DNA of 64,000 nucleotides from an uncultured Phycisphaera sp. (GTDB lineage: Bacteria > Planctomycetota > Phycisphaerae > UBA1845): positions 35,580 to 99,579 of the forward strand of contig CAZYEX010000137.1 in assembly GCA_964646605.1 (NCBI GenBank). The letters run 5' to 3'. The position numbers and the translations under genes are program-made. This document shows, in pieces, positions 1-64,000 of this stretch; within the stretch, counting starts at the first letter, position 1, and each line of letters opens with the position of its first letter. The notes under the pieces were generated by a model, which saw only the letters and a list, made by a program, of their open reading frames with translations, ran no database searches and had not been told where the DNA came from.

Positions 1-1
1 G

Positions 2-595
2 ACCTACGGCCGCCACGACCGGGCGATCGGGTTCTTCCAACAGCTCGTCAAGGAGCAGCCCGGCGACTGGCGGTCGAAGGTGGAGCTCGGTTGCGCCTAT
101 GTGGACAAGATTCCGACTTGCGGGGGGATGGCCGCGATCGTCAGCAAGGGGACGTTGGCCCGCAAATCCCTCGACCAACTCGATGCGGTGGTCAAGGAGT
201 TGCCCGATCTGTGGGTGGGGTACTACACGCGGGGGATGAACCACCTTCATTGGCCTCGATCGCTGCTTCATTCCGACGACGCAGCCGTAGACCTGGAAAA
301 GTGCCTCGAACTTCAACGGAAACTCCCTTCGGGCGGACGTGAAGCCCATTGGGCTCGGAGCCACCTCGCCTTGGGTGACGCGTACGCCAAGGCGAAAGAG
401 TACAAAAAGGCCCGCAAGACCTGGGACGACGGGTTGCAGCTTTTCCCGGATTCCAAGGAGTTGAAGGAGCGCCTGGCCATCGCCGAAGACGCGGCGCTGC
501 TCAAGTTCGTGGAATCCAAGCGCAGTCTCGAGCAGCCCGTGGACACCGGCCTGGGTTTCCTCGATCGTCCCGCCGAACTCTCCGGATCGAAGTAG
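2..595 (+). CDS. TPR-like helical repeat protein, C-terminal fragment (reading frame open to window start)
   Basis: Frame-2 reading frame has no stop from position 2 to the stop at 593-595. The listed GTG at 80 is internal. TPR-like composition (LALGDAYAKAKEYKKARKTWDDGLQLFP). Confidence 0.45.
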   Translation, partial: TYGRHDRAIGFFQQLVKEQPGDWRSKVELGCAYVDKIPTCGGMAAIVSKGTLARKSLDQLDAVVKELPDLWVGYYTRGMNHLHWPRSLLHSDDAAVDLEKCLELQRKLPSGGREAHWARSHLALGDAYAKAKEYKKARKTWDDGLQLFPDSKELKERLAIAEDAALLKFVESKRSLEQPVDTGLGFLDRPAELSGSK

Positions 596-719
596 TCCGC
601 GGTCCGACGCTTGGCGCGGTTGCACCATGCCCCGCCGCGCCCCCCGCAATAATGCACCTCGCCCGCCGAATCCCTGGATAGTTGTCGAGTTTTGTAAATC
701 GAGGGGATTGTGGTTGACT

Positions 720-765
720 GCCTCCGACAAATGTAGTAGGCTATGTCCGACGGATGTAGGAGGTT
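720..765. promoter_or_regulatory. Putative BlaI-type operator: two direct copies of TCCGAC(A/G)(A/G)ATGTAG, each with an ACA-NN-TGT dyad, about 50-90 bp upstream of the blaI-like start
   Basis: Seen in sequence: cctccgacaaatgtagtaggctatgtccgacggatgtagg. BlaI/MecI operators are TACA/TGTA dyads (established knowledge). Assignment is inferred. Confidence 0.3.
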
Positions 766-813
766 GCGGGCTGGGCCGTCCGGAAGAGCGGAGAGCATCG
801 CGCCGAGGAACGT

Positions 814-1203
814 ATGGCCGAACGACAACACCATGATCTAGGCAGTGCCGAGTTGGAGGTCCTCAAGTCCTTGTGGGAGGTCGGACCGGCCACCGTGCGC
901 GAGGTCCTCGGCCACCTGCACGACCGCGGCCGGATGGTGGCTTATACCACGGTGCAGACCCTGCTCACCCGGCTGGAACTCAAACGCTTCGTAAGCAGCG
1001 ACAAGTCCGATCTCGCCCACGTGTTCCGGGCCCGGGTGTCGCGGGAACGGGTGACGCGGTCGCGGCTGAAGACTCTGGTCGAACAGATGTACGACGGAGC
1101 GGCCGGCCCCTTGGTTCTGCAACTTCTTCGCACGGAGCGGTTAACCCAAGCGGAAATCGAAGAGCTTCAAAAGCTGATCGAGCGGTTAGACGCCCAGGGC
1201 TAA
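814..1203 (+). CDS. blaI: BlaI/MecI/CopY-family winged-helix transcriptional repressor (penicillinase repressor family)
   Basis: 129 aa; N-terminal LSxxELEVLKSLWEVGPATVREVLGHL...MVAYTTVQTLLTRLELKRFV matches the BlaI wHTH; C-terminal coiled-coil dimerisation region. Immediately upstream of an M56 BlaR1 gene. Confidence 0.85.
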   Translation: MAERQHHDLGSAELEVLKSLWEVGPATVREVLGHLHDRGRMVAYTTVQTLLTRLELKRFVSSDKSDLAHVFRARVSRERVTRSRLKTLVEQMYDGAAGPLVLQLLRTERLTQAEIEELQKLIERLDAQG

Positions 1204-1232
1204 GAGGTCTGGGACGGCGAGGGAGATAAGGG

Positions 1233-4184
1233 ATGTCGGAGTGGGTCTCGCAAACAGCCGAAATGCTCTGGCGAAACGGTTTGACCGCCATCCCTTTGGT
1301 GATCCTGACCGCGACGCTGGTCAAGTTCCTCCCCTGCCGCCCGGCGACGCGGCACACCATGTGGCTGGTGGTGCTGGGATGGATGGTCGTGCCTCCGCTG
1401 CTTCCCGATCCGCCGACTCCGCAGTTGGCCACGATCTGGACGGACTTGACCACGCGCGAAGCGAAGCCGCTGGACGCCAACGAATTGTTCGAATCGGTGG
1501 GCGAGGTGCTGGCCTGCGTGGCCCGCACCGTTCCGCCGCAGCCGGTGACCGTTCCGCGGATTGCAACCGAAAGCTTTACCCCACCCTCACCAAGGTCAGC
1601 GGCCCGTCCGATGCTTCGTACGCCGGAAATGCTCGCCCGGGCGACGGGCGTCGGCGGGCCGCTGACCCTGGGAAGTGTTGTACCGAGACGGTCCGGCCTG
1701 TCCACGGGTTCGCCACGCCTGGAATCCACTCTGGGCGAGTTGCGTTCGAGCGTCGATCGACCGATGCCGCGGCCTTCGAGGGTTTCAGGCGAGCGCAGCG
1801 GTCATGCCGCTACCGCCCTCCGTGAGCCGACTGCCCTCGACGTAGACGTGGTACTCGATCCGCCGCAGGTCCTTGAACCGAAAGGCACGGTGGCATCCGT
1901 ATCGCCGCCGACCCGCCATGATCCCCCGCCACTCTTGACCGAAGTGCCTACCGACGTTCCGCTGATCTCGTCGGAGTCGGTTGCGAAACTTGCGGACTCT
2001 CTGCGGCCGCGAACTTCCTTGTGGCCCGAGTCTGGCGATTTGCAGGCCTGGGCCGCGGGTGTGACCGGAGTGCGCGACGCCGTTGTGGAATTGCCGCCCA
2101 TTCCCATCGGCCTTTGGATCGGTGGAACGTTGCTGGTCCTGGCCTTCGGATTGGGGCACGCCCTGCGTTTCCGCCGCCAGTTTCGCCACGCCGTGCCGCC
2201 GCCGTCCTGGGTCGTGGCGATGGTGGACGCGGCGTCGAAAGAGCTCGGACTGCGGCGAGCGCCGCAGACGGTCATGGTCCCAGGGCGTCTGTCGCCCATG
2301 ATCTGGTGTGGACTCAAGCCGCGTCTCATCCTTCCCGCCGCGCTGTGGTCGCGGCTTGGGCGTGCCGGTCAACGGGCCGTGTTGTTCCATGAACTGGCCC
2401 ACGTGCGACGGCGGGACCATTGGGTCTGTTGGATCGAGACGCTGGTGGGGGCTTTGTATTGGTGGCATCCGTTGGTCTGGTGGGCGCGAAAGCGCCTGCA
2501 CGCCGAGGCCGACGACTGCTGCGACGCATGGGTCACGACGCTGCTTCCGCGGACGCGCCGGGCGTATGCCGAGGCGCTGTTGCTGACGAGGCAGTATGTA
2601 GGTGTGGGAAGTCTGCCCGTCCCCGCGACGGGCATGGGAATGGTCACCGGGCGAGCGCGACGTTTCGCAAGGAGATTGACGATGGTCATGACAGGATCGG
2701 TAAAGCCCAGGTTGTCGGTTTCGGGCATGGGGTTGGTGTTGATGTTGGCGACGACGGGTTGGCTTACGTCGCCGGCGCGATCGTGCCCCGAGGAAGAAAA
2801 GGCCAAGGCCGCGGCGCAGGCCAAAGCGGCGCCGTGTGATAAGCCGTGCGCCAAGCCGTGCGAGAAACCGTGCGGCAAGGCTTCGGCGACAGTAGTACCG
2901 ACGCCGGCGCCCGAGGCGGAAGCGAAGAACACCTACGAAACGCATATGGCCGCCAAACTCGCCGCTTTGGCTTCGAGCGTGGCCCCGGCCATCCGCGCCG
3001 CCCCGCTCTATGCCCTCGCCGCCGGTCGTGGAGGCGATGACGACGACGAGGACGATGACCGCATCGCCCGCCTCGAGGAGCGGATGGAGCGAATAGGCGA
3101 GAAGTTGGAGCGGCTCATGGAGGCCATGGAGAACCGGCACAGCGACGGCGAAGGGCACTCGCCGCGCGCCGCCGCACCACGTACGCCGCCACCACCGCGT
3201 GCGCCGACTCCGCCCCATGCACCGCTCCCGCCCATGCCTGCGATGGCGCCCATGCCCCCGATGCCTCCCATGCCGGGTATGGACGCCGAGGCGTTCGGTC
3301 CCGATGGCGGCGAAGTTTCCGCCCGGACGTACAAGTTGTCGAAGGGGAAGCTGGAAGCGCTCATCGCCTTGATGTCGCGCCCGGATGTGCCGGTTCTCAT
3401 CCGCGCCAAGGAGGACGGCATCGAAGTCAATGCCACCCCGCGGCAGCACCGCATTTTCGGAGCCTTCGTGCGGATCATCGATCCGGGCAACGAGTCCGTC
3501 GGGATGGGTCCCGCATCGGGCGACGGCCCGGGCCGTGATCGCCACATGGCCGCGGACATGCGCAGGCACGAAAAAGAGATGGAAAAAGCCGCCAAACGCC
3601 GCTCCAAAGAAATGGAGAAGCGCGAGAAGCGACGTTCCAAAGCCGGAGTGAAGATCGACGAAGCCCGCACCGAGTCCCTCACCAAGTCGCAAATCCAAGA
3701 AGAACTCGCCCAGCAAGCCGAGGCCCTGCGCGAACAGGCGGAAGAGATGAACGAACGGGCCGAGGAGATCCGTGGACGAACCGAGCGGATCGCGGAGCGG
3801 GCCTCGAACCAGAGTGAGCGCGACCGGCGGGCGGAGCTGGAGCGTGAGGCCCTCGCCCTGCGTCACCAAGCCGAGGCGATGGATCAAGAGCGCCAGCATC
3901 TGGAAGAAACAGCGGGCGCTATCGAGGAACGGTCCCACGAGATGGAAGACGAGGCCCGACAGGCCGAGGACCAAATCCGCGACTTGGAAGAGGAATTGCA
4001 GGGTCTGGACGAGGAGTCCGACGACGACGGTGATGACGACGAGCATGCCGCCGCCTACGAGTGGAACGGATTCGGCTCGGAAGTGGTTCCATCGGACGAA
4101 GACGCGCCGGTGATCGAGGAAGTGGACTGGAACGCCGACGAGACGCCCGGCCCCGCTCCGCAGGCGCCCGGTCTCGACGGGTAG
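1233..4184 (+). CDS. BlaR1/MecR1-like M56 zinc-metallopeptidase signal transducer with a very long non-canonical C-terminal region (KPC repeats, Pro-rich, coiled-coil, acidic tail)
   Basis: 983 aa; four N-terminal TM helices; HExxH motif FHELAHVRRRDHW typical of peptidase M56. No penicillin-binding sensor domain recognisable. Instead CDKPCAKPCEKPCGK, PPPPRAPTPPHAPLPPMPAMAPMPPMPPMPGM, long EK/ER-rich coiled coil and a D/E-rich end. Confidence 0.85.
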   Translation: MSEWVSQTAEMLWRNGLTAIPLVILTATLVKFLPCRPATRHTMWLVVLGWMVVPPLLPDPPTPQLATIWTDLTTREAKPLDANELFESVGEVLACVARTVPPQPVTVPRIATESFTPPSPRSAARPMLRTPEMLARATGVGGPLTLGSVVPRRSGLSTGSPRLESTLGELRSSVDRPMPRPSRVSGERSGHAATALREPTALDVDVVLDPPQVLEPKGTVASVSPPTRHDPPPLLTEVPTDVPLISSESVAKLADSLRPRTSLWPESGDLQAWAAGVTGVRDAVVELPPIPIGLWIGGTLLVLAFGLGHALRFRRQFRHAVPPPSWVVAMVDAASKELGLRRAPQTVMVPGRLSPMIWCGLKPRLILPAALWSRLGRAGQRAVLFHELAHVRRRDHWVCWIETLVGALYWWHPLVWWARKRLHAEADDCCDAWVTTLLPRTRRAYAEALLLTRQYVGVGSLPVPATGMGMVTGRARRFARRLTMVMTGSVKPRLSVSGMGLVLMLATTGWLTSPARSCPEEEKAKAAAQAKAAPCDKPCAKPCEKPCGKASATVVPTPAPEAEAKNTYETHMAAKLAALASSVAPAIRAAPLYALAAGRGGDDDDEDDDRIARLEERMERIGEKLERLMEAMENRHSDGEGHSPRAAAPRTPPPPRAPTPPHAPLPPMPAMAPMPPMPPMPGMDAEAFGPDGGEVSARTYKLSKGKLEALIALMSRPDVPVLIRAKEDGIEVNATPRQHRIFGAFVRIIDPGNESVGMGPASGDGPGRDRHMAADMRRHEKEMEKAAKRRSKEMEKREKRRSKAGVKIDEARTESLTKSQIQEELAQQAEALREQAEEMNERAEEIRGRTERIAERASNQSERDRRAELEREALALRHQAEAMDQERQHLEETAGAIEERSHEMEDEARQAEDQIRDLEEELQGLDEESDDDGDDDEHAAAYEWNGFGSEVVPSDEDAPVIEEVDWNADETPGPAPQAPGLDG

Positions 4185-4323
4185 TTCGGTCGTTCGCAGT
4201 AGTCATTCCTAGAGGGATTTACGAAACCGCCGCGGCGCGGCGTTCAGAGGGGTCATGGACCCCACGGCGGAGAGGGTGCGCTCCCACAATCCGCGAGTAC
4301 CTATGTTGATGAGATGTTCCATC

Positions 4324-7300
4324 ATGACACAGTCGCAGAAGGGCGGTCGAGCCTGGCTCGGTTTGCAGGTCGGTGCGTTGTCCGCGGCCCTGGTGGTCGG
4401 CATCGGTGCGGCGCATTCGGCGCCAGAGTCGCCCGCCGCACAACCCGATCCCGCGCTTCGCTTGTACCTCAGCGGCAATGGGTTGCTCAACCGCGGTCTG
4501 TATGACCTTGCGGCCGCGGAGTATCGCAAGTTTCTCGCTTCGCACGCCGACCACGAAAAGGCCGCCATCGCCCGCTACGGACTGGCTGTCAGCCTCTTCC
4601 GTCTCAACAAGTTGCCGGAGGCGGCAAGCGAATTGGCGCCGCTGCTGAACCTCGCGGACTTCCCCTATGCCGCGGAAGCCTGGACGATGGTCGGCCAGTG
4701 TCGTCTTGCCGGACGAGACTATGGTTCCGCCGCGGACGCATTTCAGACGGTGCTGCAACGCCACGGGGAGCACGAACTCGCCGATGACGCCGCCCAAGGG
4801 GCGGTCGAGGCGCTCTATCTCATGGACCGATTCGATCATGCCGCCGACGGCGCTCGGGAGTTCGTCGCCCGATGGCCGCAGAGCCCCCTGCACGAGCGGG
4901 TTCTATACTTCTGGGCCCTCGCCGAAGTCGGGCGGAAGAATGACCCCGCGGCAATCGACCGGTTCGAGGAACTCATTCAGCGCCATCCGTCCGGCGCCTT
5001 CGTCGAATCGGGAACCATCCTCCTGGCGCAGTGTTATCACCGCGGCAATGTACTCGATCGCGCCGTGACGAGTTATCGAACGGTACTCGAACAAGGCGGG
5101 CGATATGTAGCGGACGCTCTGGCGGGACTGGGTTCCATTCATTTTCAACGCAATGAACTGCAGGATGCCGGGGCGGCGCTGGATCGCCTGATCGGCGAAT
5201 TCGGCGACGGTCCCGATGCAGTCCAAGCGCGATTGCAACGCGGCCGAGTATGGTTCGAACAAGGCGAGTGGGATCGCGCGGCGGACGGGTTCCGATTGTT
5301 GGAAAACTCCTGCGCCGAGCGCTGCGACGAAGCGATGTATTGGCTAGCCAAGTGCGAACTGCGCAAGGGCGATGCCACGTCTGCGGCGGCGCGGCTCGCG
5401 GACGCCGTCCGTCGGTTCCCCCAGAGTTCCCTGCTGGCTGAGATGGTATACGACCGCGCCGTTGCACTGTCACGTGCAGGTGACAACGACGGCGCCGTCG
5501 GCCAATGGGCGGAGTTCTGCGAGCGGTTCCCCACTCACGCGCTGCACCGCGACGCCCTGTACGCGTTAGCAACGACGCAACATCGGCTCGGCCGCTACGA
5601 TAGAAGTGACGCCCTCTGCGAAGCATTCTTGTCGCAATACGCGGACGACGAACGAGTGCCCGAAACCCTGTTCCTTTCGGCGGAGAATCTCTTTCTGAGC
5701 AGCCAATTGCCTGCCGCGATTACGAAGTATTCCTCATTCCTGGGGACGTTCCCCAATCACACATTCGCCGGACGCGCGAAACTGCGACTGGGACTCGCCC
5801 ATTACCAGCTCGAGCAGTTTGCCGAGGCAAGGAAGGTTCTTTCGGAGGTAGCGCAATCCGCTCCGCGGGACTCCGTTTTCGCGCCGGCACTTCTCGCGCT
5901 TGGGGATGTACATTTCCAGAACGGAGAGTGGGAACAGGCTCAACTGCGGCTAGGCGAGTATTTCGACTTGGGACTCGGCATTGCGGCGAGGGACGATGCA
6001 CTGCTCAAGATCGCATTGTCTCAGGAGCGCCGCGACCAACACGAACCGGCGCTCGCCTCGTTGGATCGATTGATCGCGGAGTTTCCCGACAGTCCCCATC
6101 GCCTTCAGGCACAGTTCGAACGCGGACAGTGTATGGCTGCGCTGCAGAGATGGGACGACGCCCAGACGGCGTTTGAGATGGTTTTGGAATCGAGTGAGAA
6201 TTCTCGCTTCGCGGCGCCGGCCGTGAGGCATCTGGCCGCGATCGCCGGTCGACGTGAGCGTCCGCAGGCGGCGGCGGCATGGTATGAACGTCTGGCCGAA
6301 AAGGCGGAGAACGATTCATCCCGTGCGGATGCCATGTTCCAGCAGTTCCTTGCCCTTGCCGCGGCAGAACAGTTCGAGGCGGCGGCGACAGCCATACAAC
6401 AGTTCATCGAGCGGTTTCCCCATGACATCCGGCATGGGGAGGCCCGGGCTCGTCGAGTCATCGCGTTGGCACGAATGGATCGATGCGACGAGGTCGTCGC
6501 CGCGGCTTCCCAGCTCGACGAGACGACGCTCGACGCACTGCCCCCGGAGCTACGTACGGCCTTTCTCTATGAACGTGCCTGGTGTCTTCGCGCACTAGGT
6601 CGAACCGACGACGCCGCTCAGGCGTATCGGCGCGTTCTGTCGGAACCGTCGCCGGGATCGTACGGTTTTCACGCCATGCTGGAGCTTGCCGAGCTTGAGT
6701 GCGGCGCGAAGCGCTACGAACCGGCCGCCAATCTCCTGCGCCAACTTCGGACCGCTCTGGACAGTCGGGCTGACGAAGGGTCCGCGAATCTGCGCGAAAA
6801 TTGCCTGTATCGACTTGGCGCCTGCGAACTGCAGTTGGGGCGCTATGCCGAGGCCGCCGAATGTTTCGACGCTTTCGTAACCTCGCACCCCGGAAGCTCA
6901 TTGATTGCCTTTGCGAGCTTTCATGGCGGAGACGCAAACCTCAAAGCCGGTCGGTATGAACGGGCCGTTTCCCACTTCACGCGCATCGTAAAGGAATTCA
7001 AAGACCACGAAGTCTTGGGACCCACACTGCTCCGACTGGGCGAATGTCTGGCCCTCATGCAGCGCTGGGCAACCAGTGAACAGACTTTCGCCGCCTATCT
7101 CGACCGCTTCCCGCAAGGCGAACAGGCATACCAAGCCCAATTCGGAATGGGATGGGCGCGGGAGAATCAGCAACGCTACACTGAGGCCATCGCCGCCTAT
7201 GAGCAGGTCGTCGCCGCGCAACAAGGTCCCACGGCCGCACGGGCTCAATTCCAGATCGGCCAGTGTTACTTCGCGGAGGAGAGGTTCGAGGAGGCCGTGC

Positions 7301-7518
7301 GCGAGTTGCTCAAGGTGGACATCCTCTATGCATACCCGGAATGGAGCGCGGCGGCGCTATACGAGGCCGGGCGCTGCTTCGAGCGGATCGGAAAAACGGC
7401 GGAGGCGCAGAGTCAGTTTCAACAGATTGGGCAAAAGTACGCTCAAACTCAATGGGCCGAGCTTGCGGCCAAGCAACTGTCCGATCTGTCGTCGCGTGTT
7501 GCCATACCCGGACGCTGA
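4324..7518 (+). CDS. Large secreted TPR-repeat protein (about 1065 aa)
   Basis: Signal-peptide-like N-terminus (MTQSQKGGRAWLGLQVGALSAALVVGIGAAHS) followed by many 34-aa TPR-like units (W..G.C....Y..A...F......). The ORF track start is 4255; M at 4324 was chosen by signal-peptide logic, so the start is uncertain. Confidence 0.7.
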   Translation: MTQSQKGGRAWLGLQVGALSAALVVGIGAAHSAPESPAAQPDPALRLYLSGNGLLNRGLYDLAAAEYRKFLASHADHEKAAIARYGLAVSLFRLNKLPEAASELAPLLNLADFPYAAEAWTMVGQCRLAGRDYGSAADAFQTVLQRHGEHELADDAAQGAVEALYLMDRFDHAADGAREFVARWPQSPLHERVLYFWALAEVGRKNDPAAIDRFEELIQRHPSGAFVESGTILLAQCYHRGNVLDRAVTSYRTVLEQGGRYVADALAGLGSIHFQRNELQDAGAALDRLIGEFGDGPDAVQARLQRGRVWFEQGEWDRAADGFRLLENSCAERCDEAMYWLAKCELRKGDATSAAARLADAVRRFPQSSLLAEMVYDRAVALSRAGDNDGAVGQWAEFCERFPTHALHRDALYALATTQHRLGRYDRSDALCEAFLSQYADDERVPETLFLSAENLFLSSQLPAAITKYSSFLGTFPNHTFAGRAKLRLGLAHYQLEQFAEARKVLSEVAQSAPRDSVFAPALLALGDVHFQNGEWEQAQLRLGEYFDLGLGIAARDDALLKIALSQERRDQHEPALASLDRLIAEFPDSPHRLQAQFERGQCMAALQRWDDAQTAFEMVLESSENSRFAAPAVRHLAAIAGRRERPQAAAAWYERLAEKAENDSSRADAMFQQFLALAAAEQFEAAATAIQQFIERFPHDIRHGEARARRVIALARMDRCDEVVAAASQLDETTLDALPPELRTAFLYERAWCLRALGRTDDAAQAYRRVLSEPSPGSYGFHAMLELAELECGAKRYEPAANLLRQLRTALDSRADEGSANLRENCLYRLGACELQLGRYAEAAECFDAFVTSHPGSSLIAFASFHGGDANLKAGRYERAVSHFTRIVKEFKDHEVLGPTLLRLGECLALMQRWATSEQTFAAYLDRFPQGEQAYQAQFGMGWARENQQRYTEAIAAYEQVVAAQQGPTAARAQFQIGQCYFAEERFEEAVRELLKVDILYAYPEWSAAALYEAGRCFERIGKTAEAQSQFQQIGQKYAQTQWAELAAKQLSDLSSRVAIPGR

Positions 7519-7569
7519 AGGAAGGTAGTTCAGCCGACCGGCGGACTGTAGCACAGGGGAGTATGCTCG

Positions 7570-8394
7570 ATGGGAAGCACAGAAATGCAATCATTGTTTT
7601 CCAGTCTGGTGAGTTTGTTCGTCGCTCAAGCAGACAGTGCAGCGTCGGCGTCGAGTTCCGTGAAGGTCGAGTCGGTTTGGGACTTCGTGGTCAAGGGCGG
7701 ACCGGTGATGATTCCCATCGGAATATGTTCCTTCGCGGCACTCACCATTATCGTCGAGCGGCTCGTTTCACTTCGTCGGCGGAATGTCATTCCGCGGGAG
7801 TTCATTGGCCGCATCAGCGAACTGCTCGAGGATGGAAATGGCGGGGGCGAGAAGGCGTACGAACACTGTCGCAGAAACGGAAGTCCCATCGCTCTCGTGT
7901 TTGCCGATGGAATCAAACGCCTGGGTGAACCGATCGAGTTGTTGGAACGCCACATACAAGAGGCCGGCGAACGAGCGGTCGAAAAGCTGCGTAAGCACTT
8001 GCGGCTTCTATCCGTCATCGCTTCCGTGGCGCCGCTTCTGGGACTGTTGGGCACGATCACGGGAATGATCACGGCGTTCCAGACCGTGGCCAGCGCGGCG
8101 GAGGCGCTGGGGCGCACGGAATTGCTCGCCAAAGGCATCTACGAGGCCATGATCACCACGGCCGCGGGTTTGATGGTCGCCATTCCCACCCTCGTCGCCT
8201 ATCACGGCATCTCCGCCAGAGTGGATACGTTGGTGGGGGAAATGGATCGCATGGCCGTGGAGTTCATCGAGAAATACGCCTCCGGAACCGCTCGGCTTGC
8301 CCCGGTGTCATTGCCAGCGCCGCGGCGTATCAGTGAAGTACAGTCATCACCAAGCGACGACGGACGCGCCGCCGTTGCGGCCCTCGCGGGTTGA
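7570..8394 (+). CDS. exbB: MotA/TolQ/ExbB-family proton-channel protein
   Basis: 274 aa; three TM segments; conserved C-terminal motif LLGLLGTITGMITAFQTVA...ELLAKGIYEAMITTAAGLMVAIPTLVAY typical of the TolQ/ExbB family. Confidence 0.85.
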   Translation: MGSTEMQSLFSSLVSLFVAQADSAASASSSVKVESVWDFVVKGGPVMIPIGICSFAALTIIVERLVSLRRRNVIPREFIGRISELLEDGNGGGEKAYEHCRRNGSPIALVFADGIKRLGEPIELLERHIQEAGERAVEKLRKHLRLLSVIASVAPLLGLLGTITGMITAFQTVASAAEALGRTELLAKGIYEAMITTAAGLMVAIPTLVAYHGISARVDTLVGEMDRMAVEFIEKYASGTARLAPVSLPAPRRISEVQSSPSDDGRAAVAALAG

Positions 8395-8439
8395 CGTCGA
8401 TCCATTCTGATTTCCAAACGCGGAGGACACGAGGCTTTC

Positions 8440-8853
8440 ATGCGTATCAAACCTGCCACGACGGCGATCGACGTTGGGATTGACCTGACCCCAGTCATAG
8501 ATATGGTGTTTTTATTGCTGATCTTTTTTCTCGTCGCCACGACATTCCATCAATCGGAACGAGAAATGCAAATCGCGTTGCCCATTGCGGGCAACACGGC
8601 GCCGATCACCACGCTCTTGAAAGAACTGGTTGTGAATGTGGACCAAGGCGGCCAAATCATCGTCTCGGGCCGCCGGCTTTCCAAAGATGATTTTCAGGGC
8701 ATGGTCAATGCGGCCGTAACGGCGAATCGTGAACAGAAAGTGACCATCCGCGGGGATCGCGGCACGGCATACGAGAACGTGGTCGCCGTACTCGACATTT
8801 GTAAGGGGTCGGGGATTCAAGAGCCGTATCTCGACACGGTTCTGGAAAAGTAG
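8440..8853 (+). CDS. exbD: ExbD/TolR-family biopolymer transport protein
   Basis: 137 aa; N-terminal single TM (LTPVIDMVFLLLIFFLV) and a periplasmic domain with the ExbD/TolR fold signature; follows exbB by 45 bp. Confidence 0.85.
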   Translation: MRIKPATTAIDVGIDLTPVIDMVFLLLIFFLVATTFHQSEREMQIALPIAGNTAPITTLLKELVVNVDQGGQIIVSGRRLSKDDFQGMVNAAVTANREQKVTIRGDRGTAYENVVAVLDICKGSGIQEPYLDTVLEK

Positions 8854-8907
8854 TCGAGGCGCGGCAATGTCGGAGTTCATCATACCGAACGCACGGGCGG
8901 TTTTCGC

Positions 8908-11900
8908 GTGAAACGAGCGTTTGTCATCATGGTCATCGTCCTCGGCGCCGCCATTGGCGGGGCCGCATTGTGGCACTTTTGGCCGAGGGCGGTCGCTTTC
9001 TACACCGACGCGGAGTCCATCCGCGAGCCGCTGGCGACCGCCTCGCCAAGAGACATTCTCTGGCAACCCCCCGTCGTCCTAACATCTCCGCTTAACTCGA
9101 CGGACGACGACTACGAACCTCGACTCAGCAATGACGGTTTGACGTTGTACTTTGTTCGAGGCAAGGCCGGGCACAATGCGGAGTTGTTCTTCGCTCGCCG
9201 GACACCGGACGGATGGAGCGATCCGCAACCTCAGACGGAGTTAAATTCCCCTTTCGACGACCTGGGCCCCGAACCGTCCGCCGACGGCGAGACGATGTAT
9301 TTCTACAGCAATCGCGACGGCGGACTTGGCGGGTATGACCTGTGGTTGTCGCGGCGCGGACACAATGGATGGCAGACGCCGCTTAACCTCGGCCCGGCGA
9401 TTAATTCAGAGTTCAATGACTACGGGCCCGCGATCACACCCGACGGCAGTGTGCTGTACTTTGCATCCAACCGCCCCCAACCGACGGACACCCACACTCC
9501 TGATCCCAACGCCTGGCCGGCAACGCTGCGGGAAGACCTCTTCCGCCGCACGTACGATCTTTACCGATCTTCGGTAACGCAGAGCGGTTTTACACACGCC
9601 GAGCCCCTGTCGGCATTGAACACCATTCATCACGAAGGATCGCCGGCCGTCAGTCCCTTCGGAGACTTTCTCTACTTCGCGTCCGACCGACCGGCGGGAC
9701 GCGGCGGCTTCGACATGTACCGTTGCCGCAGACTGCGAGGACAACTGGGACTGGCGGAGAATCTCGGACAGACGGTCAACACGGACGGAAATGAACTGGA
9801 TCCTGCCCTCAGCTTGGGTGGGTACCGGCTCTATTTCAGTTCGGATCGCATTGCAGCCGGCGGTGTGCCAGGCGCCTCGCGAGATTACAACCTGTACCAG
9901 ACCACCTCACGAGAGGTCTTCTCCGAGCTCGAAGTGCAGCCTCGGTCCTCGATCGACTGGGCTGCACTGTGGAAGGCGGCGGCGCCGAATCTACTGTTTG
10001 CACTCTTGGCGTTGCTCCTCTTGCTGTTGTTGCTGTGGTTGTTTCGCGGAATGCAAGGCCGCAGGTTGAGCCTATTGGCGAAGTGTGTGTTGGGGTCTCT
10101 GGCAGCCCATCTCCTTCTCATGTTGCTTTTCAACGTATGGGAAGTGGCGGCGTCGTTGGCGGGCACGCTTTCACACGGTCGGCAAGGTTCGATCCAGGTG
10201 GCCATTGCGTCGCCCGGGACCAGCGGTTCTCTTTTTAGTCAAATCCGCGAGCACCTAACGTCCGTGGACGTTGCGAATGTCTCTCCGGCGCCCGAACGCG
10301 CCCCTTCGCTGTTGCAGTCGCATGTGGAGGAGTATTCGGCGCAAATACCCGTCAACGGGACGGCCCTAGAGGCAATGCACACAATACAATCGACCACGCC
10401 GCCGTCGGATGCCACCGTCCATCATGAGCGAATGCTCCCCAGCGCAACACCGCCGATCGAGTTTCCTTTGAGCGCCACGGCATTGACCTTTCCGCACTTG
10501 CCTGTGTCGCAGGCGCAACGCGAGGCGGATGTGGCGCCGCATATCGTTCGAGAAGCGCCGACGAAACTGATTCGCGTGGCACACATCCCCTCGGACCTGC
10601 AACCTGTCTCGGTCGTCACGGAATTTGCCCCCATCCGCGCGCCGACCGATGCACTTCCCTCTGCGGTACGGAGTGTAGTCGCCGAGCCCGTGGTCGGCGA
10701 CGCGGTGATTCGACCCGAAGTGATGCGCGAGCCAATGCAGATTGCGCGGACAGCTCAGGCGGCGCCGCCGATGGCGACGCAATTGGGCGTTGAACTTGGA
10801 CTTCCGCGGGAATCGACTGTACCACCGTCTACCAGTGAAGAGCACCAGTCTCGCGCGACTGGGGCAGCTCCTGTTTCGTCGACGCGAGCCGCGATGGATA
10901 TTCCCCCCATAGCGGATACCGCAGTGCAATCGGTTCAACTCCAGCCCGGCAAGCACGGGTCCCAGGCTGCGCCTTCGTCCCTTGCCGCTTTGGAGTCCCT
11001 TGCCGGCGGTGATTCCCCGACTGCTGCGCCATGGCCCGCTGGTTTCGCACTTAGCGCCGCAGGATGGATTCCGGCCCCGGCGGCATCGTCCTTCACGCCA
11101 AATCTCGAAACGCAGAGCGCGCTCCCTCACGCGGAGGGGGAGCGCCCGCCGTTCGGGGAAAACACTGCTTCGCCCCGCGCTCAGATGTTCACCGATCGCG
11201 GACCGGCCGGAAGGTTCTCCGATTTTCGGGAACGCGTTTCACCTCAGAGAAGCGACAATGTACTAGGCGTCGCGGGAAGTCTCGCGCCGTCCGTGCGGGC
11301 TCTAGACCTCCTTGTCTCGGGTGATCCGTCGTTACCCGATCGCGCCGTTCCGACCCCGGTGGCCGTCGCCACACACCGTGAACTTCAGTTGGCCCTTCCG
11401 GCGGAAGAGAGTGCCCCGGAAAATCCGTATGTGCAGCGAAACTCCGAGGCGCGGATGGACATTGTGGAGCGCATGGGAGGCAGTGCCGAAACCGAGCAGG
11501 CCGTCACCACAGCCCTTCAATGGCTCGCCTCTCATCAAAGCCGCGACGGACGATGGGACGCCGACGGGTTTGACCGCGGCTGCGGCGCGTGCGGCGGCGT
11601 CACATCCGTCGCAGCCGATCACGCCCTGACGGGCCTGAGTCTGCTATGTTTTCTGGGTGCCGGGCATACACACCAAAAAGACGGGCCCTATCGTGACGCG
11701 GTGCAACGCGCTCTGACCTGGCTCCTTTCTCAGCAGCGGCGCGACGGCGATCTTCGCGGTGAGGAAACCATGTACAGTCACGGCATTGCGACTCTCGCAC
11801 TATCCGAGGCCTATGGTATGACCGGCGACTTCAGAGTACGCGACGCCGTGCAGAGAGCCGCGGACTTCATTGACCAGGCACGCAACCAGACGGTAGGCGG

Positions 11901-13173
11901 TTGGCGATATGATCCGGGGCAGTCGGGTGATACCTCGGTACTGGGCTGGCAAGTCATGGCCCTGCGCAGTGCGTCCCTTAACGGTTGCCGCGTATCCCCC
12001 GAAAACTTTGGCAGCGCAAGAGTGTGGCTGCACCGTGTCAGCGATCGCGGGCACGCGGGCAGGTATTCGTATCAACCCGGCCGCAAGCCAACCCCAAGCA
12101 TGACGGCCGAGGGCATGTTCGTGCAGCAGTTGCTCGGAATGGCGCCCGCACACCCCGCCATGCAGGGATCCGTCAAGTACATACTGCAAAATCTTCCGAA
12201 CTGGCAGTCTCAGCCCAATACATACTTTTGGTATTATGCTTCCCTGGCGTTGTTTCAACAGCAAGGCGAAGCGTGGGAGCGATGGAACGAGTCACTTCGC
12301 GGTCAATTGACGTCCCATCAACGAAAGGACGGGCGAGCGGCGGGCAGTTGGGACCCTGTCGGCGAATGGGCGGACGTCGGCGGTCGGGTATACCAGACCG
12401 CTCTTTGTACACTGATGCTCGAAGTCTACTATCGCTATTTGCCGCTTTTCTCCGCTGGTGCGCCGAAACTGGAGTGGACTGAAAAACCGGCGATCGAATC
12501 GATCGGAACGATTCATGGAACGGTGACGGACTCCGCGACAGCGCGACCGCTCCGCAGCGCCACAGTCCGACTGGACCTACCGGACGGCGCGGCTGTTACA
12601 GCAACCACCGAACCCGACGGAAGTTATGTACTCGATGCGCCGAATGTGCCGGAATTCTTCGCCCTCTCGGCCTCTCACGACGGATTCATTCCCCGAAGCG
12701 CAAACGCGGAGCGGGCACAACTGATAGACGGAACACTGCGGGTGAACTTTGCGCTCGATTCGGTGCATGCGGATGTGCTGGTTATGGAAGCCGTCCCCGA
12801 TGTCCATCACCTGGGAGACGACCATTTCGACGGCACGATCAATAGCCAATTCCAAAAGCGCTCCGAGGGTGCCAGTTTCGCCGGAGCGTTCGAATTGGGC
12901 GTGGATCGGCGGCCCGCACAGTTCACCCGCGGCGAGGTGCGCTTGCTCGCCAAGGGCGTACAGAGGCGGCATCGCATTGTCATCAACGGCAAGACCCTCG
13001 ATCGGCGACTGGATCACGCCCCCGAAGACGGGAGCTTCGGCGAGTTCGCCGCCCCCTTCGACGCCTCCCAACTCCTCAGCGGCGCGAACACCCTGGAGAT
13101 CATCGCCGCCCCCAGCACTTCCGACATTGACGACTTCGAGTTCGTCAATGTGCAGATCCACCTGCACCCATGA
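8908..13173 (+). CDS. Giant multidomain envelope protein: N-terminal TM, TolB-like PD40 beta-propeller repeats, TM pair, about 400-aa low-complexity linker, prenyltransferase/squalene-cyclase-like alpha-alpha toroid repeats, carboxypeptidase-regulatory-like domain, C-terminal domain
   Basis: 1421 aa. PD40-type repeats (YEPRLSNDGLTLYF, GPEPSADGETMYFYSNRDGGLGGYDLWL, YGPAITPDGSVLYFASNRP, SPFGDFLYFASDRPAGRGGFDMYR). Poly-Leu TM helices. QW-like toroid motifs (LQWLASHQSRDGRW, LTWLLSQQRRDGDL, GGWRYDPG). GTVTDSATARPLRSATVRLDLPDG...TEPDGSYVL resembles a CarbopepD_reg domain. Confidence 0.75.
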   Translation: MKRAFVIMVIVLGAAIGGAALWHFWPRAVAFYTDAESIREPLATASPRDILWQPPVVLTSPLNSTDDDYEPRLSNDGLTLYFVRGKAGHNAELFFARRTPDGWSDPQPQTELNSPFDDLGPEPSADGETMYFYSNRDGGLGGYDLWLSRRGHNGWQTPLNLGPAINSEFNDYGPAITPDGSVLYFASNRPQPTDTHTPDPNAWPATLREDLFRRTYDLYRSSVTQSGFTHAEPLSALNTIHHEGSPAVSPFGDFLYFASDRPAGRGGFDMYRCRRLRGQLGLAENLGQTVNTDGNELDPALSLGGYRLYFSSDRIAAGGVPGASRDYNLYQTTSREVFSELEVQPRSSIDWAALWKAAAPNLLFALLALLLLLLLLWLFRGMQGRRLSLLAKCVLGSLAAHLLLMLLFNVWEVAASLAGTLSHGRQGSIQVAIASPGTSGSLFSQIREHLTSVDVANVSPAPERAPSLLQSHVEEYSAQIPVNGTALEAMHTIQSTTPPSDATVHHERMLPSATPPIEFPLSATALTFPHLPVSQAQREADVAPHIVREAPTKLIRVAHIPSDLQPVSVVTEFAPIRAPTDALPSAVRSVVAEPVVGDAVIRPEVMREPMQIARTAQAAPPMATQLGVELGLPRESTVPPSTSEEHQSRATGAAPVSSTRAAMDIPPIADTAVQSVQLQPGKHGSQAAPSSLAALESLAGGDSPTAAPWPAGFALSAAGWIPAPAASSFTPNLETQSALPHAEGERPPFGENTASPRAQMFTDRGPAGRFSDFRERVSPQRSDNVLGVAGSLAPSVRALDLLVSGDPSLPDRAVPTPVAVATHRELQLALPAEESAPENPYVQRNSEARMDIVERMGGSAETEQAVTTALQWLASHQSRDGRWDADGFDRGCGACGGVTSVAADHALTGLSLLCFLGAGHTHQKDGPYRDAVQRALTWLLSQQRRDGDLRGEETMYSHGIATLALSEAYGMTGDFRVRDAVQRAADFIDQARNQTVGGWRYDPGQSGDTSVLGWQVMALRSASLNGCRVSPENFGSARVWLHRVSDRGHAGRYSYQPGRKPTPSMTAEGMFVQQLLGMAPAHPAMQGSVKYILQNLPNWQSQPNTYFWYYASLALFQQQGEAWERWNESLRGQLTSHQRKDGRAAGSWDPVGEWADVGGRVYQTALCTLMLEVYYRYLPLFSAGAPKLEWTEKPAIESIGTIHGTVTDSATARPLRSATVRLDLPDGAAVTATTEPDGSYVLDAPNVPEFFALSASHDGFIPRSANAERAQLIDGTLRVNFALDSVHADVLVMEAVPDVHHLGDDHFDGTINSQFQKRSEGASFAGAFELGVDRRPAQFTRGEVRLLAKGVQRRHRIVINGKTLDRRLDHAPEDGSFGEFAAPFDASQLLSGANTLEIIAAPSTSDIDDFEFVNVQIHLHP

Positions 13174-13194
13174 CCCACATGGGTTGGATGACGG

Positions 13195-13998
13195 TCAAGG
13201 TTCCTGGGGCGTTGGGCACTCGCCCTCGCCGGAGATGCTCGCCCCCGCCCCAGCGGCTTGACAGGCATTGCCATACGTTACGGCGTCGCAGCCGCACACC
13301 GGGGCGAATTCAAGCGTGCATACCTGGGGAATCGGTTCGCACAGTCCCTGGATATCGCAGCAACACTGCCCCATCGGCAGATGGCAGTATTCACCATCCT
13401 CACACCCAATCCCCACGATTCCGCCGCAGACGCGCCCTGCGTCGGCGCACTCACCCGCGCCTAGCACGCTGATCGACGCGCGATCGGCCTCGCACTCGTT
13501 GGGATAGGTAATCTCGTCGCATCCACAGACCGGTGCGAACACTTCGGCGCAGACTTCGGGAACGGACACACACACGCCGGTCTGATCGGCGGCCCCGCAT
13601 GTCCCCGTCGTATACTTGCAGGACTCTGACGCGGGGCAGGCGAATCCCGCCAATCCGCCGCACGGTTTTTGTTCATCGTCGGTCGGACACGCGCCTTCAC
13701 TCCGCACACTAACGCCCACGACGGCCGCCTCGCATGCATTGCCGTAGGTCGCTCCGTCGCACCCGCACACGGGCGCGAAAATCTCGGCGCAAGAGTCAGG
13801 CCGCTGCGCACAAGCACCCGAAGCCCCATCGTCCCCACAACTCCCTTCGTCATAGAGACAATACAGCCCCTCGCCGCAGAGCAGGGCGGCCAGTCCACCG
13901 CACGAGACCCCCACGATCCCGCATCCAGAGAGCCAACCCAGTTGACTGCAAACGAACAGAACTGCCGCAGGTTTCATACCGAGCCAGGTTCTTTTCAT
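13195..13998 (-). CDS. Secreted lipoprotein with four tandem Kazal-type serine-protease-inhibitor domains
   Basis: Start chosen at MKRTWLGMKPAAVLFVCSQLGWLSGCG (signal peptide plus lipobox). Four repeats of the Kazal core CxxxFAPVCGCDGxTYxNxCxA. The ORF track's longer 5' extension (to 14199) lacks any signal. Confidence 0.75.
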   Translation of the reverse strand: MKRTWLGMKPAAVLFVCSQLGWLSGCGIVGVSCGGLAALLCGEGLYCLYDEGSCGDDGASGACAQRPDSCAEIFAPVCGCDGATYGNACEAAVVGVSVRSEGACPTDDEQKPCGGLAGFACPASESCKYTTGTCGAADQTGVCVSVPEVCAEVFAPVCGCDEITYPNECEADRASISVLGAGECADAGRVCGGIVGIGCEDGEYCHLPMGQCCCDIQGLCEPIPQVCTLEFAPVCGCDAVTYGNACQAAGAGASISGEGECPTPQEP

Positions 13999-14173
13999 TT
14001 TCACGTTACGCTCCGAACAAAATCTCGCCCGCCGCGGTTGGCGGACACGGTCTCTTGCCATCGACAATAGTATAGACGCACCCAAGCGTCCGCCAAGACG
14101 CAGACGCGGGCAAGGCGATTCCTGATGTTTCACTCGTACCGAAGGAAGCGTCCAGGGGCAAAAACTCGCGGCC

Positions 14174-15628
14174 CTACCGCGCCGTGTGCGCCGGCTCATC
14201 GGCCGGCAGGGGCGGGGGACCGTCGGGGATGTAGGGTTTGTACACGGTTCCTTGGGTTTGCTTCTTGAACTCGGCGCGGATCGCCTCGACGGCGGCCGGG
14301 TCCTCGTAGAGGTCGATCATCGTGGCCGCCAGGGTCTTCCCCGCGTGGATCATCCCCTTTTGTCCAATGGACATTCCCGCGCACGCCACCACCGGCCAGG
14401 AGTGCCACGGCGTGCCCTCCGGCGCCGTCGTCACCGACAGGTGCAGGGTCGGAACGATCCAGCTCACGTCGCCCACGTCCGTCGAACCACCCTCAGGCTC
14501 CTGCCCTTCGAGCGGCTTGATGTTCGAATTGAGCCCCCGCTCGGGAACGCCCGTCGCCCGCTGGATGGCCGCGGCGAACTCTTGTTCCTCGCGGGTGAAC
14601 TCGATGGGCTTGAGCCACACCAGATTGTCGTACAAGAGTTTCGCCCCGGTCAGGTTGACCAGCATCTCATAGTCGCCGCCGATCACCCGCAAGGACGATT
14701 TCGTGCCCGACATCAGGGCCGCCCCGTCGGCAATGCTCTTCACCCGCTCGAACACTTCATCCACGCCCGCCCGTTTCCAGTCCCGCACCCAACACCACAG
14801 CTTGGCATGTTCGGGAATGACGTTGGGAACCAGTCCGCCGTCCTGAATGACATAGTGCATCCGCACCGACGGCCTCACGTGCTCACGGAGCATGTTGACG
14901 CCGTGCGTGAAAAGCTCCAGCCCGTCCACGGCACTTCGACCGTTCCACGGATCATGCGCCGCATGCGCAGCCTTGCCCTCGAACTCCACCACGAAGTCGA
15001 TGAGCGCCTGCGAACTCGTCGTATCCGCCACCGTCTCGTCCGCCGGATGCCACGCCAGACAGACGTCGAGGTCGTCGAAGAGCTTGTCGCGGGCCATGTA
15101 AATCTTGCCCCCCACCGCTTCCTCCGCGGGCGTGCCGTAAAAGCGGATCGTGCCTTTCAGTTGCCCGGCCTCGATCAACTCCTTCACCGCGATCGCCGCC
15201 CCCAGGCTCCCGGGACCGAACAAGTTGTGCCCGCAGCCGTGACCGCCCGCCCCAGGCTGCAACACCTCCTTTGACGCCTTGGCCTTCTGCGAGAGTCCAG
15301 GCAGAGCGTCAAACTCGCCCAGGATCCCGATGATCGGCTTGCCCTGCCCGTACGTCGCCACGAACGCCGTGGGCATTCCGGAAACCCCGCGGGTGACCTT
15401 GAACCCTTGCTGTTCCGCATAGTCGGCCAGGACTTTCGATGATTTCGTCTCCCGCAGCGCCGTCTCCGCGAACGCCCAAATCTGCTCGCTCAGCTTCACC
15501 AAGTCGGTCTTGTGCTTCTCGAGAGAAGCCGCCGCCGCCTCTTTCTTCTTGACGTCCCCAGCGCCGAGCGCACCCACGGCGAGGAACCCGACAAGAACGC
15601 AGCTCAGTACGGTCGATCGTATCTTCAT
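14174..15628 (-). CDS. Secreted M20-family metallo-amidohydrolase / aminoacylase (AbgB/hippurate-hydrolase-like)
   Basis: Start at MKIRSTVLSCVLVGFLAVGALGAG (signal peptide). M20D motifs (GHGCGHNLFG, metal ligands, dimerisation insert). Confidence 0.8.
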   Translation of the reverse strand: MKIRSTVLSCVLVGFLAVGALGAGDVKKKEAAAASLEKHKTDLVKLSEQIWAFAETALRETKSSKVLADYAEQQGFKVTRGVSGMPTAFVATYGQGKPIIGILGEFDALPGLSQKAKASKEVLQPGAGGHGCGHNLFGPGSLGAAIAVKELIEAGQLKGTIRFYGTPAEEAVGGKIYMARDKLFDDLDVCLAWHPADETVADTTSSQALIDFVVEFEGKAAHAAHDPWNGRSAVDGLELFTHGVNMLREHVRPSVRMHYVIQDGGLVPNVIPEHAKLWCWVRDWKRAGVDEVFERVKSIADGAALMSGTKSSLRVIGGDYEMLVNLTGAKLLYDNLVWLKPIEFTREEQEFAAAIQRATGVPERGLNSNIKPLEGQEPEGGSTDVGDVSWIVPTLHLSVTTAPEGTPWHSWPVVACAGMSIGQKGMIHAGKTLAATMIDLYEDPAAVEAIRAEFKKQTQGTVYKPYIPDGPPPLPADEPAHTAR

Positions 15629-15856
15629 AAACCCCTCGGCATCCATGTATCGTCTTGCGTCGCCACGCCCACCCGAACCCGCAGCGCATGCGGCAGGCCC
15701 TTCATGAATGGTCCTACAGTTCGTGGAACTCGTCAAGCCGAACGGCTGGGCAAGCCCCCATCCCCACGTCGAGGACCAGAAATGAGCGACCCTCGTTCCT
15801 CACGCCGCGTGGGCGTACGAAACGAGGGTCGTTTCTCTCGGGGGTCGGGCGACGAT

Positions 15857-16405
15857 CTACCGCGTCGTGCTGCGAAGCTGCTCGCGGAGCACGCGGACCA
15901 GCAAGTCCCGCGAGGACTTGTCGAGCGTCGATTGGGCCTGCTCGAACTTTTCCACGCGCCGCTTTTCTTCCAGATAGTTGCGGATGTCGGGCACCAAGCG
16001 GATGGCGTCTTTGAGGACTCCGCGAAGATCGGCGATCGAGTGCCGATCCACCGTGTTCACGCGCTTGCCCAGGTCGTCGATCAGCCGATGCAACTCGGTG
16101 AGCCAATCCTGGAAGTTGTTCTCATGGGCCAGGTATCGCTGCGCGTCGGAGACGAGAAACGTGCGGATCAGATCGTGGTCTTGTTCGGTCAGCGGATCGC
16201 CTTTTTCGAGCCGGCGGATGGTCGTCTTGGCTTCGACGGCCCAAGCCGACTGCTGCACCTCGCGGACGAAACCGTCCACCTCGCTGAGGTAGCGCTCGAA
16301 GGATTCGAAGTCCTCGACCGACTCGTGCGCCAGAGCGCTCGCCGCGGCCTCCTTCAACCCTTGCATCGTGTCGTTCAGTTGATCCGTGTCCATCATCGTT
16401 GTCAT
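15857..16405 (-). CDS. Hypothetical all-helical acidic protein (about 183 aa)
   Basis: Start chosen at MTTMMDTDQ, the first Met after an implausible Gly/Arg-rich 5' extension. No recognisable family. Confidence 0.4.
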   Translation of the reverse strand: MTTMMDTDQLNDTMQGLKEAAASALAHESVEDFESFERYLSEVDGFVREVQQSAWAVEAKTTIRRLEKGDPLTEQDHDLIRTFLVSDAQRYLAHENNFQDWLTELHRLIDDLGKRVNTVDRHSIADLRGVLKDAIRLVPDIRNYLEEKRRVEKFEQAQSTLDKSSRDLLVRVLREQLRSTTR

Positions 16406-16766
16406 GGATGCGCTCCTCGTTCGCGGGCCGGTGTCCCATAACCCAAGCCCAGGTCCGCTCTCCCAAAGACCGAACCAGCGCCCAACCCATCGACCGGACC
16501 CCCGCCCCGGTTGAACAACCCCCGCGCAGATCACCGCCGCCCTCCCCCCGACGCACGATGATCGGACCGCGCTGCACGATCCGCGCCACGCGCGATGCCC
16601 CGCGCCCCCTCCGAGCCCCCGCGTCTCCAGCTTGGCCACATACCCATCGAGGTCCGCGGCAGGCTGCGCCGCAGTCTCGGCCTGGGGCGTCGACCACACC
16701 GGAGGTAGAACGTGACAACGAATCCACCTCCCCACAGGGCTTGTCGTTTCGGTTACCATCCCACGC

Positions 16767-17885
16767 ATGATCTACCTCGATTACAACGCTTCGACTCCGG
16801 TGGAGGATGCCGTTCGGGAGGCCATGCTTCCCTTCCTCGGGCGAGACCACTTCGGGAACCCGGCGAGTAGTCACGCCCTGGGTCGGCCGCTGCGCCAGGC
16901 CGTCGAAACGGCGCGCTCCCAGGTCGCGGAGTTGCTTGGGGCCACGCCCGACGAAATTGTCTTCAACTCCGGCGGAACCGAAGGCTGCAACCACGTCATC
17001 CAAGGCGTCGCCGCCGCGTGCAAGTGTCGCGGGCGACACGTCATCATCTCCGCCGTCGAGCATCCCGCAGTGGCAAACGCCTGCAAGTCCTTGGAAGACG
17101 AAGGCTTCGAGATCACATTCGTCGAGGTCGATTCCACGGGCCGGGTCAATCCCGAGAGCGTCGCCCATGAGGTCCGACCGGATACCATTCTCATTTCCAT
17201 CATGCACGCCAACAACGAGGTCGGTACTCTTCAACCCATCGCTGAAATCGCCGAGATCGCCAAGGAGGGCGGCGTACTCATGCACACCGATGCGGCCCAG
17301 TCCTGCGGCAAGGTGGAGACGCGCGTCGATCGCCTCGGCGTGGATTTCCTGACCATCGCTGGCCACAAAATGTACGCCCCGCAGGGAATCGGGGCTCTCT
17401 ACATCCGCCGCGGCAGCGCCATCGACCCGTTGCACCACGGCGCGGGTCATCAAGGCGGTCGTCGCGGCGGAACCGAACCGACCGCCCTCATCGTCGCACT
17501 CGGCGCCGCCGCCGCACTCGCACGCAAGTCCGAGCATCAAGGCAAACTCACCTCTCTGCGGGATCGACTCTACAACGGTTTGCGATCGTCCCTTGGCGAT
17601 CGCGCTGTGCTTCTGGGTCACCCCACGCTTCGTCTTCCCAACACGCTATGCGTGGGATTTCGGGATCGGATCGGCGGCGAGATACTCGAAGCGTGTCCCG
17701 ACTTGTGCGCCAGCACCGGGGCCGCGTGTCACTCGACTCGTCGTGAGCGCTCCGCCACTCTGGCCGCCATGAACGTGCCCGAAGAAGTCGCCTTCGGCGC
17801 CATCCGCTTCAGCCTCGGGCGACACACCAACGAATCCGAAATCGACCAGGCCGTAGCCATGCTCTCCGCCGCCGTCGGAAAGTAG
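16767..17885 (+). CDS. nifS: Class V aminotransferase cysteine desulfurase (NifS/IscS family)
   Basis: 372 aa; MIYLDYNASTP start, PLP-lysine region TIAGHKMYAPQGIGALYIRRG and active-site Cys loop (STGAACHS) typical of NifS/IscS. Confidence 0.9.
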   Translation: MIYLDYNASTPVEDAVREAMLPFLGRDHFGNPASSHALGRPLRQAVETARSQVAELLGATPDEIVFNSGGTEGCNHVIQGVAAACKCRGRHVIISAVEHPAVANACKSLEDEGFEITFVEVDSTGRVNPESVAHEVRPDTILISIMHANNEVGTLQPIAEIAEIAKEGGVLMHTDAAQSCGKVETRVDRLGVDFLTIAGHKMYAPQGIGALYIRRGSAIDPLHHGAGHQGGRRGGTEPTALIVALGAAAALARKSEHQGKLTSLRDRLYNGLRSSLGDRAVLLGHPTLRLPNTLCVGFRDRIGGEILEACPDLCASTGAACHSTRRERSATLAAMNVPEEVAFGAIRFSLGRHTNESEIDQAVAMLSAAVGK

Positions 17886-18097
17886 TGGGTCGGCACGCCC
17901 GGGTCGGCAGCGCGCCGACCCCCGTTCCGAAGCCGTCGCTTTCAGGCGGCGGGTCACGCCCTGCCGATCGTGCGTGCAAGCATGGGCCATGCCCTTTTCA
18001 GACCGACAGAACCGAGGTATGCTTATGTAACGGACAACGGATTGGGTAGTATGTTTCAGCGATTCATCGCACCTTCCACACCGCGGCGAGCGAACCG

Positions 18098-18598
18098 ATG
18101 ATGTCTCGGGAAGCTACGACGGCCTCACGCTGGGTCTCAGCCGTGGCTCTCGTAGTCGTCTCTCTTCCCGCCGCATGTAAACACCAAGATTCGGGAAAGA
18201 TAGGCACGGAACTCTCTTCGGAATCGTGCTGCGCTCTCCCGTCCAGAGTGGTTGCGATTACTTTCACAGGCGACGTCAAGAAGGACGTTGCTCTGCCATT
18301 GGAAGTCGCTCTTCCGGTGCTGCGACGAAATCTCACGCTGGAGAACCGGACCAATCATAGGTCCAAGTTTTGCCCCGCTGGGACCATTTGGGTGCATGGC
18401 CAATCGGCGTCGAGCGAGTATAAACTCCTGGAGGCTCCTACGTACCTTGTTTGCAGACGATGTGGGACGTTTTTTAAGATGGACTACGACGATCAAACGC
18501 GGCTTCTGGATCTCGCCGCGGAGGTCCAGGGCGGACGGCTATCCTCCACCATTCCGTACCCCGGATCTCGTCCTCGTAAGGATCCCAACAAGAAATGA
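18098..18598 (+). CDS. Hypothetical lipoprotein with CxxC pair; locally lower GC than surroundings
   Basis: MMSREATTASRWVSAVALVVVSLPAAC (signal plus lipobox-like); CRRC motif; GC visibly lower (about 55%) than neighbouring genes. Confidence 0.4.
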   Translation: MMSREATTASRWVSAVALVVVSLPAACKHQDSGKIGTELSSESCCALPSRVVAITFTGDVKKDVALPLEVALPVLRRNLTLENRTNHRSKFCPAGTIWVHGQSASSEYKLLEAPTYLVCRRCGTFFKMDYDDQTRLLDLAAEVQGGRLSSTIPYPGSRPRKDPNKK

Positions 18599-18747
18599 GG
18601 CCCGGAAGAGGTGCCAAGATGACTTTTGTGCCTCACCTCGCCCAGGGGTATGGATACCCCGAGGCGTGCCGTTGACTTGTGACCGTTGCGATCACTCCCC
18701 AGTCCCAAACCGCAAATCGGCAATTCAGTTGGCTTCCGCAGGTCGCG

Positions 18748-19632
18748 TCACTCCGCCTCGGCCAGCCCGTGCTCGCAGAACGCTTCGGGAAGGTAATCGA
18801 TCACGTCCAGCGCCGTCATGGACCATCGACCGAGTTCCTCCGCCGCGTAGTCGCCGGCCAGTCCGTGCAGATACACGCCGAGGATCGCGGCCTCGAGCGC
18901 TTCCATCCGTTGTCCCATCAACGCCGCGATGACGCCGGTGAGTACGTCTCCCGTTCCGCCGGTGGCCATGCCCGCGTTGCCCGTTTGGTTGACGTACAGG
19001 CGTTCGCCGTTGGTGACCACCGTCCCGCGCCCTTTCAACACGACCGTACACCCATAGGTCTCGACCAGGGCGCAGGCTGCGGCTCGACGCGACGGCGCGG
19101 AGGCGTCGATCGCCCGATCCACTCCCCGCGCCGCGAGCAAGCGGCGGGCCTCACCCACGTGCGGGGTGAGCACGATACGGCGAGCATTGGGGATGTCGCT
19201 CCGTGGTCCGGCCGCCAGCAGGTTCAATCCATCCGCGTCCACGACAATCGCCCCGCGAAACGCGGACAGCAGCGCCGCGACGACGTCCGGCGTGAGCGAA
19301 TCCCCCAGCCCGGGCCCCAGCGCGATGACATCCGCCGCGAACGCCTCGATCGCGTCGAGCAGCGATTCCACATTCACAGGAAGTGCCCGCAGCGTGGCAC
19401 AAGGCGCCAGCACCCCGATCGAGGCGCGAATCGACTCGGGGGCCAGGATTTGGACAAGCCCCGCCCCGCTGCGCAAGGCGGCATTGGCCGCAAGCGCCGG
19501 CGCGCCCACCATCATCGTCTCGCCCACACATCCGCCGAGGACGACGATCCGCCCGACCTCGCCCTTGTGGGCGTCGTCGCGCCGCATCGGCGCGGCCGCG
19601 ATCTCGTGGGTGACGATCGGCTCAAGGGGCAT
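18748..19632 (-). CDS. nnrD: NAD(P)H-hydrate dehydratase (ADP-dependent (S)-NAD(P)H-hydrate dehydratase, YjeF C-terminal domain family)
   Basis: Carbohydrate-kinase-like fold motifs (VVLGGCVGETMMVGAPALAANAALRSGAGLV, GPGLG, GMATGGTGDVLTGVIAAL). Start at MPLEPIV chosen; the ORF track extends to 19656. Confidence 0.8.
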   Translation of the reverse strand: MPLEPIVTHEIAAAPMRRDDAHKGEVGRIVVLGGCVGETMMVGAPALAANAALRSGAGLVQILAPESIRASIGVLAPCATLRALPVNVESLLDAIEAFAADVIALGPGLGDSLTPDVVAALLSAFRGAIVVDADGLNLLAAGPRSDIPNARRIVLTPHVGEARRLLAARGVDRAIDASAPSRRAAACALVETYGCTVVLKGRGTVVTNGERLYVNQTGNAGMATGGTGDVLTGVIAALMGQRMEALEAAILGVYLHGLAGDYAAEELGRWSMTALDVIDYLPEAFCEHGLAEAE

Positions 19633-20431
19633 GAGGTTCTTGTCCCGATCCGGCAAGCGAGCGTCGGCGGTTGATCATCGAGGCCGCGTACCCGCCGCCG
19701 AATCCGTTGTCGATGTTGACCACGGTCACCCCCGCGGCACAACTGTTGAGCATGGCGAGAAGCGCCGCCAGCCCGTGGAAGCTCGCTCCATAGCCGACGC
19801 TCGTGGGTACCGCGATCACCGGGCAATCCACCATGCCTCCCACCACGCTGGCCAGCGCTCCCTCCATCCCCGCCACCACCACGGCCACGCTCGCCGCTTG
19901 CAGTGCCGCGGCGTGGGCCAAAAGCCGATGAATCCCCGCCACCCCGACGTCATGAAAAGTGGCGACGGTCTGGTCCATGATTTCGCACGTGACCCGGGCC
20001 TCCTCGGCCACGGGCAGGTCGCTGGTCCCGGCGCAAATCACCGCGATCGTGCCATGAGATGGCACTTTCGCTCGCTGCCTCAAAGTAATGGTCCGCGCCG
20101 ATTCGTGGTACTGGGCGGTTGGGTGCCGTCGGGCGATGGCCTCGTACACTTCCTTCGACGCCCGCGTGGCCAGCACGTTGACCTCCGAGGCCGCGCACTT
20201 GCCGAAAATCCCCGCCGCCTGTTCGACCGATTTGCCCTCGCAGTAGATGACCTCCGGAAACCCGCAGCGGATCGCTCGGTGGTGATCGACTTTGGCATAA
20301 CCCAGGTCCTCGAAAGGCATGGCCCGCAGGCGGGTCAAGGCCGCGTCCACCGTCAACCGCCCCGTTCGGAGCGATTCCAGAAGCTCGCGTAGCGCGCTTT
20401 CGGTCATGACCGCCACAGTGTAGCGCGACAT
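19622..20431 (-). CDS. larB: LarB-like PurE-fold protein (AIR-carboxylase-related; nickel-pincer nucleotide biosynthesis carboxylase/hydrolase family)
   Basis: Start at MSRYTVAV...; N-terminal LarB-specific region (TVDAALTRLRAMPFEDLGYAKVDHHRAIRCGFPEVIYCEGKS) followed by a PurE-like core (GTIAVICAGTSDLPVAEEA...VVVAGMEGALASVVGGMVDCPVIAVPTSVGYG). Confidence 0.75.
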   Translation of the reverse strand: MSRYTVAVMTESALRELLESLRTGRLTVDAALTRLRAMPFEDLGYAKVDHHRAIRCGFPEVIYCEGKSVEQAAGIFGKCAASEVNVLATRASKEVYEAIARRHPTAQYHESARTITLRQRAKVPSHGTIAVICAGTSDLPVAEEARVTCEIMDQTVATFHDVGVAGIHRLLAHAAALQAASVAVVVAGMEGALASVVGGMVDCPVIAVPTSVGYGASFHGLAALLAMLNSCAAGVTVVNIDNGFGGGYAASMINRRRSLAGSGQEPHAP

Positions 20432-20616
20432 ACGCTCCTTGGGAAACCTACAACGACGACTCTCGAGCAATTCGGCGGAAAGCCTACGGTTGGGGTGCGG
20501 ATTGCGACGGCCTCCTGCTGGAACCGTCACCAGCCGGGGATCGCCGAGGCTCGACTTGTCGCGTAACGGCGGAACGCTACACTGCTGGGCGTGGGTCTTT
20601 TTGGAAAGGGCTGACC

Positions 20617-21267
20617 ATGCCGAAAAAGATGCTTTCGTTCGGGGCAAGGGTTACAACCGTCGTGGGTCTGTCTTTGGCCGTGGCGCTTGCAGGGGAGGAA
20701 CCTACCATGAAAACCAAATCCTGGAACTTCGACACCGACAAAGCTGGCGAGTTACCCAAGGGCTTTGAAGCGGCTGCTGGAACTTGGAAGGTGGCCGCCG
20801 ATGTTTCCGCTCCCAGCAAGGCCAACGTCCTCACCCAAACGGCCAAAAGCGAAAAATCCGCCTACAACGTCCTGCTCATCAGCGACACGAACTACAAGAA
20901 CCTCGACCTCTCCGTAAAGTTCAAGGCCGTCGCCGGCGAGATCGACCAGGGCGGCGGAGTCGTCTGGCGGGCCAAGGACGCCCAAAACTACTACATCTGC
21001 CGCTACAACCCGCTGGAGGAAAACTTTCGCGTCTACAAGGTCGAAGCCGGCAAACGAACCCAGTTGGGAACCGCCGACATCCCAGCGAAGCCCGGCTGGC
21101 ACACCGTTCAGATCACCATGCTCGGGGACAAAATCGAGTGCCATTACGACGGTGACAAGCGGATCGAAGTCACCGATTCGACATTCCCAAACGGCGGCAA
21201 GATCGGCCTGTGGTCCAAAGCCGACGCCCAGACGAGCTTCGACGATTTGACGGTTTTCTCGGACTAA
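20617..21267 (+). CDS. Secreted DUF1080-like (concanavalin/LamG-like, 3-keto-disaccharide-hydrolase family) protein
   Basis: Signal peptide, then a W..F..(D/K)..G.W.V.DG........L....Y.NLDLSVKFK...GG(V)V(W)R........Y......E..RVYK ... GWH...I...G.KIE....G......D..F..GKIGLW pattern typical of DUF1080. Confidence 0.55.
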   Translation: MPKKMLSFGARVTTVVGLSLAVALAGEEPTMKTKSWNFDTDKAGELPKGFEAAAGTWKVAADVSAPSKANVLTQTAKSEKSAYNVLLISDTNYKNLDLSVKFKAVAGEIDQGGGVVWRAKDAQNYYICRYNPLEENFRVYKVEAGKRTQLGTADIPAKPGWHTVQITMLGDKIECHYDGDKRIEVTDSTFPNGGKIGLWSKADAQTSFDDLTVFSD

Positions 21268-21557
21268 CGGTCCACTGCCCACAATATATGCGAGCCGAAC
21301 GTAGCGGAGCCACTAGAGCTTGGGTGGCTGTCGCGGCGTAGGCCGTTTCATGCTTCACCTCCTGGCCCCACCCCACCGGGAATCCGCTCGGCGCTACCGG
21401 GATTTGATGTGAAGTCCTAGTCGATGGTGGACCGAAATTACCTTTACTGCCTATTTTAGCTAGACTACCCAAGATCGCAGCTTGACGTAAAGGCGCGGGC
21501 GATCGGATGTCTCGCGGGCGGTTGGGTGGAGCCTTCGGTTTCTTTGGAGAACGACGA

Positions 21558-22337
21558 ATGGCGACGAGGACTTTGACCATCGAGCAAATGTGGAAGAGCT
21601 ATCTGAAGTCGCGGGCGGTGCCGATGCGGAACCGGATCGTGGTCCACTACAGCGGGTTGGTACACACCCATGCGGCGCGGCTTTCACGAAAGCTCCCCGC
21701 ACAAATTTCGTATGACGAAATCTGCAGCGCGGCGTTTGACGGTCTGATCGAAGCCGTCGAGGCCTATGACCCGGACAAGAAGGCGAAGTTCGAGACGTTC
21801 TGCCAGCAGCGCATTTCCGGCGCGGTGATGGACTGGCTGCGGAGCCTCGACCCGCAGAGTCGGACCGTTCGCACCTTCGAGAAGAAACGCATGTTGGTCA
21901 AAGAGGCCATGGGCAGCGATGCCGACTACGCCTCGTCCCAGGCCGAGGTTGCCAAGCGCCTGGATATGAGCGTGGACCGCTTCGACTACCTTTCGCGTCT
22001 GTCGCAACTGGGCAAGGAAGTCCACTTCAGTGCCATGGAGCCCTCCGGCGAACGCCGCCAGAACGGCGCGTCGCACACCTGGGACATCCACGACAAAGGC
22101 GGCCAGGACCCGGCGGTCAAGGTCTCGCGCGAGATGTTGACCGATCATCTGACCCGCGGCCTGGCGCGCGAAGAACGGCTCGTGCTGGTGCTCTACTACT
22201 TCGAGGAAATGACCATGGCCGAGATCGGCAGCGTGCTCAATCTCTCCGAATCGCGGGTCAGCCAAATCCATAAGGAAATCCTGCAACGGTTGCGACAACG
22301 CTTCCACGGAACGCTTTGCGAAGAGCTGGTGGCGTAA
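21558..22337 (+). CDS. fliA: RNA polymerase sigma factor, FliA/WhiG (sigma-28) family
   Basis: Start at MATRTLTIEQ. Region 2 (YDPDKKAKFETFCQQRISGAVMDWLR), region 3 and region 4 HTH (MTMAEIGSVLNLSESRVSQIHKEIL). Confidence 0.8.
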   Translation: MATRTLTIEQMWKSYLKSRAVPMRNRIVVHYSGLVHTHAARLSRKLPAQISYDEICSAAFDGLIEAVEAYDPDKKAKFETFCQQRISGAVMDWLRSLDPQSRTVRTFEKKRMLVKEAMGSDADYASSQAEVAKRLDMSVDRFDYLSRLSQLGKEVHFSAMEPSGERRQNGASHTWDIHDKGGQDPAVKVSREMLTDHLTRGLAREERLVLVLYYFEEMTMAEIGSVLNLSESRVSQIHKEILQRLRQRFHGTLCEELVA

Positions 22338-22392
22338 CGAGGTTCGAAGCGCGAAGCGAGCGACGGGCACGGAGGGATCCGCCGCGGCGGAC

Positions 22393-22425
22393 AGGCTCCG
22401 CCCCGGAGAGCCTGAGAAATTTTTG
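22393..22425 (+). terminator. Rho-independent terminator downstream of fliA
   Basis: caggctc-cgccccgga-gagcctg hairpin followed by agaaattttt. Confidence 0.5.
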
Positions 22426-22553
22426 CGGCAACGGAGCATGATGGCGTTGAGGACGGTCCCCAGATCACCGCTCACACCCGAGCCACGGCGCGTTGGCCGA
22501 GCGAGAGACTACACTTCAGTCTGTTGGTTGCTGGCCGCTCGCGTTGGGGCCGC

Positions 22554-23391
22554 TCACCATCTCGTTTTCCCCGCGCTTCTGCTCATCAGCACCGCCCCGA
22601 AGTGCATCACGTTGTACGCCAGCGCGGACCCCAACGCCACGCAACGCACTTCGGCCAACCCTCGAACCCTGAAGGCTCGCAAACCTCGGAACGTCGTCCG
22701 ATCCGCATGGACCGTCTCCGAAGTCGAAGCCCGCAGTTTGTAGATCGTCTTACCTGCCTCCGAGGTCATGCGCTTTCGCCAGGCAGCCACCCCCGGCGGA
22801 TCGCTCTTGTGCTCCGTACCCACCTGCCCTTGACCGCCCGTCGGGGACAGCGGCACGTACAGGGCCGCCCCCTTACTGGCGCGCTGGCTCGATCCCGTGG
22901 CGATGGAGGTATCCACCGTCCAGCAGATGTTCGTGGGGCATCTGCCCGGTTCGGCGTTGGATCTGCTCGCGCAGCGCTCTGTCCTCGCCGCGGTCACAAC
23001 CATGATGGGTGACGCCCATCGCCACAATCGCGCGGCTCTCCGTATCCGCAGCCATCGGAACGTTGTAGGCCGGATCGAAGCCCCCATGGCCCATCTTCAT
23101 CGTTCGGGCATCCGCATCGGTCGTCGAAGCCCGTGGTTCCCGATGCTTGGAGGGTTGGTCATCCCGCGGCTTGGCCTTGACCGCCTTCCAAACCGTGCGG
23201 GCCGGGTGATCGGCCGGGAGGCGATCCTCCAGACAACAGGGCTCCAGAGTCGTCGGTTGCCGATCCCGTCGTCGCACACGGGGCGCTGCGAAGCGGTTGT
23301 CGTTCACGCCCGCGCCGCCGCCGCAGGTCGCGGCGGCGACCACCCTTCCGGGAAATAATAAGGATGTCGTTTGCATGGCCCTAATATACAC
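22554..23391 (-). pseudogene. Frameshifted and truncated IS1182/IS5-family (DDE_Tnp_1) transposase remnant
   Basis: Two minus-strand ORFs in different frames: 22873-23391 carries the N-terminal motif LEDRLPADHPARTVWKAV and a DDE core (DADARTMKMGHGGFDPAYNVPMAADTESRAIVAMGVTHHGCDRGED...HLLDGGYLH). 22554-23087 carries the family's C-terminus (TIYKLRASTSETVHADRTTFRGLRAFRVRGLAEVRCVALGSALAYNVMHFGAV). Total length is far short of an intact transposase of about 450 aa. Confidence 0.65.
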
Positions 23392-23486
23392 GCCGCGTCA
23401 AGGAAATTTGTTCTCAAGCCCGGAGCGACGACTGAAGCACTCAGCCGTCCCTCCGGGACTCGGTGGGAACGCATTCACCCCCCCAG

Positions 23487-23619
23487 CCATAAAGGGCCTG
23501 TCGATTTAATCGAAATCGAGCGCCGGAAACGGCATGATCGATGGTCAATACCATGGTTTTCATTCTTGACAACCGTTTCGTGAAGGTGCAACGGGACTAA
23601 ATCGACAGGCCCTAAATGG
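23487..23619. repeat. Long inverted repeat (22-bp arms, 2 mismatches, 89-nt spacer); hairpin or MITE-like element immediately 5' of the group II intron
   Basis: ccataaagggcctgtcgattta ... taaatcgacaggccctaaatgg. Confidence 0.5.
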
Positions 23620-23622
23620 CTA

Positions 23623-24399
23623 GTGCGCCTGAAAGTGTACTTGACTTGTGGGGTGGAAGCCCCCATCGGGCATACGCTCTCCGGCCCGTAATCGAAGGTA
23701 ACGGCGTCGCCGCGAGGCGAGGTCGAGAGCAACCGGAGGTGAACCCTCGGTCCGTAGGATGATCCTTGACACGCTGCCGACGCTACGCGTTGCGGTGCAG
23801 GGCACCGGCGGGCGTAGCCCGCGCAGCGAGTCAAGGACGATTCGGCCGGGCGTGTTGGCGAGTCTGCTGGCCAATGACGAAGCCCAGACCTTTGCGAACG
23901 AGCAAAGGAAGCCTCGTACGCTGAGGGGTAGCGCGATAAAGCGATGCGAGGACGCGCCGGGTGGTTGGCGACGGAACGAGGGGAAGGTCGAGTACATGAA
24001 TCAGGGAGACCTGGCCGTCACGTGAGACGGCCAGGAGTCAGAGCGGCCATAGTAGCGAAGCAGCGGGGTAACGCCCGTGGAGCGAAGGGCCGTAGGAAGG
24101 CGGATTCGTGAAGGGCACCCCGCGGGAAGGGACACCGGCGACAGTGAACTCCGAGAGGAGTTCTAAACAAGCCGGAGACATTCGCGTCCGATGGGCGTGG
24201 GTGGAACCCGCGGTCGCGGGGCCGATCATCAACGCCGGCCGAACGTTTACTTCGCTACGGCAGGCCTCTTCACGATGGTGGAGGCCTATCGCCAGGCGCG
24301 TCAGTCTGTGGCAGTCCACTGACCGGAGAGCCGGATGCGGGAGATCCGCACGTCCGGTTCCGAGGGAGGAGGGACGCACTGCGTCCTTCCTACCCCTAT
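23623..24399 (+). mobile_element. ORF-less bacterial group II intron (ribozyme domains I-VI, no intron-encoded protein), about 777 nt
   Basis: 5' GTGCGCCTGAAAGTGTACTTGACTTG resembles group II 5' ends (GUGYG). Internal AGTAGCGAAGCAGCGGGGTAACGCCCGTGGAGCGAAGGGCCGTAG is recalled as matching a conserved domain II-III block of bacterial group II introns. Domain V GAGCCGGATGCGGGAGATCCGCACGTCCGGTTC with AGC triad at 24328-24360. Domain VI hairpin with bulged A at about 24392, 7 nt from the proposed 3' end. Domain IV is too short (<300 nt) for an RT/maturase. Confidence 0.7.
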
Positions 24400-24589
24400 T
24401 TTTCAGTGTGTCCCGCCGGGACACCGTCACGCACGACCGCCAAAATGTGGGTAACAGCAAGGCTCTACGGCCTGTCAGCGGAGATGGGCATGAACTACGC
24501 CGCGCCCGCCTATAAACACCCGCGCCAGGACGCGAGACGGTGTTCCATCGATCCGGTATGGACCCGCTCCCAGAGGGGAGAGGGTGGTC

Positions 24590-24713
24590 CCGGCGATGAT
24601 TGACGACCAGGTGATCCACGGCACCTGAACGACCCAGGTGGGCTGCTCTGTCTCCAGCCTGACCCGTTGCCTAGCTCATCCACTGCATGGGACCTGGTCG
24701 TCAATCATCGCCG
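24590..24713. repeat. Perfect 22-bp inverted repeat separated by 80 nt (second hairpin/MITE-like element)
   Basis: ccggcgatgattgacgaccagg ... cctggtcgtcaatcatcgccgg. Confidence 0.5.
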
Positions 24714-24976
24714 GCTGTGTCCGCAACCGCCGCACCTGCACGGCAACCAAGGAATCCTACCACGAAGCGCCGTGATCGGACAACTTGCCGGAGAATCCAC
24801 TTTGTCCGCTCGAAACGCAGGGTTCTTCCCAAGGTCCATCCGGCGACCGGCACACGCCGAGGGTTTCAGTCTCCGCGCCCCAGCGCCGACGGTCTGCTCG
24901 GATCACGCGTGTCTGCGGGCTTGCGCCAGCGGATCGGATGCGCAACGCCAACGCCCAGGCGGAGTGAGATGTACTA

Positions 24977-25468
24977 CTACGGGTTCAACAAGTCCGCGAT
25001 GGCCCCCGCGTCGACCGTCCCGTCGACTTGCGAACCGTCATCCGTCGACGGCACGTTAAAGTCGATCGGCACGCGCGGCGGCAGACCGGCCCGGAGACGA
25101 AGAGCGTTCTCAAATAAAAGGATCGCCCGGTTGAGTTGATCGAAAACGATCTCAATGGCGTCGACCAGGAAAGTCGCTTTGGGATCGGGACCGGCGAGGG
25201 GCTCGTCAATCTCGATGATCGAGCGCCCGAAATCCGCCGCCGCGAGCGTTCGGGCCACCCCCGCGCTCACCATGTTTCCAGGCGACCGCCCGGCTAGGGC
25301 CCCCGCCCCCACGTTACGAAGCGGGTTCTGCTCAGTGTTCAGGACTGGTGGAAACGCCGGTGCGACCTGACCGACCGCCAGAGATCCGAACGCCAGAACA
25401 ACGACCGTGCCCAACACCAAGCTTCGCTCGCAAGTCAAGCCGTGCATCATCAGTAATCTCCCGAGCAT
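24977..25468 (-). CDS. Hypothetical small secreted protein (about 163 aa)
   Basis: Start MLGRLLMMHGLTCERSLVLGTVVVLAFGSLAVGQ (signal peptide) preceded by a GGGAGGGAGGAAGGG Shine-Dalgarno-like tract. No family recognised. Confidence 0.4.
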   Translation of the reverse strand: MLGRLLMMHGLTCERSLVLGTVVVLAFGSLAVGQVAPAFPPVLNTEQNPLRNVGAGALAGRSPGNMVSAGVARTLAAADFGRSIIEIDEPLAGPDPKATFLVDAIEIVFDQLNRAILLFENALRLRAGLPPRVPIDFNVPSTDDGSQVDGTVDAGAIADLLNP

Positions 25469-25664
25469 CCCTTCCTCCCTCTCGCCCCCTGCCCGACCTA
25501 TTCTTATTCTTCGGCCAACCCGCCCCCGTGTCAATGTAAAAAACGGCGGAGGTCGCCCCTTCGACACCCTCCGTCCGAGCCCCATCCCGAGGCGTGCCCA
25601 CGGGGCGGCGGACGACGCTCCCGCAGGCCGTTGCCCCTCGTAGCCGACGCCTGGACGACCGGGA

Positions 25665-26021
25665 TCAGACGAACGGGTCATGAACGATCGCCTGGCCGCA
25701 GTAGATGCACTTGGGCAGGCGACGCGAGATGGTCCGGCGACATTTGGGGCAACTCACGGCCCCCTTGGTCACCTTCCCGTCCAGTCTTCCGTCGGACAAG
25801 TCCAGATCATTCATTCGCTGGGCCAGTTCCTCCTCACTGATGTTCAGCTTTTCGCGGACCAAGGTCCACAATGCTTCGACAGCGAGGACGGTTCGGTCCA
25901 GGCGGATGCCCACTTCGTCGGCGGCACGCTCCGATCGCCGCGAAGCGCCTTCCGCGGCCGCCGCCCCAACCGCCTCGCCCATGGTGAATGACGTGCCTCC
26001 CAAAAAACCGTACAAACTCAT
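25665..26021 (-). CDS. Small protein with C-terminal Cys4 zinc ribbon (CPKC...CIYC); last gene of the six-gene operon
   Basis: Start at MSLYGFLGG; 119 aa; 22 bp downstream of the SDR gene. Confidence 0.5.
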   Translation of the reverse strand: MSLYGFLGGTSFTMGEAVGAAAAEGASRRSERAADEVGIRLDRTVLAVEALWTLVREKLNISEEELAQRMNDLDLSDGRLDGKVTKGAVSCPKCRRTISRRLPKCIYCGQAIVHDPFV

Positions 26022-26043
26022 GGCGCTACTCGACCTTCCTTTC

Positions 26044-26757
26044 TCAGTCACCCGCCCGGCGTACGAAGACGGTTTGGCCCGTCGCGTATTGACACGCCGG
26101 CTGGGCAAGCGTGAAGACCATGTCGGCGACGTCCGACGGCTGCAAGGTCTGGGTGTCCGAAAAGGTCGGGAATGCGTCGCGGAGCATTCGCGTTTCGACG
26201 GCCCCTGGAGCCACGCTGAATACACGGATGCGACACTCCCGACCTTCCTCCGCCAGCCCCTTCGTCCACGCGTTGACCCAAGCCTTGGCCGCCCCGTAGG
26301 CCGCGAAACCGGGGAAGGGATCCACGGACGCGATGGACGAGATGTTGACGATCACCCCGCCGCCCTTGCCCTTCATCACCGGCCAAACACGACGACAGGT
26401 GCGATATACCGCCTCGACGTTGATCGACAGAATCTCGGAAAAACGCGCCGCGTCCAACTCCTCGATCGGGCACATCGGCGCCACACCCGCGCAGTTCACC
26501 AAGACGTCGATCCGTCCGAAGCATTTGGCGGTTTCATCCACCAGGGCGTCGATGTCCGCGGCGCGCGAGAGGTCGGTCGGACGCACGTCGCAGCGCCCGC
26601 CCGATTGCACGATCAACCGCTGGGTTTCTTCGAGTTCGCCGGAGGAGCGAGAGGCCGCGACAACTTGGCAACCCTCCGCGGCAAAGCGCTGGCAGATCGC
26701 CCGCCCGATTCCTCGTCCCCCGCCCGTCACCACGACCACACGCTCTGCCATGCCCAC
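26044..26757 (-). CDS. SDR-family short-chain dehydrogenase/reductase
   Basis: TGGGRGIGRAI Rossmann motif, NCAG, catalytic YxxxK (YGAAKAW). Confidence 0.85.
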   Translation of the reverse strand: MGMAERVVVVTGGGRGIGRAICQRFAAEGCQVVAASRSSGELEETQRLIVQSGGRCDVRPTDLSRAADIDALVDETAKCFGRIDVLVNCAGVAPMCPIEELDAARFSEILSINVEAVYRTCRRVWPVMKGKGGGVIVNISSIASVDPFPGFAAYGAAKAWVNAWTKGLAEEGRECRIRVFSVAPGAVETRMLRDAFPTFSDTQTLQPSDVADMVFTLAQPACQYATGQTVFVRRAGD

Positions 26758-26868
26758 CCCACTTTTCCCGGCGTTTCTCGGCTTGACTATGATAATTGCC
26801 GTAAGGCTGCGGTGTCCATTCCAAATTCGCGTCTCGTTTGGAATGCCGCCTCTGAACGGCGGACCCTC

Positions 26869-27459
26869 TCAGGCGGCGACGATTTTGCGCAGCTCGTCGA
26901 GTCGGCGAATGACGAAATCGGCCTGGGGGGCGTAGCTGGGCGGCGTTTGTTCGCCGATCATCAGCACGGTGCGCGTGCCGGCGCTTTTGCCGGAAAGAAT
27001 GTCGAAAAGATAGTCGCCGACCATCCAACTGCGCGCCGGGTCGGCGTGCAATTCCTCGCAGATGGAGAGCACCGGCGCGGCCGAAGGTTTGATCGCGCCA
27101 TCCTCGCGCGTACGGACGGCGTCCACGACGATGGCGAATCGACCAAGTATGAAGTCGACGACGGTGCGGGTGTTGCGGGTAAGAATGGCGATGGGATACC
27201 CCCCCGATCGCAAGTCATGCAGGACTTCGACGGCATCCTCGTACAGCGTCGCCTCCCGCGCCGCTTGCCATTCGTGCCGCGCGAGGACCTCGACGGCCCG
27301 GCCGCGATCGATGTCGTCCATGACCTCCAGCGCCTCCAAAATCGGCCCCTGGGCGATTCCGATTTCGCGGCGGATGGCGTCGAAATCCAGATAGGGGCGA
27401 GTGAGCGTGCCGTCGAGATCGAGGATCACCGCGGACCGATAGGGCGGTTGAGAATCCAT
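26869..27459 (-). CDS. HAD-superfamily hydrolase (phosphatase, PGP-like subfamily)
   Basis: Motif I ILDLDGTLT; motif III/IV region (MVGDYLFDILSGKSAG). Confidence 0.8.
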   Translation of the reverse strand: MDSQPPYRSAVILDLDGTLTRPYLDFDAIRREIGIAQGPILEALEVMDDIDRGRAVEVLARHEWQAAREATLYEDAVEVLHDLRSGGYPIAILTRNTRTVVDFILGRFAIVVDAVRTREDGAIKPSAAPVLSICEELHADPARSWMVGDYLFDILSGKSAGTRTVLMIGEQTPPSYAPQADFVIRRLDELRKIVAA

Positions 27460-27465
27460 GGCTGG

Positions 27466-28965
27466 TTACCGAAAGCGATACATGTTGGCCTGAGCGGGAT
27501 CGGCCAGCCCCACGAGGTTGTAGGGTGCGATGAGCTCACGTACCTGCGAATGGAACTCTCGCACATCTGGGGTCGGCGACCGGCGCTCGGATGACAAAGC
27601 GCGGACACTCTCATACGCCCTCTCGACCGCGGCGCGAAACCCACCGTCATGGGCCATGAGGAAGCCGTCGTGGTCGCCGTGCCAACCTCCTCGCCGGCGG
27701 TGTTCGCTGCACGTCGCCCCCGCGAAATAAAGCATCGAAAACGCGACCATGGGCTCGAAATCACGGAATCCGCAATAGCAACCGTGAATGATGGCGTCGA
27801 GCAGGTTGATCTCTCCCTTCAGCGAACGGTCGTACTCCTCCAGTCGTCGGGTGCGATCGGCGTCATCGCGCGATTCCGCGAGGATGCGGACCACACGCTC
27901 GATGCCCAGGAGCGTATGGGCGTTGCCCGCGCTATGCAGGGCGTCGAGGAAGTACGCGGTGTGCGGCAGCATCGCCCAGTTGCGCCCCGCGGCACGTTCC
28001 GCCCGTCGTTGCAACCGAGCCGTCCGTTGAAGCGGCTGCACGGGCCGCGCTTCGGCGAACTGCTCGGCGATCGACGGGAAGCGGCGAAGAAGCGTCGCCC
28101 ACTCATCTTCCGGCGACATCTCCGCATCGTCCTCAGAAAACCCATCCGGATTGCCGTCGAGCATGAATCCGGCGCTGGTAATTCCGTTGTCGAAGCGCAG
28201 CACCCACATCCAGCCCCCGTCGAAGACGTGGTGCAACGCGGCCGCATCGCACGGGAAGGGGTGATCGCCCGTCGCGCCGCCCAGCCGTTCATGGATATCG
28301 TGCCAGCGTCGAACGCCCCGGAAGTGAGAGAAAACCGCCCGCGAGTGCGTCCGCAGGTCGGTCGGCCTTACGGGGATATCCAAGTACGACGCCAATGCGC
28401 TCGCGGGGCCCGAGGCATCGACGACAAAGCCCGCGCGGACATGCAGAGGCGTTCCTTCTCGCGCGGCGACAATCCGCCAAGGATCATCGTCCGTCATGGA
28501 CTCGATGAGGGTCCGATCGAAGTACGGGATCGAGGCGGCCTGCACTTCGCGCACCAGAAAGTGATCCACCTCGGCGCGAAACCAGTGCGTGTCGCCGTTC
28601 TCCTCGTCGGGATTGGCCGCCACCAGCAACTCGTTGGCGTGGTCGGCGCTGGGCGCGAACGCCTCCCCGGCGCGGTGATGAAAGTAGCTGAAACCCCGCT
28701 TGAGACCGCAGGCGACGTCCGGGTACGTGCGTTTCCACGAACCATAGGATGTAAGCGGCAGCAACCGGGGCAAATCGTAACCTTGACAAAGTCCGCGAAG
28801 CACGAGGTCGGCTGTGGGCGTCGAGGACTCGCCGATGGCGAACCGCGGGTGCGTCCCGCGTTCGAGGAGCACAGGCCGCAGACCGATCCGTTGGCACAGC
28901 AGTGCGGTCAGGCTCCCCCCGAACCCACTGCCGATGATGGCCACGTCCGCGACGATCTCGGTCAA
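27466..28965 (-). CDS. FAD-dependent oxidoreductase of the tryptophan-halogenase-like family (halogenase fold; WxWxIP motif degenerate)
   Basis: N-terminal GxGxxG (VAIIGSGFGGS), AIGESSTP block, GWMWV region resembling, but not matching, the halogenase WxWxIP signature. Confidence 0.7.
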   Translation of the reverse strand: MTEIVADVAIIGSGFGGSLTALLCQRIGLRPVLLERGTHPRFAIGESSTPTADLVLRGLCQGYDLPRLLPLTSYGSWKRTYPDVACGLKRGFSYFHHRAGEAFAPSADHANELLVAANPDEENGDTHWFRAEVDHFLVREVQAASIPYFDRTLIESMTDDDPWRIVAAREGTPLHVRAGFVVDASGPASALASYLDIPVRPTDLRTHSRAVFSHFRGVRRWHDIHERLGGATGDHPFPCDAAALHHVFDGGWMWVLRFDNGITSAGFMLDGNPDGFSEDDAEMSPEDEWATLLRRFPSIAEQFAEARPVQPLQRTARLQRRAERAAGRNWAMLPHTAYFLDALHSAGNAHTLLGIERVVRILAESRDDADRTRRLEEYDRSLKGEINLLDAIIHGCYCGFRDFEPMVAFSMLYFAGATCSEHRRRGGWHGDHDGFLMAHDGGFRAAVERAYESVRALSSERRSPTPDVREFHSQVRELIAPYNLVGLADPAQANMYRFR

Positions 28966-28968
28966 GGG

Positions 28969-29886
28969 TCAGGCTCCGCACTCGCACCGAACCGCCGGCG
29001 ACACCCGCTGCGTTCGATTCATTTCCGCAAGTCGCTCGATCCGCCGCGCCCGGCACAGCCCGCAACCCGCAAGCAACTCCGCATCCCAAAGGTCCACAAA
29101 GACCCGTCCCCGCGCCAAGGACAGACCGAATTCGTGGACCGCCTCCATCGCCCGCAGATCGGGCCGGTGCATCTTGGCGTTGTTTTCGCTGCGCAGCGGC
29201 ACAATCGAGCAGCACTCCACGCCGATCGAGAACGCGTGCTCGATGCTCCGCTTCGCCCACGCCGTACCTTCATCGAGCGTCTGAAACGGCGCGGGAAGAA
29301 GTATAAACGCGCGAACCGGAATCCCGCGCCGGGACAAAAACGAGGTCGCCCGCTCAAAGTCCTCAAGCGTCATCCCCTTGTCGAGTCGGGGAAGAACACG
29401 CGGGTCGATCGTTTCCAGACCCATAGCCACTTGGAGCTGAGGACGAAGCTGATCGGCGAATTCCAGACACCGTCGATCGACGAGCTTGGGGTGGCATTCT
29501 ACGATGACGGTTTTGCGATCCTTCACCAATTCCGCAATTCGAGGCCGGTCGGCGCGAGGGACAGCCTGCTCATCGAAGAAGTTGCCCGAGTTGTAGAGCT
29601 TCATGTGCGGAGCAAACGGTAATTGCCGCAAGGCCCACTCCACCTGCCCCGCCACAGCGCCCGACGGCACCCGCTGCTCGGTCGTGTTCTTCCACAAATC
29701 GCAGAAAACGCAGCGAAACGGGCACTCCCTGTTGGTGATGAAAATCGTGGCCACGTCCTCCACGACGCCAGCCGCGGTGTACTCGGGTTCGACGAAGAAT
29801 GCGTAGGGACGAGTGGGGTCCACCACGTTGCGCGAACCGCGACGCCGGAGAACCGGCGGATCGTCGAGAAGGGAAGTCTCAGCCAT
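28969..29886 (-). CDS. Radical SAM enzyme (CxxxCxxC cluster motif)
   Basis: CPFRCVFCDLW near the N-terminus; about 305 aa core with a C-terminal CxxC...CxC extension. Confidence 0.75.
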   Translation of the reverse strand: MAETSLLDDPPVLRRRGSRNVVDPTRPYAFFVEPEYTAAGVVEDVATIFITNRECPFRCVFCDLWKNTTEQRVPSGAVAGQVEWALRQLPFAPHMKLYNSGNFFDEQAVPRADRPRIAELVKDRKTVIVECHPKLVDRRCLEFADQLRPQLQVAMGLETIDPRVLPRLDKGMTLEDFERATSFLSRRGIPVRAFILLPAPFQTLDEGTAWAKRSIEHAFSIGVECCSIVPLRSENNAKMHRPDLRAMEAVHEFGLSLARGRVFVDLWDAELLAGCGLCRARRIERLAEMNRTQRVSPAVRCECGA

Positions 29887-31210
29887 CGAAGGCGGCCTGG
29901 AATGCCCGGCGGTACGTCTGCGGCGATAGAGGAAAACGCTCGGTCAGAACAGCCACATCAAGCACGCCGTGTTGGAAACGCCGTTTCTCAAAGACGGGCA
30001 TCTTCAGACCCGTTACGGCCGCGACGCCCCGAGCGACGATCTCCCCTTTCAGTTGATACAAGCGATCGTGCCGCCAATTCGTCAGGGCGATGAACGGAAT
30101 CCGTTCCGCCACCTCGACGACGTCGGCCAGAGTAAACGGACTGAACGTGCGAAAACCCAGCGACCGCGCCGGAGCGAACGTCCGAGTACATGCGCGGCTC
30201 AGCCCGCCGCTGTAGACCAGCGAATGCTTGACCGAATCCACGCCCCAACCTTCCTGGTAAAGCAGCCGGTTGTTGAGCACGCTGCGGATGGTCAGCTCCG
30301 GGTTCTCCTCGATGGGATAGTCCTTGAGGTTCTCGTCCCCGCCGTCGCCGTCGATCAGATACGTCCAGTCGGGGTAGCGTCGGCGAATCCCACGGCAGAG
30401 TGCCAACATCATGGCCCCCGCTTGTACGTCCAGCGGTTTATAATCCTCGATCACCCGAACGGCCTCCTCCGGGTTCAACGCATCCTCGGGTACTTCGACC
30501 GTTTCCAGAAACATCCCCAGTTGTAGCGCGTCCAGAAACCGCCGGGCCTGCTCGACATCCCGCCCGCCGCCATTCGTGCAAAGCGTGAACGCCTTTAGCC
30601 GCGATGGGTCCAGCCCCATCGTGAGCATCAGGTGATACGTCAAAAGGAACACGGCCCCGCTGTCGATCCCGCCGGAAAAGCAGACTCCGATCGCAGCCCC
30701 GGGCGCAAGGGTTCGCAGCCACTTGGCGATCCCGTCCGCGGCGGCGGAGACGTAGCGACGACCGATGTCTTCCAAGTCCGTCGCAAGCGGATCGGGCGAG
30801 GGCGTGAGGTAGCGCCGATACGTGGGGTTGGGGTCCGGGCAGCCCAACAGGGCAATCTCGGTGATGTAATGGGCCGGAACCATCCGCGTATACGTGGGAT
30901 GGAACTGATCGCCGAGCCCTTCGCGCCGGGTCCACGCCGCAATCGCGTCGATGCGATGGGCGACGACGAGCGCCGGACCGTCGCTCCGTTTGGCGATGAA
31001 ATAGCGCATGGGCACGGACAAGGAGCGGGCCATGCGCACGGTCGCCCCCTCGCGCCCGACCAGGGCAAACGCCCCTTCGATTTTGCGAACCCCCTCGAAA
31101 TCACCCCTCCCCACGCGCGACCGCGCCTCGTCGAGCGAAACGTTGAAAAGAATGTTCGATGACGGGTCGGTGAGGTCCACAACCTCCCGAAGCGAGTGAA
31201 CGACTGGCAT
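29879..31210 (-). CDS. Asparagine-synthetase-like ATP-pyrophosphatase (PP-loop SGGxDS) lacking the N-terminal glutaminase cysteine
   Basis: Start at MPVVHSL (no Cys2 nucleophile). GVCFSGGIDSGAVF PP-loop. AsnB C-terminal-domain-like synthetase region. Confidence 0.75.
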   Translation of the reverse strand: MPVVHSLREVVDLTDPSSNILFNVSLDEARSRVGRGDFEGVRKIEGAFALVGREGATVRMARSLSVPMRYFIAKRSDGPALVVAHRIDAIAAWTRREGLGDQFHPTYTRMVPAHYITEIALLGCPDPNPTYRRYLTPSPDPLATDLEDIGRRYVSAAADGIAKWLRTLAPGAAIGVCFSGGIDSGAVFLLTYHLMLTMGLDPSRLKAFTLCTNGGGRDVEQARRFLDALQLGMFLETVEVPEDALNPEEAVRVIEDYKPLDVQAGAMMLALCRGIRRRYPDWTYLIDGDGGDENLKDYPIEENPELTIRSVLNNRLLYQEGWGVDSVKHSLVYSGGLSRACTRTFAPARSLGFRTFSPFTLADVVEVAERIPFIALTNWRHDRLYQLKGEIVARGVAAVTGLKMPVFEKRRFQHGVLDVAVLTERFPLSPQTYRRAFQAAFDG

Positions 31211-31313
31211 GCCTCGAACTCCTCCCTTGGTTTCTCGGAGAATGTTTCCAGACTCCCCCCCCTCCCAGAGAGAGGGTGGTCTGAAACAGTTTCTAAGAAA
31301 AGCCCAGCGCTGG

Positions 31314-32687
31314 TCAAGCGTGCTTGGGCGGCTGCGGTCCGCGCGTGGCGGACGCAACGGTGGACAATTCGCCCGTCGGCAGCGATCCGTCCATTCTTTC
31401 CGCGATGCTCCTGGTGAGCGAGCGCAGGTCGATGCCCAAGACCGATTCGAGCGTCGCCAGCGTTTCGGTAAGCATCCGTGCGCGGCCCAGGGCCGCGCCG
31501 GCGATCGCCTGACCGCTGCCGCTGTCGATCACAGTGACGTGGCCCAATTGGACGTTGGAGATGGTCTTGGTGATTTCTTGAACGACCCCGGGAAGCATTT
31601 CCGCGAGCATGACTTTCAGGGCGTCGGGGTTCCGGGAGATGGCTTGTCCGATGCACTCGATCGCCGCAGCCCGGGCCTTGCCTTCTTCGAGGACCGTCGC
31701 AGCCGCCCCCTCCGCACTGGCCTTCGCGGCGTCGCGATCGGCGTTGGCCTTTTTCACCAGGGTGGCCAAGAGCCTCGCCTCCTCGGCCTGAGCCGCGGCG
31801 GTCTGTGCCTCCGCCTCCTTGATGGACGCCTCCCGGGACAACTCCGCCTGTCGAATGCGCAGAAGGTTGTTCGCTTCGGCGATGGTCTTGTCGGCACCCA
31901 GACGGGCCGACTCGGATTTCTGACGTCCCGTCGCCTCCGCCGTGCGAGCCTCGGCGTCACGCTCCGCCTTCGCCCGACGGGCCAAAGCCTCGGACTCGGC
32001 CTCCTTGATGTCCGCATCGGACTTGCGCTGGGCCTCGAACTGCCGGGCGCTGGCACGCACATCCGCCGACGCCTTGCGGGCGATCGACTCCAAGTACTGG
32101 TCGTCGTCATGCACGTTCTGGATGTTCACGCTGTCGATGACCATGCCCAGCTTGCGAAAATCGTCGGTCACCTCGTTCATCACCGTGGCCACGAATTTGT
32201 CGCGGTCCTCGACGATCTCCTCCGGAGTCATCTTCCCGATCACCGCCCGCAGCCCGCCCTCCAGCGTCTCCCGCGCCACCCGCTCCATCTCCTGCTGCGG
32301 TTCGCCGAGGAACCGCTCGATCGCGTTGCCGCGGATGTCCGGATCGGACGACACCTTGACGTTGGCCACGCCGTTCACGTTGACGGGGATCATCTTCCCC
32401 CCCCCGGACTGGGCCTTGACCTCCAGGGCCACCTGCATGTTGCGCAGACTCAGCAGGGCCACCTTTTCGAGGATCGGGATCACCACCGTGCGTCCGCCGA
32501 TCAACGTTCGGTAACCCATCGTCGGACTGGAACTGCGCCCGCTGATCACCAGAAGCTCGCTGGGGTTGCCCACCACGGTGAACTTCGCCACCAGAGCGAT
32601 GAACGTCGCCAGGACGAACAAGACGCCCACGCCGATCATGATGCCCGTCCCGACCACGTCCGATTGACTCAACATCCACGCGCTCAT
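31314..32687 (-). CDS. Flotillin / SPFH (band-7) family protein
   Basis: N-terminal TM, SPFH domain, long Ala/Glu-rich coiled coil (flotillin-type EA repeats). Confidence 0.85.
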   Translation of the reverse strand: MSAWMLSQSDVVGTGIMIGVGVLFVLATFIALVAKFTVVGNPSELLVISGRSSSPTMGYRTLIGGRTVVIPILEKVALLSLRNMQVALEVKAQSGGGKMIPVNVNGVANVKVSSDPDIRGNAIERFLGEPQQEMERVARETLEGGLRAVIGKMTPEEIVEDRDKFVATVMNEVTDDFRKLGMVIDSVNIQNVHDDDQYLESIARKASADVRASARQFEAQRKSDADIKEAESEALARRAKAERDAEARTAEATGRQKSESARLGADKTIAEANNLLRIRQAELSREASIKEAEAQTAAAQAEEARLLATLVKKANADRDAAKASAEGAAATVLEEGKARAAAIECIGQAISRNPDALKVMLAEMLPGVVQEITKTISNVQLGHVTVIDSGSGQAIAGAALGRARMLTETLATLESVLGIDLRSLTRSIAERMDGSLPTGELSTVASATRGPQPPKHA

Positions 32688-33328
32688 GCGTTTTCTCCCG
32701 ACTTGGGTTCGTTTACGAATTCGTATTCTTCCTTGGACACAACTTCCGCCACGCCGTTGCTCAGCCCCACCACCACCACGCGATCCCCGACCTTGAAGCG
32801 ATCATCCCCGCGCCGCGCCACCGCGGCGAGGAAGCGCTCTCCATTCCTCGAGGGCAACGCGACCTCCCCGCGTCGAGAAGCCTCCAGGGCGATGGTCACG
32901 CGGGCCGCTTTGTTGAGATAATCGTCCGGGGTCAGGTCGCTTCCGACCCCCGATCGTTTCAACGCCCGAAGCGCCTGATGGACGAGTTGCCCCACCACCA
33001 GTGCCCCGATCGTGGCACACGCCAGCACCACCCCGGAGCGAACCCGGGCCACGTAGGTCAGGGTCGTCCCGAGAAGCCCGAAGGTGACCAGGAAGTAGAC
33101 GGCGAACTGCATCGAGAACCAACTCGACAGCGACAGCCCGTGTCCACCGTGGTGCTCCGTATCCACCCCGTGATGAAGGTCGCCCCCCGCGTGGGCGTCC
33201 ATTCCCATGCCCCCGGAAAGGTCGGCATGAACGTCGGTGCCGCCGTGACTGCCGAACAGCACGGAGAGCAGCAACAGCCCGCCGCCCACGATCAGGGCGA
33301 TGATGTACAACATAGCCACCGTGGACAT
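32684..33328 (-). CDS. NfeD-like membrane protein (flotillin partner, YqiJ-like, C-terminal OB-fold)
   Basis: N-terminal TM helices, His-rich loop, C-terminal OB-like domain; overlaps the flotillin start by 4 nt. Confidence 0.7.
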   Translation of the reverse strand: MSTVAMLYIIALIVGGGLLLLSVLFGSHGGTDVHADLSGGMGMDAHAGGDLHHGVDTEHHGGHGLSLSSWFSMQFAVYFLVTFGLLGTTLTYVARVRSGVVLACATIGALVVGQLVHQALRALKRSGVGSDLTPDDYLNKAARVTIALEASRRGEVALPSRNGERFLAAVARRGDDRFKVGDRVVVVGLSNGVAEVVSKEEYEFVNEPKSGENA

Positions 33329-33529
33329 CGTTCATGCCTCCGCCGCCGCGCGAACTCCCGTCCCTGCGGCCACCCTCTGGAACGCGATCTGCAACCAACC
33401 CAGGCGCCCCCGCGCCCTAGCTACTGCATAGCGTACAACGTTCCAGCCCTACGGCCAGTAGAATCCGGGCGATCTTCTCGAATCGCCGCAGCTTCACATG
33501 TGTTTTTCGGTACGGCGGCCCGAAGTAGG

Positions 33530-33742
33530 GGAGGGCAAAGATCCTCTTTGCCCAGATCAGCGGAACGAAAAGATCCTCTTCGCACGGGAGGGCGAAGACC
33601 CTCTTTGCCGGGCGAACGCAACGATCCTGTTTGGTATGTGTTTAGTGCCTTTCTCCCCAACAGGGCGGCGGGTCTGCCGGGGAGGGCAAAGATCCTCTTT
33701 GCCCAAGGCACGGAAAAACCACGGTCTACTTTGGTATGTGAG
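33530..33742. repeat. Array of four palindromic hairpin repeats (two perfect GGGAGGGCAAAGATCCTCTTTGCCC copies, two degenerate) in two tandem composite units, each ending CTTTGGTATGTG; upstream of the nfeD-flotillin operon
   Basis: Seen directly: 9-bp stem GGGCAAAGA/TCTTTGCCC with TCC loop at 33534-33555 and 33685-33706. Variants at about 33567-33586 and 33589-33616. Confidence 0.55.
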
Positions 33743-33899
33743 CGGCATGGGCTCCAACGGCCCGACGAATGTAGCCGGCGGCCAAGCAAAGCGCGACCCC
33801 TTGACGACGCACGCCCAAGTCCGGTGAAACAGGTGCGCGCACCCGCCGTTACCATTGGTTCACATCGGAAAAGCAACCCCGCGCCCCTGCCCAACCCGT

Positions 33900-35207
33900 C
33901 TACGGCTTCTTCGGGAAATCGGGTTGGCGGCCTTGCGGAGTATTGAGGAGATCGATCACTTCGCTCAATCGAGCGTTGAGGGCGTCGATCTTGCGCTCGA
34001 TTTCCTCCACCTTATCACTGGTCTCTCCTACCGTCACCTGGAGAGCGTCGACCTTGCCATCGATTACCCCCACCCGTCCATCCGTTACGTCCAGTTGGAC
34101 CTCGGTCCGATCGGCCGTTGCCTTGATGTCACTCTGTTGGGCGGCCGTTTGCTCTTGGCATTGAAGCGACTTGTCAAAGCCTGCTTGCGTCAACACGTCG
34201 TCCGTATACGTCCAGCCGTCTTTGATTATTTGAGCTATCCCCTTCGCGGCGGCCAGCACCACACCACCGGCCGAGCAGTTGTTGCCCACGATATCCTGAT
34301 TGCAACCGGAGTCAAACATATCGTAGGCCGCACTAAGGACATCCGTTACAAGGCTTAATGCTAGCGTTACGACATCGCGCACCCCGGTGAGTATTTCGCT
34401 GCAATTGTCACCGCTTCCGGAACTGCTCGCGAGAGCTTCCTTGGCGTGAGCGAAGGCCCTCAGGCCCGCTGCCACCTTCTGATTCGTTTCCGCCAAGGCG
34501 CTCTCTGCGTGCTCGAGCGACTGTTCCATGTCCGCGGCGGCTTCGTCGTCGAAGTTGTCGTCATCTTGATCGTTCGAAGGACTCTCACAGATCTCCACGC
34601 AAACTTCCTTTGGGTTTCCCGTTGTCTTGCAAATGCCGTCGTTGTCGCCAATCCCGTCCCCGAGGACCTCCGCGCAGGTCTCCTTAATGCCGCCCCGATT
34701 GGTGCACACACCGTCGTTATTGCCGTCGTCAGAAGGGGCGCGTGAACCATCGGGATTGAGGGGCTTGTCATACTCTTGCACGTAACAATTGCTCTTCTGT
34801 TTACGGCCGATTCCTTTGAAGCCGCCCGCCTCCTTGCTGCGTTTCCGTGCGTTTTCACCGTGGGCACGCATGTTCTCCAAGTTTCTCTTCTGCGTATCGG
34901 TGAAAATGCCGTCCGATGCGCAAGCCTGATCCACCAAGGTGGACAACTCGACGTTCAGGTTTTCGGTCCTGCAATCGATCCGCTCGTTGATCTTTTCCGC
35001 TTTGCTCCTGTTGTCGTTGTCCGGTTGCGCGTTGCAATCCCGCTTTGGGGGGCGAACCGAGGCCGGGGACCGTTCCTGGCCCATCACCGGCGCCGCGACT
35101 CCAAAAACCAGAACCACAGCGAGCGCCGATCGACGGGCACGCGAGCCCGACCGCACGATCCCACCTCGTGAGGTGCGCAAAGTCGATGTGTTGGGTAGAA
35201 GTTTCAT
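33900..35207 (-). CDS. Hypothetical secreted Cys- and Asp/Asn-rich protein with C-terminal coiled coil
   Basis: Signal peptide (ALAVVLVFGVAAPVMGQE); repeated DNDG(V/I)C...ETC(A/V)E modules; lower GC and Lys/Asn/Asp-rich composition. Confidence 0.5.
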   Translation of the reverse strand: MKLLPNTSTLRTSRGGIVRSGSRARRSALAVVLVFGVAAPVMGQERSPASVRPPKRDCNAQPDNDNRSKAEKINERIDCRTENLNVELSTLVDQACASDGIFTDTQKRNLENMRAHGENARKRSKEAGGFKGIGRKQKSNCYVQEYDKPLNPDGSRAPSDDGNNDGVCTNRGGIKETCAEVLGDGIGDNDGICKTTGNPKEVCVEICESPSNDQDDDNFDDEAAADMEQSLEHAESALAETNQKVAAGLRAFAHAKEALASSSGSGDNCSEILTGVRDVVTLALSLVTDVLSAAYDMFDSGCNQDIVGNNCSAGGVVLAAAKGIAQIIKDGWTYTDDVLTQAGFDKSLQCQEQTAAQQSDIKATADRTEVQLDVTDGRVGVIDGKVDALQVTVGETSDKVEEIERKIDALNARLSEVIDLLNTPQGRQPDFPKKP

Positions 35208-35828
35208 CGGATGCTCCTTTTCGATTTTCCTAGGCAGTGGGGAAGGGCGCGCGCCTACCTACACCGGCCGGACGCGGACTTCCCCGGTATTACTTATTGA
35301 TTCAACGGCTCATGCGCCGACCAAGGCCTCATGGACGGTCATAAATTTCCATGCCGTCCGTCGGATGAATGGTCCGCACGTCTCTTCTGATGCCTCATGA
35401 TTCTCCCTCCGTGAGCACATGCGTGCTTGCCTGCCCGAATGGCCGTCATGGCCACCCGACGTGAAGACGCCATCCTACTCTTTGGCCGCTGGGATGTCAA
35501 ATGATCCGAAAAACCAGCAGTCGAACCGGCTTCCCCTCCTCCATCGGGTTTGATCGGTCGCGCCCGGACATTCCATCGGGGGGGACCGGGGGACAGCCAC
35601 CTATTTTTTTCGCCCGATCGCTGCGAAGCTGTTCGTGTAGAGAGAAACGGCGCATTCTCTCGGGCGGCGAATCGTCTCGTTTCCTCGCTCCGTTGATCCC
35701 TGCCTCCCCGCAGCCTCCACTCGGCAATCGATCCGCCGAAGGCCGAACCAACAATCCCCTTGGTGCCTCCATGCCTTTTCTTCATGCCTTTCCCCCTGTC
35801 CCTAATCCCAAGTCCCTCGTAACGCGTC

Positions 35829-35862
35829 ACTGGTAACTGGTAATTGGTAATTGGTCATTGCT
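35829..35862. repeat. Heptamer tandem repeat (AAYTGGT)x4
   Basis: cactggt aactggt aattggt aattggt cattgc. Confidence 0.5.
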
Positions 35863-36925
35863 TTCACCCCTCCCTTCCCCATTCCCTGTGATCGCTCCAT
35901 CACGCGTTCCCCGCCGATCACCCCGCAAGTTATCTTGGTAGAGAAAGGCCGCCGCGCCCCGCACGCGCCCAGCGGCGCACCGGAAAGGAAACGACGTGCG
36001 AAAAAGCGCCCCTACCAAACGAACCGGATTGGAAATGCCGCAATCGGTTGCGGCCAGAGGATCTACGTCAAAATGTCGTGCGCAAGACAAACCCGATTCG
36101 AACCCGATCAGGCACGCCCTGTCGCTCACCCTCGGCTGCGCGGCTTCGTGGCCCCGCGGCGGAGCATGCCCCCGCCGCGCCTATCGCCCTCGCCCCTTCC
36201 GTTTCGGCGTTTCTGCTTTCTGCGTTTCTACGTTTCCTCCGTCCCTTCGTGCCTACTCGGAAAAAAGCGCCCGTGCGAAACGAACCCATTTCCCCCCGCT
36301 GGCGCGGTCAAGAACGCAGGTCACTGGTCCGCAAATGGCTTCGTTTGACCCGAAAATCGGTGAAACATGGGTTCGCTGGGATCGTCGTACTGCGGCCCCA
36401 CCCCGTGGTGGCTCACGGGGAACACGCTTGGCTGCAGGACTCCCTCCACCATGATTCGGGATGGGGGCAGACCCGTGGCCATCCAAGGCCGGCTAATCCG
36501 TCAGGGACCCGCGGGGTTCCGCAGGACGTGGAGCCCTTGCCCGCTCGCCCAGGCAGGGTTAGCATTCGTGCCGGATTTCACGAAGTCATGCCGCGTTGGG
36601 TCGGCGGAGGAGTCGGTTGACGCAGTTTTCGGTGCCATGGCAGGCGGTGCGGCCCGTTCGATACGGGCTGATCGCACGAATGGTGATCGCCGCCGCCCGC
36701 GGGGTCTATCTTACCTGCGGACCCGTCATCGCCCGGTTTCCTGGCGCTATTCTCATCGGGGCCACGATCACGACCTGCGTTGTCGTTTGGATCCACGCGC
36801 TGGTTTTTGCGTACGTCGATCTGCGGATTCTCGGACCTGCGGCTGCGGGTGGGGTGATTCCCGCCGAGTCGAGCTATCTTGCCCCGTCGACCTGGGGGTT
36901 ACCGCCGTCCACGATATTCTCGTTG

Positions 36926-38206
36926 ATGGAGCAGGGGGGAGGTTGGATCGCGTCATTTCGCGGCCTCCTGCAGTACCTTCTCTGGCCCTTGCAGTTCACG
37001 ATCGTTCGGGACCTCGTGGCCTTGGGCGCCATCTTTGGTTTGTTCAACCTGATTCCCATTTACACGATTTGGTGGGAACGGAAGGTCGCGGGTCGGATTC
37101 AATCGCGCTTGGGGCCGATGCGCGTCGGCGGCTGGCACGGATGGGCCCAGTCGCTCGCCGACGGCATCAAGCTCATGCTCAAGGAGGACCTCATCCCCCG
37201 CGATGCGGACGCCGTCCTATTTCGGCTGTCGCCGTACCTTGCGATTATCCCCGCGGCCTTGGGGTTCGTGGCCCTGCCGTTTGGGGCAACCTACGTCTTT
37301 CGAGACCTGGACGTGGCCTTGGTGTTCACGCTCGGTGTACTCGGAGTGGAAGTGGTCGGAGTGATCCTCGCCGGTTGGTCGTCGAACAACAAATGGAGTG
37401 TGTACGGGGCGATGCGCGAGGCCTGCCAGATGGTCTCCTATGAAATCCCCATGGGCATGGCCCTGCTCGTTCCCGTCGTGACCGTGGGGTCGCTCAGCCT
37501 GCATAAGATTGCCGAGGCCCAGGCGGGCGGGTGGTTTTCGTGGTTGGCATTCAGCAGCCCGTTCGCGTTCGTCGCCTTTGTCTCGTACTTCATCGCCTCG
37601 CTGGCGAGCTGCAAGCGAGCTCCGTTCGATCTCCCCGAAGCCGAAAGCGAGTTGGTGGCCGGGTTTCACACGGAGTATTCGGGTTTGCGCTGGAGTTTTT
37701 TCTTTTTCGCCGAATACGCCGCGATGTTCGTCGTCAGCGGGTTGGCGGTGATTCTTTTTCTCGGCGCGTGGCACTCGCCGCTGCCCGCGTCGTGGAGCGA
37801 TGCGGTCGCGGTGCGTTTCGGCGCGGAGTCGGTATTGACCCACGGGATTCAAGGCGTTCTCTTTAGCGGTCCCATCTGGTTGATCGCTAAGTGCGTGTTC
37901 CTCCTCTATGTTCAGATTTGGCTCCGTTGGACCCTGCCGCGAATACGCATCGACCAAGTATTGTATGGTTGCGTGCAAGTCCTCCTCCCCATGACCATGC
38001 TCGTGCTTCTTGGAAGTACCCTTTGGGTCTGGGCCTCCACGTCCGCCCATCCCGGCTGGACCCTGTTTGCCAAGGTGTGTAACGGTTTGGTGGGCGGCAT
38101 CGGCGCGGTATTCGTCCTGATGTTTCCGGCGATCGCCGCTTATGGGTTCTATCATCGGCGGCGGTTGGTCGGCAATCTGGCCGTTGACGCTTTACCGGGT
38201 GCATAG
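36926..38206 (+). CDS. nuoH: NADH-quinone oxidoreductase subunit H (NuoH/ND1)
   Basis: LFNLIPIYTIWWERKVAGRIQSRLGPMRVGGWHGWAQSLADGIKL plus eight TM helices. Start uncertain: the ORF is open from 36596; M at 36926 gives a 426-aa product. Confidence 0.75.
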   Translation: MEQGGGWIASFRGLLQYLLWPLQFTIVRDLVALGAIFGLFNLIPIYTIWWERKVAGRIQSRLGPMRVGGWHGWAQSLADGIKLMLKEDLIPRDADAVLFRLSPYLAIIPAALGFVALPFGATYVFRDLDVALVFTLGVLGVEVVGVILAGWSSNNKWSVYGAMREACQMVSYEIPMGMALLVPVVTVGSLSLHKIAEAQAGGWFSWLAFSSPFAFVAFVSYFIASLASCKRAPFDLPEAESELVAGFHTEYSGLRWSFFFFAEYAAMFVVSGLAVILFLGAWHSPLPASWSDAVAVRFGAESVLTHGIQGVLFSGPIWLIAKCVFLLYVQIWLRWTLPRIRIDQVLYGCVQVLLPMTMLVLLGSTLWVWASTSAHPGWTLFAKVCNGLVGGIGAVFVLMFPAIAAYGFYHRRRLVGNLAVDALPGA

Positions 38207-38761
38207 ATGCAAAACGCAATCGCCCTGGCGCAAATCACGGACGTGGTCAACGCCGCCCCGCCCGGGGGGTTCATGGAGGCGCTGTTGTTCTATTCCGTCG
38301 CCGGGGCCACGGTGGCGTCGGCGCTCGGCGTATGTATCTCCAAGAACATCGTGCGCATGGCCGTCTGGCTGTTCATGGCATTGGGTTCGGTTGCGATGGT
38401 GTACTTCCTCCTGGCCGCGAACTTCCTCGGAGCCATCCAATTGATCATCTATGCCGGCGGGACGCTCGTCTTGCTGATCTTCGGCGTGATGCTCACCAGC
38501 AAGTCACCCTGGGTACGCTATGACACTCCGAAGTTGGAGTTGGTCGGCGCCGGCGTCGTCTCTGTGGCCCTGCTGGTATGCCTCTGCACGGTGATGACCC
38601 GTACCACGTGGGCGGGTACCCTGGAAGTCGTTCCCGGCGCCTCCGTCGCCGCCTTTGGAGAGCGATTGTTGACCACCTATTTGGTTCCCTTTGAGGTGGC
38701 GGGCGTGCTTTTGATGATCGTGATGGTCGGCGCGGCTCATTTGGCGAGACAGGAAGCATGA
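38207..38761 (+). CDS. nuoJ: NADH-quinone oxidoreductase subunit J (NuoJ/ND6)
   Basis: 184 aa, five TM helices, ND6-like. Confidence 0.8.
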   Translation: MQNAIALAQITDVVNAAPPGGFMEALLFYSVAGATVASALGVCISKNIVRMAVWLFMALGSVAMVYFLLAANFLGAIQLIIYAGGTLVLLIFGVMLTSKSPWVRYDTPKLELVGAGVVSVALLVCLCTVMTRTTWAGTLEVVPGASVAAFGERLLTTYLVPFEVAGVLLMIVMVGAAHLARQEA

Positions 38762-38845
38762 AGTTCAAAATTCAAAGTTCAAAGTTCAAAATGGGACGCG
38801 AGGACGTTCTTCGAACTTCGAACTTCGAACTTCGAACTTAGGTGT
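38759..38845 (+). repeat. Heptamer-based inverted repeat element in the nuoJ-nuoK spacer, beginning with ATG and paralogous to the 5' end of the pseudopilin gene at 58496-59560
   Basis: atg aagttca aaattca aagttca aagttca ... cgaactt cgaactt cgaactt. In this stretch the ORF-track coordinates and the displayed numbering appear to differ by 7 nt, so coordinates are given to within 7 nt. Confidence 0.5.
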
Positions 38846-39164
38846 GCGGACGATGGCTATCGGACTGACACATTACCTCGTCGTCGCCGCCGTCCTCTTC
38901 GTGACCGGACTGTTCACGATGATGACCAAGCGCAATGCGATCGGCATCCTCATCGGCGTCGAATTGGTGCTCAACAGCGCCAATGTGAACCTTGCGGCGT
39001 TCGATCGATATTTGGGACCGGGGCGACTGGACGGGCAGGTCACGGCGTTGTTTGTCATTGTACTGGCGGCGGCCGAGGCGGCGCTGGCCGTGGGAATCTG
39101 TATCAACGTCTACAAGAATCTGTCCACGGTCGACGTCGACCGTGCGGTGAGCTTGCAAGGGTAG
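38844..39164 (+). CDS. nuoK: NADH-quinone oxidoreductase subunit K (NuoK/ND4L)
   Basis: 106 aa, three TM helices, conserved GVELVLNSANVNL and AAAEAALAVG motifs. Coordinates taken from the ORF track. Confidence 0.85.
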   Translation: MRTMAIGLTHYLVVAAVLFVTGLFTMMTKRNAIGILIGVELVLNSANVNLAAFDRYLGPGRLDGQVTALFVIVLAAAEAALAVGICINVYKNLSTVDVDRAVSLQG

Positions 39165-39357
39165 GAATTGCGTTCCGCATCCCTGCGTGGGCTAGGATGC
39201 CGGTGCTTGGAGAAGATCCGATGATCGTCGAAGGTACATTGCTGGATATGCTGCTGAACATCCTCACGTTTCCACTGCAGTTGGTGGAGTTTATTGTGAA
39301 CGGCGGACTGAGCGTCCTGTTCTTTGACGTTCTGCGGATCGGATCGTAATTCGGCAT

Positions 39358-41754
39358 ATGGCGCAACATTCGTATGAAATCGCGCTGGCCCTGGGCGTCC
39401 TCTCGCCGTTGGTTAGTTTTTGGATTCTGGTGTTCTGGGGTCCCAGACTGGGCAAGCCGGCCGCCGGATGGGTCGGCGTCGTCCTGGGAATGGGCGTGCC
39501 CTTGGCATTGGCTACCTATGTCCTGCTGGGATGGCTCGACGCAGTTCACACCCATCAATCCGCCCAACTGACTGCCGACGCACTCCGCTATCACTGGGCC
39601 GATCTGGGCGGCGTCCCGGTCACCATCGGCGTCAAGCTCGATTCCCTCACCGTGGCGATGTACTTCATGGTCACCTTCGTCGCCTTCTGGATTTTCGTCT
39701 TCAGCGTCGGCTATATGGCCGGTCACAGTGACGAGGTCGATCATCGCAGCAAGTATCATCGCTTCTTCGCCTATTTGTCCCTGTTTGCATTCAGCATGTT
39801 GGGGTTGGTGGTGAGCAGTAGTTTGCTCTTCCTATTCATCTTCTGGGAGTTGGTTGGACTGTGCAGTTATCTTCTCATCGGCTTCTACTTCGACAGACCC
39901 TACGCATCCCGCGCCGCGATCAAGGCTTTCATCACCAACCGCGTGGGTGATTTCGGCTTCTTGATCGGACTGATGCTCGTCTACTTTCACCTCCAAACAT
40001 TGGATCTGGACGAAGCCGCCGCGAAGTTCGCGCAGCAGTTTGCCGCCGGTACCGGCGTCTTCGCGAGCGGCTACACGCTCCTCGGTTGGTCGCTGGCGAC
40101 GATCATGGGGGTCGGGTTGTTCTGCGGGGCGATGGGTAAGAGCGCACAGTTCCCCTTGCACGTCTGGCTGCCGGACGCCATGGCCGGTCCCACGCCGGTC
40201 AGCGCCCTCATCCACGCCGCCACTATGGTCGCCGCAGGCGTCTATCTTGTGGCCCGCGTGTTTCGTCTGATGACTCCCGATGCCCTGATGTTCGTCGCCA
40301 CGATCGGGTGTCTGACGCTGTTTCTCATGTCCCTGATCGCCATTGTGCAGACCGACATCAAGAAGTGTCTGGCCTATTCCACATTGTCGCAGCTTGGCTA
40401 TATGATCTTCGGGTTGGGGTGTGGTGCGTGGATTGCGGCGCTCTTTCACCTGATCACCCACGCCTTCTTCAAGGCCATGCTCTTTCTCGGCTCGGGACAG
40501 GTGATCGAAGGCTGCCATCACGAGCAGGACATGCGAAAGATGGGCGGTCTGCGCTCCAAGATGCCGGTCACCTGTTGGACATTCTTCATCGGAGTGCTGG
40601 CCATTGCGGGAACGGGCATTCCCGGTACGCAAATCGGCCTCGGCGGCTTCTTCAGCAAAGACGAAATCCTTGCCGTCGCCTATGCACGGGCATTTGAATG
40701 GAACGATTATCACAAACACGAAGCACACGAGGGCGGTCACGTTACTTCAGTGCCCGAGGCGGAGACCCTTTCAGAGCCCGGAGCGCAACCGACGGGTGTT
40801 GTTCCGACGACGACGGGACATGGAACGCCGATTCGCCTGGCGAGCGACCCCGTCACGTACGAACCCTCGATCATGGCCCGCCACGGTGAATTCAGCAAGT
40901 CAGCGATCTTCCAGCGGACCCGGCCTCTGCCGGCCTGGATGTTCTACCTCGCCCTGGCCACCGCCTATGTGACGCCCTTCTATATGATGCGTTGCTGGTG
41001 GATGACCTTTATGGGCAAACCGCGCGATGAACACGTTCACCATCACGCACACGAAAGCCCGTTGATGTATATCCCCCTCGTCGTACTGGCGCTGGGCACC
41101 GTCGGGTCGAGCTACTTTCTGTTTCGACCGTTGTTCGCCGATGCGTCCACGGCAGCAACGGCTGCGCCGATCGTTCTCGCCACGGACGGCCACTTGCACA
41201 CCGCCGCCATCACGTCGGCCCATCATTGGCTCCGTTTCGGCGTCGGCGGCGCCTTCTTGGCGGGCTTCGTGCTTGCCATTCTTGTATATTCTCGCGGCCT
41301 GGCCCTCCCCGAGCGAATCCGCCGCGTCCTTTGGCCACTCCACTCTTTGTTGGAGCGCAAATACTTCTTTGACGAGGTGTACGAGATTGTGTGGGTAAAG
41401 GGATGCATTCTGCTTGCGAAAATCGCGCGTTTCATCGACACTTGGTTCGTGGACCTGATCTTCAATACGCTGGCGAGCGCCACGGAGCGGCTGGCGGTCT
41501 TCTCGGGAATGGTGCTGGACAAACACGGCGTGGACGGCATCGTCAATGGAGTCGCCGACACTTCCTTGATCGTGTCCGACGCCCTGCGCGGACCGCAAAC
41601 GGGGCGGATCCGCAACTACGTACTTTTCGCAACCGCGGTTGCGACGATCATTCTAGTGTTCCTCCTCCTGTACGGCCCACAGGGGGGAGGAATGGGAGCC
41701 ACTGTCAGCCTCGCCGCTCCCATGGGCGGCGGTGCAGCGATGATGCGCCCCTAG
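39358..41754 (+). CDS. nuoL: NADH-quinone oxidoreductase subunit L (NuoL/ND5), long form with C-terminal extension
   Basis: HVWLPDAMAGPTPVSALIHAATMVAAGVYL antiporter-like motif; 798 aa. Confidence 0.85.
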   Translation: MAQHSYEIALALGVLSPLVSFWILVFWGPRLGKPAAGWVGVVLGMGVPLALATYVLLGWLDAVHTHQSAQLTADALRYHWADLGGVPVTIGVKLDSLTVAMYFMVTFVAFWIFVFSVGYMAGHSDEVDHRSKYHRFFAYLSLFAFSMLGLVVSSSLLFLFIFWELVGLCSYLLIGFYFDRPYASRAAIKAFITNRVGDFGFLIGLMLVYFHLQTLDLDEAAAKFAQQFAAGTGVFASGYTLLGWSLATIMGVGLFCGAMGKSAQFPLHVWLPDAMAGPTPVSALIHAATMVAAGVYLVARVFRLMTPDALMFVATIGCLTLFLMSLIAIVQTDIKKCLAYSTLSQLGYMIFGLGCGAWIAALFHLITHAFFKAMLFLGSGQVIEGCHHEQDMRKMGGLRSKMPVTCWTFFIGVLAIAGTGIPGTQIGLGGFFSKDEILAVAYARAFEWNDYHKHEAHEGGHVTSVPEAETLSEPGAQPTGVVPTTTGHGTPIRLASDPVTYEPSIMARHGEFSKSAIFQRTRPLPAWMFYLALATAYVTPFYMMRCWWMTFMGKPRDEHVHHHAHESPLMYIPLVVLALGTVGSSYFLFRPLFADASTAATAAPIVLATDGHLHTAAITSAHHWLRFGVGGAFLAGFVLAILVYSRGLALPERIRRVLWPLHSLLERKYFFDEVYEIVWVKGCILLAKIARFIDTWFVDLIFNTLASATERLAVFSGMVLDKHGVDGIVNGVADTSLIVSDALRGPQTGRIRNYVLFATAVATIILVFLLLYGPQGGGMGATVSLAAPMGGGAAMMRP

Positions 41755-41766
41755 GGCTCGAGCGAC

Positions 41767-43431
41767 TTGACCATGCAACACATACTTTCCTGGACGGTCT
41801 TTCTCCCAAGCATCGGTGCGGTCCTCGTTCTGTTCGCGCCCAAGCGGCAGGCGCGGACCATCGCACTGCTGGCTACCTTGGTGACTTTACTCTTGTCGTT
41901 GACCTTGTTTCCTACGTTCTGGAACGGCGGCGATCCGGCGAGCGCGCCGTCCGTCTTCGGAGGAACCTATGGGCTGCTTCATCACGTCGAACGGGCAACG
42001 TGGATCGCCATACCCGGAAAGCTGAACATCGAATACTTTCTGGGGATCGACGGACTGGGGTTTCCGCTTTTCGTTCTGACGACTTTCGTGTGTTTCCTCG
42101 CCTGCTGGGCGAGTTGGAACTTCGATCACTGGAACATACACAAAGGGCCGCGGGCCTATTTCGTACTCTTCCTTCTCCTCGAAACGGGTATGTTGGGCGT
42201 GTTCGTCTCGCTGGACTTTTTCCTTTTTTACATATTCTGGGAAGTGATGCTCCTCCCCATGTACTTCCTCATCGGCGTCTGGGGCGGTGCGCGGAAGGAA
42301 TACGCCGCCATCAAGTTCTTCCTTTTCACCCTGGCGGGGTCTGTGTTGATGCTCGTCGCCCTCGTGGCCATGTACTTCTATAGCGACGCCGCGATTCAAC
42401 TCGCCGGCGGAAAGGCGCCCAGTGCGTATCGCGCGACGCAGGGCACGGTCCTTACCCACGGCACGTTCGACCTGATCGAACTGGCGACAAACCCGGTGAT
42501 ACACGAGTACTTTGCCGCCAAGTCCACGCTCTTTCTGGGATTCAAATTCGCGCCGTTGATGTTCATATTCCTGTTCATCGGGTTCGCCATCAAACTGCCG
42601 TGCGTTCCCGTGCATACCTGGTTGCCGGACGCCCACGTCGAGGCCCCGACTCCCATTAGCATGATCCTTGCCGGCGTTCTATTGAAAATGGGCGGCTATG
42701 GTTTCTTGCGACTATGTTACCCGATCTTCCCGGTGGGCGCCGAAACGTGGGCCTTCACTCTCGCCGTCATCGGCGTCGTGAGCATTCTCTATGGCGCTCT
42801 GTGCGCCATGGCGCAGACGGACTTCAAGAAACTCGTCGCCTATAGTTCCGTCTCTCACATGGGATATGTTTTGCTGGGCATTGCAGTGATGACCCAGGCC
42901 GGCTTTCAGGGAGCGATGTTCCAGATGATCGCCCATGGCATTAGCTCGCCCATGTGCTTTTTCCTGGTTGGAGTGATTTATGACCGCGCTCATCATCGAG
43001 AGATCAATCGTTTCGGCGGTCTGTGGCTGACCATGCCCAAGTATGGCACGCTGGCGACGATCGGCTTCTTTGCATCCCTGGGACTGCCGGGGCTGTGCGG
43101 GTTCATCGGCGAATTATGGGTGCTCATGGGCACCTTCGACGCCCGCCATCGCTTCGATTGGGCCATGCCCATGGCCATTCTCGCCGCGAGCGGCGTGATC
43201 CTGACCGCTGGGTACATACTGTGGCTCATCCGGCGTGTGTACCTCGGAAAGGAACGCGAAGAATATGCCCAATACCCCGATGCCAGCGTCCGTGAGACTT
43301 GGATTCTCGCCCCCATGGCCGTTCTTTGCATTGCGATGGGCGTTCTCCCCATGCAAACGGTATTCAATTACGCCAATGGCACGCTGGATGTGATGTTGGC
43401 CCATGTTACTCGCTCGCTCGGCGGTCCGTGA
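41767..43431 (+). CDS. nuoM: NADH-quinone oxidoreductase subunit M (NuoM/ND4)
   Basis: TWLPDAHVEAPTPISMILAGVLLKMGGYG. Confidence 0.85.
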   Translation: MTMQHILSWTVFLPSIGAVLVLFAPKRQARTIALLATLVTLLLSLTLFPTFWNGGDPASAPSVFGGTYGLLHHVERATWIAIPGKLNIEYFLGIDGLGFPLFVLTTFVCFLACWASWNFDHWNIHKGPRAYFVLFLLLETGMLGVFVSLDFFLFYIFWEVMLLPMYFLIGVWGGARKEYAAIKFFLFTLAGSVLMLVALVAMYFYSDAAIQLAGGKAPSAYRATQGTVLTHGTFDLIELATNPVIHEYFAAKSTLFLGFKFAPLMFIFLFIGFAIKLPCVPVHTWLPDAHVEAPTPISMILAGVLLKMGGYGFLRLCYPIFPVGAETWAFTLAVIGVVSILYGALCAMAQTDFKKLVAYSSVSHMGYVLLGIAVMTQAGFQGAMFQMIAHGISSPMCFFLVGVIYDRAHHREINRFGGLWLTMPKYGTLATIGFFASLGLPGLCGFIGELWVLMGTFDARHRFDWAMPMAILAASGVILTAGYILWLIRRVYLGKEREEYAQYPDASVRETWILAPMAVLCIAMGVLPMQTVFNYANGTLDVMLAHVTRSLGGP

Positions 43432-43433
43432 AC

Positions 43434-45035
43434 ATGAATTCTTGGTCTACCATTCCCGTCGTCGAGCACCTGTTTTTCTTCTCGCCCTTGCTGGCGTTGA
43501 CGGCGACTATGTTGGCCATTGTCGCGTGTCCGTTGGTTGCCGGCCGGTCATCCAAAACCATTGGCGGAGTCGCCGCCGTGGGGATTCTGGCCGCATTTCT
43601 TCTGGCCCTTTCCGTCGGGGGCGCGGTGATGAACGGCGGTGTAAGCGGTCTGTCAACCCAACCGGCGGCGGGGCTCTTGATCGCGGACAATCTCTCGATC
43701 GTCTTTCAGATTGTGCTAATCGCATTCCTCGGTGGTGTCACGCTTCTGTGGAAGCTCGGCTCGGCCGAAACCGAACGAAACGCCCCTGAGTTTTTCATAC
43801 TCTTGTTGGGCAGCGCCGTGGGAATGGTCCTGATGGCCAGTTCCACGAACCTGCTGATGATCGTCGTCGCGTTGGAGACGGCGTCCTTGCCCAGCTATGC
43901 TCTCGTCGGGTTCGACAAGCGCGACAAACTCGGCGCCGAGGCCTCGCTGAAGTATATGGTATTCGGCGCCGTCTCTGCCGCCATCATGCTCTATGGCGCC
44001 AGTCTCCTCTATGGCCTGGTCGGCAGTCTCAGCGCCGTCGATGTGGCGCGATACGCCGTCGCCCAGCTCGCCGGCGGCGGCGAGAAACTCCTCCTGTTCG
44101 CCGGACTGCTCTGCTTCTTCGCCGGAATCGCCTTCAAGATCTCCGCCGTCCCCTTCCATTTCTGGTGTCCGGACGCCTTCGAGGGCGCCAAGATCGAAGT
44201 CACCACCTGGTTGAGCGTGGTGAGCAAAGCCGCGGGCTTGGTGTTGCTCACCCGCCTGGTCTTGATCTTCTGCCAGTCCGTGGACACACCCCTGGCCATG
44301 CCCATTCTGCAACCGCTTGCCTGGACCATTGCCATCACCGCGGCCGTCACTTGTACCGTCGGTAACTTCGCCGCATACCGCCAACGAAGCGCAAAACGCC
44401 TCCTCGCCTACTCCTCTATTGCCCACGCCGGGTACATGATGATGGCCGCCGCCGTCTTCCTTCACCCCTCCACACCGGCATACCCGTCGGGTCTGACCGC
44501 GTTGTTGGTCTACATGATCATCTATGCGTTGATGAACCTGGGCGCCTTCGGAGTAACCGCACTGGTGTCGTGGGAGGCGGGACATGATCGCATCGAAGTC
44601 TTCAACGGGTTGGCCCGACGCGCCCCATGGCTCGCCGTACCGATGGTCATTTTCTTGATGTCACTGGTGGGCCTACCTCCGCTGGCCGGTTTCGTCGGCA
44701 AGTGGTGGATCCTCTTGGCCCTCGGCAATCTGCACAGCACCCTCGGTTGGTTCCTCGTTATAGCCGCGGTGCTCAACACCCTCTTCAGTCTGTACTACTA
44801 TCTGCGGATCGTCGTGCAAATGACCCTCCGCGATGACGGTCGACCCGCCGCCCAAACGCCGATCGGCGGATTGGCTCTGGTCAACGTCTGTGCCGCGGCG
44901 CTTGTCCTCCTGTTCGTGTTTGCCCAACCCTTGTATCGCGTCGCCGATCGTTACGCGCGGCACCTGAACCCCACGACCTCGACGATCGCCGTGTCCCCCA
45001 CCGTCGCATCCCGCACCGCGGTCGCCGGCGAATGA
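43434..45035 (+). CDS. nuoN: NADH-quinone oxidoreductase subunit N (NuoN/ND2)
   Basis: FHFWCPDAFEGAKIEVTTWLSVVSKAAGL. Start at MNSWSTIP immediately after the nuoM stop; the ORF-track start at 43299 overlaps nuoM. Confidence 0.85.
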   Translation: MNSWSTIPVVEHLFFFSPLLALTATMLAIVACPLVAGRSSKTIGGVAAVGILAAFLLALSVGGAVMNGGVSGLSTQPAAGLLIADNLSIVFQIVLIAFLGGVTLLWKLGSAETERNAPEFFILLLGSAVGMVLMASSTNLLMIVVALETASLPSYALVGFDKRDKLGAEASLKYMVFGAVSAAIMLYGASLLYGLVGSLSAVDVARYAVAQLAGGGEKLLLFAGLLCFFAGIAFKISAVPFHFWCPDAFEGAKIEVTTWLSVVSKAAGLVLLTRLVLIFCQSVDTPLAMPILQPLAWTIAITAAVTCTVGNFAAYRQRSAKRLLAYSSIAHAGYMMMAAAVFLHPSTPAYPSGLTALLVYMIIYALMNLGAFGVTALVSWEAGHDRIEVFNGLARRAPWLAVPMVIFLMSLVGLPPLAGFVGKWWILLALGNLHSTLGWFLVIAAVLNTLFSLYYYLRIVVQMTLRDDGRPAAQTPIGGLALVNVCAAALVLLFVFAQPLYRVADRYARHLNPTTSTIAVSPTVASRTAVAGE

Positions 45036-45074
45036 CCCGACATGGCCCATCGTGCGGTTGACGGTTGGAAGGAT

Positions 45075-45905
45075 TCAGAGCGGCCCCCAAAGAACCGCGC
45101 ACGCCAACAAGAGGCAATAAACTGCGAAGTAGTGGAGCTTAGCACGCCGAACGGCCCCAAGAAGCAAGCGAAGCGCCACGATCCCCACGAGCATGGAAAC
45201 CACGGCCGCCGCGAAAATCGGACCCCAGGGCAGTGCCGTCACCGCCGACCCCAGTTGCAATGCGTCCATCAGCTTGATCACCGTCGCCCCCAGGATCGCG
45301 GGAATCGCAAGATAGAAGCTGAACTCCGCCGCCCATCGCCGACGCAGTCCCATGAATGTGGCCGTGCAGATCGTCGATCCACTGCGCGACACGCCGGGCA
45401 GAATGGCGATGCCCTGGGCGACGCCGATGAGCGCCGCCTGCCAGAACTGAAACCGCTTCCACCCTCGCCGCCCTCGACCGACGAGCGCCGTCGCGGCCAG
45501 TAAACCCGCGGTGACGAGGAGTCCCACACCGATGGATCGGGGACTTCCGAATGCCGCTTCGAACGTGGGTTTGAAGGTCAGTCCGATCACCGCCGTCGGA
45601 ATCGACGCCACGACGGCCAACGAAACGATCCGCCACGCAGAACGCGGCCCGGTCCAGGACCGACTCGACTCCGAAATCAAACGCCCAACGTGACCGCGGA
45701 TCGATTCGTGGAACACGACGAATATCGAGATCACCGTTCCGATGTGAACGGCGCAGTCGAACAGCAGCATGGGGAGCGAATCAGCGTTCAACCCCATCCA
45801 GCCCTGCGAGAGGGCAAGGTGGGCACTGCTGCTGACCGGGAGGAATTCGGTCAGTCCCTGGATCACGCCCAGCACGACGGCCCATCCGTAGCCCAGTTCG
45901 CTCAC
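45075..45905 (-). CDS. uppP: Undecaprenyl-diphosphate phosphatase (BacA/UppP)
   Basis: VIQGLTEFLPVSSSAHL motif; eight TM. GTG start at 45905 overlapping the pgsA stop (GTGA). Confidence 0.85.
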   Translation of the reverse strand: MSELGYGWAVVLGVIQGLTEFLPVSSSAHLALSQGWMGLNADSLPMLLFDCAVHIGTVISIFVVFHESIRGHVGRLISESSRSWTGPRSAWRIVSLAVVASIPTAVIGLTFKPTFEAAFGSPRSIGVGLLVTAGLLAATALVGRGRRGWKRFQFWQAALIGVAQGIAILPGVSRSGSTICTATFMGLRRRWAAEFSFYLAIPAILGATVIKLMDALQLGSAVTALPWGPIFAAAVVSMLVGIVALRLLLGAVRRAKLHYFAVYCLLLACAVLWGPL

Positions 45906-46522
45906 GCCGGGGCGCTTTCCTCGAGGATATGACGGGAGCGCAGCATGTAATGAACCGCGGAGAGCGCCGTCACCAAAACGGTCAGCCACACCAACACGCC
46001 CTTGACCACCGCCGCCGATGACGGAGTGAACCAACGCTCCTCATGCGCGATGATGAGGAGCAGCGCCGGGGCCGCGATGCTCTGCATCCACATCTTCAGC
46101 TTCCCGTGCAGCGACGCCCCCAGCGGTTTGCCCACCGATTCGTTGAACCCGCGCAGGCCCGTGACCAACATCTCCCGTCCCACGATCACCACCACCATCC
46201 ACCCGCTGACCTCGGTGACGTTGTGTCCGCCCGCGTCCACGAAACCGGGGCCTGCAAACAGGATGAACGCCCCGCAGACCAGAACTTTATCGACCAGAGG
46301 ATCGAGAATCCGCCCCAGGGGGGTCACCAACCCACGCTTTCGGGCGATGTATCCGTCGATGATATCCGTAGCGGCGGCGATGATGAACATAGCCACGGCC
46401 ACGTCCAACATCCACAGTTGCGGAGTTCGCTGCGAGTATTGCGAGAGGAGGATTACGAATACGACGGCCAGCACCAGGCGGGCCAAGGTGATCCGATTGG
46501 GTAGATTCAGCGTCTGCTTCAT
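45902..46522 (-). CDS. pgsA: CDP-alcohol phosphatidyltransferase (PgsA-like)
   Basis: DIIDGYIARKRGLVTPLGRILDPLVDKV (D-G-x2-A-R-x8-G-x3-D-x3-D). Confidence 0.8.
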   Translation of the reverse strand: MKQTLNLPNRITLARLVLAVVFVILLSQYSQRTPQLWMLDVAVAMFIIAAATDIIDGYIARKRGLVTPLGRILDPLVDKVLVCGAFILFAGPGFVDAGGHNVTEVSGWMVVVIVGREMLVTGLRGFNESVGKPLGASLHGKLKMWMQSIAAPALLLIIAHEERWFTPSSAAVVKGVLVWLTVLVTALSAVHYMLRSRHILEESAPA

Positions 46523-47889
46523 CGGTGCAGGACGGACAAGGGGACCCGTGTGGGCTTGGCCAGAAGGTCATAGTCCTTCCGACCCACGCACCGAACGTGG
46601 AGAAACTCGCCCGGGGCGGCGTCGCACGATCGAATCCGCGTGACGCTGTCGACCGACGGCGCTTGACCTTGATGTCGAGCGACCGCCAAACCATCGTCGT
46701 TTCGATGATCCACCAGGACCTCGAACTGCTGCCCGTTGCGCCGGTCGGACAGCGAAAACGCGACCTTCTGCTGGACGCGCATCAACCGATCCACGCGTTC
46801 TTCCTTCACCCTTTGCGTAAGCTGTTCCTTCATTCGACCCGCGGGCGTGTCCGGCTCCAACGAATACGGGAAGACACCGAGGGCGTCAAAGCCGAAGTCG
46901 CGGATGAAGTCCACGAGCTCCTCGAACTCCGCCTCCGATTCGCCCGGGAAACCGGCGATCAACGTGGTGCGGATGGAAACGCCGGGGATGCGCTCGCGGA
47001 TTCGTTGCAAAAGGTCCTCGGTCTGCCGGCGGGTGACGCAACGGTGCATGGCCTTGAGCATTCGATCGTTGATGTGTTGCAGCGGCAGGTCGATGTACTT
47101 GCAAACGTGCGCGCACTCCGCGATGGCGTCGATCATTTCATCCGTGAACACCGACGGATACGCATACATCAACCGAATCCAGCGCAGCCCGTCGAGGCGG
47201 TCAAGGCGCCGCAGCAGGCCCGCCAGCCCGCCGTCGAGCGGATCCTCGCCGAGCCCGTAACTGGTGGTGTCTTGTCCGATGAGACTGATTTCGACGGCCC
47301 CATCGGCGACCAGCTCCCGCGCTTCGGCCTCCACCACTTCCGGCGGCTTGCAATGCATCCGTCCCCGGATCGAAGGAATCGTGCAGAACGTACATTTCTG
47401 ATCGCACCCTTCGCCGATGCGAAGGTACGCATAGTGCCGCGGCGTGATCCGCAAGCGAGCGGTGTCGAGTTGGACGAACGGGTGATAGTCGGAAAGAAAA
47501 AGGTCCGTGGTCCGCGAGGCACGATCGCTTACCGCACCCAACACCGCTCGTACGATGTCGTCGCGGTTGTTGACCCCCACCAGGGCATCGACGCCCGGCA
47601 TCCGTTGCAGGATCGCATCCTTGTCGCGTTGCACGAGGCAACCCGCGACCACGACGCGCCGCAAGACGCCGTTCGACTTACGGGCCAGGGCTTCGCGGAT
47701 CACTTCGTCGGCCTCAGTCCTGGAGGCCTCCAAAAAGCCGCAGGTGTTGATGACCGTGACATGGGCGTCGTCTTCGTCGGCCGTGATGGCGCAGCCGGCC
47801 TCCGCCAATTGTCCGAGCATCTTCTCGGAGTCCACCAGATTCTTGGCGCACCCCAAGGAAACAAACGAAACGCGTATCGGTTCCATCAT
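46519..47889 (-). CDS. rimO: Ribosomal protein S12 methylthiotransferase RimO (MiaB-family radical SAM)
   Basis: MTTase N-domain (VSFVSLGCAKN...INTCGF), radical SAM CDQKCTFCTIP, C-terminal TRAM domain. Confidence 0.85.
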   Translation of the reverse strand: MMEPIRVSFVSLGCAKNLVDSEKMLGQLAEAGCAITADEDDAHVTVINTCGFLEASRTEADEVIREALARKSNGVLRRVVVAGCLVQRDKDAILQRMPGVDALVGVNNRDDIVRAVLGAVSDRASRTTDLFLSDYHPFVQLDTARLRITPRHYAYLRIGEGCDQKCTFCTIPSIRGRMHCKPPEVVEAEARELVADGAVEISLIGQDTTSYGLGEDPLDGGLAGLLRRLDRLDGLRWIRLMYAYPSVFTDEMIDAIAECAHVCKYIDLPLQHINDRMLKAMHRCVTRRQTEDLLQRIRERIPGVSIRTTLIAGFPGESEAEFEELVDFIRDFGFDALGVFPYSLEPDTPAGRMKEQLTQRVKEERVDRLMRVQQKVAFSLSDRRNGQQFEVLVDHRNDDGLAVARHQGQAPSVDSVTRIRSCDAAPGEFLHVRCVGRKDYDLLAKPTRVPLSVLHR

Positions 47890-48070
47890 TCGTCGACGCC
47901 CGTCGCGCCCGATCAGAGCCGCGGGCGGCTCCCCTTTACGCGAAGCGTCAAGGGCAAACCCGCGGACTTATTCCCCCCATACCCGCCAGGGACGGCCCCC
48001 GACGCGAGTCCAAGAATGGCATCCTAATCGAACATTGACGCCTTTGCGACCGGCGGCGGACAATGCCAAC

Positions 48071-48721
48071 ATGCCACCAGACCCCGATCCACGCGACGCC
48101 CCCCGAACGCCCCCCGCCGCCCAAGTATCGGACGACGTGCTCATCTCCGGCGTCAGAGCCGGTGACACCGCCGCCCTGCGGGCTTTGATGGATCGATACG
48201 ACCGTTTGGTTCGATACACGATCTTCCGCCTTTCCAAGAGCGAGTGCGCCCGTGACGGCCACTGGCTCGATTCCCTTGCCAACGAGACTTGGGCCGGGTT
48301 CCTCCGGTCGCTGCATCGAAAACCTCAGGAACTTCCCAGGTCGGCCAGCGCCTATCTTGTCACCATCGCCCGCAACAAACTGTCCTCCGCGCTACGCCGT
48401 TTGCCCAGACCTGCCGCCCAATACGTGGAAGTCGCGACGTCAGAGGCCGAAACAAAAGAGACGCTTGAGATGATTATCGGACTTGAAAACGTCGAAGCTC
48501 TCCGCGGGTGCGTGGACGGTTTGGAGCCCGAGGACGTGCGGCTTTGGGGTGCCCTGGAGGGCATTTTGGACCGGAAATGGACGGAGGCGGCGGCCGAGCT
48601 GGGAATGAGTGAATCTACTCTCCGTTCGCGTTGGAAACGGACTTTGGAACGCCTTCGGGCATGTTTGGAGGCAAAGACTGGCCGCGGGTTCGCGCCCGGC
48701 GATGACATAGGCGACTTCTAG
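48071..48721 (+). CDS. ECF-type sigma-70 family sigma factor
   Basis: Region 2 (DRLVRYTIFRL, AGFLRSL) and region 4 HTH (WTEAAAELGMSESTLRSRWKRTLERLR). Start at MPPDPDP; the ORF track's upstream extension is antisense to rimO. Confidence 0.75.
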   Translation: MPPDPDPRDAPRTPPAAQVSDDVLISGVRAGDTAALRALMDRYDRLVRYTIFRLSKSECARDGHWLDSLANETWAGFLRSLHRKPQELPRSASAYLVTIARNKLSSALRRLPRPAAQYVEVATSEAETKETLEMIIGLENVEALRGCVDGLEPEDVRLWGALEGILDRKWTEAAAELGMSESTLRSRWKRTLERLRACLEAKTGRGFAPGDDIGDF

Positions 48722-48735
48722 GGTGGAGAGAGCGT

Positions 48736-49116
48736 ATGGAGCAACACAAGCGCATTGCGGAAGTCCTGCGCGACCTTCGCGACGCGGAGGATGCGGGCGT
48801 TTTTCGGCGTACGCCGGTCGACGCCGCCCTTCTTCTCCGTGAGACGAAGTCCGGCGGAGGCCCTCGCACCCTGGCTACTCTTCGGCGACTTTCCGTAGCC
48901 GCGGCGGTGGTACTGGCCGTAGGTGTGTGGAGTTGGCGACCGGTCCCGCCGTCCAGGGTGGCGTCGGGGTGTGACGGTAGTGTTTTCGGTTGCCTATCGG
49001 GGCCCCGAGACTCCCTCCCCCGGGACTGTGCGACCCACGACTACGACGGCGACGGCGACGTGGACCTGCTGGACATCCGCGCCTATCAGCTTCACTGCGA
49101 CGGCATCCCGCAGTAG
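48736..49116 (+). CDS. Putative anti-sigma factor (single TM) with DGDGDVD Ca-binding/dockerin-like C-terminal motif
   Basis: Immediately follows the ECF sigma gene; TM segment LSVAAAVVLAVGVWSW. Assignment by position only. Confidence 0.4.
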   Translation: MEQHKRIAEVLRDLRDAEDAGVFRRTPVDAALLLRETKSGGGPRTLATLRRLSVAAAVVLAVGVWSWRPVPPSRVASGCDGSVFGCLSGPRDSLPRDCATHDYDGDGDVDLLDIRAYQLHCDGIPQ

Positions 49117-49131
49117 GTTCCCCACCGATCC

Positions 49132-51150
49132 TCAAGCCTCGATAAGATCGAAGCTCGTCTTCGGGCGGCGTCCGAAGATCAGCACCACAAGGAAAATGGC
49201 CGCGCTCCCCGCCGCAAGAGCGTAGTACCACGGCTGGCCGTACACCACGCACCCCACCTCGCCGACTCCTATGGCGACCACGACCGTGACCAGGGCGTAC
49301 GGCATTTGCGTCCAAACGTGCTCCACGAGAGGGCAGTCAGACCCGATGGCGGAGAGCACGGTGGTGCTGCTGATGGGCGAGCAGTGGTCGCCGAAGATGG
49401 CCCCGCCCAGCACGCTGCCCACAGATGCGTAGAAGATCGTTAGCGCCTGCTCGGGGGGAAGGTCGGCGCACAACTTCACCGCCAGAGGTATGGCGATCGG
49501 ACAGAGAATCCCCATGGTCCCCCACGACGTGCCCGTGCAGAAGGATATCAGGGAGGCCACGATGACGATGGCCAGAGGAAGCCAAGTCGCGGGGAAGTTC
49601 ATGGCCTGCATCTTGGCCGTCAGGACCTCGCCGAGCATGAGGTCTTGCTCGACCTGAGACAGTCCCCAGGCTAGGACGAGAATGGCGAGGGCCGGGACGG
49701 TGTGGGCCATGGAGGCCAGCCCCGCGTCCATCGCATCGGCCAGGCGACAGGTTCGGGCGATGATGGTCAGGAGGATGGCACTGACTGCCGCGGCGAGAGA
49801 GCCGTAGAGGATCGACAGATACGAGTCGGCCGCGCCGATGATTCTTGCCCCCTTTTCCCACCACGCGAGGTCGGTCTGACCAAGCATGGCCTGGGTCTGA
49901 GGATGGGCGAGACCCGTGACGGCCAGGATCACCAACGTCGTGAGGACCAGCGCGGCCACCGGGAAGAAGCCCAGCCACCAGGTAGGCGCGGCTGGCTGCG
50001 GTCCAGCCTCCGGTGCCGATGCGTCCAAGTCGCGGCGGCTCAGGGCGCGGTTTTCGGAGGTGCGCATGGGACCGAAATTGCGACCGAGAAGCGCCACGAC
50101 GAACGCACAGACGATGGCAAGGATGGGGTAGAAGCGATACGGAAGGCTGTAAATAAAGGCCTGCATGGCCGTGACCGCGTTTCCCTGAGCGTCGAGGAGG
50201 AAGCCCGGCGCGCCGGCCTTGAGCACGGGGTCGAGTCCGCTGGAGATGTACCCGAGGACCGCGCCGATCCAGGTGCCGATGATGGCCAGCGACGCGACCG
50301 GAGACGCGGTGGCGTCGACGATGTAGGCGAGCATCGCCCGGGAGCGCTTCAGGCGATCGAAGACCGGGCGCATGGTGGGACCGATGATCATGCAACTGGC
50401 GTAATCGTCGAAGAAGACCATCATGCCCGCGAGCCACGCGGTGAGCGCCCCTCGTCGAGGGGAGGCGGACTGCCCGGCCACAATGCGCACCATCCCCGCC
50501 GTCCCGCCGTTGCGCCCGATCACCCCGACCATGAAGGACACGAGGAACGTGAAGATCAGGACTTTAATACGGGCGTAGTTCTGCTCGGGAGTTTCGTGGA
50601 TACTGCCGACGATGTACTTCTCCATCGTCAACCGGATACACGCGACAAAGAAGTTGTGGCCCGCAAAGGGCGCACCCTGGGGCAAGCAGAGTGCGTACAT
50701 GAACGCCCCCAGGATCAGTCCGACGAACAACGAGGCGACCACTTGCCGCGTCAGGATCGTTAATCCGATAGCGGCGACGGCCGGGACCAGGACCCACAAT
50801 CCGTAACCTCGTGGATCGTCCGAACCAAATTCCGCCGGGTCGGAGGCCGGGGCGACGGCAGCCGACGGTTGCGGCTCGGTTGCTACGGGGTCGGGAGGAG
50901 TTTGGGCCTCGACGCCCGGGCGTGCAACGAACCAAGCCGCGGCGATGAGGGCGATGAATATCCAAAGGGAAAGGGTGCGACCGCGCCTGCCTGAAGAACC
51001 TAGTGCGTCCACGAATCTCAGCCTTTCTGCTCGCCCGAGGGAGTTTTCACGTCCGTCCGACCCGGCGCCGGGACACAGTGTAGGCAGCAGCGTCGAGTCG
51101 TCCAGATTCCTGACCGTACGTAAGGTCCGCTTCTCCAACTGTATTCGCAA
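49132..51150 (-). CDS. Na+/H+ antiporter NhaC-family membrane transporter
   Basis: 10-12 TM helices with NhaC-like repeats. N-terminal about 60 aa is probably not translated (true start near GRRGRTLSLWIFIALIAAAW). Confidence 0.7.
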   Translation of the reverse strand: MRIQLEKRTLRTVRNLDDSTLLPTLCPGAGSDGRENSLGRAERLRFVDALGSSGRRGRTLSLWIFIALIAAAWFVARPGVEAQTPPDPVATEPQPSAAVAPASDPAEFGSDDPRGYGLWVLVPAVAAIGLTILTRQVVASLFVGLILGAFMYALCLPQGAPFAGHNFFVACIRLTMEKYIVGSIHETPEQNYARIKVLIFTFLVSFMVGVIGRNGGTAGMVRIVAGQSASPRRGALTAWLAGMMVFFDDYASCMIIGPTMRPVFDRLKRSRAMLAYIVDATASPVASLAIIGTWIGAVLGYISSGLDPVLKAGAPGFLLDAQGNAVTAMQAFIYSLPYRFYPILAIVCAFVVALLGRNFGPMRTSENRALSRRDLDASAPEAGPQPAAPTWWLGFFPVAALVLTTLVILAVTGLAHPQTQAMLGQTDLAWWEKGARIIGAADSYLSILYGSLAAAVSAILLTIIARTCRLADAMDAGLASMAHTVPALAILVLAWGLSQVEQDLMLGEVLTAKMQAMNFPATWLPLAIVIVASLISFCTGTSWGTMGILCPIAIPLAVKLCADLPPEQALTIFYASVGSVLGGAIFGDHCSPISSTTVLSAIGSDCPLVEHVWTQMPYALVTVVVAIGVGEVGCVVYGQPWYYALAAGSAAIFLVVLIFGRRPKTSFDLIEA

Positions 51151-51334
51151 CCCGCAAAAAAATATGTTGCCAGAGAGGGGGCACTGTCGGCGTTTGTCGC
51201 CGCGCTCGGATGGGCCGTTGCGCAGTCCGCGTGACTGTCGTTTCTTGTCGCCAAGCGCACAAAACGCTCACTGGGACACGAATAAAGCCCCCGTCGGGTC
51301 GAATGGAGCTTATAATGAGGTCCGCGCCGATTCG

Positions 51335-52129
51335 ATGAACGTAGTAGGCGCGGCGAGGACTGGCGTCGTGGCGAGCACAACCCTGACCAACCGAATGCTG
51401 CAACCGCTGCGCGGCGGGCTCGGCGTGCGTCATGCACTTTGGGTCTTCGTCGCTCCGCGGGCGTTGTTCTCGCGGGTCGAGGACACGGGCGCCTACGGAC
51501 TGTCTCTGGTCACGCTGCTGGGGCTGGTGATGTTGGTCGGGTACTCCCAAGTGCAGACGGCGCTTTACGATCGCATGGTCGAGCAGCGCACCGAGACTCG
51601 GTTGGGGGAACTGGAGGAAGCGCAGTTGCACCTGGTCGACCGGATCGAGTTCAAGGACCGCATGGAGTCGATTCGCAAGGCCGCGGTCTTCGAGACCACG
51701 ATCACGCGGCTGGGCGTGATCGTCCTCAAGCCGCTCTATTTTCTGGCGTCGCTGATGATCATCGCCTCGGTGCTGTACGCGATGGTCGCTCTGACCGGGC
51801 GCAAGCCGGAGTACCACACGCTGATGTCGATCGGGGTGTATGCGGCGTACATCGAACTTGTGGGTTGCGTCCTGCAATTGGGAATGATGCTGTACTACCG
51901 AACGACGGCGGTGGACACGTCGCTGCGGGAGTTGGGGTCGCCGGCGCTCGCCGCGGTGTGGGGCGGGATCGACCCGTTTCGGATTTGGTTTTGGGTGCTG
52001 GTGGCGGTCGGATTGACCGTCACTCAGCAGTTGAGTCGTCGAATGGCGATTGTCTCGTGCACGATGCTCTGCCTGATGAGCGCGGGGATGCACGCCGCGA
52101 TGGGCTTGGCCCAAGGCGCGGGCGCGTGA
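51335..52129 (+). CDS. Hypothetical polytopic membrane protein (Yip1-like topology)
   Basis: Start at MNVVGAARTG; five hydrophobic helices; family call is weak. Confidence 0.45.
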   Translation: MNVVGAARTGVVASTTLTNRMLQPLRGGLGVRHALWVFVAPRALFSRVEDTGAYGLSLVTLLGLVMLVGYSQVQTALYDRMVEQRTETRLGELEEAQLHLVDRIEFKDRMESIRKAAVFETTITRLGVIVLKPLYFLASLMIIASVLYAMVALTGRKPEYHTLMSIGVYAAYIELVGCVLQLGMMLYYRTTAVDTSLRELGSPALAAVWGGIDPFRIWFWVLVAVGLTVTQQLSRRMAIVSCTMLCLMSAGMHAAMGLAQGAGA

Positions 52130-52151
52130 CCGAGGCGATTGACGAAAGCTT

Positions 52152-53561
52152 ATGTCGGAGAATCGCGCAATGAAGGCGTTATTGACATTGATCGTTCTGG
52201 CCCTGATCAGCGCCGGCGTTTTCGCCCTGGGTACGGTGCGAAAGAAGGGCGATGACAAGCCGTTGCTGCACGTCGCGGAGGAGGTTCCGCTGACGGTACA
52301 GATCGCCAAGCCCTCGCGGGAGGAGATCACTCGCATCGTACAGGCGCCCGGCGACGTCGAGGCCGTGTTGGAGGTCGAAATCCGTTCGGAGATCGTAGCC
52401 AAGATCGAAGAGATGCCCGTGGTGGAAGGCGACACGGTCAAGAAGGGCGATCTTCTCTGCAGATTGGATGACAACAACTTGCTGGCCGACATCGAGTCGG
52501 GCCAGGCGCGGATCGCCCAACTGAAGGCGGCGATCGTACAGGCCGAGGCCGACGTGGAGAAGACGGAGCGCGATCTCAGCCGGCAAGTGACCCTGTCGGA
52601 GTCGGAGGCGACTTCGGACCTCGAGCTGCGTGACTATCAGACACTGCGCAACAAAGCCCGAGCCACGTTCGACATGCGGCGTCACGAGCTCGCCCAGGCC
52701 GACGCCATGCTGAAACGAGGGCACGAGGACCTTCTGCGCACGGTCATCCGCTCGCCGATCGACGGAGTGATCTCGCGACTGCAAGCGGAACAAGGGGAAG
52801 TGGTGGTCATGGGGACCATGAACAACCCCGGAACGGTCATCATGACCATCAGCGATTTGTCGAAGATGCAGGTGCGGGCGCGGGTTGACGAGGTCGATGT
52901 TCCGCTCGTGGCCTCGGAGCAGAAGGCACGAGTGTATTTGCAGTCCGACCAGGATCATCCCGTTCCCGGGCAAGTGATCCGCGTGGCGTCCAAGGGGATC
53001 AAGACCCAGGGGCGCGACGTGGTCACCTTCGAGGCCATCTTGGAGGTGCAGACCAACGATTCGCGCGTGAAACCGGGGATGACGGCGAACGTGGAGATCG
53101 AGGTGGCGCGGCGTGAGGACGCGATTACCGTGCCGGTCGAGGCCATTGTGCATCGTATGAGGAAGGATTTGCCCGAGAGCATCGTGGCGGAGTTCGATCG
53201 CAAACAGGCGGGTGTGGACCTTTCCGAACGTGCGCGGCAAGCGCAGTACATCAAGGTGGTGTACATCATGGAGAACGACGCGGCCAAGGTACGGGTGGTG
53301 GAACCGGGCATCGCCGACGCCCGGCGCGTGGAACTCGTCGACGGCGTGGCACTGGAGGACACGGTGATCACCGGTCCCTATCGAAGTCTCGACCAACTCA
53401 AGGAGGGGCGCAAGGTCGCGCTGTCGGACAAGGATAAGAAGAAACCGTCCGCCGAGACCGACGCAGAAAAGACCGCCTCTAAGGACGCGCCGAAGGATGA
53501 AAAGAAGGATGAGCAAGAGAAGGACGACGCCGCTAGCGCCACTGCGAGTGCCAAACCGTGA
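52152..53561 (+). CDS. Efflux transporter periplasmic adaptor subunit (HlyD/MacA family)
   Basis: N-terminal TM anchor, lipoyl/biotinyl-like domain, long coiled-coil hairpin, beta-barrel domain; Lys/Asp-rich tail. Confidence 0.8.
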   Translation: MSENRAMKALLTLIVLALISAGVFALGTVRKKGDDKPLLHVAEEVPLTVQIAKPSREEITRIVQAPGDVEAVLEVEIRSEIVAKIEEMPVVEGDTVKKGDLLCRLDDNNLLADIESGQARIAQLKAAIVQAEADVEKTERDLSRQVTLSESEATSDLELRDYQTLRNKARATFDMRRHELAQADAMLKRGHEDLLRTVIRSPIDGVISRLQAEQGEVVVMGTMNNPGTVIMTISDLSKMQVRARVDEVDVPLVASEQKARVYLQSDQDHPVPGQVIRVASKGIKTQGRDVVTFEAILEVQTNDSRVKPGMTANVEIEVARREDAITVPVEAIVHRMRKDLPESIVAEFDRKQAGVDLSERARQAQYIKVVYIMENDAAKVRVVEPGIADARRVELVDGVALEDTVITGPYRSLDQLKEGRKVALSDKDKKKPSAETDAEKTASKDAPKDEKKDEQEKDDAASATASAKP

Positions 53562-54316
53562 ACTCGAGTGCCAACGGTTCTCCCCTTATCGAACTCACCG
53601 ACATCGAGAAAATCTATCGTGTCGGCACGGAGTTGGTGCGCGCTCTACGGGGCGTGACCCTTACGATCGCGGAGAACGAATACCTGGCCATCATGGGACC
53701 CAGCGGCTCCGGTAAGAGCACGTTGATGAACATCCTCGGATGCCTCGATATTCCCACCAGTGGAATGTACAGCCTACGGGGCAAGGACGTTTCCAAACTG
53801 TCCCAGTCCAAGCTCTCACGAATCCGCGGACGACAGATCGGATTTGTATTTCAGACTTTCGAGCTGTTGCCGCGCACCACGGCGCTCAAGAATGTACAAC
53901 TTCCCCTGATGTATACGCAGATGGCGCACAAGAAGCAGCGAGCCATGGCGGCACTGGATCGCGTCGGTCTGTCGGATCGCGCCACGCACCGTCCGAATCA
54001 GCTGTCCGGCGGACAGAAGCAGCGCGTGGCCATCGCTCGGGCGCTCGCCCAGGAACCGGACATTATCCTCGCCGATGAACCGACCGGCAACCTCGACAGT
54101 CAGACCGGCGAGGAGATTATGCACGTCTTCGATTCCCTCCACGCCGAAGGTCAGACCATCATCGTTGTCACGCATGAAGAAGACATTGCCGCTCGTTGTC
54201 GGCGCATCATTCGGTTGAAGGACGGGTTGATCGCCACGGACGTGCAGAATGTACTAGCGGAGCCTCCGCGCTCGGTCCATGCGGTCCACCCCGCGAAGGC
54301 GGCGGTCCCTGTATGA
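53558..54316 (+). CDS. ABC transporter ATP-binding protein (MacB/LolD type)
   Basis: Walker [10 protein letters not shown], signature [15 protein letters not shown], Walker [13 protein letters not shown]. Confidence 0.9.
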
Positions 54317-55590
54317 TGCAACTTGTCCTCCTCTCGCCGCTCCGCGCTTTTCATGCCGCGGTCGGAATGATCGGCCGGGGAAGTCAAAATGTGCTTACGG
54401 CGCTCGTCCAGATTTGGGCGAACAAGGGGCGATCCATACTCACCACCCTCGGCATTATCATTGCCGTGACCTCCACCATCGTCGTCGTCGCCTTTGTACA
54501 GGGCTTCGGCGACTACATCACCAAGATGGTGCGCGGATATGGCACGCAGTTCATCGTCGTTCACCCTTACTACCCTCCGAATGCATGGCAACTGGGACTG
54601 GGCAGTGTGACGCTCGATCTTCGCGACATCGAGGCCGTGCGCACGGAATGCCCGCATGTTCGACGGGTCACGCCGTTTGTCTACACTACCCAGGGCGAGG
54701 TCGCCTATGGACTCGAAAAGGCCGCGCAAACACCTACCCGCGGGGTCACCGAAGAATATCAGGTGATTCGCAACTACTTCGTGGATGCGGGGCGGTTTTT
54801 CGGTCCCATCGAGGTAGAGACCGCCGCGTATGTCGTCGTGCTTGGCCGCAGCATTCTCAAACAACTCGCCACCGACGATTCCATTCTGGGTCAATTCGTG
54901 CAGGTCAATGGGCATCGGTTCAAAGTTGTCGGAATCCTGGAGGCCAAGGGCAGCATCCACGGTGAGGACCAGGACAAGACCATCATGATTCCCTATACCA
55001 CGGCGCTCAATCTTTTTCCCGATCGCCGGCGGTCCATGCCGTTTCTCTTGGAAGCGACCAGTGAGGCGGACCTGGATGCGGCGCAGGCCGAACTGACCCG
55101 CGTGCTTCGCCGCCGACACCGTCTTGGGCCCGGCCAGCCCGACGATTTTGAGGTCAACCGTCAGGACCAGGCCGTGCGCGAGTTTGAGAAGGTGCGCAAC
55201 ATTGCCTCGGGGTCGCTGGCCGGCATCGTAAGCATTTCCCTGCTCGTCGGCGGGATCGGCATCATGAATGTCATGCTCGTCTCCGTCACGGAGCGTACCC
55301 GCGAAATCGGACTGCGAAAGAGCGTCGGCGCCCGCCGCCGCGACGTACTGACGCAATTCCTCACCGAAGCCGTGGTCCTCTGCACCATCGGCGGAATGGT
55401 GGGAGTGATACTCGGATACATACTTACGTACCTCGCGTCTCTGCATCCACAGATGGTTGCGATTACCGTCCCGTGGTGGTCGGTGGTCATGGCGCTGGGC
55501 TTTTCCGCCGCCGCCGGAGTTCTTTTTGGAATCATCCCCGCGTGCAAAGCCGCCATTCTACACCCCATTGATGCATTGAGGCACGAATAG
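54313..55590 (+). CDS. ABC transporter permease, FtsX/MacB-like (permease 1)
   Basis: N-terminal TM, large periplasmic domain, C-terminal FtsX four-TM bundle. ATG overlaps the ATPase stop (ATGA). Confidence 0.85.
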   Translation: MMQLVLLSPLRAFHAAVGMIGRGSQNVLTALVQIWANKGRSILTTLGIIIAVTSTIVVVAFVQGFGDYITKMVRGYGTQFIVVHPYYPPNAWQLGLGSVTLDLRDIEAVRTECPHVRRVTPFVYTTQGEVAYGLEKAAQTPTRGVTEEYQVIRNYFVDAGRFFGPIEVETAAYVVVLGRSILKQLATDDSILGQFVQVNGHRFKVVGILEAKGSIHGEDQDKTIMIPYTTALNLFPDRRRSMPFLLEATSEADLDAAQAELTRVLRRRHRLGPGQPDDFEVNRQDQAVREFEKVRNIASGSLAGIVSISLLVGGIGIMNVMLVSVTERTREIGLRKSVGARRRDVLTQFLTEAVVLCTIGGMVGVILGYILTYLASLHPQMVAITVPWWSVVMALGFSAAAGVLFGIIPACKAAILHPIDALRHE

Positions 55591-55620
55591 ACGGCAAAAC
55601 GCAGAAACGTAGAAACAGAG

Positions 55621-56952
55621 ATGGGTCGAGCCACCGCCAATTTGCCAACAAGAGCGACCCCTGGGGTTCGGTCGGGCCTGCTGACCGCGACTGTCTCCGC
55701 CCCGTGGCGCGCGGCTTCGTGGTTCGGAGGACGGCTGCTCACCCGGTGGCAGAACATCCTCACCGCGTTCGTACAGATATGGGCGAATAAGGCGCGCTCC
55801 GTTCTCACCACCCTGGGAATCATCATTGCGGTCACTTCGACCATCACCGTGGTTTCGTTCGTGCAGGGGTTCGGCGACTACGTCACCAACATGCTCCGGG
55901 GATTCGGGACCAACATCATGTTCGTCGTGCCGTGGGTTCCCTCGGGCATGGACGGACGGATGATGGGGACCATTTCCATGGACCTCGACGACGTCCGCGC
56001 CGTCGGTGCGGAGTGCGACAAGGTCCGCCGGATTTCACCCATGTTGTTCTTCGAGGGCACGGTCGAATATGGACGGCAGAAGGCGGAGAACATCGAACTC
56101 CAGGGAACGACGGAATCTTTTCAGACCATCCGCAACTTCTTCGTCGACGAGGGGCGCTTCTTCGGACCCATCGACGTCGATCAAGGCACCTATGTCTGCG
56201 TGCTGGGTCGGGAGATTCTGCGACTGCTGGAGGCCGACGAACGCATCGTCGGCGACTACGTCTTCATTAACAACATGCGCTTCCGCGTATTGGGCATTTT
56301 GGAAGCCAAAGGGAACTTCATGGATGACAACCAGGACAAGATCGTCCTGATACCCTTTAACACTGTCCTGAAAATGATGCCGTTTATGTCGCGTTTCATG
56401 CCCTTCATCGTCGAAGCCACCAAGGAGGAGGACACCGAGGAGGCATCTCTGCAGATCAGCCGCGTACTTCGCACGCGCCATGCATTGAAAGCGGGGGCGC
56501 CCAATGACTTTCGCATTTTCCGCCAGGATGAAATGCTCCGCGACTTTCAGCGAGTGAAGATGGTCGCCACCAGTGTCCTCGCGGGGATCGTGGGTATTTC
56601 GCTCATTGTCGGCGGCATCGGTATTATGAACATCATGCTGGTCTCGGTCACGGAGCGCACCAAGGAGATCGGTCTGCGCAAGAGCGTCGGCGGGCGGCGC
56701 CGCGACATCCTCTTGCAGTTTTTGACCGAAGCCGTCGTATTGGCGACGGTCGGCGGGATCATTGGCATCATCTTCGGGTATAGCATTTGTGGCATTGCTT
56801 CGCTGCACCCCTCGATGGTGAAAATCGCGGTTCCTTATTGGGCCGTCCTGCTGGCGATCTCCTTCTGCGTGGGCGTCGGCGTGATCTTCGGGATCATCCC
56901 GGCGTTCAAGGCGGCCATTCTGCATCCCATTGACGCACTGCGTCACGAATAA
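55621..56952 (+). CDS. ABC transporter permease, FtsX/MacB-like (permease 2, paralogue of permease 1)
   Basis: About 55% identical by eye to permease 1 over the whole length, with the same C-terminal ILHPIDALRHE. Preceded by an (AAACGNAG)x3 octamer tract. Confidence 0.8.
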   Translation: MGRATANLPTRATPGVRSGLLTATVSAPWRAASWFGGRLLTRWQNILTAFVQIWANKARSVLTTLGIIIAVTSTITVVSFVQGFGDYVTNMLRGFGTNIMFVVPWVPSGMDGRMMGTISMDLDDVRAVGAECDKVRRISPMLFFEGTVEYGRQKAENIELQGTTESFQTIRNFFVDEGRFFGPIDVDQGTYVCVLGREILRLLEADERIVGDYVFINNMRFRVLGILEAKGNFMDDNQDKIVLIPFNTVLKMMPFMSRFMPFIVEATKEEDTEEASLQISRVLRTRHALKAGAPNDFRIFRQDEMLRDFQRVKMVATSVLAGIVGISLIVGGIGIMNIMLVSVTERTKEIGLRKSVGGRRRDILLQFLTEAVVLATVGGIIGIIFGYSICGIASLHPSMVKIAVPYWAVLLAISFCVGVGVIFGIIPAFKAAILHPIDALRHE

Positions 56953-57011
56953 GGCGTTTCGCAAGGAACGCCGAGCACCGTTGTCAGCGTCGAACTTTTT
57001 AATTCGATCGT

Positions 57012-58499
57012 CTACGACGGCGGCGAAATGCTGAGCGTGCGGACTTCAATGGCGACCACGGGCGACGGGCCGTCGAAGAGCACGGTGTCGGATCCCAGCG
57101 TGCGGTCCACCGGCGGGGGGAAAACCCACACGGAACGGAGAAGCTCCTCCGGATCGGGAGGGTTGTTCCAATCGGAGTCCGTACACTCCTCACAATGTGG
57201 ATCTCCCTCTGAAATGTCGATGTCTTCCTGTACGATTTCGCGGTCCAGCGTGAGCACGGCCTTTTCGCCGTTGGCGTCAACGATGCGGCGCCTCGTGACA
57301 CGGTAGATGTGCCCCTCAAGTTCATCCACGAACGTGGTCCCCGAAGGGAACATCGAAACCAGCATCGCCGCCGGTTTGCCTGCGATCGTGTCAGGAGGGA
57401 CCCGGATTTCCGACGGGACGTGGGTCGGGCGTTTTGGTGAGTCGTCCGGGGCGCTGCGATACGCGAGCGAACTAGGAAGCTCAACCTGGACCCGCCAGGC
57501 GACGGGTAGCAACACGTCATTGTCGCCATTGAGGGCCGCCGGCGACACGGGGACTGCGGGGCGTTCGAACTTGTACGGATCGGGAACGAGCTGGTCGTTC
57601 TGGCGGGCGTAGCGGTGCGTGCTCTGCGTGCGCCGCAACGTGACGTAATACAGGTCAAAGTTTCGCGTCGAGCCGATGGCGGCGGCAGCTTCGACCACCA
57701 ATTCGAGCGATTGTTCCGGAGTGATCGCGGGGGGCGTTCGCGGACGGGCGGGTCCCGCCGGTTGGCGAAGGCGATGCAGCGCTGCCCAAAAGAACTTTCG
57801 GTTGGACAGAAGGTCTCGCCAGCGGTCGTCCAACGGCGGGTAGCTGCGATCGGCCACGTTCACCTGCGGGAAGTAGAACGAGGCTTGTTGCCTGAAGCGA
57901 TCGCTCAAATTCACATCCTTTTCGGGGTCGTCACACGGAGGGTAGGCGGGATCCAGAAGATTGGTGACCTGCTCGAGTCGCCAAGGGTCCTCGGCAACAG
58001 TCTGGCCGTTGCTCAACCGCACGTTCCACATGTTTAATGCATGGACGCGGGTATCGCTGTAAAGGAGGATGCTGCAGAACGCATCCTCCGGTTTGTTCTC
58101 GCTGATGAACTCCTTGGCGAGTTGACGATCATAGAACAAATCCCCGGCGAGACTCCCGGAGTGGATCGCGGGTTCTTCGAATGGCGGACCGTCGCTCGGG
58201 TCCTTGATGGCCACCATACGGACGCCCGCCGGGCGCAGCAGGGCCTCGAGCGTGGCCCGGGCGGCGGCGGTGGTGGATTGCTCGATGGTGTGTTCGCTGA
58301 GGGTCCGGGCCCGATCCCAGGCTACGGGGAACATCGTGGCGACCATGATCAATCCCAGACCCAGAATCACGATGGCGATCATCATCTCGACAAGGGAAAA
58401 GGCACGACCATCAGAGCACCAGGCGCAAGCCTGGTGACACTGCGGAGGCGTGTCCGCGGGCTCGCGCCCGCGGCTCTGATGTGCTATACGCTGCTTCAT
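57012..58499 (-). CDS. Prepilin-type N-terminal cleavage/methylation-domain protein (pseudopilin-like), long leader
   Basis: DGRAFSLVEMMIAIVILGLGLIMVA class-III signal/N-methylation motif after a 31-aa leader; 495 aa. Confidence 0.7.
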   Translation of the reverse strand: MKQRIAHQSRGREPADTPPQCHQACAWCSDGRAFSLVEMMIAIVILGLGLIMVATMFPVAWDRARTLSEHTIEQSTTAAARATLEALLRPAGVRMVAIKDPSDGPPFEEPAIHSGSLAGDLFYDRQLAKEFISENKPEDAFCSILLYSDTRVHALNMWNVRLSNGQTVAEDPWRLEQVTNLLDPAYPPCDDPEKDVNLSDRFRQQASFYFPQVNVADRSYPPLDDRWRDLLSNRKFFWAALHRLRQPAGPARPRTPPAITPEQSLELVVEAAAAIGSTRNFDLYYVTLRRTQSTHRYARQNDQLVPDPYKFERPAVPVSPAALNGDNDVLLPVAWRVQVELPSSLAYRSAPDDSPKRPTHVPSEIRVPPDTIAGKPAAMLVSMFPSGTTFVDELEGHIYRVTRRRIVDANGEKAVLTLDREIVQEDIDISEGDPHCEECTDSDWNNPPDPEELLRSVWVFPPPVDRTLGSDTVLFDGPSPVVAIEVRTLSISPPS

Positions 58500-59560
58500 G
58501 GCGTTGTTTTCGCCACCGTTTCGCCGATCGGTCCGCGGATGACGACCCCGCTGATGCGATGCACGTAGAACGGCTGGGCCGAGTCGATCAGGAACTTCCG
58601 TTTCTGGCCCGGGTCCCCCGCGGCCGCAAACAAGGATTCGTCGTACACCAACAGTCCGTCAACCGAGGGGAAGTTCAGGGCCGTCCCCTCGCTCTCCGCC
58701 ACCAAGTCGACGTCCTCGATGCTCTTGTCGGGGTTGATCGGAAGCTCGCCCTTGCTGTTGTCCTGCCGGTAGTATTTCTTGATATCGTCGCGGACCTCCA
58801 ACCCCGTTAGGTCGCCGCCGCGGTTCTCCGCAGCGTCGGCGTCCAGGTCGCGGATGAGCACGTCGCGGCGCACGATCAGTTCGCCCGTCGCGGAATACAT
58901 CACGGTGAAGAAGTTGCGATGCCGCTGGGCCTGATCGGTGTCGGCGTTGGCCGGGGAGAAAAGGTCGCTATGGGCGAGTTCATCGGGATCGAAGCGCCGC
59001 GTCTTGTCGGGTTCCGTCTTTTCATCGTAGACCGCGTAGCGCGGCACGACGCGCATGGGAGCGGGAAGCGAGTAGCTGCGCTCGGGCACCACGTTGAACA
59101 CGTTTGCCCACGCCTCCCGGGTGCCTGGATCGTCGTCCAGCGTGACCTGCTCTATGGCCATGATGCGCTGCACGCCTTCGCCGTCCAGAAAAAAGAACAA
59201 ACCGCTTTCGTTCCCCACCAGCAGCGTCCGTTTGTTACCCGCGCTATCGGTGATGAACAGCGGTTCCCTTTGCGCTTCGCCCGACTGCAAGGCCCGGGCC
59301 CGCGCCGTCATGAATACGCCGCTGATCGTGTTTTGGGCTTCGGCGATGCGCCGATCGCGCCACATGGTGCTGGCCGCCGGAACCACCATCGTGAGCAGGG
59401 CGACGACGATGGCGACGACGATGACCATCTCGACGAGCGTAAAGGCCGAAGTTCGAAGTCCGAAGTTCGAAGTTCGAAGACCGCATCCGCCATTCACGGA
59501 CTCAACGGCGCCTCGCCCTTTTCCGAACTTTGAACTTTGAACTTTGAACTTCATGTTCAC
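58496..59560 (-). CDS. Prepilin-type N-terminal-domain protein (pseudopilin-like)
   Basis: SAFTLVEMVIVVAIVVALLTMVVPA after a 38-aa leader whose codons are heptamer repeats (KFKVQSSKF ... LRTSNFGLRTS). GTG start. Confidence 0.75.
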   Translation of the reverse strand: MNMKFKVQSSKFGKGRGAVESVNGGCGLRTSNFGLRTSAFTLVEMVIVVAIVVALLTMVVPAASTMWRDRRIAEAQNTISGVFMTARARALQSGEAQREPLFITDSAGNKRTLLVGNESGLFFFLDGEGVQRIMAIEQVTLDDDPGTREAWANVFNVVPERSYSLPAPMRVVPRYAVYDEKTEPDKTRRFDPDELAHSDLFSPANADTDQAQRHRNFFTVMYSATGELIVRRDVLIRDLDADAAENRGGDLTGLEVRDDIKKYYRQDNSKGELPINPDKSIEDVDLVAESEGTALNFPSVDGLLVYDESLFAAAGDPGQKRKFLIDSAQPFYVHRISGVVIRGPIGETVAKTTP

Positions 59561-60603
59561 TCGATCCCCTTGGCCAGTTTCTCGCGCAATTCGGGTTTGG
59601 CGTAGACGTTGTCGTAGTTGAGCGGGTTGTCGATCACGCCGTGAAGCGTCTCGTCCTCGAAGTCACCCACCAGCGAGGCCGTGCCCTTGTCGCCCATGAT
59701 GTCCTTGGTGAGTTGGTCCGCTCCGTTGGGGCCGTAGGAGAATAGCACCGGCACGCCCCCGTTGAGACGAATCAACTCCGTGGACGCCTCGTTCCAGTCC
59801 TCGTGATTGCTCGAGGGGATCTCGACATCCTCCTTCCAGTCGCGCTGGGCGAGGTAACTCAACGGGATGCCCCAGTCGTCGACGATGAAACGGACTTCAG
59901 AGTCGAACTCGCTATCCCATTCGGTATTGATGGTTGCGTCGCCGGGGTCAGGCCGAGAAAGGAAAATCGCCGGCTTGTCACCGTCGAGGGGTGCGGACGT
60001 CCGATTGCGGTCGGGAATGCGATCCAAGATTGCCGAACCGGATTCGCTCAGCGTCTCAATGGCCAATATCATCGCAAGCAAATCGCGGTGCTCGACGCGG
60101 TCCTTGGCTAGGTCCGCGCCGTCCTTGAAATATCGCATGGCTTCCCAAGGCGGATTGGCGTCGGTGGCAATGATCTGCGCTTTTCCCGGGGCGAGTGACC
60201 GGCTGACGTTTGCCGGCCCAGTACTTCCGGGCAGCCCTCCGGGCGTGAACACTTCCAACTCATCCGGGGGATAGGCGCCGTAACGATCCGAGTAGCTGAT
60301 CGTGTTCTTGGCAAGGTCGCCCTCGCCGGGCTTCTTGGGTTGTCGGGCTGAACTGATGGTCGGTCTGCCGCTCTGATCGCGTTTGAACTGCTCCAACGCC
60401 TCGCTGACCACGGTCAGGACGGACCGGGTGTTGTTGGTTCGACTCTTGTTAATCAACCCGGCGCTGGCGACCAGGATGGCGCTGACCAGAATGCCGATCA
60501 CGATGATGACGATGAGCATTTCGACGAGGGTGAGAGCGCGGCTGCGGCAAGACTGAAGTGAGAAGTGAGAAGACTGAAAACCAAGAAACGGGCGGGCGGA
60601 CAT
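59557..60603 (-). CDS. Prepilin-type N-terminal-domain protein (pseudopilin-like)
   Basis: SRALTLVEMLIVIIVIGILVSAILVA; 5' UTR is seven tandem GAAGANN heptamers. Confidence 0.75.
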   Translation of the reverse strand: MSARPFLGFQSSHFSLQSCRSRALTLVEMLIVIIVIGILVSAILVASAGLINKSRTNNTRSVLTVVSEALEQFKRDQSGRPTISSARQPKKPGEGDLAKNTISYSDRYGAYPPDELEVFTPGGLPGSTGPANVSRSLAPGKAQIIATDANPPWEAMRYFKDGADLAKDRVEHRDLLAMILAIETLSESGSAILDRIPDRNRTSAPLDGDKPAIFLSRPDPGDATINTEWDSEFDSEVRFIVDDWGIPLSYLAQRDWKEDVEIPSSNHEDWNEASTELIRLNGGVPVLFSYGPNGADQLTKDIMGDKGTASLVGDFEDETLHGVIDNPLNYDNVYAKPELREKLAKGIE

Positions 60604-60652
60604 CTTCTTCTCTCTTCTAACTTCAGTCTTCCGTCTTCGATCTTCAGTCTTC

Positions 60653-61738
60653 CTATTCCGTTTTCCGCGTCCAATTCGTCACGTCGTCGGCCGTGCCGTA
60701 GCGGGCGTCGGGACCGGCGCTGACCAGCAGGTAGGAGTCCTTCTGCACCGGCGTGGGCCTCGCTTTGACCGACGTATCGAGGATGAATCGGAAGAACGAA
60801 TGATCGTACTGCGTGTCCGTCAAGATCGTCTGGGGGTTGTAGTTCTGAACCGGCGGGTCGGGGACCTTGGCGACGGCGATGTTGTGGTAACACTTACCCC
60901 CGTTGCAAGTTCCTTCCGTGCCCTGCCCGAAGTCCAGACCATCATCGTTCTGTATTTGGCTGTCGCTACCCGTGATCACCCCGTTGTCCTCTTGCCAGAA
61001 AATCCCCGGCTCGCCCGATTTGCCGACCATCTTGATTCCCGCCGGACTGGCGCGGTAGTAAAGGATGGGATGGTCCCAGGGGTCGAGGAACACGCGCTCC
61101 CCGATAGCAGGGTCCGCACCTGCGGGCAACTTGAGGAGCTTTCCGCGATTGAAGAGGTCCTCGAACGACGCCGCGGCTTCCTTCATCTTTTCATCGACGT
61201 ATCCGCCGCCGCCGTAGCGCGGGAACTTCTCTTTGCCCTTGTCGTCGATCGCGTAGATGCCGGATTTCTTGGGATCCGCGTCGAATTTCTTGTGCGTGTC
61301 GTCAGACCAGAGTCCCTTGGAATCGCGGTTGATGTCGCGAAAGCCCGGCGTGCCCAGTCCGTCCGCTCCGATCATGGCATGCACGAGCAAATGGGCCCCG
61401 GCGATACGGACCTTCGTATTTGCATCTTCACCTTGTGGGTTAGCGATCTTCTGGCGGTCGGTCGGAGGATCCGTGTCATCCCCAGCAGATGGAGGAAGCG
61501 CTCCGCCCAGCGCCGCCTCGGCCCGGAAGGTCTGCAACCCGGTGTCCAAAGCCCGGAACTGGGCATTGGCTTGCGCGTATTTGGCTTTCTCCCGCACGGT
61601 CGAAAAGGCGGGCAGGAGCGCTGCGAGAAGAAGAGCGATGATGGCGATCACCACCAGCATTTCCACCAAGGTGAAGGCCCTCCAATGGTCGTATTGCCGG
61701 CTCGCTCTCATGTCGTTCGTCCTTTGTTTAGGCATCAA
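60653..61738 (-). CDS. Prepilin-type N-terminal-domain protein (Planctomycete DUF1559-like pseudopilin)
   Basis: WRAFTLVEMLVVIAIIALLLAALLPAFSTVREKA. Confidence 0.75.
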   Translation of the reverse strand: MMPKQRTNDMRASRQYDHWRAFTLVEMLVVIAIIALLLAALLPAFSTVREKAKYAQANAQFRALDTGLQTFRAEAALGGALPPSAGDDTDPPTDRQKIANPQGEDANTKVRIAGAHLLVHAMIGADGLGTPGFRDINRDSKGLWSDDTHKKFDADPKKSGIYAIDDKGKEKFPRYGGGGYVDEKMKEAAASFEDLFNRGKLLKLPAGADPAIGERVFLDPWDHPILYYRASPAGIKMVGKSGEPGIFWQEDNGVITGSDSQIQNDDGLDFGQGTEGTCNGGKCYHNIAVAKVPDPPVQNYNPQTILTDTQYDHSFFRFILDTSVKARPTPVQKDSYLLVSAGPDARYGTADDVTNWTRKTE

Positions 61739-62844
61739 TCCTGGGGCCAGGGCGGGAGATTGGAAGGATCGTCAGCGGTGCCGAATCGGCCGTCCACCCC
61801 GGCGCTGATGAGCAGGTAGGTATCCGAATTCACCGGTCGCAGCGGCACGTTCTCGGCGCGCTGGGTGGCGAGACCTGCGAACAGTTTCCGATCAATCACG
61901 TGGCGGGCGAAGGTCTCACGGTTGGCGTCGGCCACGATCTCGATACGGGTGAACCTAGCCCCGGAGCGGGCGATGGGGTGGGGACGTGCGGCGTTGCCGA
62001 AGTCCCACCCCGCCTCCTCCTCCGTCCCTGTGAACCCGACGTTATCCTCGTGAAAATAAAACGGCGGCCCCTCTTGCTGGATGCCACCGGTGTACTCATT
62101 CGTCAGCTCATGCTTGTCGCCGACCATATTCGTGGGTCGGCCATGCGTATTCGCCGCGTAGTAGAGAATCGGCTGATCAAATGCATCCACGATCACGGGA
62201 AGTTCTTGCATTCCGCGGAGGTTGTTGTTGTCCGTCCAACCGGGGAAAAGAGTCATGTTCGGACGGCCCGGAAGCTGCCTTGTTTTTCGTGTCGGGGTCC
62301 CGTTGGGATCAAGGTAAAGCTGCGTCCCTCGATCGGTAATCGCCTTCCCCGGTCCCAGGGCGTTCGCGGTATACCATTTGAACGGTTCCTTCCGGATGTC
62401 ATCGACATTGGGGACCAAGCTGCGCTTGATGTAGCCCAATTGGTCCACGCCCATGAGCATCGCGGGAAGCCAATGGGCGCCGTAAACAACCGGATTGGCG
62501 GGCAGGAACGGAAACTGACCGAGCTCGGGTTGGAAGCTGAAATCCTTATGGATCGGCGGATGCGAGAACGACGGAGGATACCCGTTGGTTTGCGGGAACT
62601 CGGAGCCGTTGTCCTGCTTGAACATCTCCAGGCCGACCTTCACCGACTCGATCGTTTTGAGGGTGGTCAGTTTCTTCGCCGCATTGCGGGCACTGCCCAG
62701 CGACGGAATCAGGATTCCGATGAGCAGCGAGATGATGAAAATCACAGTGAGCAGCTCGACGAGCGAGAAGCCTCGCCGGCGCCGGGCTCGAGCCTCGCCT
62801 CGCGGCGGGCGGGCATCTCGGTTCTGTCCTGCGCGGGGGTGCAT
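61735..62844 (-). CDS. Prepilin-type N-terminal-domain protein (Planctomycete DUF1559-like pseudopilin)
   Basis: RRGFSLVELLTVIFIISLLIGILIPSLGSARNAAKK. Confidence 0.75.
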   Translation of the reverse strand: MHPRAGQNRDARPPRGEARARRRRGFSLVELLTVIFIISLLIGILIPSLGSARNAAKKLTTLKTIESVKVGLEMFKQDNGSEFPQTNGYPPSFSHPPIHKDFSFQPELGQFPFLPANPVVYGAHWLPAMLMGVDQLGYIKRSLVPNVDDIRKEPFKWYTANALGPGKAITDRGTQLYLDPNGTPTRKTRQLPGRPNMTLFPGWTDNNNLRGMQELPVIVDAFDQPILYYAANTHGRPTNMVGDKHELTNEYTGGIQQEGPPFYFHEDNVGFTGTEEEAGWDFGNAARPHPIARSGARFTRIEIVADANRETFARHVIDRKLFAGLATQRAENVPLRPVNSDTYLLISAGVDGRFGTADDPSNLPPWPQD

Positions 62845-62868
62845 CCAGTTCGTTCCTTTCTTCTCGCC

Positions 62869-64000
62869 TTAGCCCTGCGAAACCGATTGAATCAACTGCA
62901 CCAGGGGCATGAACAAGGCGATGACAATGAACCCCACCATGCCGCCCAGCACCACGACCATGATCGGTTCGAGCAGGGACACCAAGCTGGCTACCGTGAC
63001 GTCGACCTCTTCCTCGTACGTATCCGCGACCTTGAGGAGCATCTTGTCCAGCTCACCGGTTTCCTCGCCGACGTCGATCATGTTGGTCACCAGCCCGTCG
63101 ACGACGTTGGCCGCCCGAAGCGGCGCCGCGAAACTCTCGCCCTCGCGGATGGAATCATGCACCTTTTCCATGGCCCGGGCGTAGACCTCGTTGCCCGCCG
63201 TCTCCTTGGTGATCTTCAGGGCTTCGAGGATCGGCACGCCGGCGCTGATGAGCGTACCGAGGGTTCGACCGAAACGGGCCACGGAGGTCTTCTGCACCAA
63301 GGTCCCCAAAACAGGTATCTTCAAAGCCACGAAGTCCACTACGTATCGCCCGCCCTGCGAAGAGCGGACCAGCTTAAACAAGGCGATCGCCGCCACGGGG
63401 CCGAAGAGAATCATCATCCATCCAGGCAGCGGCCTGCCGTTGACCACCCATTCCGACGTGCCCAGAAGCACGAGCGTCACGCCGGGCAAGGTCACGTCGA
63501 AGTCGGCGAAGATTTCCTTGAACTTCGGAATGACGAAGATCATGATGCCCACCACGATTCCCCCGGCAAAGGTGATCACGACGGCGGGATAGATCATGGC
63601 CCCGATGATCTTCCTCTTGAGCTTCTCGGCTTTCTCCATGAACTCGGCAAGGCGTTGCAAAATGACGTCGAGCACGCCGCCCGTCTCGCCTGCGGCCACC
63701 ATGTTGACATACAGGCGGTTGAAGGCTTTGGGATGCTTGCCGCACGCCTCGGAGAGCGTCGAACCGCCCTCGATTTCCTCGCCAACGGCGCGCAGAATGT
63801 TCTTGAGCGTTCCCGGTTTCTGCTGCTCGGCCAGGATGTGCAGGCTGCGAAGGATCGGCAGACCGGCGTCTTGCAGGGTGGACAACTGGCGGGTGATCTG
63901 CGTGATGTTCTTGGTCTTGACCCGTCCAAAGCCGAACGACCGGCCCTTCTTCTTTTTCCCGGTCGCGGCTTTGGCCTTGGCGCCGCCTTTTTCGCGGATG
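62869..64000 (-). CDS. gspF: Type II secretion / type IV pilus platform protein GspF/PilC family, 5'-truncated by window end
   Basis: Two GspF repeats (ILRSLHILAEQQKPGTLKNILRAV...; PILEALKITKETAGNEVYARAM...), three TM. Reading frame stays open to 64000 (upstream residues ...KKKGRSFGFGRVKTKNITQITRQL). Confidence 0.85.
   Translation of the reverse strand, partial: IREKGGAKAKAATGKKKKGRSFGFGRVKTKNITQITRQLSTLQDAGLPILRSLHILAEQQKPGTLKNILRAVGEEIEGGSTLSEACGKHPKAFNRLYVNMVAAGETGGVLDVILQRLAEFMEKAEKLKRKIIGAMIYPAVVITFAGGIVVGIMIFVIPKFKEIFADFDVTLPGVTLVLLGTSEWVVNGRPLPGWMMILFGPVAAIALFKLVRSSQGGRYVVDFVALKIPVLGTLVQKTSVARFGRTLGTLISAGVPILEALKITKETAGNEVYARAMEKVHDSIREGESFAAPLRAANVVDGLVTNMIDVGEETGELDKMLLKVADTYEEEVDVTVASLVSLLEPIMVVVLGGMVGFIVIALFMPLVQLIQSVSQG

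Follow-up and report, generated by a model that had tools for sequence, protein, structure and literature searches.

Inverted heptanucleotide repeats in the leader-coding segments of pseudopilin genes from an uncultured Phycisphaera

The pseudopilin operon and its repeat hairpins

The window (the whole 64,000-nt stretch of DNA analyzed here) encodes an operon that, based on profile matches, has the order GspE-PilT-GspE-GspF followed by five pseudopilin genes. Features are on the minus strand unless stated otherwise. The gene for the GspF/PilC-type platform protein (62869..63885; Pfam T2SSF 1.3e-63; TIGR02120 GspF 2.9e-102) adjoins the pseudopilin genes on the upstream side; its 5' end is uncertain and the open reading frame (ORF) may be longer. 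Pseudopilin gene 1 (61735..62844) has a GspG-like N-terminus, with N_methyl and TIGR01710 N-terminal matches, and its leader ends in RRRG before FSLVELL. The leader of gene 2 (60653..61738; N_methyl and NCBIfam searches) ends in HWRA before FTLVEML. These two of the five genes lack a repeat hairpin, based on folding of their leader windows (z +0.6 for gene 1). Gene 3 (59557..60603, hereafter gene B) has leucine at +1, an N_methyl match (6e-5) and a TIGR01710 N-terminal match. Gene 4 (58496..59560, hereafter gene A) has a GspH/FimT-like N-terminus with NCBIfam N-terminal matches, and its 220 homologues are from Planctomycetota wherever a name is given. Gene 5 (57012-58499) has a leader of 33 aa.

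The start region of gene A (59552..59560) includes a GTG (59560-59558) that overlaps the gene B stop codon TGA (59559-59557), and an ATG (59554-59552). The 5' arm of a hairpin follows directly (59524..59551) and consists of three AAGTTCA units and one AAGTTCG, translated as KFKVQSSKF; Tandem Repeats Finder (TRF) reports period 7, 3.9 copies and 100% matches at 59525-59551. The 44-nt loop (59480..59523) contains an in-frame GTG (59497-59495) and degenerate GAATGGC/GGATGCG units. The 3' arm (59446..59479) is formed by 4.7 units of CGAACTT type, translated as LRTSNFGLRTS (TRF at 59447-59479: period 7, 4.7 copies, 92% matches), and the array stops at the Ala(-1) codon (59446-59444), next to F-T-L-V-E-M. 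The original prediction of fourfold AAGTTCA and CGAACTT arms in the leader-coding sequence was thus borne out. The arms pair imperfectly, with an A.C mismatch once per 7 nt. Folding gives -58.9 kcal/mol (z -3.6), and 0/200 shuffles were equally stable. Both start codons are within the stem base and are predicted to be buried, with pairing probabilities of 0.94-0.99. The leader is 39 aa long.

At gene B, the 5' arm (60604..60652) directly adjoins the TAG stop of gene 2 (60655-60653) and takes up the entire 49-nt spacer between this stop and the gene B ATG. It was detected by TRF (period 7/21), as inverted repeats I4 and I7, and by pattern enrichment. The seven units (60652-60604) are GAAGACT, GAAGATC, GAAGACG, GAAGACT, GAAGTTA, GAAGAGA and GAAGAAG. 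The predicted number and length therefore hold, but the proposed GAAGANN describes only six of the units; the exception is the fifth, GAAGTTA, and GAAGNNN accommodates all seven. The 3' arm (60549..60578), also found as inverted repeats, is the complementary tract TTCAGTCTTCTCACTTCTCACTTCAGTCTT (60578-60549). Its CAGTCTT/CTCACTT units, translated as FQSSHFSLQS, had been placed in the first ~45 nt of the coding sequence; they are present, but begin at about nt +26 rather than at the start codon. Perfect pairing across the start codon had also been proposed. We did not find the exact 11-mer CTTCAGTCTTC at gene B, and the two candidate sites each match 10/11, one with an extra G.U pair, so that pairing falls short of perfect. 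The hairpin folds at -47.9 kcal/mol (z -2.3), with 4/200 shuffles as stable. Hairpins at both genes are thus confirmed as long but imperfect. They do not have the same layout around the translation start, as was claimed: the gene B ATG (60601..60603) is predicted to be unpaired in the apical loop of the minimum free energy structure (pairing probability 0.02-0.14), whereas the gene A starts are buried. The gene B leader is MSARPFLGFQSSHFSLQSCRSRA, cleaved before LTLVEML, and is 23 aa long.

Several other repeats were identified in the window. A second AAGTTCA...CGAACTT hairpin is present on the plus strand (38758..38841), between nuoJ (stop 38759-38761) and nuoK (ATG 38853). It also reads as a 27-codon ORF, MKFKIQSSKFKMGREDVLRTSNFELRT, with an ATG that overlaps the nuoJ stop. 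The occurrence of the same type of hairpin there speaks against a device dedicated to pseudopilin genes. An unpaired (TGGTAAT/TGGTAAC) array identified by TRF (35826..35862, plus strand) is non-coding and upstream of the nuo genes. The gene 5 leader contains a long non-heptamer hairpin (58409..58481; inverted repeat I2) with a REP-like CCGCGGGC-GCGA-GCCCGCGG sequence; it folds at -68.3 kcal/mol (z -4.6), with 0/200 shuffles as stable. The repeats exceed chance: AAGTTCAAAGTTCAAAGTTC with at most three mismatches has 9 matches (0.00 expected), and three GAAGNNN units plus GAAG have 13 matches (0.04 expected). Among periods 4 to 15, arrays were found only at period 7 using one common criterion. 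An octamer family, AAACGCAG, is common to other spacers of the window and of the syntenic locus L121.

Distribution, translation and variation of the arrays

We compared the window with seven syntenic Planctomycetota loci. In this set, all of it chosen around the pseudopilin cluster and with the two arms of a hairpin counted separately, 25 of 29 strict period-7 arrays lie in the 250 nt that precede a prepilin cleavage motif; these zones make up 5.7% of the 183 kb compared (binomial p 1.7e-27). The remaining non-coding DNA of these loci, including spacers of several hundred nt, contains the other 4/29. Arrays are carried by 18/41 prepilin motifs, and 40% of leader windows fold with z below -3, vs 1.3% of the background (Mann-Whitney p 2.8e-10). 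Units vary among genomes (AAGTTCA, CAATCGA, GAATGGC, CATTCAG, GATTGCC), but one unit family may occur on several pseudopilin genes per genome (L121 genes 2, 3 and 4; L122 genes 1 and 3). Not all arrays form inverted pairs; a leader may contain just one array, or arrays in direct orientation (L125 gene 4, L126 gene 4). Thus, these are genuine arrays which, across the syntenic loci compared, occur mostly at the leader position, with units that differ by genome. In loci from other lineages that were selected for arrays, including Verrucomicrobia L021 and Pyrinomonadaceae L092, an array is upstream of 3/4 and 3/7 prepilin motifs, vs ~8% expected (p 0.002 and 0.012). The predicted association with prepilin-type genes holds for the syntenic loci but not for collection-wide scans, where a prepilin motif follows only 2/120 (AAGTTCA)3 loci and 2/126 (CGAACTT)3 sites. 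In those scans, (AAGTTCA)n and (CGAACTT)n arrays are known from many phyla and are mainly distant from pilin genes.

The arrays sit within ORFs that extend from a start codon to the cleavage motif (A/G followed by F-T-L-V-E) and are therefore translated as leaders with a 7-residue period. At 18 of 44 pseudopilin junctions, no gap separates the first in-frame start codon from the stop codon of the preceding gene (15 NTGA overlaps and three one-base overlaps). Leader lengths at the 44 junctions are 15-131 aa, in line with the unusually long, repetitive leaders that had been predicted; among called orthologues they are 3-107 aa, with highly variable sequence, and in-frame leaders of 48-110 aa are present where gene callers overlooked them. 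The called start of the L121 gene 4 leader is an ATG that shares bases with the stop codon of the preceding gene and is 5' of both arms; reading the sequence by eye, we saw no ATG, GTG or TTG in frame in the stretch that separates the arms. In the peptides encoded by most units, one residue in seven is basic (LRTSNFE, IRHSPFA, NRQSTID, KFKVQSS). The leaders also contain unrelated palindromic elements, with the peptides RGLKPAA/AAGFSPRG, TLRFAQGD and PLPSRGEG.

The 3' arm unit is CGAACTT rather than TGAACTT, the perfect complement, which would introduce a TGA stop into each reading frame. Among (C/T)GAACTT units, in-frame NGA codons have C in five cases and T in none, vs C in five and T in four where NGA is out of frame. 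In L121 gene 3 the units read C, T, T, C, the first and last being in frame, and in L233 the TGA-unit arrays are located in the UTR. Stop-free perfect pairing is possible (AAGTTCG/CGAACTT), yet unused, which indicates that the property maintained is not maximal stability of the stem.

In at least one such array, two genomes that are otherwise identical differ in unit number by one. L122 and L123 have 0 mismatches across 21,092 nt, and the sole difference in this copy-number comparison is a 7-nt indel in (GTCGAAT)n, although the two might be one read set assembled twice. The indel shifts the in-frame start (382 aa vs 369 aa called). This is the only case, as three further sets of identical or near-identical contigs lack unit polymorphism. 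All orthologues examined at the DNA level are in frame, and no OFF allele was seen among them. The repeats had also been proposed to be recombination-prone; we found no evidence for recombination or inversion.

Discussion

The window arrays belong to a known over-represented class of heptanucleotide simple sequence repeats (SSRs; cyanobacterial STRR and similar). In many bacteria no other class of long SSR is as abundant as heptanucleotide repeats, whose origin and variation have been attributed to polymerase slippage (PMC4679880, PMC4692102, both citing Mrazek 2007). As in this class, the units are arranged head to tail in few to many copies, occur far above chance frequency in many phyla and, as far as these accounts go, have no established function. 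The long heptanucleotide SSRs covered there are described as mainly intergenic, whereas those reported here are in frame within prepilin leader-coding sequence; they also differ from the described repeats in being inverted pairs, edited against stop codons and concentrated at one gene class. In marine Beggiatoaceae, TAACTGA repeats, also found in Cyanobacteria and Bacteroidetes, occur just 5' of many start codons, and a function in translation or at another post-transcriptional step has been proposed for them. They resemble our arrays in their position at translation starts, but have one unit sequence, are untranslated and not associated with a gene class, and are direct rather than inverted (169 direct sets vs one indirect; PMC4679880). 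The GGGAATC/GGGGAYT arrays of Xanthomonas and Nostoc are also heptameric, include some inverted pairs capable of forming stem-loops, and vary in length but not position among related strains; unlike ours, they are intergenic, untranslated, G-quadruplex-forming and without a link to pilins (PMC4692102).

Phase variation of Neisseria opa genes is caused by CTCTT repeats within the sequence that codes for the signal-peptide region (PMC3960869). The layout is shared, as the unit is not a multiple of three and is in the cleaved N-terminal region of a surface-structure gene, so that unit changes shift the frame and leave the mature protein unaltered. The opa repeat differs in being a pentamer in many copies without an inverted partner, with ON/OFF switching demonstrated, and many of our arrays, unlike opa, carry ATGs in all frames. 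Stem-loops at cistron boundaries (REP/BIME, puf, pap) mask a downstream start or stabilize upstream RNA and thereby set subunit ratios. Such hairpins occupy untranslated spacers and consist of a unique sequence or a REP palindrome, whereas the stem described here is made of slippage-prone heptamers and is itself translated.

We lean modestly toward the view that these are hypermutable repeat hairpins in a translated but disposable spacer, where they would modulate translational coupling or expression. Inverted heptamer pairs would allow the transcript and single-stranded DNA to form a long, regularly mismatched hairpin. The leader-coding segment is probably the sole spacer available between the tightly packed pseudopilin cistrons and, because prepilin peptidase cuts it off, nearly any in-frame sequence may be tolerated; hairpin repeats could persist there even if they would do harm at other places in an operon. 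Translational control by hairpins, acting at the mRNA level, is plausible. At gene A, the hairpin would hide the stop-overlapping starts and enforce translational coupling, in that buried starts would make translation dependent on a ribosome coming from the upstream pseudopilin gene. At gene B, it may instead bracket the spacer and present the ATG in a loop. Slippage would alter the lengths of both stem and leader, and would change which start codon is in frame. One mechanism does not cover all cases, given the opposite treatment of start codons and the lack of hairpins at genes 1 and 2, and the nuoJ-nuoK copy and the generic array types count against this explanation.

The arrays may instead be neutral passengers, i.e., slippage-born or selfish repeats tolerated in a discarded leader with no role in expression. 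The extreme variability of leader length and sequence, the unrelated palindromes also housed there, the single or direct arrays, the two window genes without a hairpin and the imperfect stem are all consistent with this. We consider it possible but doubtful: the near-absence of arrays from other spacers indicates that tolerance by itself fails to explain their concentration, and structure is enriched at the leader position regardless of the element that supplies it. A contingency locus, in which unit gain or loss shifts the frame and switches single pilus subunits on or off in the population, is unlikely. The repeats do lie in the 5' coding region of surface-filament genes, their unit length is not a multiple of 3, the gain or loss of one unit in either gene A arm would throw ATG 59554 out of frame, and the L122/L123 indel alters the in-frame start. 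However, the arrays are short (3-5 units), the OFF allele was not seen among the orthologues, and the hosts are apparently free-living environmental bacteria. Moreover, many 5' arms consist of GAATGNN-type units with an ATG in each, so that an in-frame start survives slippage, e.g., in L122.

Also quite unlikely is a REP/BIME-like intercistronic element (or one like the pufBA/papBA hairpins) that sets segment levels within one transcript, with a stem-loop behind each pseudopilin cistron shielding upstream RNA from 3' exonucleases or marking a cleavage site. Hairpins that start at the upstream stop and fill the entire spacer (gene A, gene B, nuoJ-nuoK), their presence between cistrons in two unrelated operons, and the supply of the same kind of structure by different elements would fit, but the intrinsic-terminator consensus is not matched, an Rfam search gave no family match, and translating ribosomes would melt a protective hairpin. 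The ATGAAGTTCA edge and arm order common to the AAGTTCA copies in gene A, nuoJ-nuoK and L121 gene 4, with a looser ATGA(A/G)AAG edge in L121 gene 2 and L228, could point to a mobile, MITE-like hairpin with its own ATGAAG edge that inserts at stop/start junctions; gene conversion among the five paralogues, with their common FTLVEM-coding N-terminus, would then account for the pilin association. The sharing of a unit family by several pseudopilin genes within a genome, like the octamer family common to the window and L121, agrees with mobility. We regard it as quite improbable, as no target-site duplication was seen by eye, we know of no transposase linked to the hairpin, loop conservation is limited to a short CGAGG, and slippage with homogenization suffices to explain the arrays. 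A function of the leader peptide itself (e.g., as a cytoplasmic anchor, in cleavage delay or in chaperone binding) is very improbable: one basic residue per seven suits a positive-inside leader (PMC4471445), but orthologue leaders lack sequence conservation, range from 3 to over 100 aa, and have a peptide content dictated by the DNA repeat.

The novelty of these repeats is their location, as in the present lineage, and in a small number of others, they gather at the prepilin leader-coding segment. The leader repeats may tune the amount of each pilus subunit. If the preferred explanation is true, slippage would provide heritable, reversible tuning or switching of subunit output.

Heptamer arrays at two pseudopilin genes

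On the minus strand, the pseudopilin region of the window opens with a GspF/PilC gene, after which come five genes whose N-termini are of prepilin type; two of these five carry arrays of 7-nt units at their 5' ends. Pseudopilin gene 4 (gene A, 58496-59560) begins with a GTG that overlaps the stop codon of the gene before it (GTGA), and an ATG follows two codons on. The 5' arm of its inverted repeat comprises three AAGTTCA units and one AAGTTCG (59551-59524). A loop of 44 nt separates this array from 4.7 CTTCGAA-type units (59479-59446) that form the 3' arm and directly abut the Ala / Phe-Thr-Leu-Val-Glu-Met prepilin cleavage motif. In pseudopilin gene 3 (gene B, 59557-60603, minus strand), seven GAAGNNN heptamers make up the entire 49 nt from the upstream stop codon TAG to the gene. 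The 3' arm, TTCAGTCTTCTCACTTCTCACTTCAGTCTT (60578-60549, minus strand), lies in the leader, the peptide N-terminal to the cleavage motif, and is 80-92% complementary to the 5' heptamers.

The period-7 arrays of the window were assigned 3.9, 4.7, 4.6, 4.1 and 4.4 copies by Tandem Repeats Finder, which together with our own period scan identified at least three head-to-tail 7-nt units in the arrays. We found 9 and 13 pattern matches, versus 0.00 and 0.04 expected in shuffles, and 7 was the sole short period giving arrays in the window. Chance or low complexity as the origin of the arrays is ruled out by the shuffles and by the exclusivity of period 7. Thus, the repeats described in the original prediction are real and non-random, as Tandem Repeats Finder, the period scan and the shuffled controls agree. 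Some details were revised: six of the seven gene B units do read GAAGANN but one reads GAAGTTA, the coding-side heptamers are present but set in about 26 nt into the ORF, and an 11-mer pairing quoted as perfect is matched at 10 of 11 positions.

RNA folding, proposed with the prediction, gives long stems at both genes. The predicted gene A structure (-58.9 kcal/mol, z -3.6) has an A.C mismatch at every seventh position of its long stem, and that of gene B (-47.9 kcal/mol, z -2.3) has 3-nt internal loops. The leader of pseudopilin gene 5 (57012-58499, minus strand) forms a more stable predicted hairpin than either (-68.3 kcal/mol, z -4.6), which is non-periodic and of different sequence.

A widespread repeat type

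In the original prediction, the repeats looked like a dedicated translational-control or recombination-prone device; the distribution of the repeat type does not bear out a dedication to pilin genes. Exact scans of public genomes and metagenomes recovered at least 120 loci each for (AAGTTCA)3 and (CGAACTT)3. Among the matches listed, named genomes belong to Acidobacteriota, Verrucomicrobiota, Bacteroidota, Cyanobacteria, Planctomycetota, candidate phyla and others, many matches are non-coding inverted pairs of the form (AAGTTCA)n...(TGAACTT)n, and a prepilin motif lies downstream of only 2 of 120 (AAGTTCA)3 loci and 2 of 126 (CGAACTT)3 sites. This spread over many phyla, with few listed matches adjoining prepilin genes, rules out a pilin-specific repeat sequence.

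A hairpin of the same kind, AAGTTCA...CGAACTT, also occurs in the NADH dehydrogenase operon, where it occupies the short nuoJ-nuoK spacer (38758-38841, plus strand). Its arm order and ATGAAGTTCA edge are as in gene A, and an ATG overlaps the nuoJ stop codon. Read as an ORF, the hairpin gives 27 codons, MKFKIQSSKFKMGREDVLRTSNFELRT, which mirror the gene A leader MKFKVQSSKF...LRTSNFGLRTS and are closed by a TAG 11 nt ahead of the nuoK ATG. This ORF may act as a relay in coupling, or may simply follow from the arrays being stop-free. In all, the window has four heptamer array sites. Two are at pseudopilin genes, and the other two, the nuoJ-nuoK hairpin and an unpaired (TGGTAAT)n array at 35826-35862, are located between annotated genes.

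As heptanucleotide simple-sequence repeats the arrays are of a known kind, found here in a setting not described before. Among the long simple-sequence repeats of many bacteria, those with heptanucleotide units form the most abundant class, with polymerase slippage as the proposed cause (PMC4679880, PMC4692102). Heptamer arrays near start codons (TAACTGA in Beggiatoaceae; PMC4679880) and inverted heptamer pairs (GGGAATC in Xanthomonas; PMC4692102) have both been described without proven function. In gene A both arms, and in gene B the 3' arm, are placed inside the ORF rather than in non-coding DNA, where such repeats are mainly described. The layout is that of a contingency locus: a simple-sequence repeat in the 5' coding region with a unit length not divisible by three. 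We found no published literature on heptamer repeats in Planctomycetes and nothing relevant on planctomycete pseudopilin leader peptides.

Other element types were also considered. Rfam 15 returned no family at or above the gathering threshold at the hairpins, just sub-threshold chance matches to miRNA hairpin models, and a scan of the whole window identified only a group II intron domain and an SRP RNA, both elsewhere. No match to an intrinsic terminator or promoter consensus in the window coincides with the hairpins. Downstream of the 3' arms come GGCCTTTACG and GCCGCAGC, and the G+C-rich stem and U run of a terminator are not seen. As for REP, BIME or MITE elements, the 64 kb hold two AAGTTCA copies that have the ATGAAGTTCA edge in common, with no target-site duplication detected by eye.

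Leaders and cleavage motifs

All five pseudopilins carry the motif x/[FL][TS]LVE[ML]. Four are matched by PF07963, and four by TIGR02532 at its cut-off, with a sub-threshold N-terminal match in the fifth. The cleavage/methylation motif, hydrophobic helix and Glu5 of class III signal peptides are thus present. Class III leaders are described as short and hydrophilic, 6-26 aa long, with Gly at the end (PMC4471445); those of gene A (39 aa) and gene 5 (33 aa) are longer, as are 36 of 89 leaders of gene A orthologues. Ala replaces the canonical Gly at -1 in four of the five pseudopilins of the window (57012-62844, minus strand) and in 49 of the 89 orthologues. The +1 residue of gene B and its orthologues is Leu, not Phe.

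Homologues of gene A, which are from Planctomycetota wherever named, share at most 52-57% identity with it, apart from one identical fragment. Their mature N-termini are near invariant, and their leaders range from 3 to 107 aa. Leaders with a 7-residue period are frequent (e.g., IRHSTFD, NRQSAIG, IANCQLP and HSAFSIQ), as expected because a heptamer array yields such peptides when translated, whatever the frame. A lag-7 signal occurs in 22 of 89 leaders, versus 1-9 at other lags.

Also present in orthologous leaders are nested, widespread palindromic elements that encode TLRFAQGD, RGLKPAA/AAGFSPRG and PLPSRGEG/TLSLEGRGR peptides. These were identified in three syntenic loci (L121, 10050-10130; L126, 5700-5980; L128, 5860-5990) and in the leaders of orthologues P0005, P0020, P0105 and P0117. 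In gene 4 of L121, one such element is inserted within the loop of an AAGTTCA hairpin. In another syntenic locus, L125, pseudopilin gene 4 is flanked by reverse-complementary arrays about 925 nt apart, of which (CAATCGA)5 belongs to its own leader and (TCGATTG)5 to that of gene 5 (10006-10042 and 10967-11003), a sequence arrangement that could allow long-range RNA pairing or DNA inversion.

Concentration of arrays at prepilin 5' ends

We fetched eight syntenic Planctomycetota loci, including a near-identical pair (L122 and L123) that was counted once, so that the main test covers seven loci and the window. Pseudopilin genes 1-5 occur in one order in all of them, with GspE-PilT-GspE-GspF ahead where the flank extends far enough. 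A scan of these sequences revealed a clear concentration: 25 of 29 strict period-7 arrays lie no more than 250 nt upstream of a prepilin motif, a zone that represents 5.7% of the DNA (p about 1e-27, for loci picked around the pseudopilin cluster and with the two arms of one hairpin counted separately). An array is present at 18 of the 41 prepilin motifs. Folding is similarly localized, as z falls below -3 in 40% of 160-nt windows ending at the motif and in 1.3% of the rest of the loci. Repeat units vary by genome, those of hairpins from different genomes are not homologous, and one unit family is often reused on several pseudopilin genes of a genome.

In loci selected only for an array, arrays lie just upstream of 3 of 4 and 3 of 7 prepilin motifs, small counts to be set against about 8% expected. 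Among the motifs with an array, two are in genes of a Verrucomicrobia MAG and one is in a gene of a Pyrinomonadaceae MAG, both outside the lineage. Arrays are concentrated at prepilin leaders across a Planctomycetota lineage, and there are hints of the same concentration in Verrucomicrobiota and Acidobacteriota.

Translation and stop-codon avoidance

Several features of the sequences indicate that the arrays are translated as part of the prepilin leaders. Of 44 pseudopilin junctions, 15 have an NTGA overlap between the upstream stop and the first in-frame start, and three others have an overlap of the TGATG type or similar. From first start to motif the frame is open over 15-131 codons at these junctions, including genes that callers began at the Met inside FTLVEM. 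The call for gene 4 of L121 starts at an ATG overlapping the upstream stop, ahead of both arms; reading by eye rather than by script, we found no in-frame ATG, GTG or TTG between its arms.

The perfect complement of AAGTTCA is TGAACTT, the unit seen in non-coding hairpins of other phyla, and three or more repeats of it place a TGA in every frame. The 3' arm unit in the leaders is instead CGAACTT (Arg), at the price of one A.C mismatch per unit. In gene 3 of L121, the four units have C, T, T and C at this position, and both C units are exactly those with an NGA codon in frame. TGA-containing units persist in an array-selected locus (L233) whose array is upstream of the start. A functional antisense hairpin, in which A.C becomes G.U, was considered and rejected: only the nuo copy folds more stably on the antisense strand (-40.4 vs -28.6 kcal/mol), with no gain at gene A (-47.7 vs -49.6 kcal/mol). 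Stop-codon avoidance accounts more simply for the fixed arm order.

Variation in unit number

The L122 (ENA) and L123 (JGI) assemblies align over 21,092 nt with no substitution and differ only in the 5' arm where pseudopilin gene 1 begins, which has two vs three GTCGAAT units. The unit change moves the called start from the overlap with the upstream stop to an ATG in the array (382 vs 369 aa) and leaves an in-frame ATG. The two assemblies may come from the same reads, and even then the difference would reflect heterogeneity of the array. Copy number differs by one unit in this pair; we detected no other unit polymorphism in three additional sets of contigs that were identical or nearly so.

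The only public contig with a gene 100% identical to gene A (L249, a Logan contig of SRR9952630) starts exactly at TGAAGTTCA, inside the gene A 5' arm, which suggests that assemblies break at heptamer arrays. No unit-number difference from the window is visible in this contig, given its start inside the arm.

Consequences of slippage would depend on the unit. The common GAATGNN units each hold an ATG, so three units give a start in every frame and slippage changes the leader while the gene survives. AAGTTCA holds no ATG, and a one-unit change in gene A would thus take the ATG at 59554 out of frame, so that the loop GTG (59497) is the sole start left. The loci examined contained no OFF allele. 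Some orthologues are called from the Met of VEMVIVV; a reading of these as frameshifted OFF alleles was rejected, as their DNA is identical to that of fully called alleles or in frame from an upstream ATG; these starts arise because gene callers differ.

Other repeats in the window

About 540 nt upstream of the nuo genes (35830-36370, plus strand) lack a convincing ORF and hold the (TGGTAAT)n array, an octamer array and a direct repeat of about 30 nt, GAAAAAGCGCCC..AAACGAACC, in two copies about 260 nt apart. The octamer array (AAACGCAG)n occurs between two ABC-permease genes (55597-55616, plus strand) and, as reverse complement, upstream of the nuo genes (36200-36236). The same family is found between GspE and GspF of the distant relative L121 (5311-5338), so short-unit repeat families other than heptamers are common to the lineage.

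The Rfam match to group II intron domain V/VI (54.7 bits) is at 24326-24399 on the plus strand. The region from about 23620 to 24400, which has GTGCG at about 23623 and no obvious reverse-transcriptase ORF, is a candidate ORF-less group II intron, with a 27-nt inverted repeat ahead of it (23485-23621). Long imperfect palindromes, with arms of 31-36 nt, 74-75% complementarity and loops of 3-5 nt, occur at 15776-15842 and, inside the putative intron region, at 23763-23837. A bacterial small SRP RNA (24602-24699, minus strand; 53 bits) accounts for a perfect 23-nt inverted repeat at 24590-24714.

Possible role of the leader hairpins

The leader of these pseudopilins would be cut off at the cytoplasmic face by prepilin peptidase (PMC4471445). 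It may thus be the sole stretch within the overlapping cistrons that tolerates almost any in-frame sequence. The main rival reading, purely neutral accumulation of arrays in such a permissive stretch, is consistent with the chaotic content of leaders, the nested unrelated palindromes and the existence of hairpin-free genes. Tolerance would explain why arrays persist but not their excess, roughly ten-fold or greater, over other non-coding DNA of the same loci. That excess favors a role at the RNA level, and we consider neutral accumulation possible but somewhat unlikely.

At gene A, the predicted pairing probability is 0.94-0.99 for the overlapping start codons and 0.7-0.8 over the 17 nt that follow. 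Initiation by a free 30S subunit is not expected at such buried starts, and the stem would be opened by a ribosome terminating on the upstream gene. A start-burying stem opened by the upstream ribosome is the classical arrangement for enforced translational coupling, which at gene A would fix the ratio of neighboring pseudopilins. The gene B ATG is predicted to be unpaired in the loop (pairing probability 0.02-0.14), and the 5' arm begins at the upstream stop codon; the effect of this hairpin may differ from that at gene A, or even oppose it. Slippage would alter stem length, leader length and the in-frame start, and could act as a tuning knob or a switch. A true ON/OFF contingency locus, by analogy with Neisseria opa, is unlikely; it fits the geometry and the one polymorphism, but OFF alleles were absent from the loci examined and many of the arrays are frame-proof. 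Judged from sequence, an mRNA stability or processing hairpin and a mobile hairpin spread among paralogues by gene conversion would each be quite unlikely, and a role of the leader peptide itself is very improbable.

Overall, we favor by a modest degree the composite explanation of hairpin-forming heptamer arrays in a translated, disposable leader with a regulatory role at the RNA level. Most of this confidence comes from the descriptive part; taken by itself, the regulatory part is less likely than not. More doubtful is a broader proposal, in which leader-coding segments of Planctomycetota, Verrucomicrobiota and Acidobacteriota would be a selected home for slippage-prone heptamer hairpins that set the coupling of each subunit to its neighbor. 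Gain or loss of units would then be a heritable, reversible rheostat or switch of filament composition in environmental bacteria, with the leader as a disposable in-frame carrier of an RNA element.

Significance

In practical terms, gene callers truncate or mis-start genes with arrays (about one quarter of the orthologues listed begin at the Met inside FTLVEM), and assemblies seem to break at arrays, as in the Logan contig with gene A. Leaders of 40-130 aa that end in Ala, as predicted from these sequences, would broaden the accepted definition of class III signal peptides.

Long heptanucleotide repeats, the commonest long simple repeats in many bacterial genomes, are not known to have an agreed function. 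At prepilin leaders they have a clear positional preference and a signature of selection, being in frame, purged of stops and within the leader of pilus/pseudopilus subunits that is predicted to be cleaved off. What is new is this setting, in which the arrays are hairpin-paired, translated in prepilin leaders, free of stop codons and concentrated there; the sequence itself is not dedicated to pilins. Should the hairpins prove to tune or switch the translation of subunits, they would be an example of an RNA control element carried by a disposable signal peptide, and evolvability resembling phase variation would reach beyond host-adapted pathogens to free-living soil and sediment bacteria.
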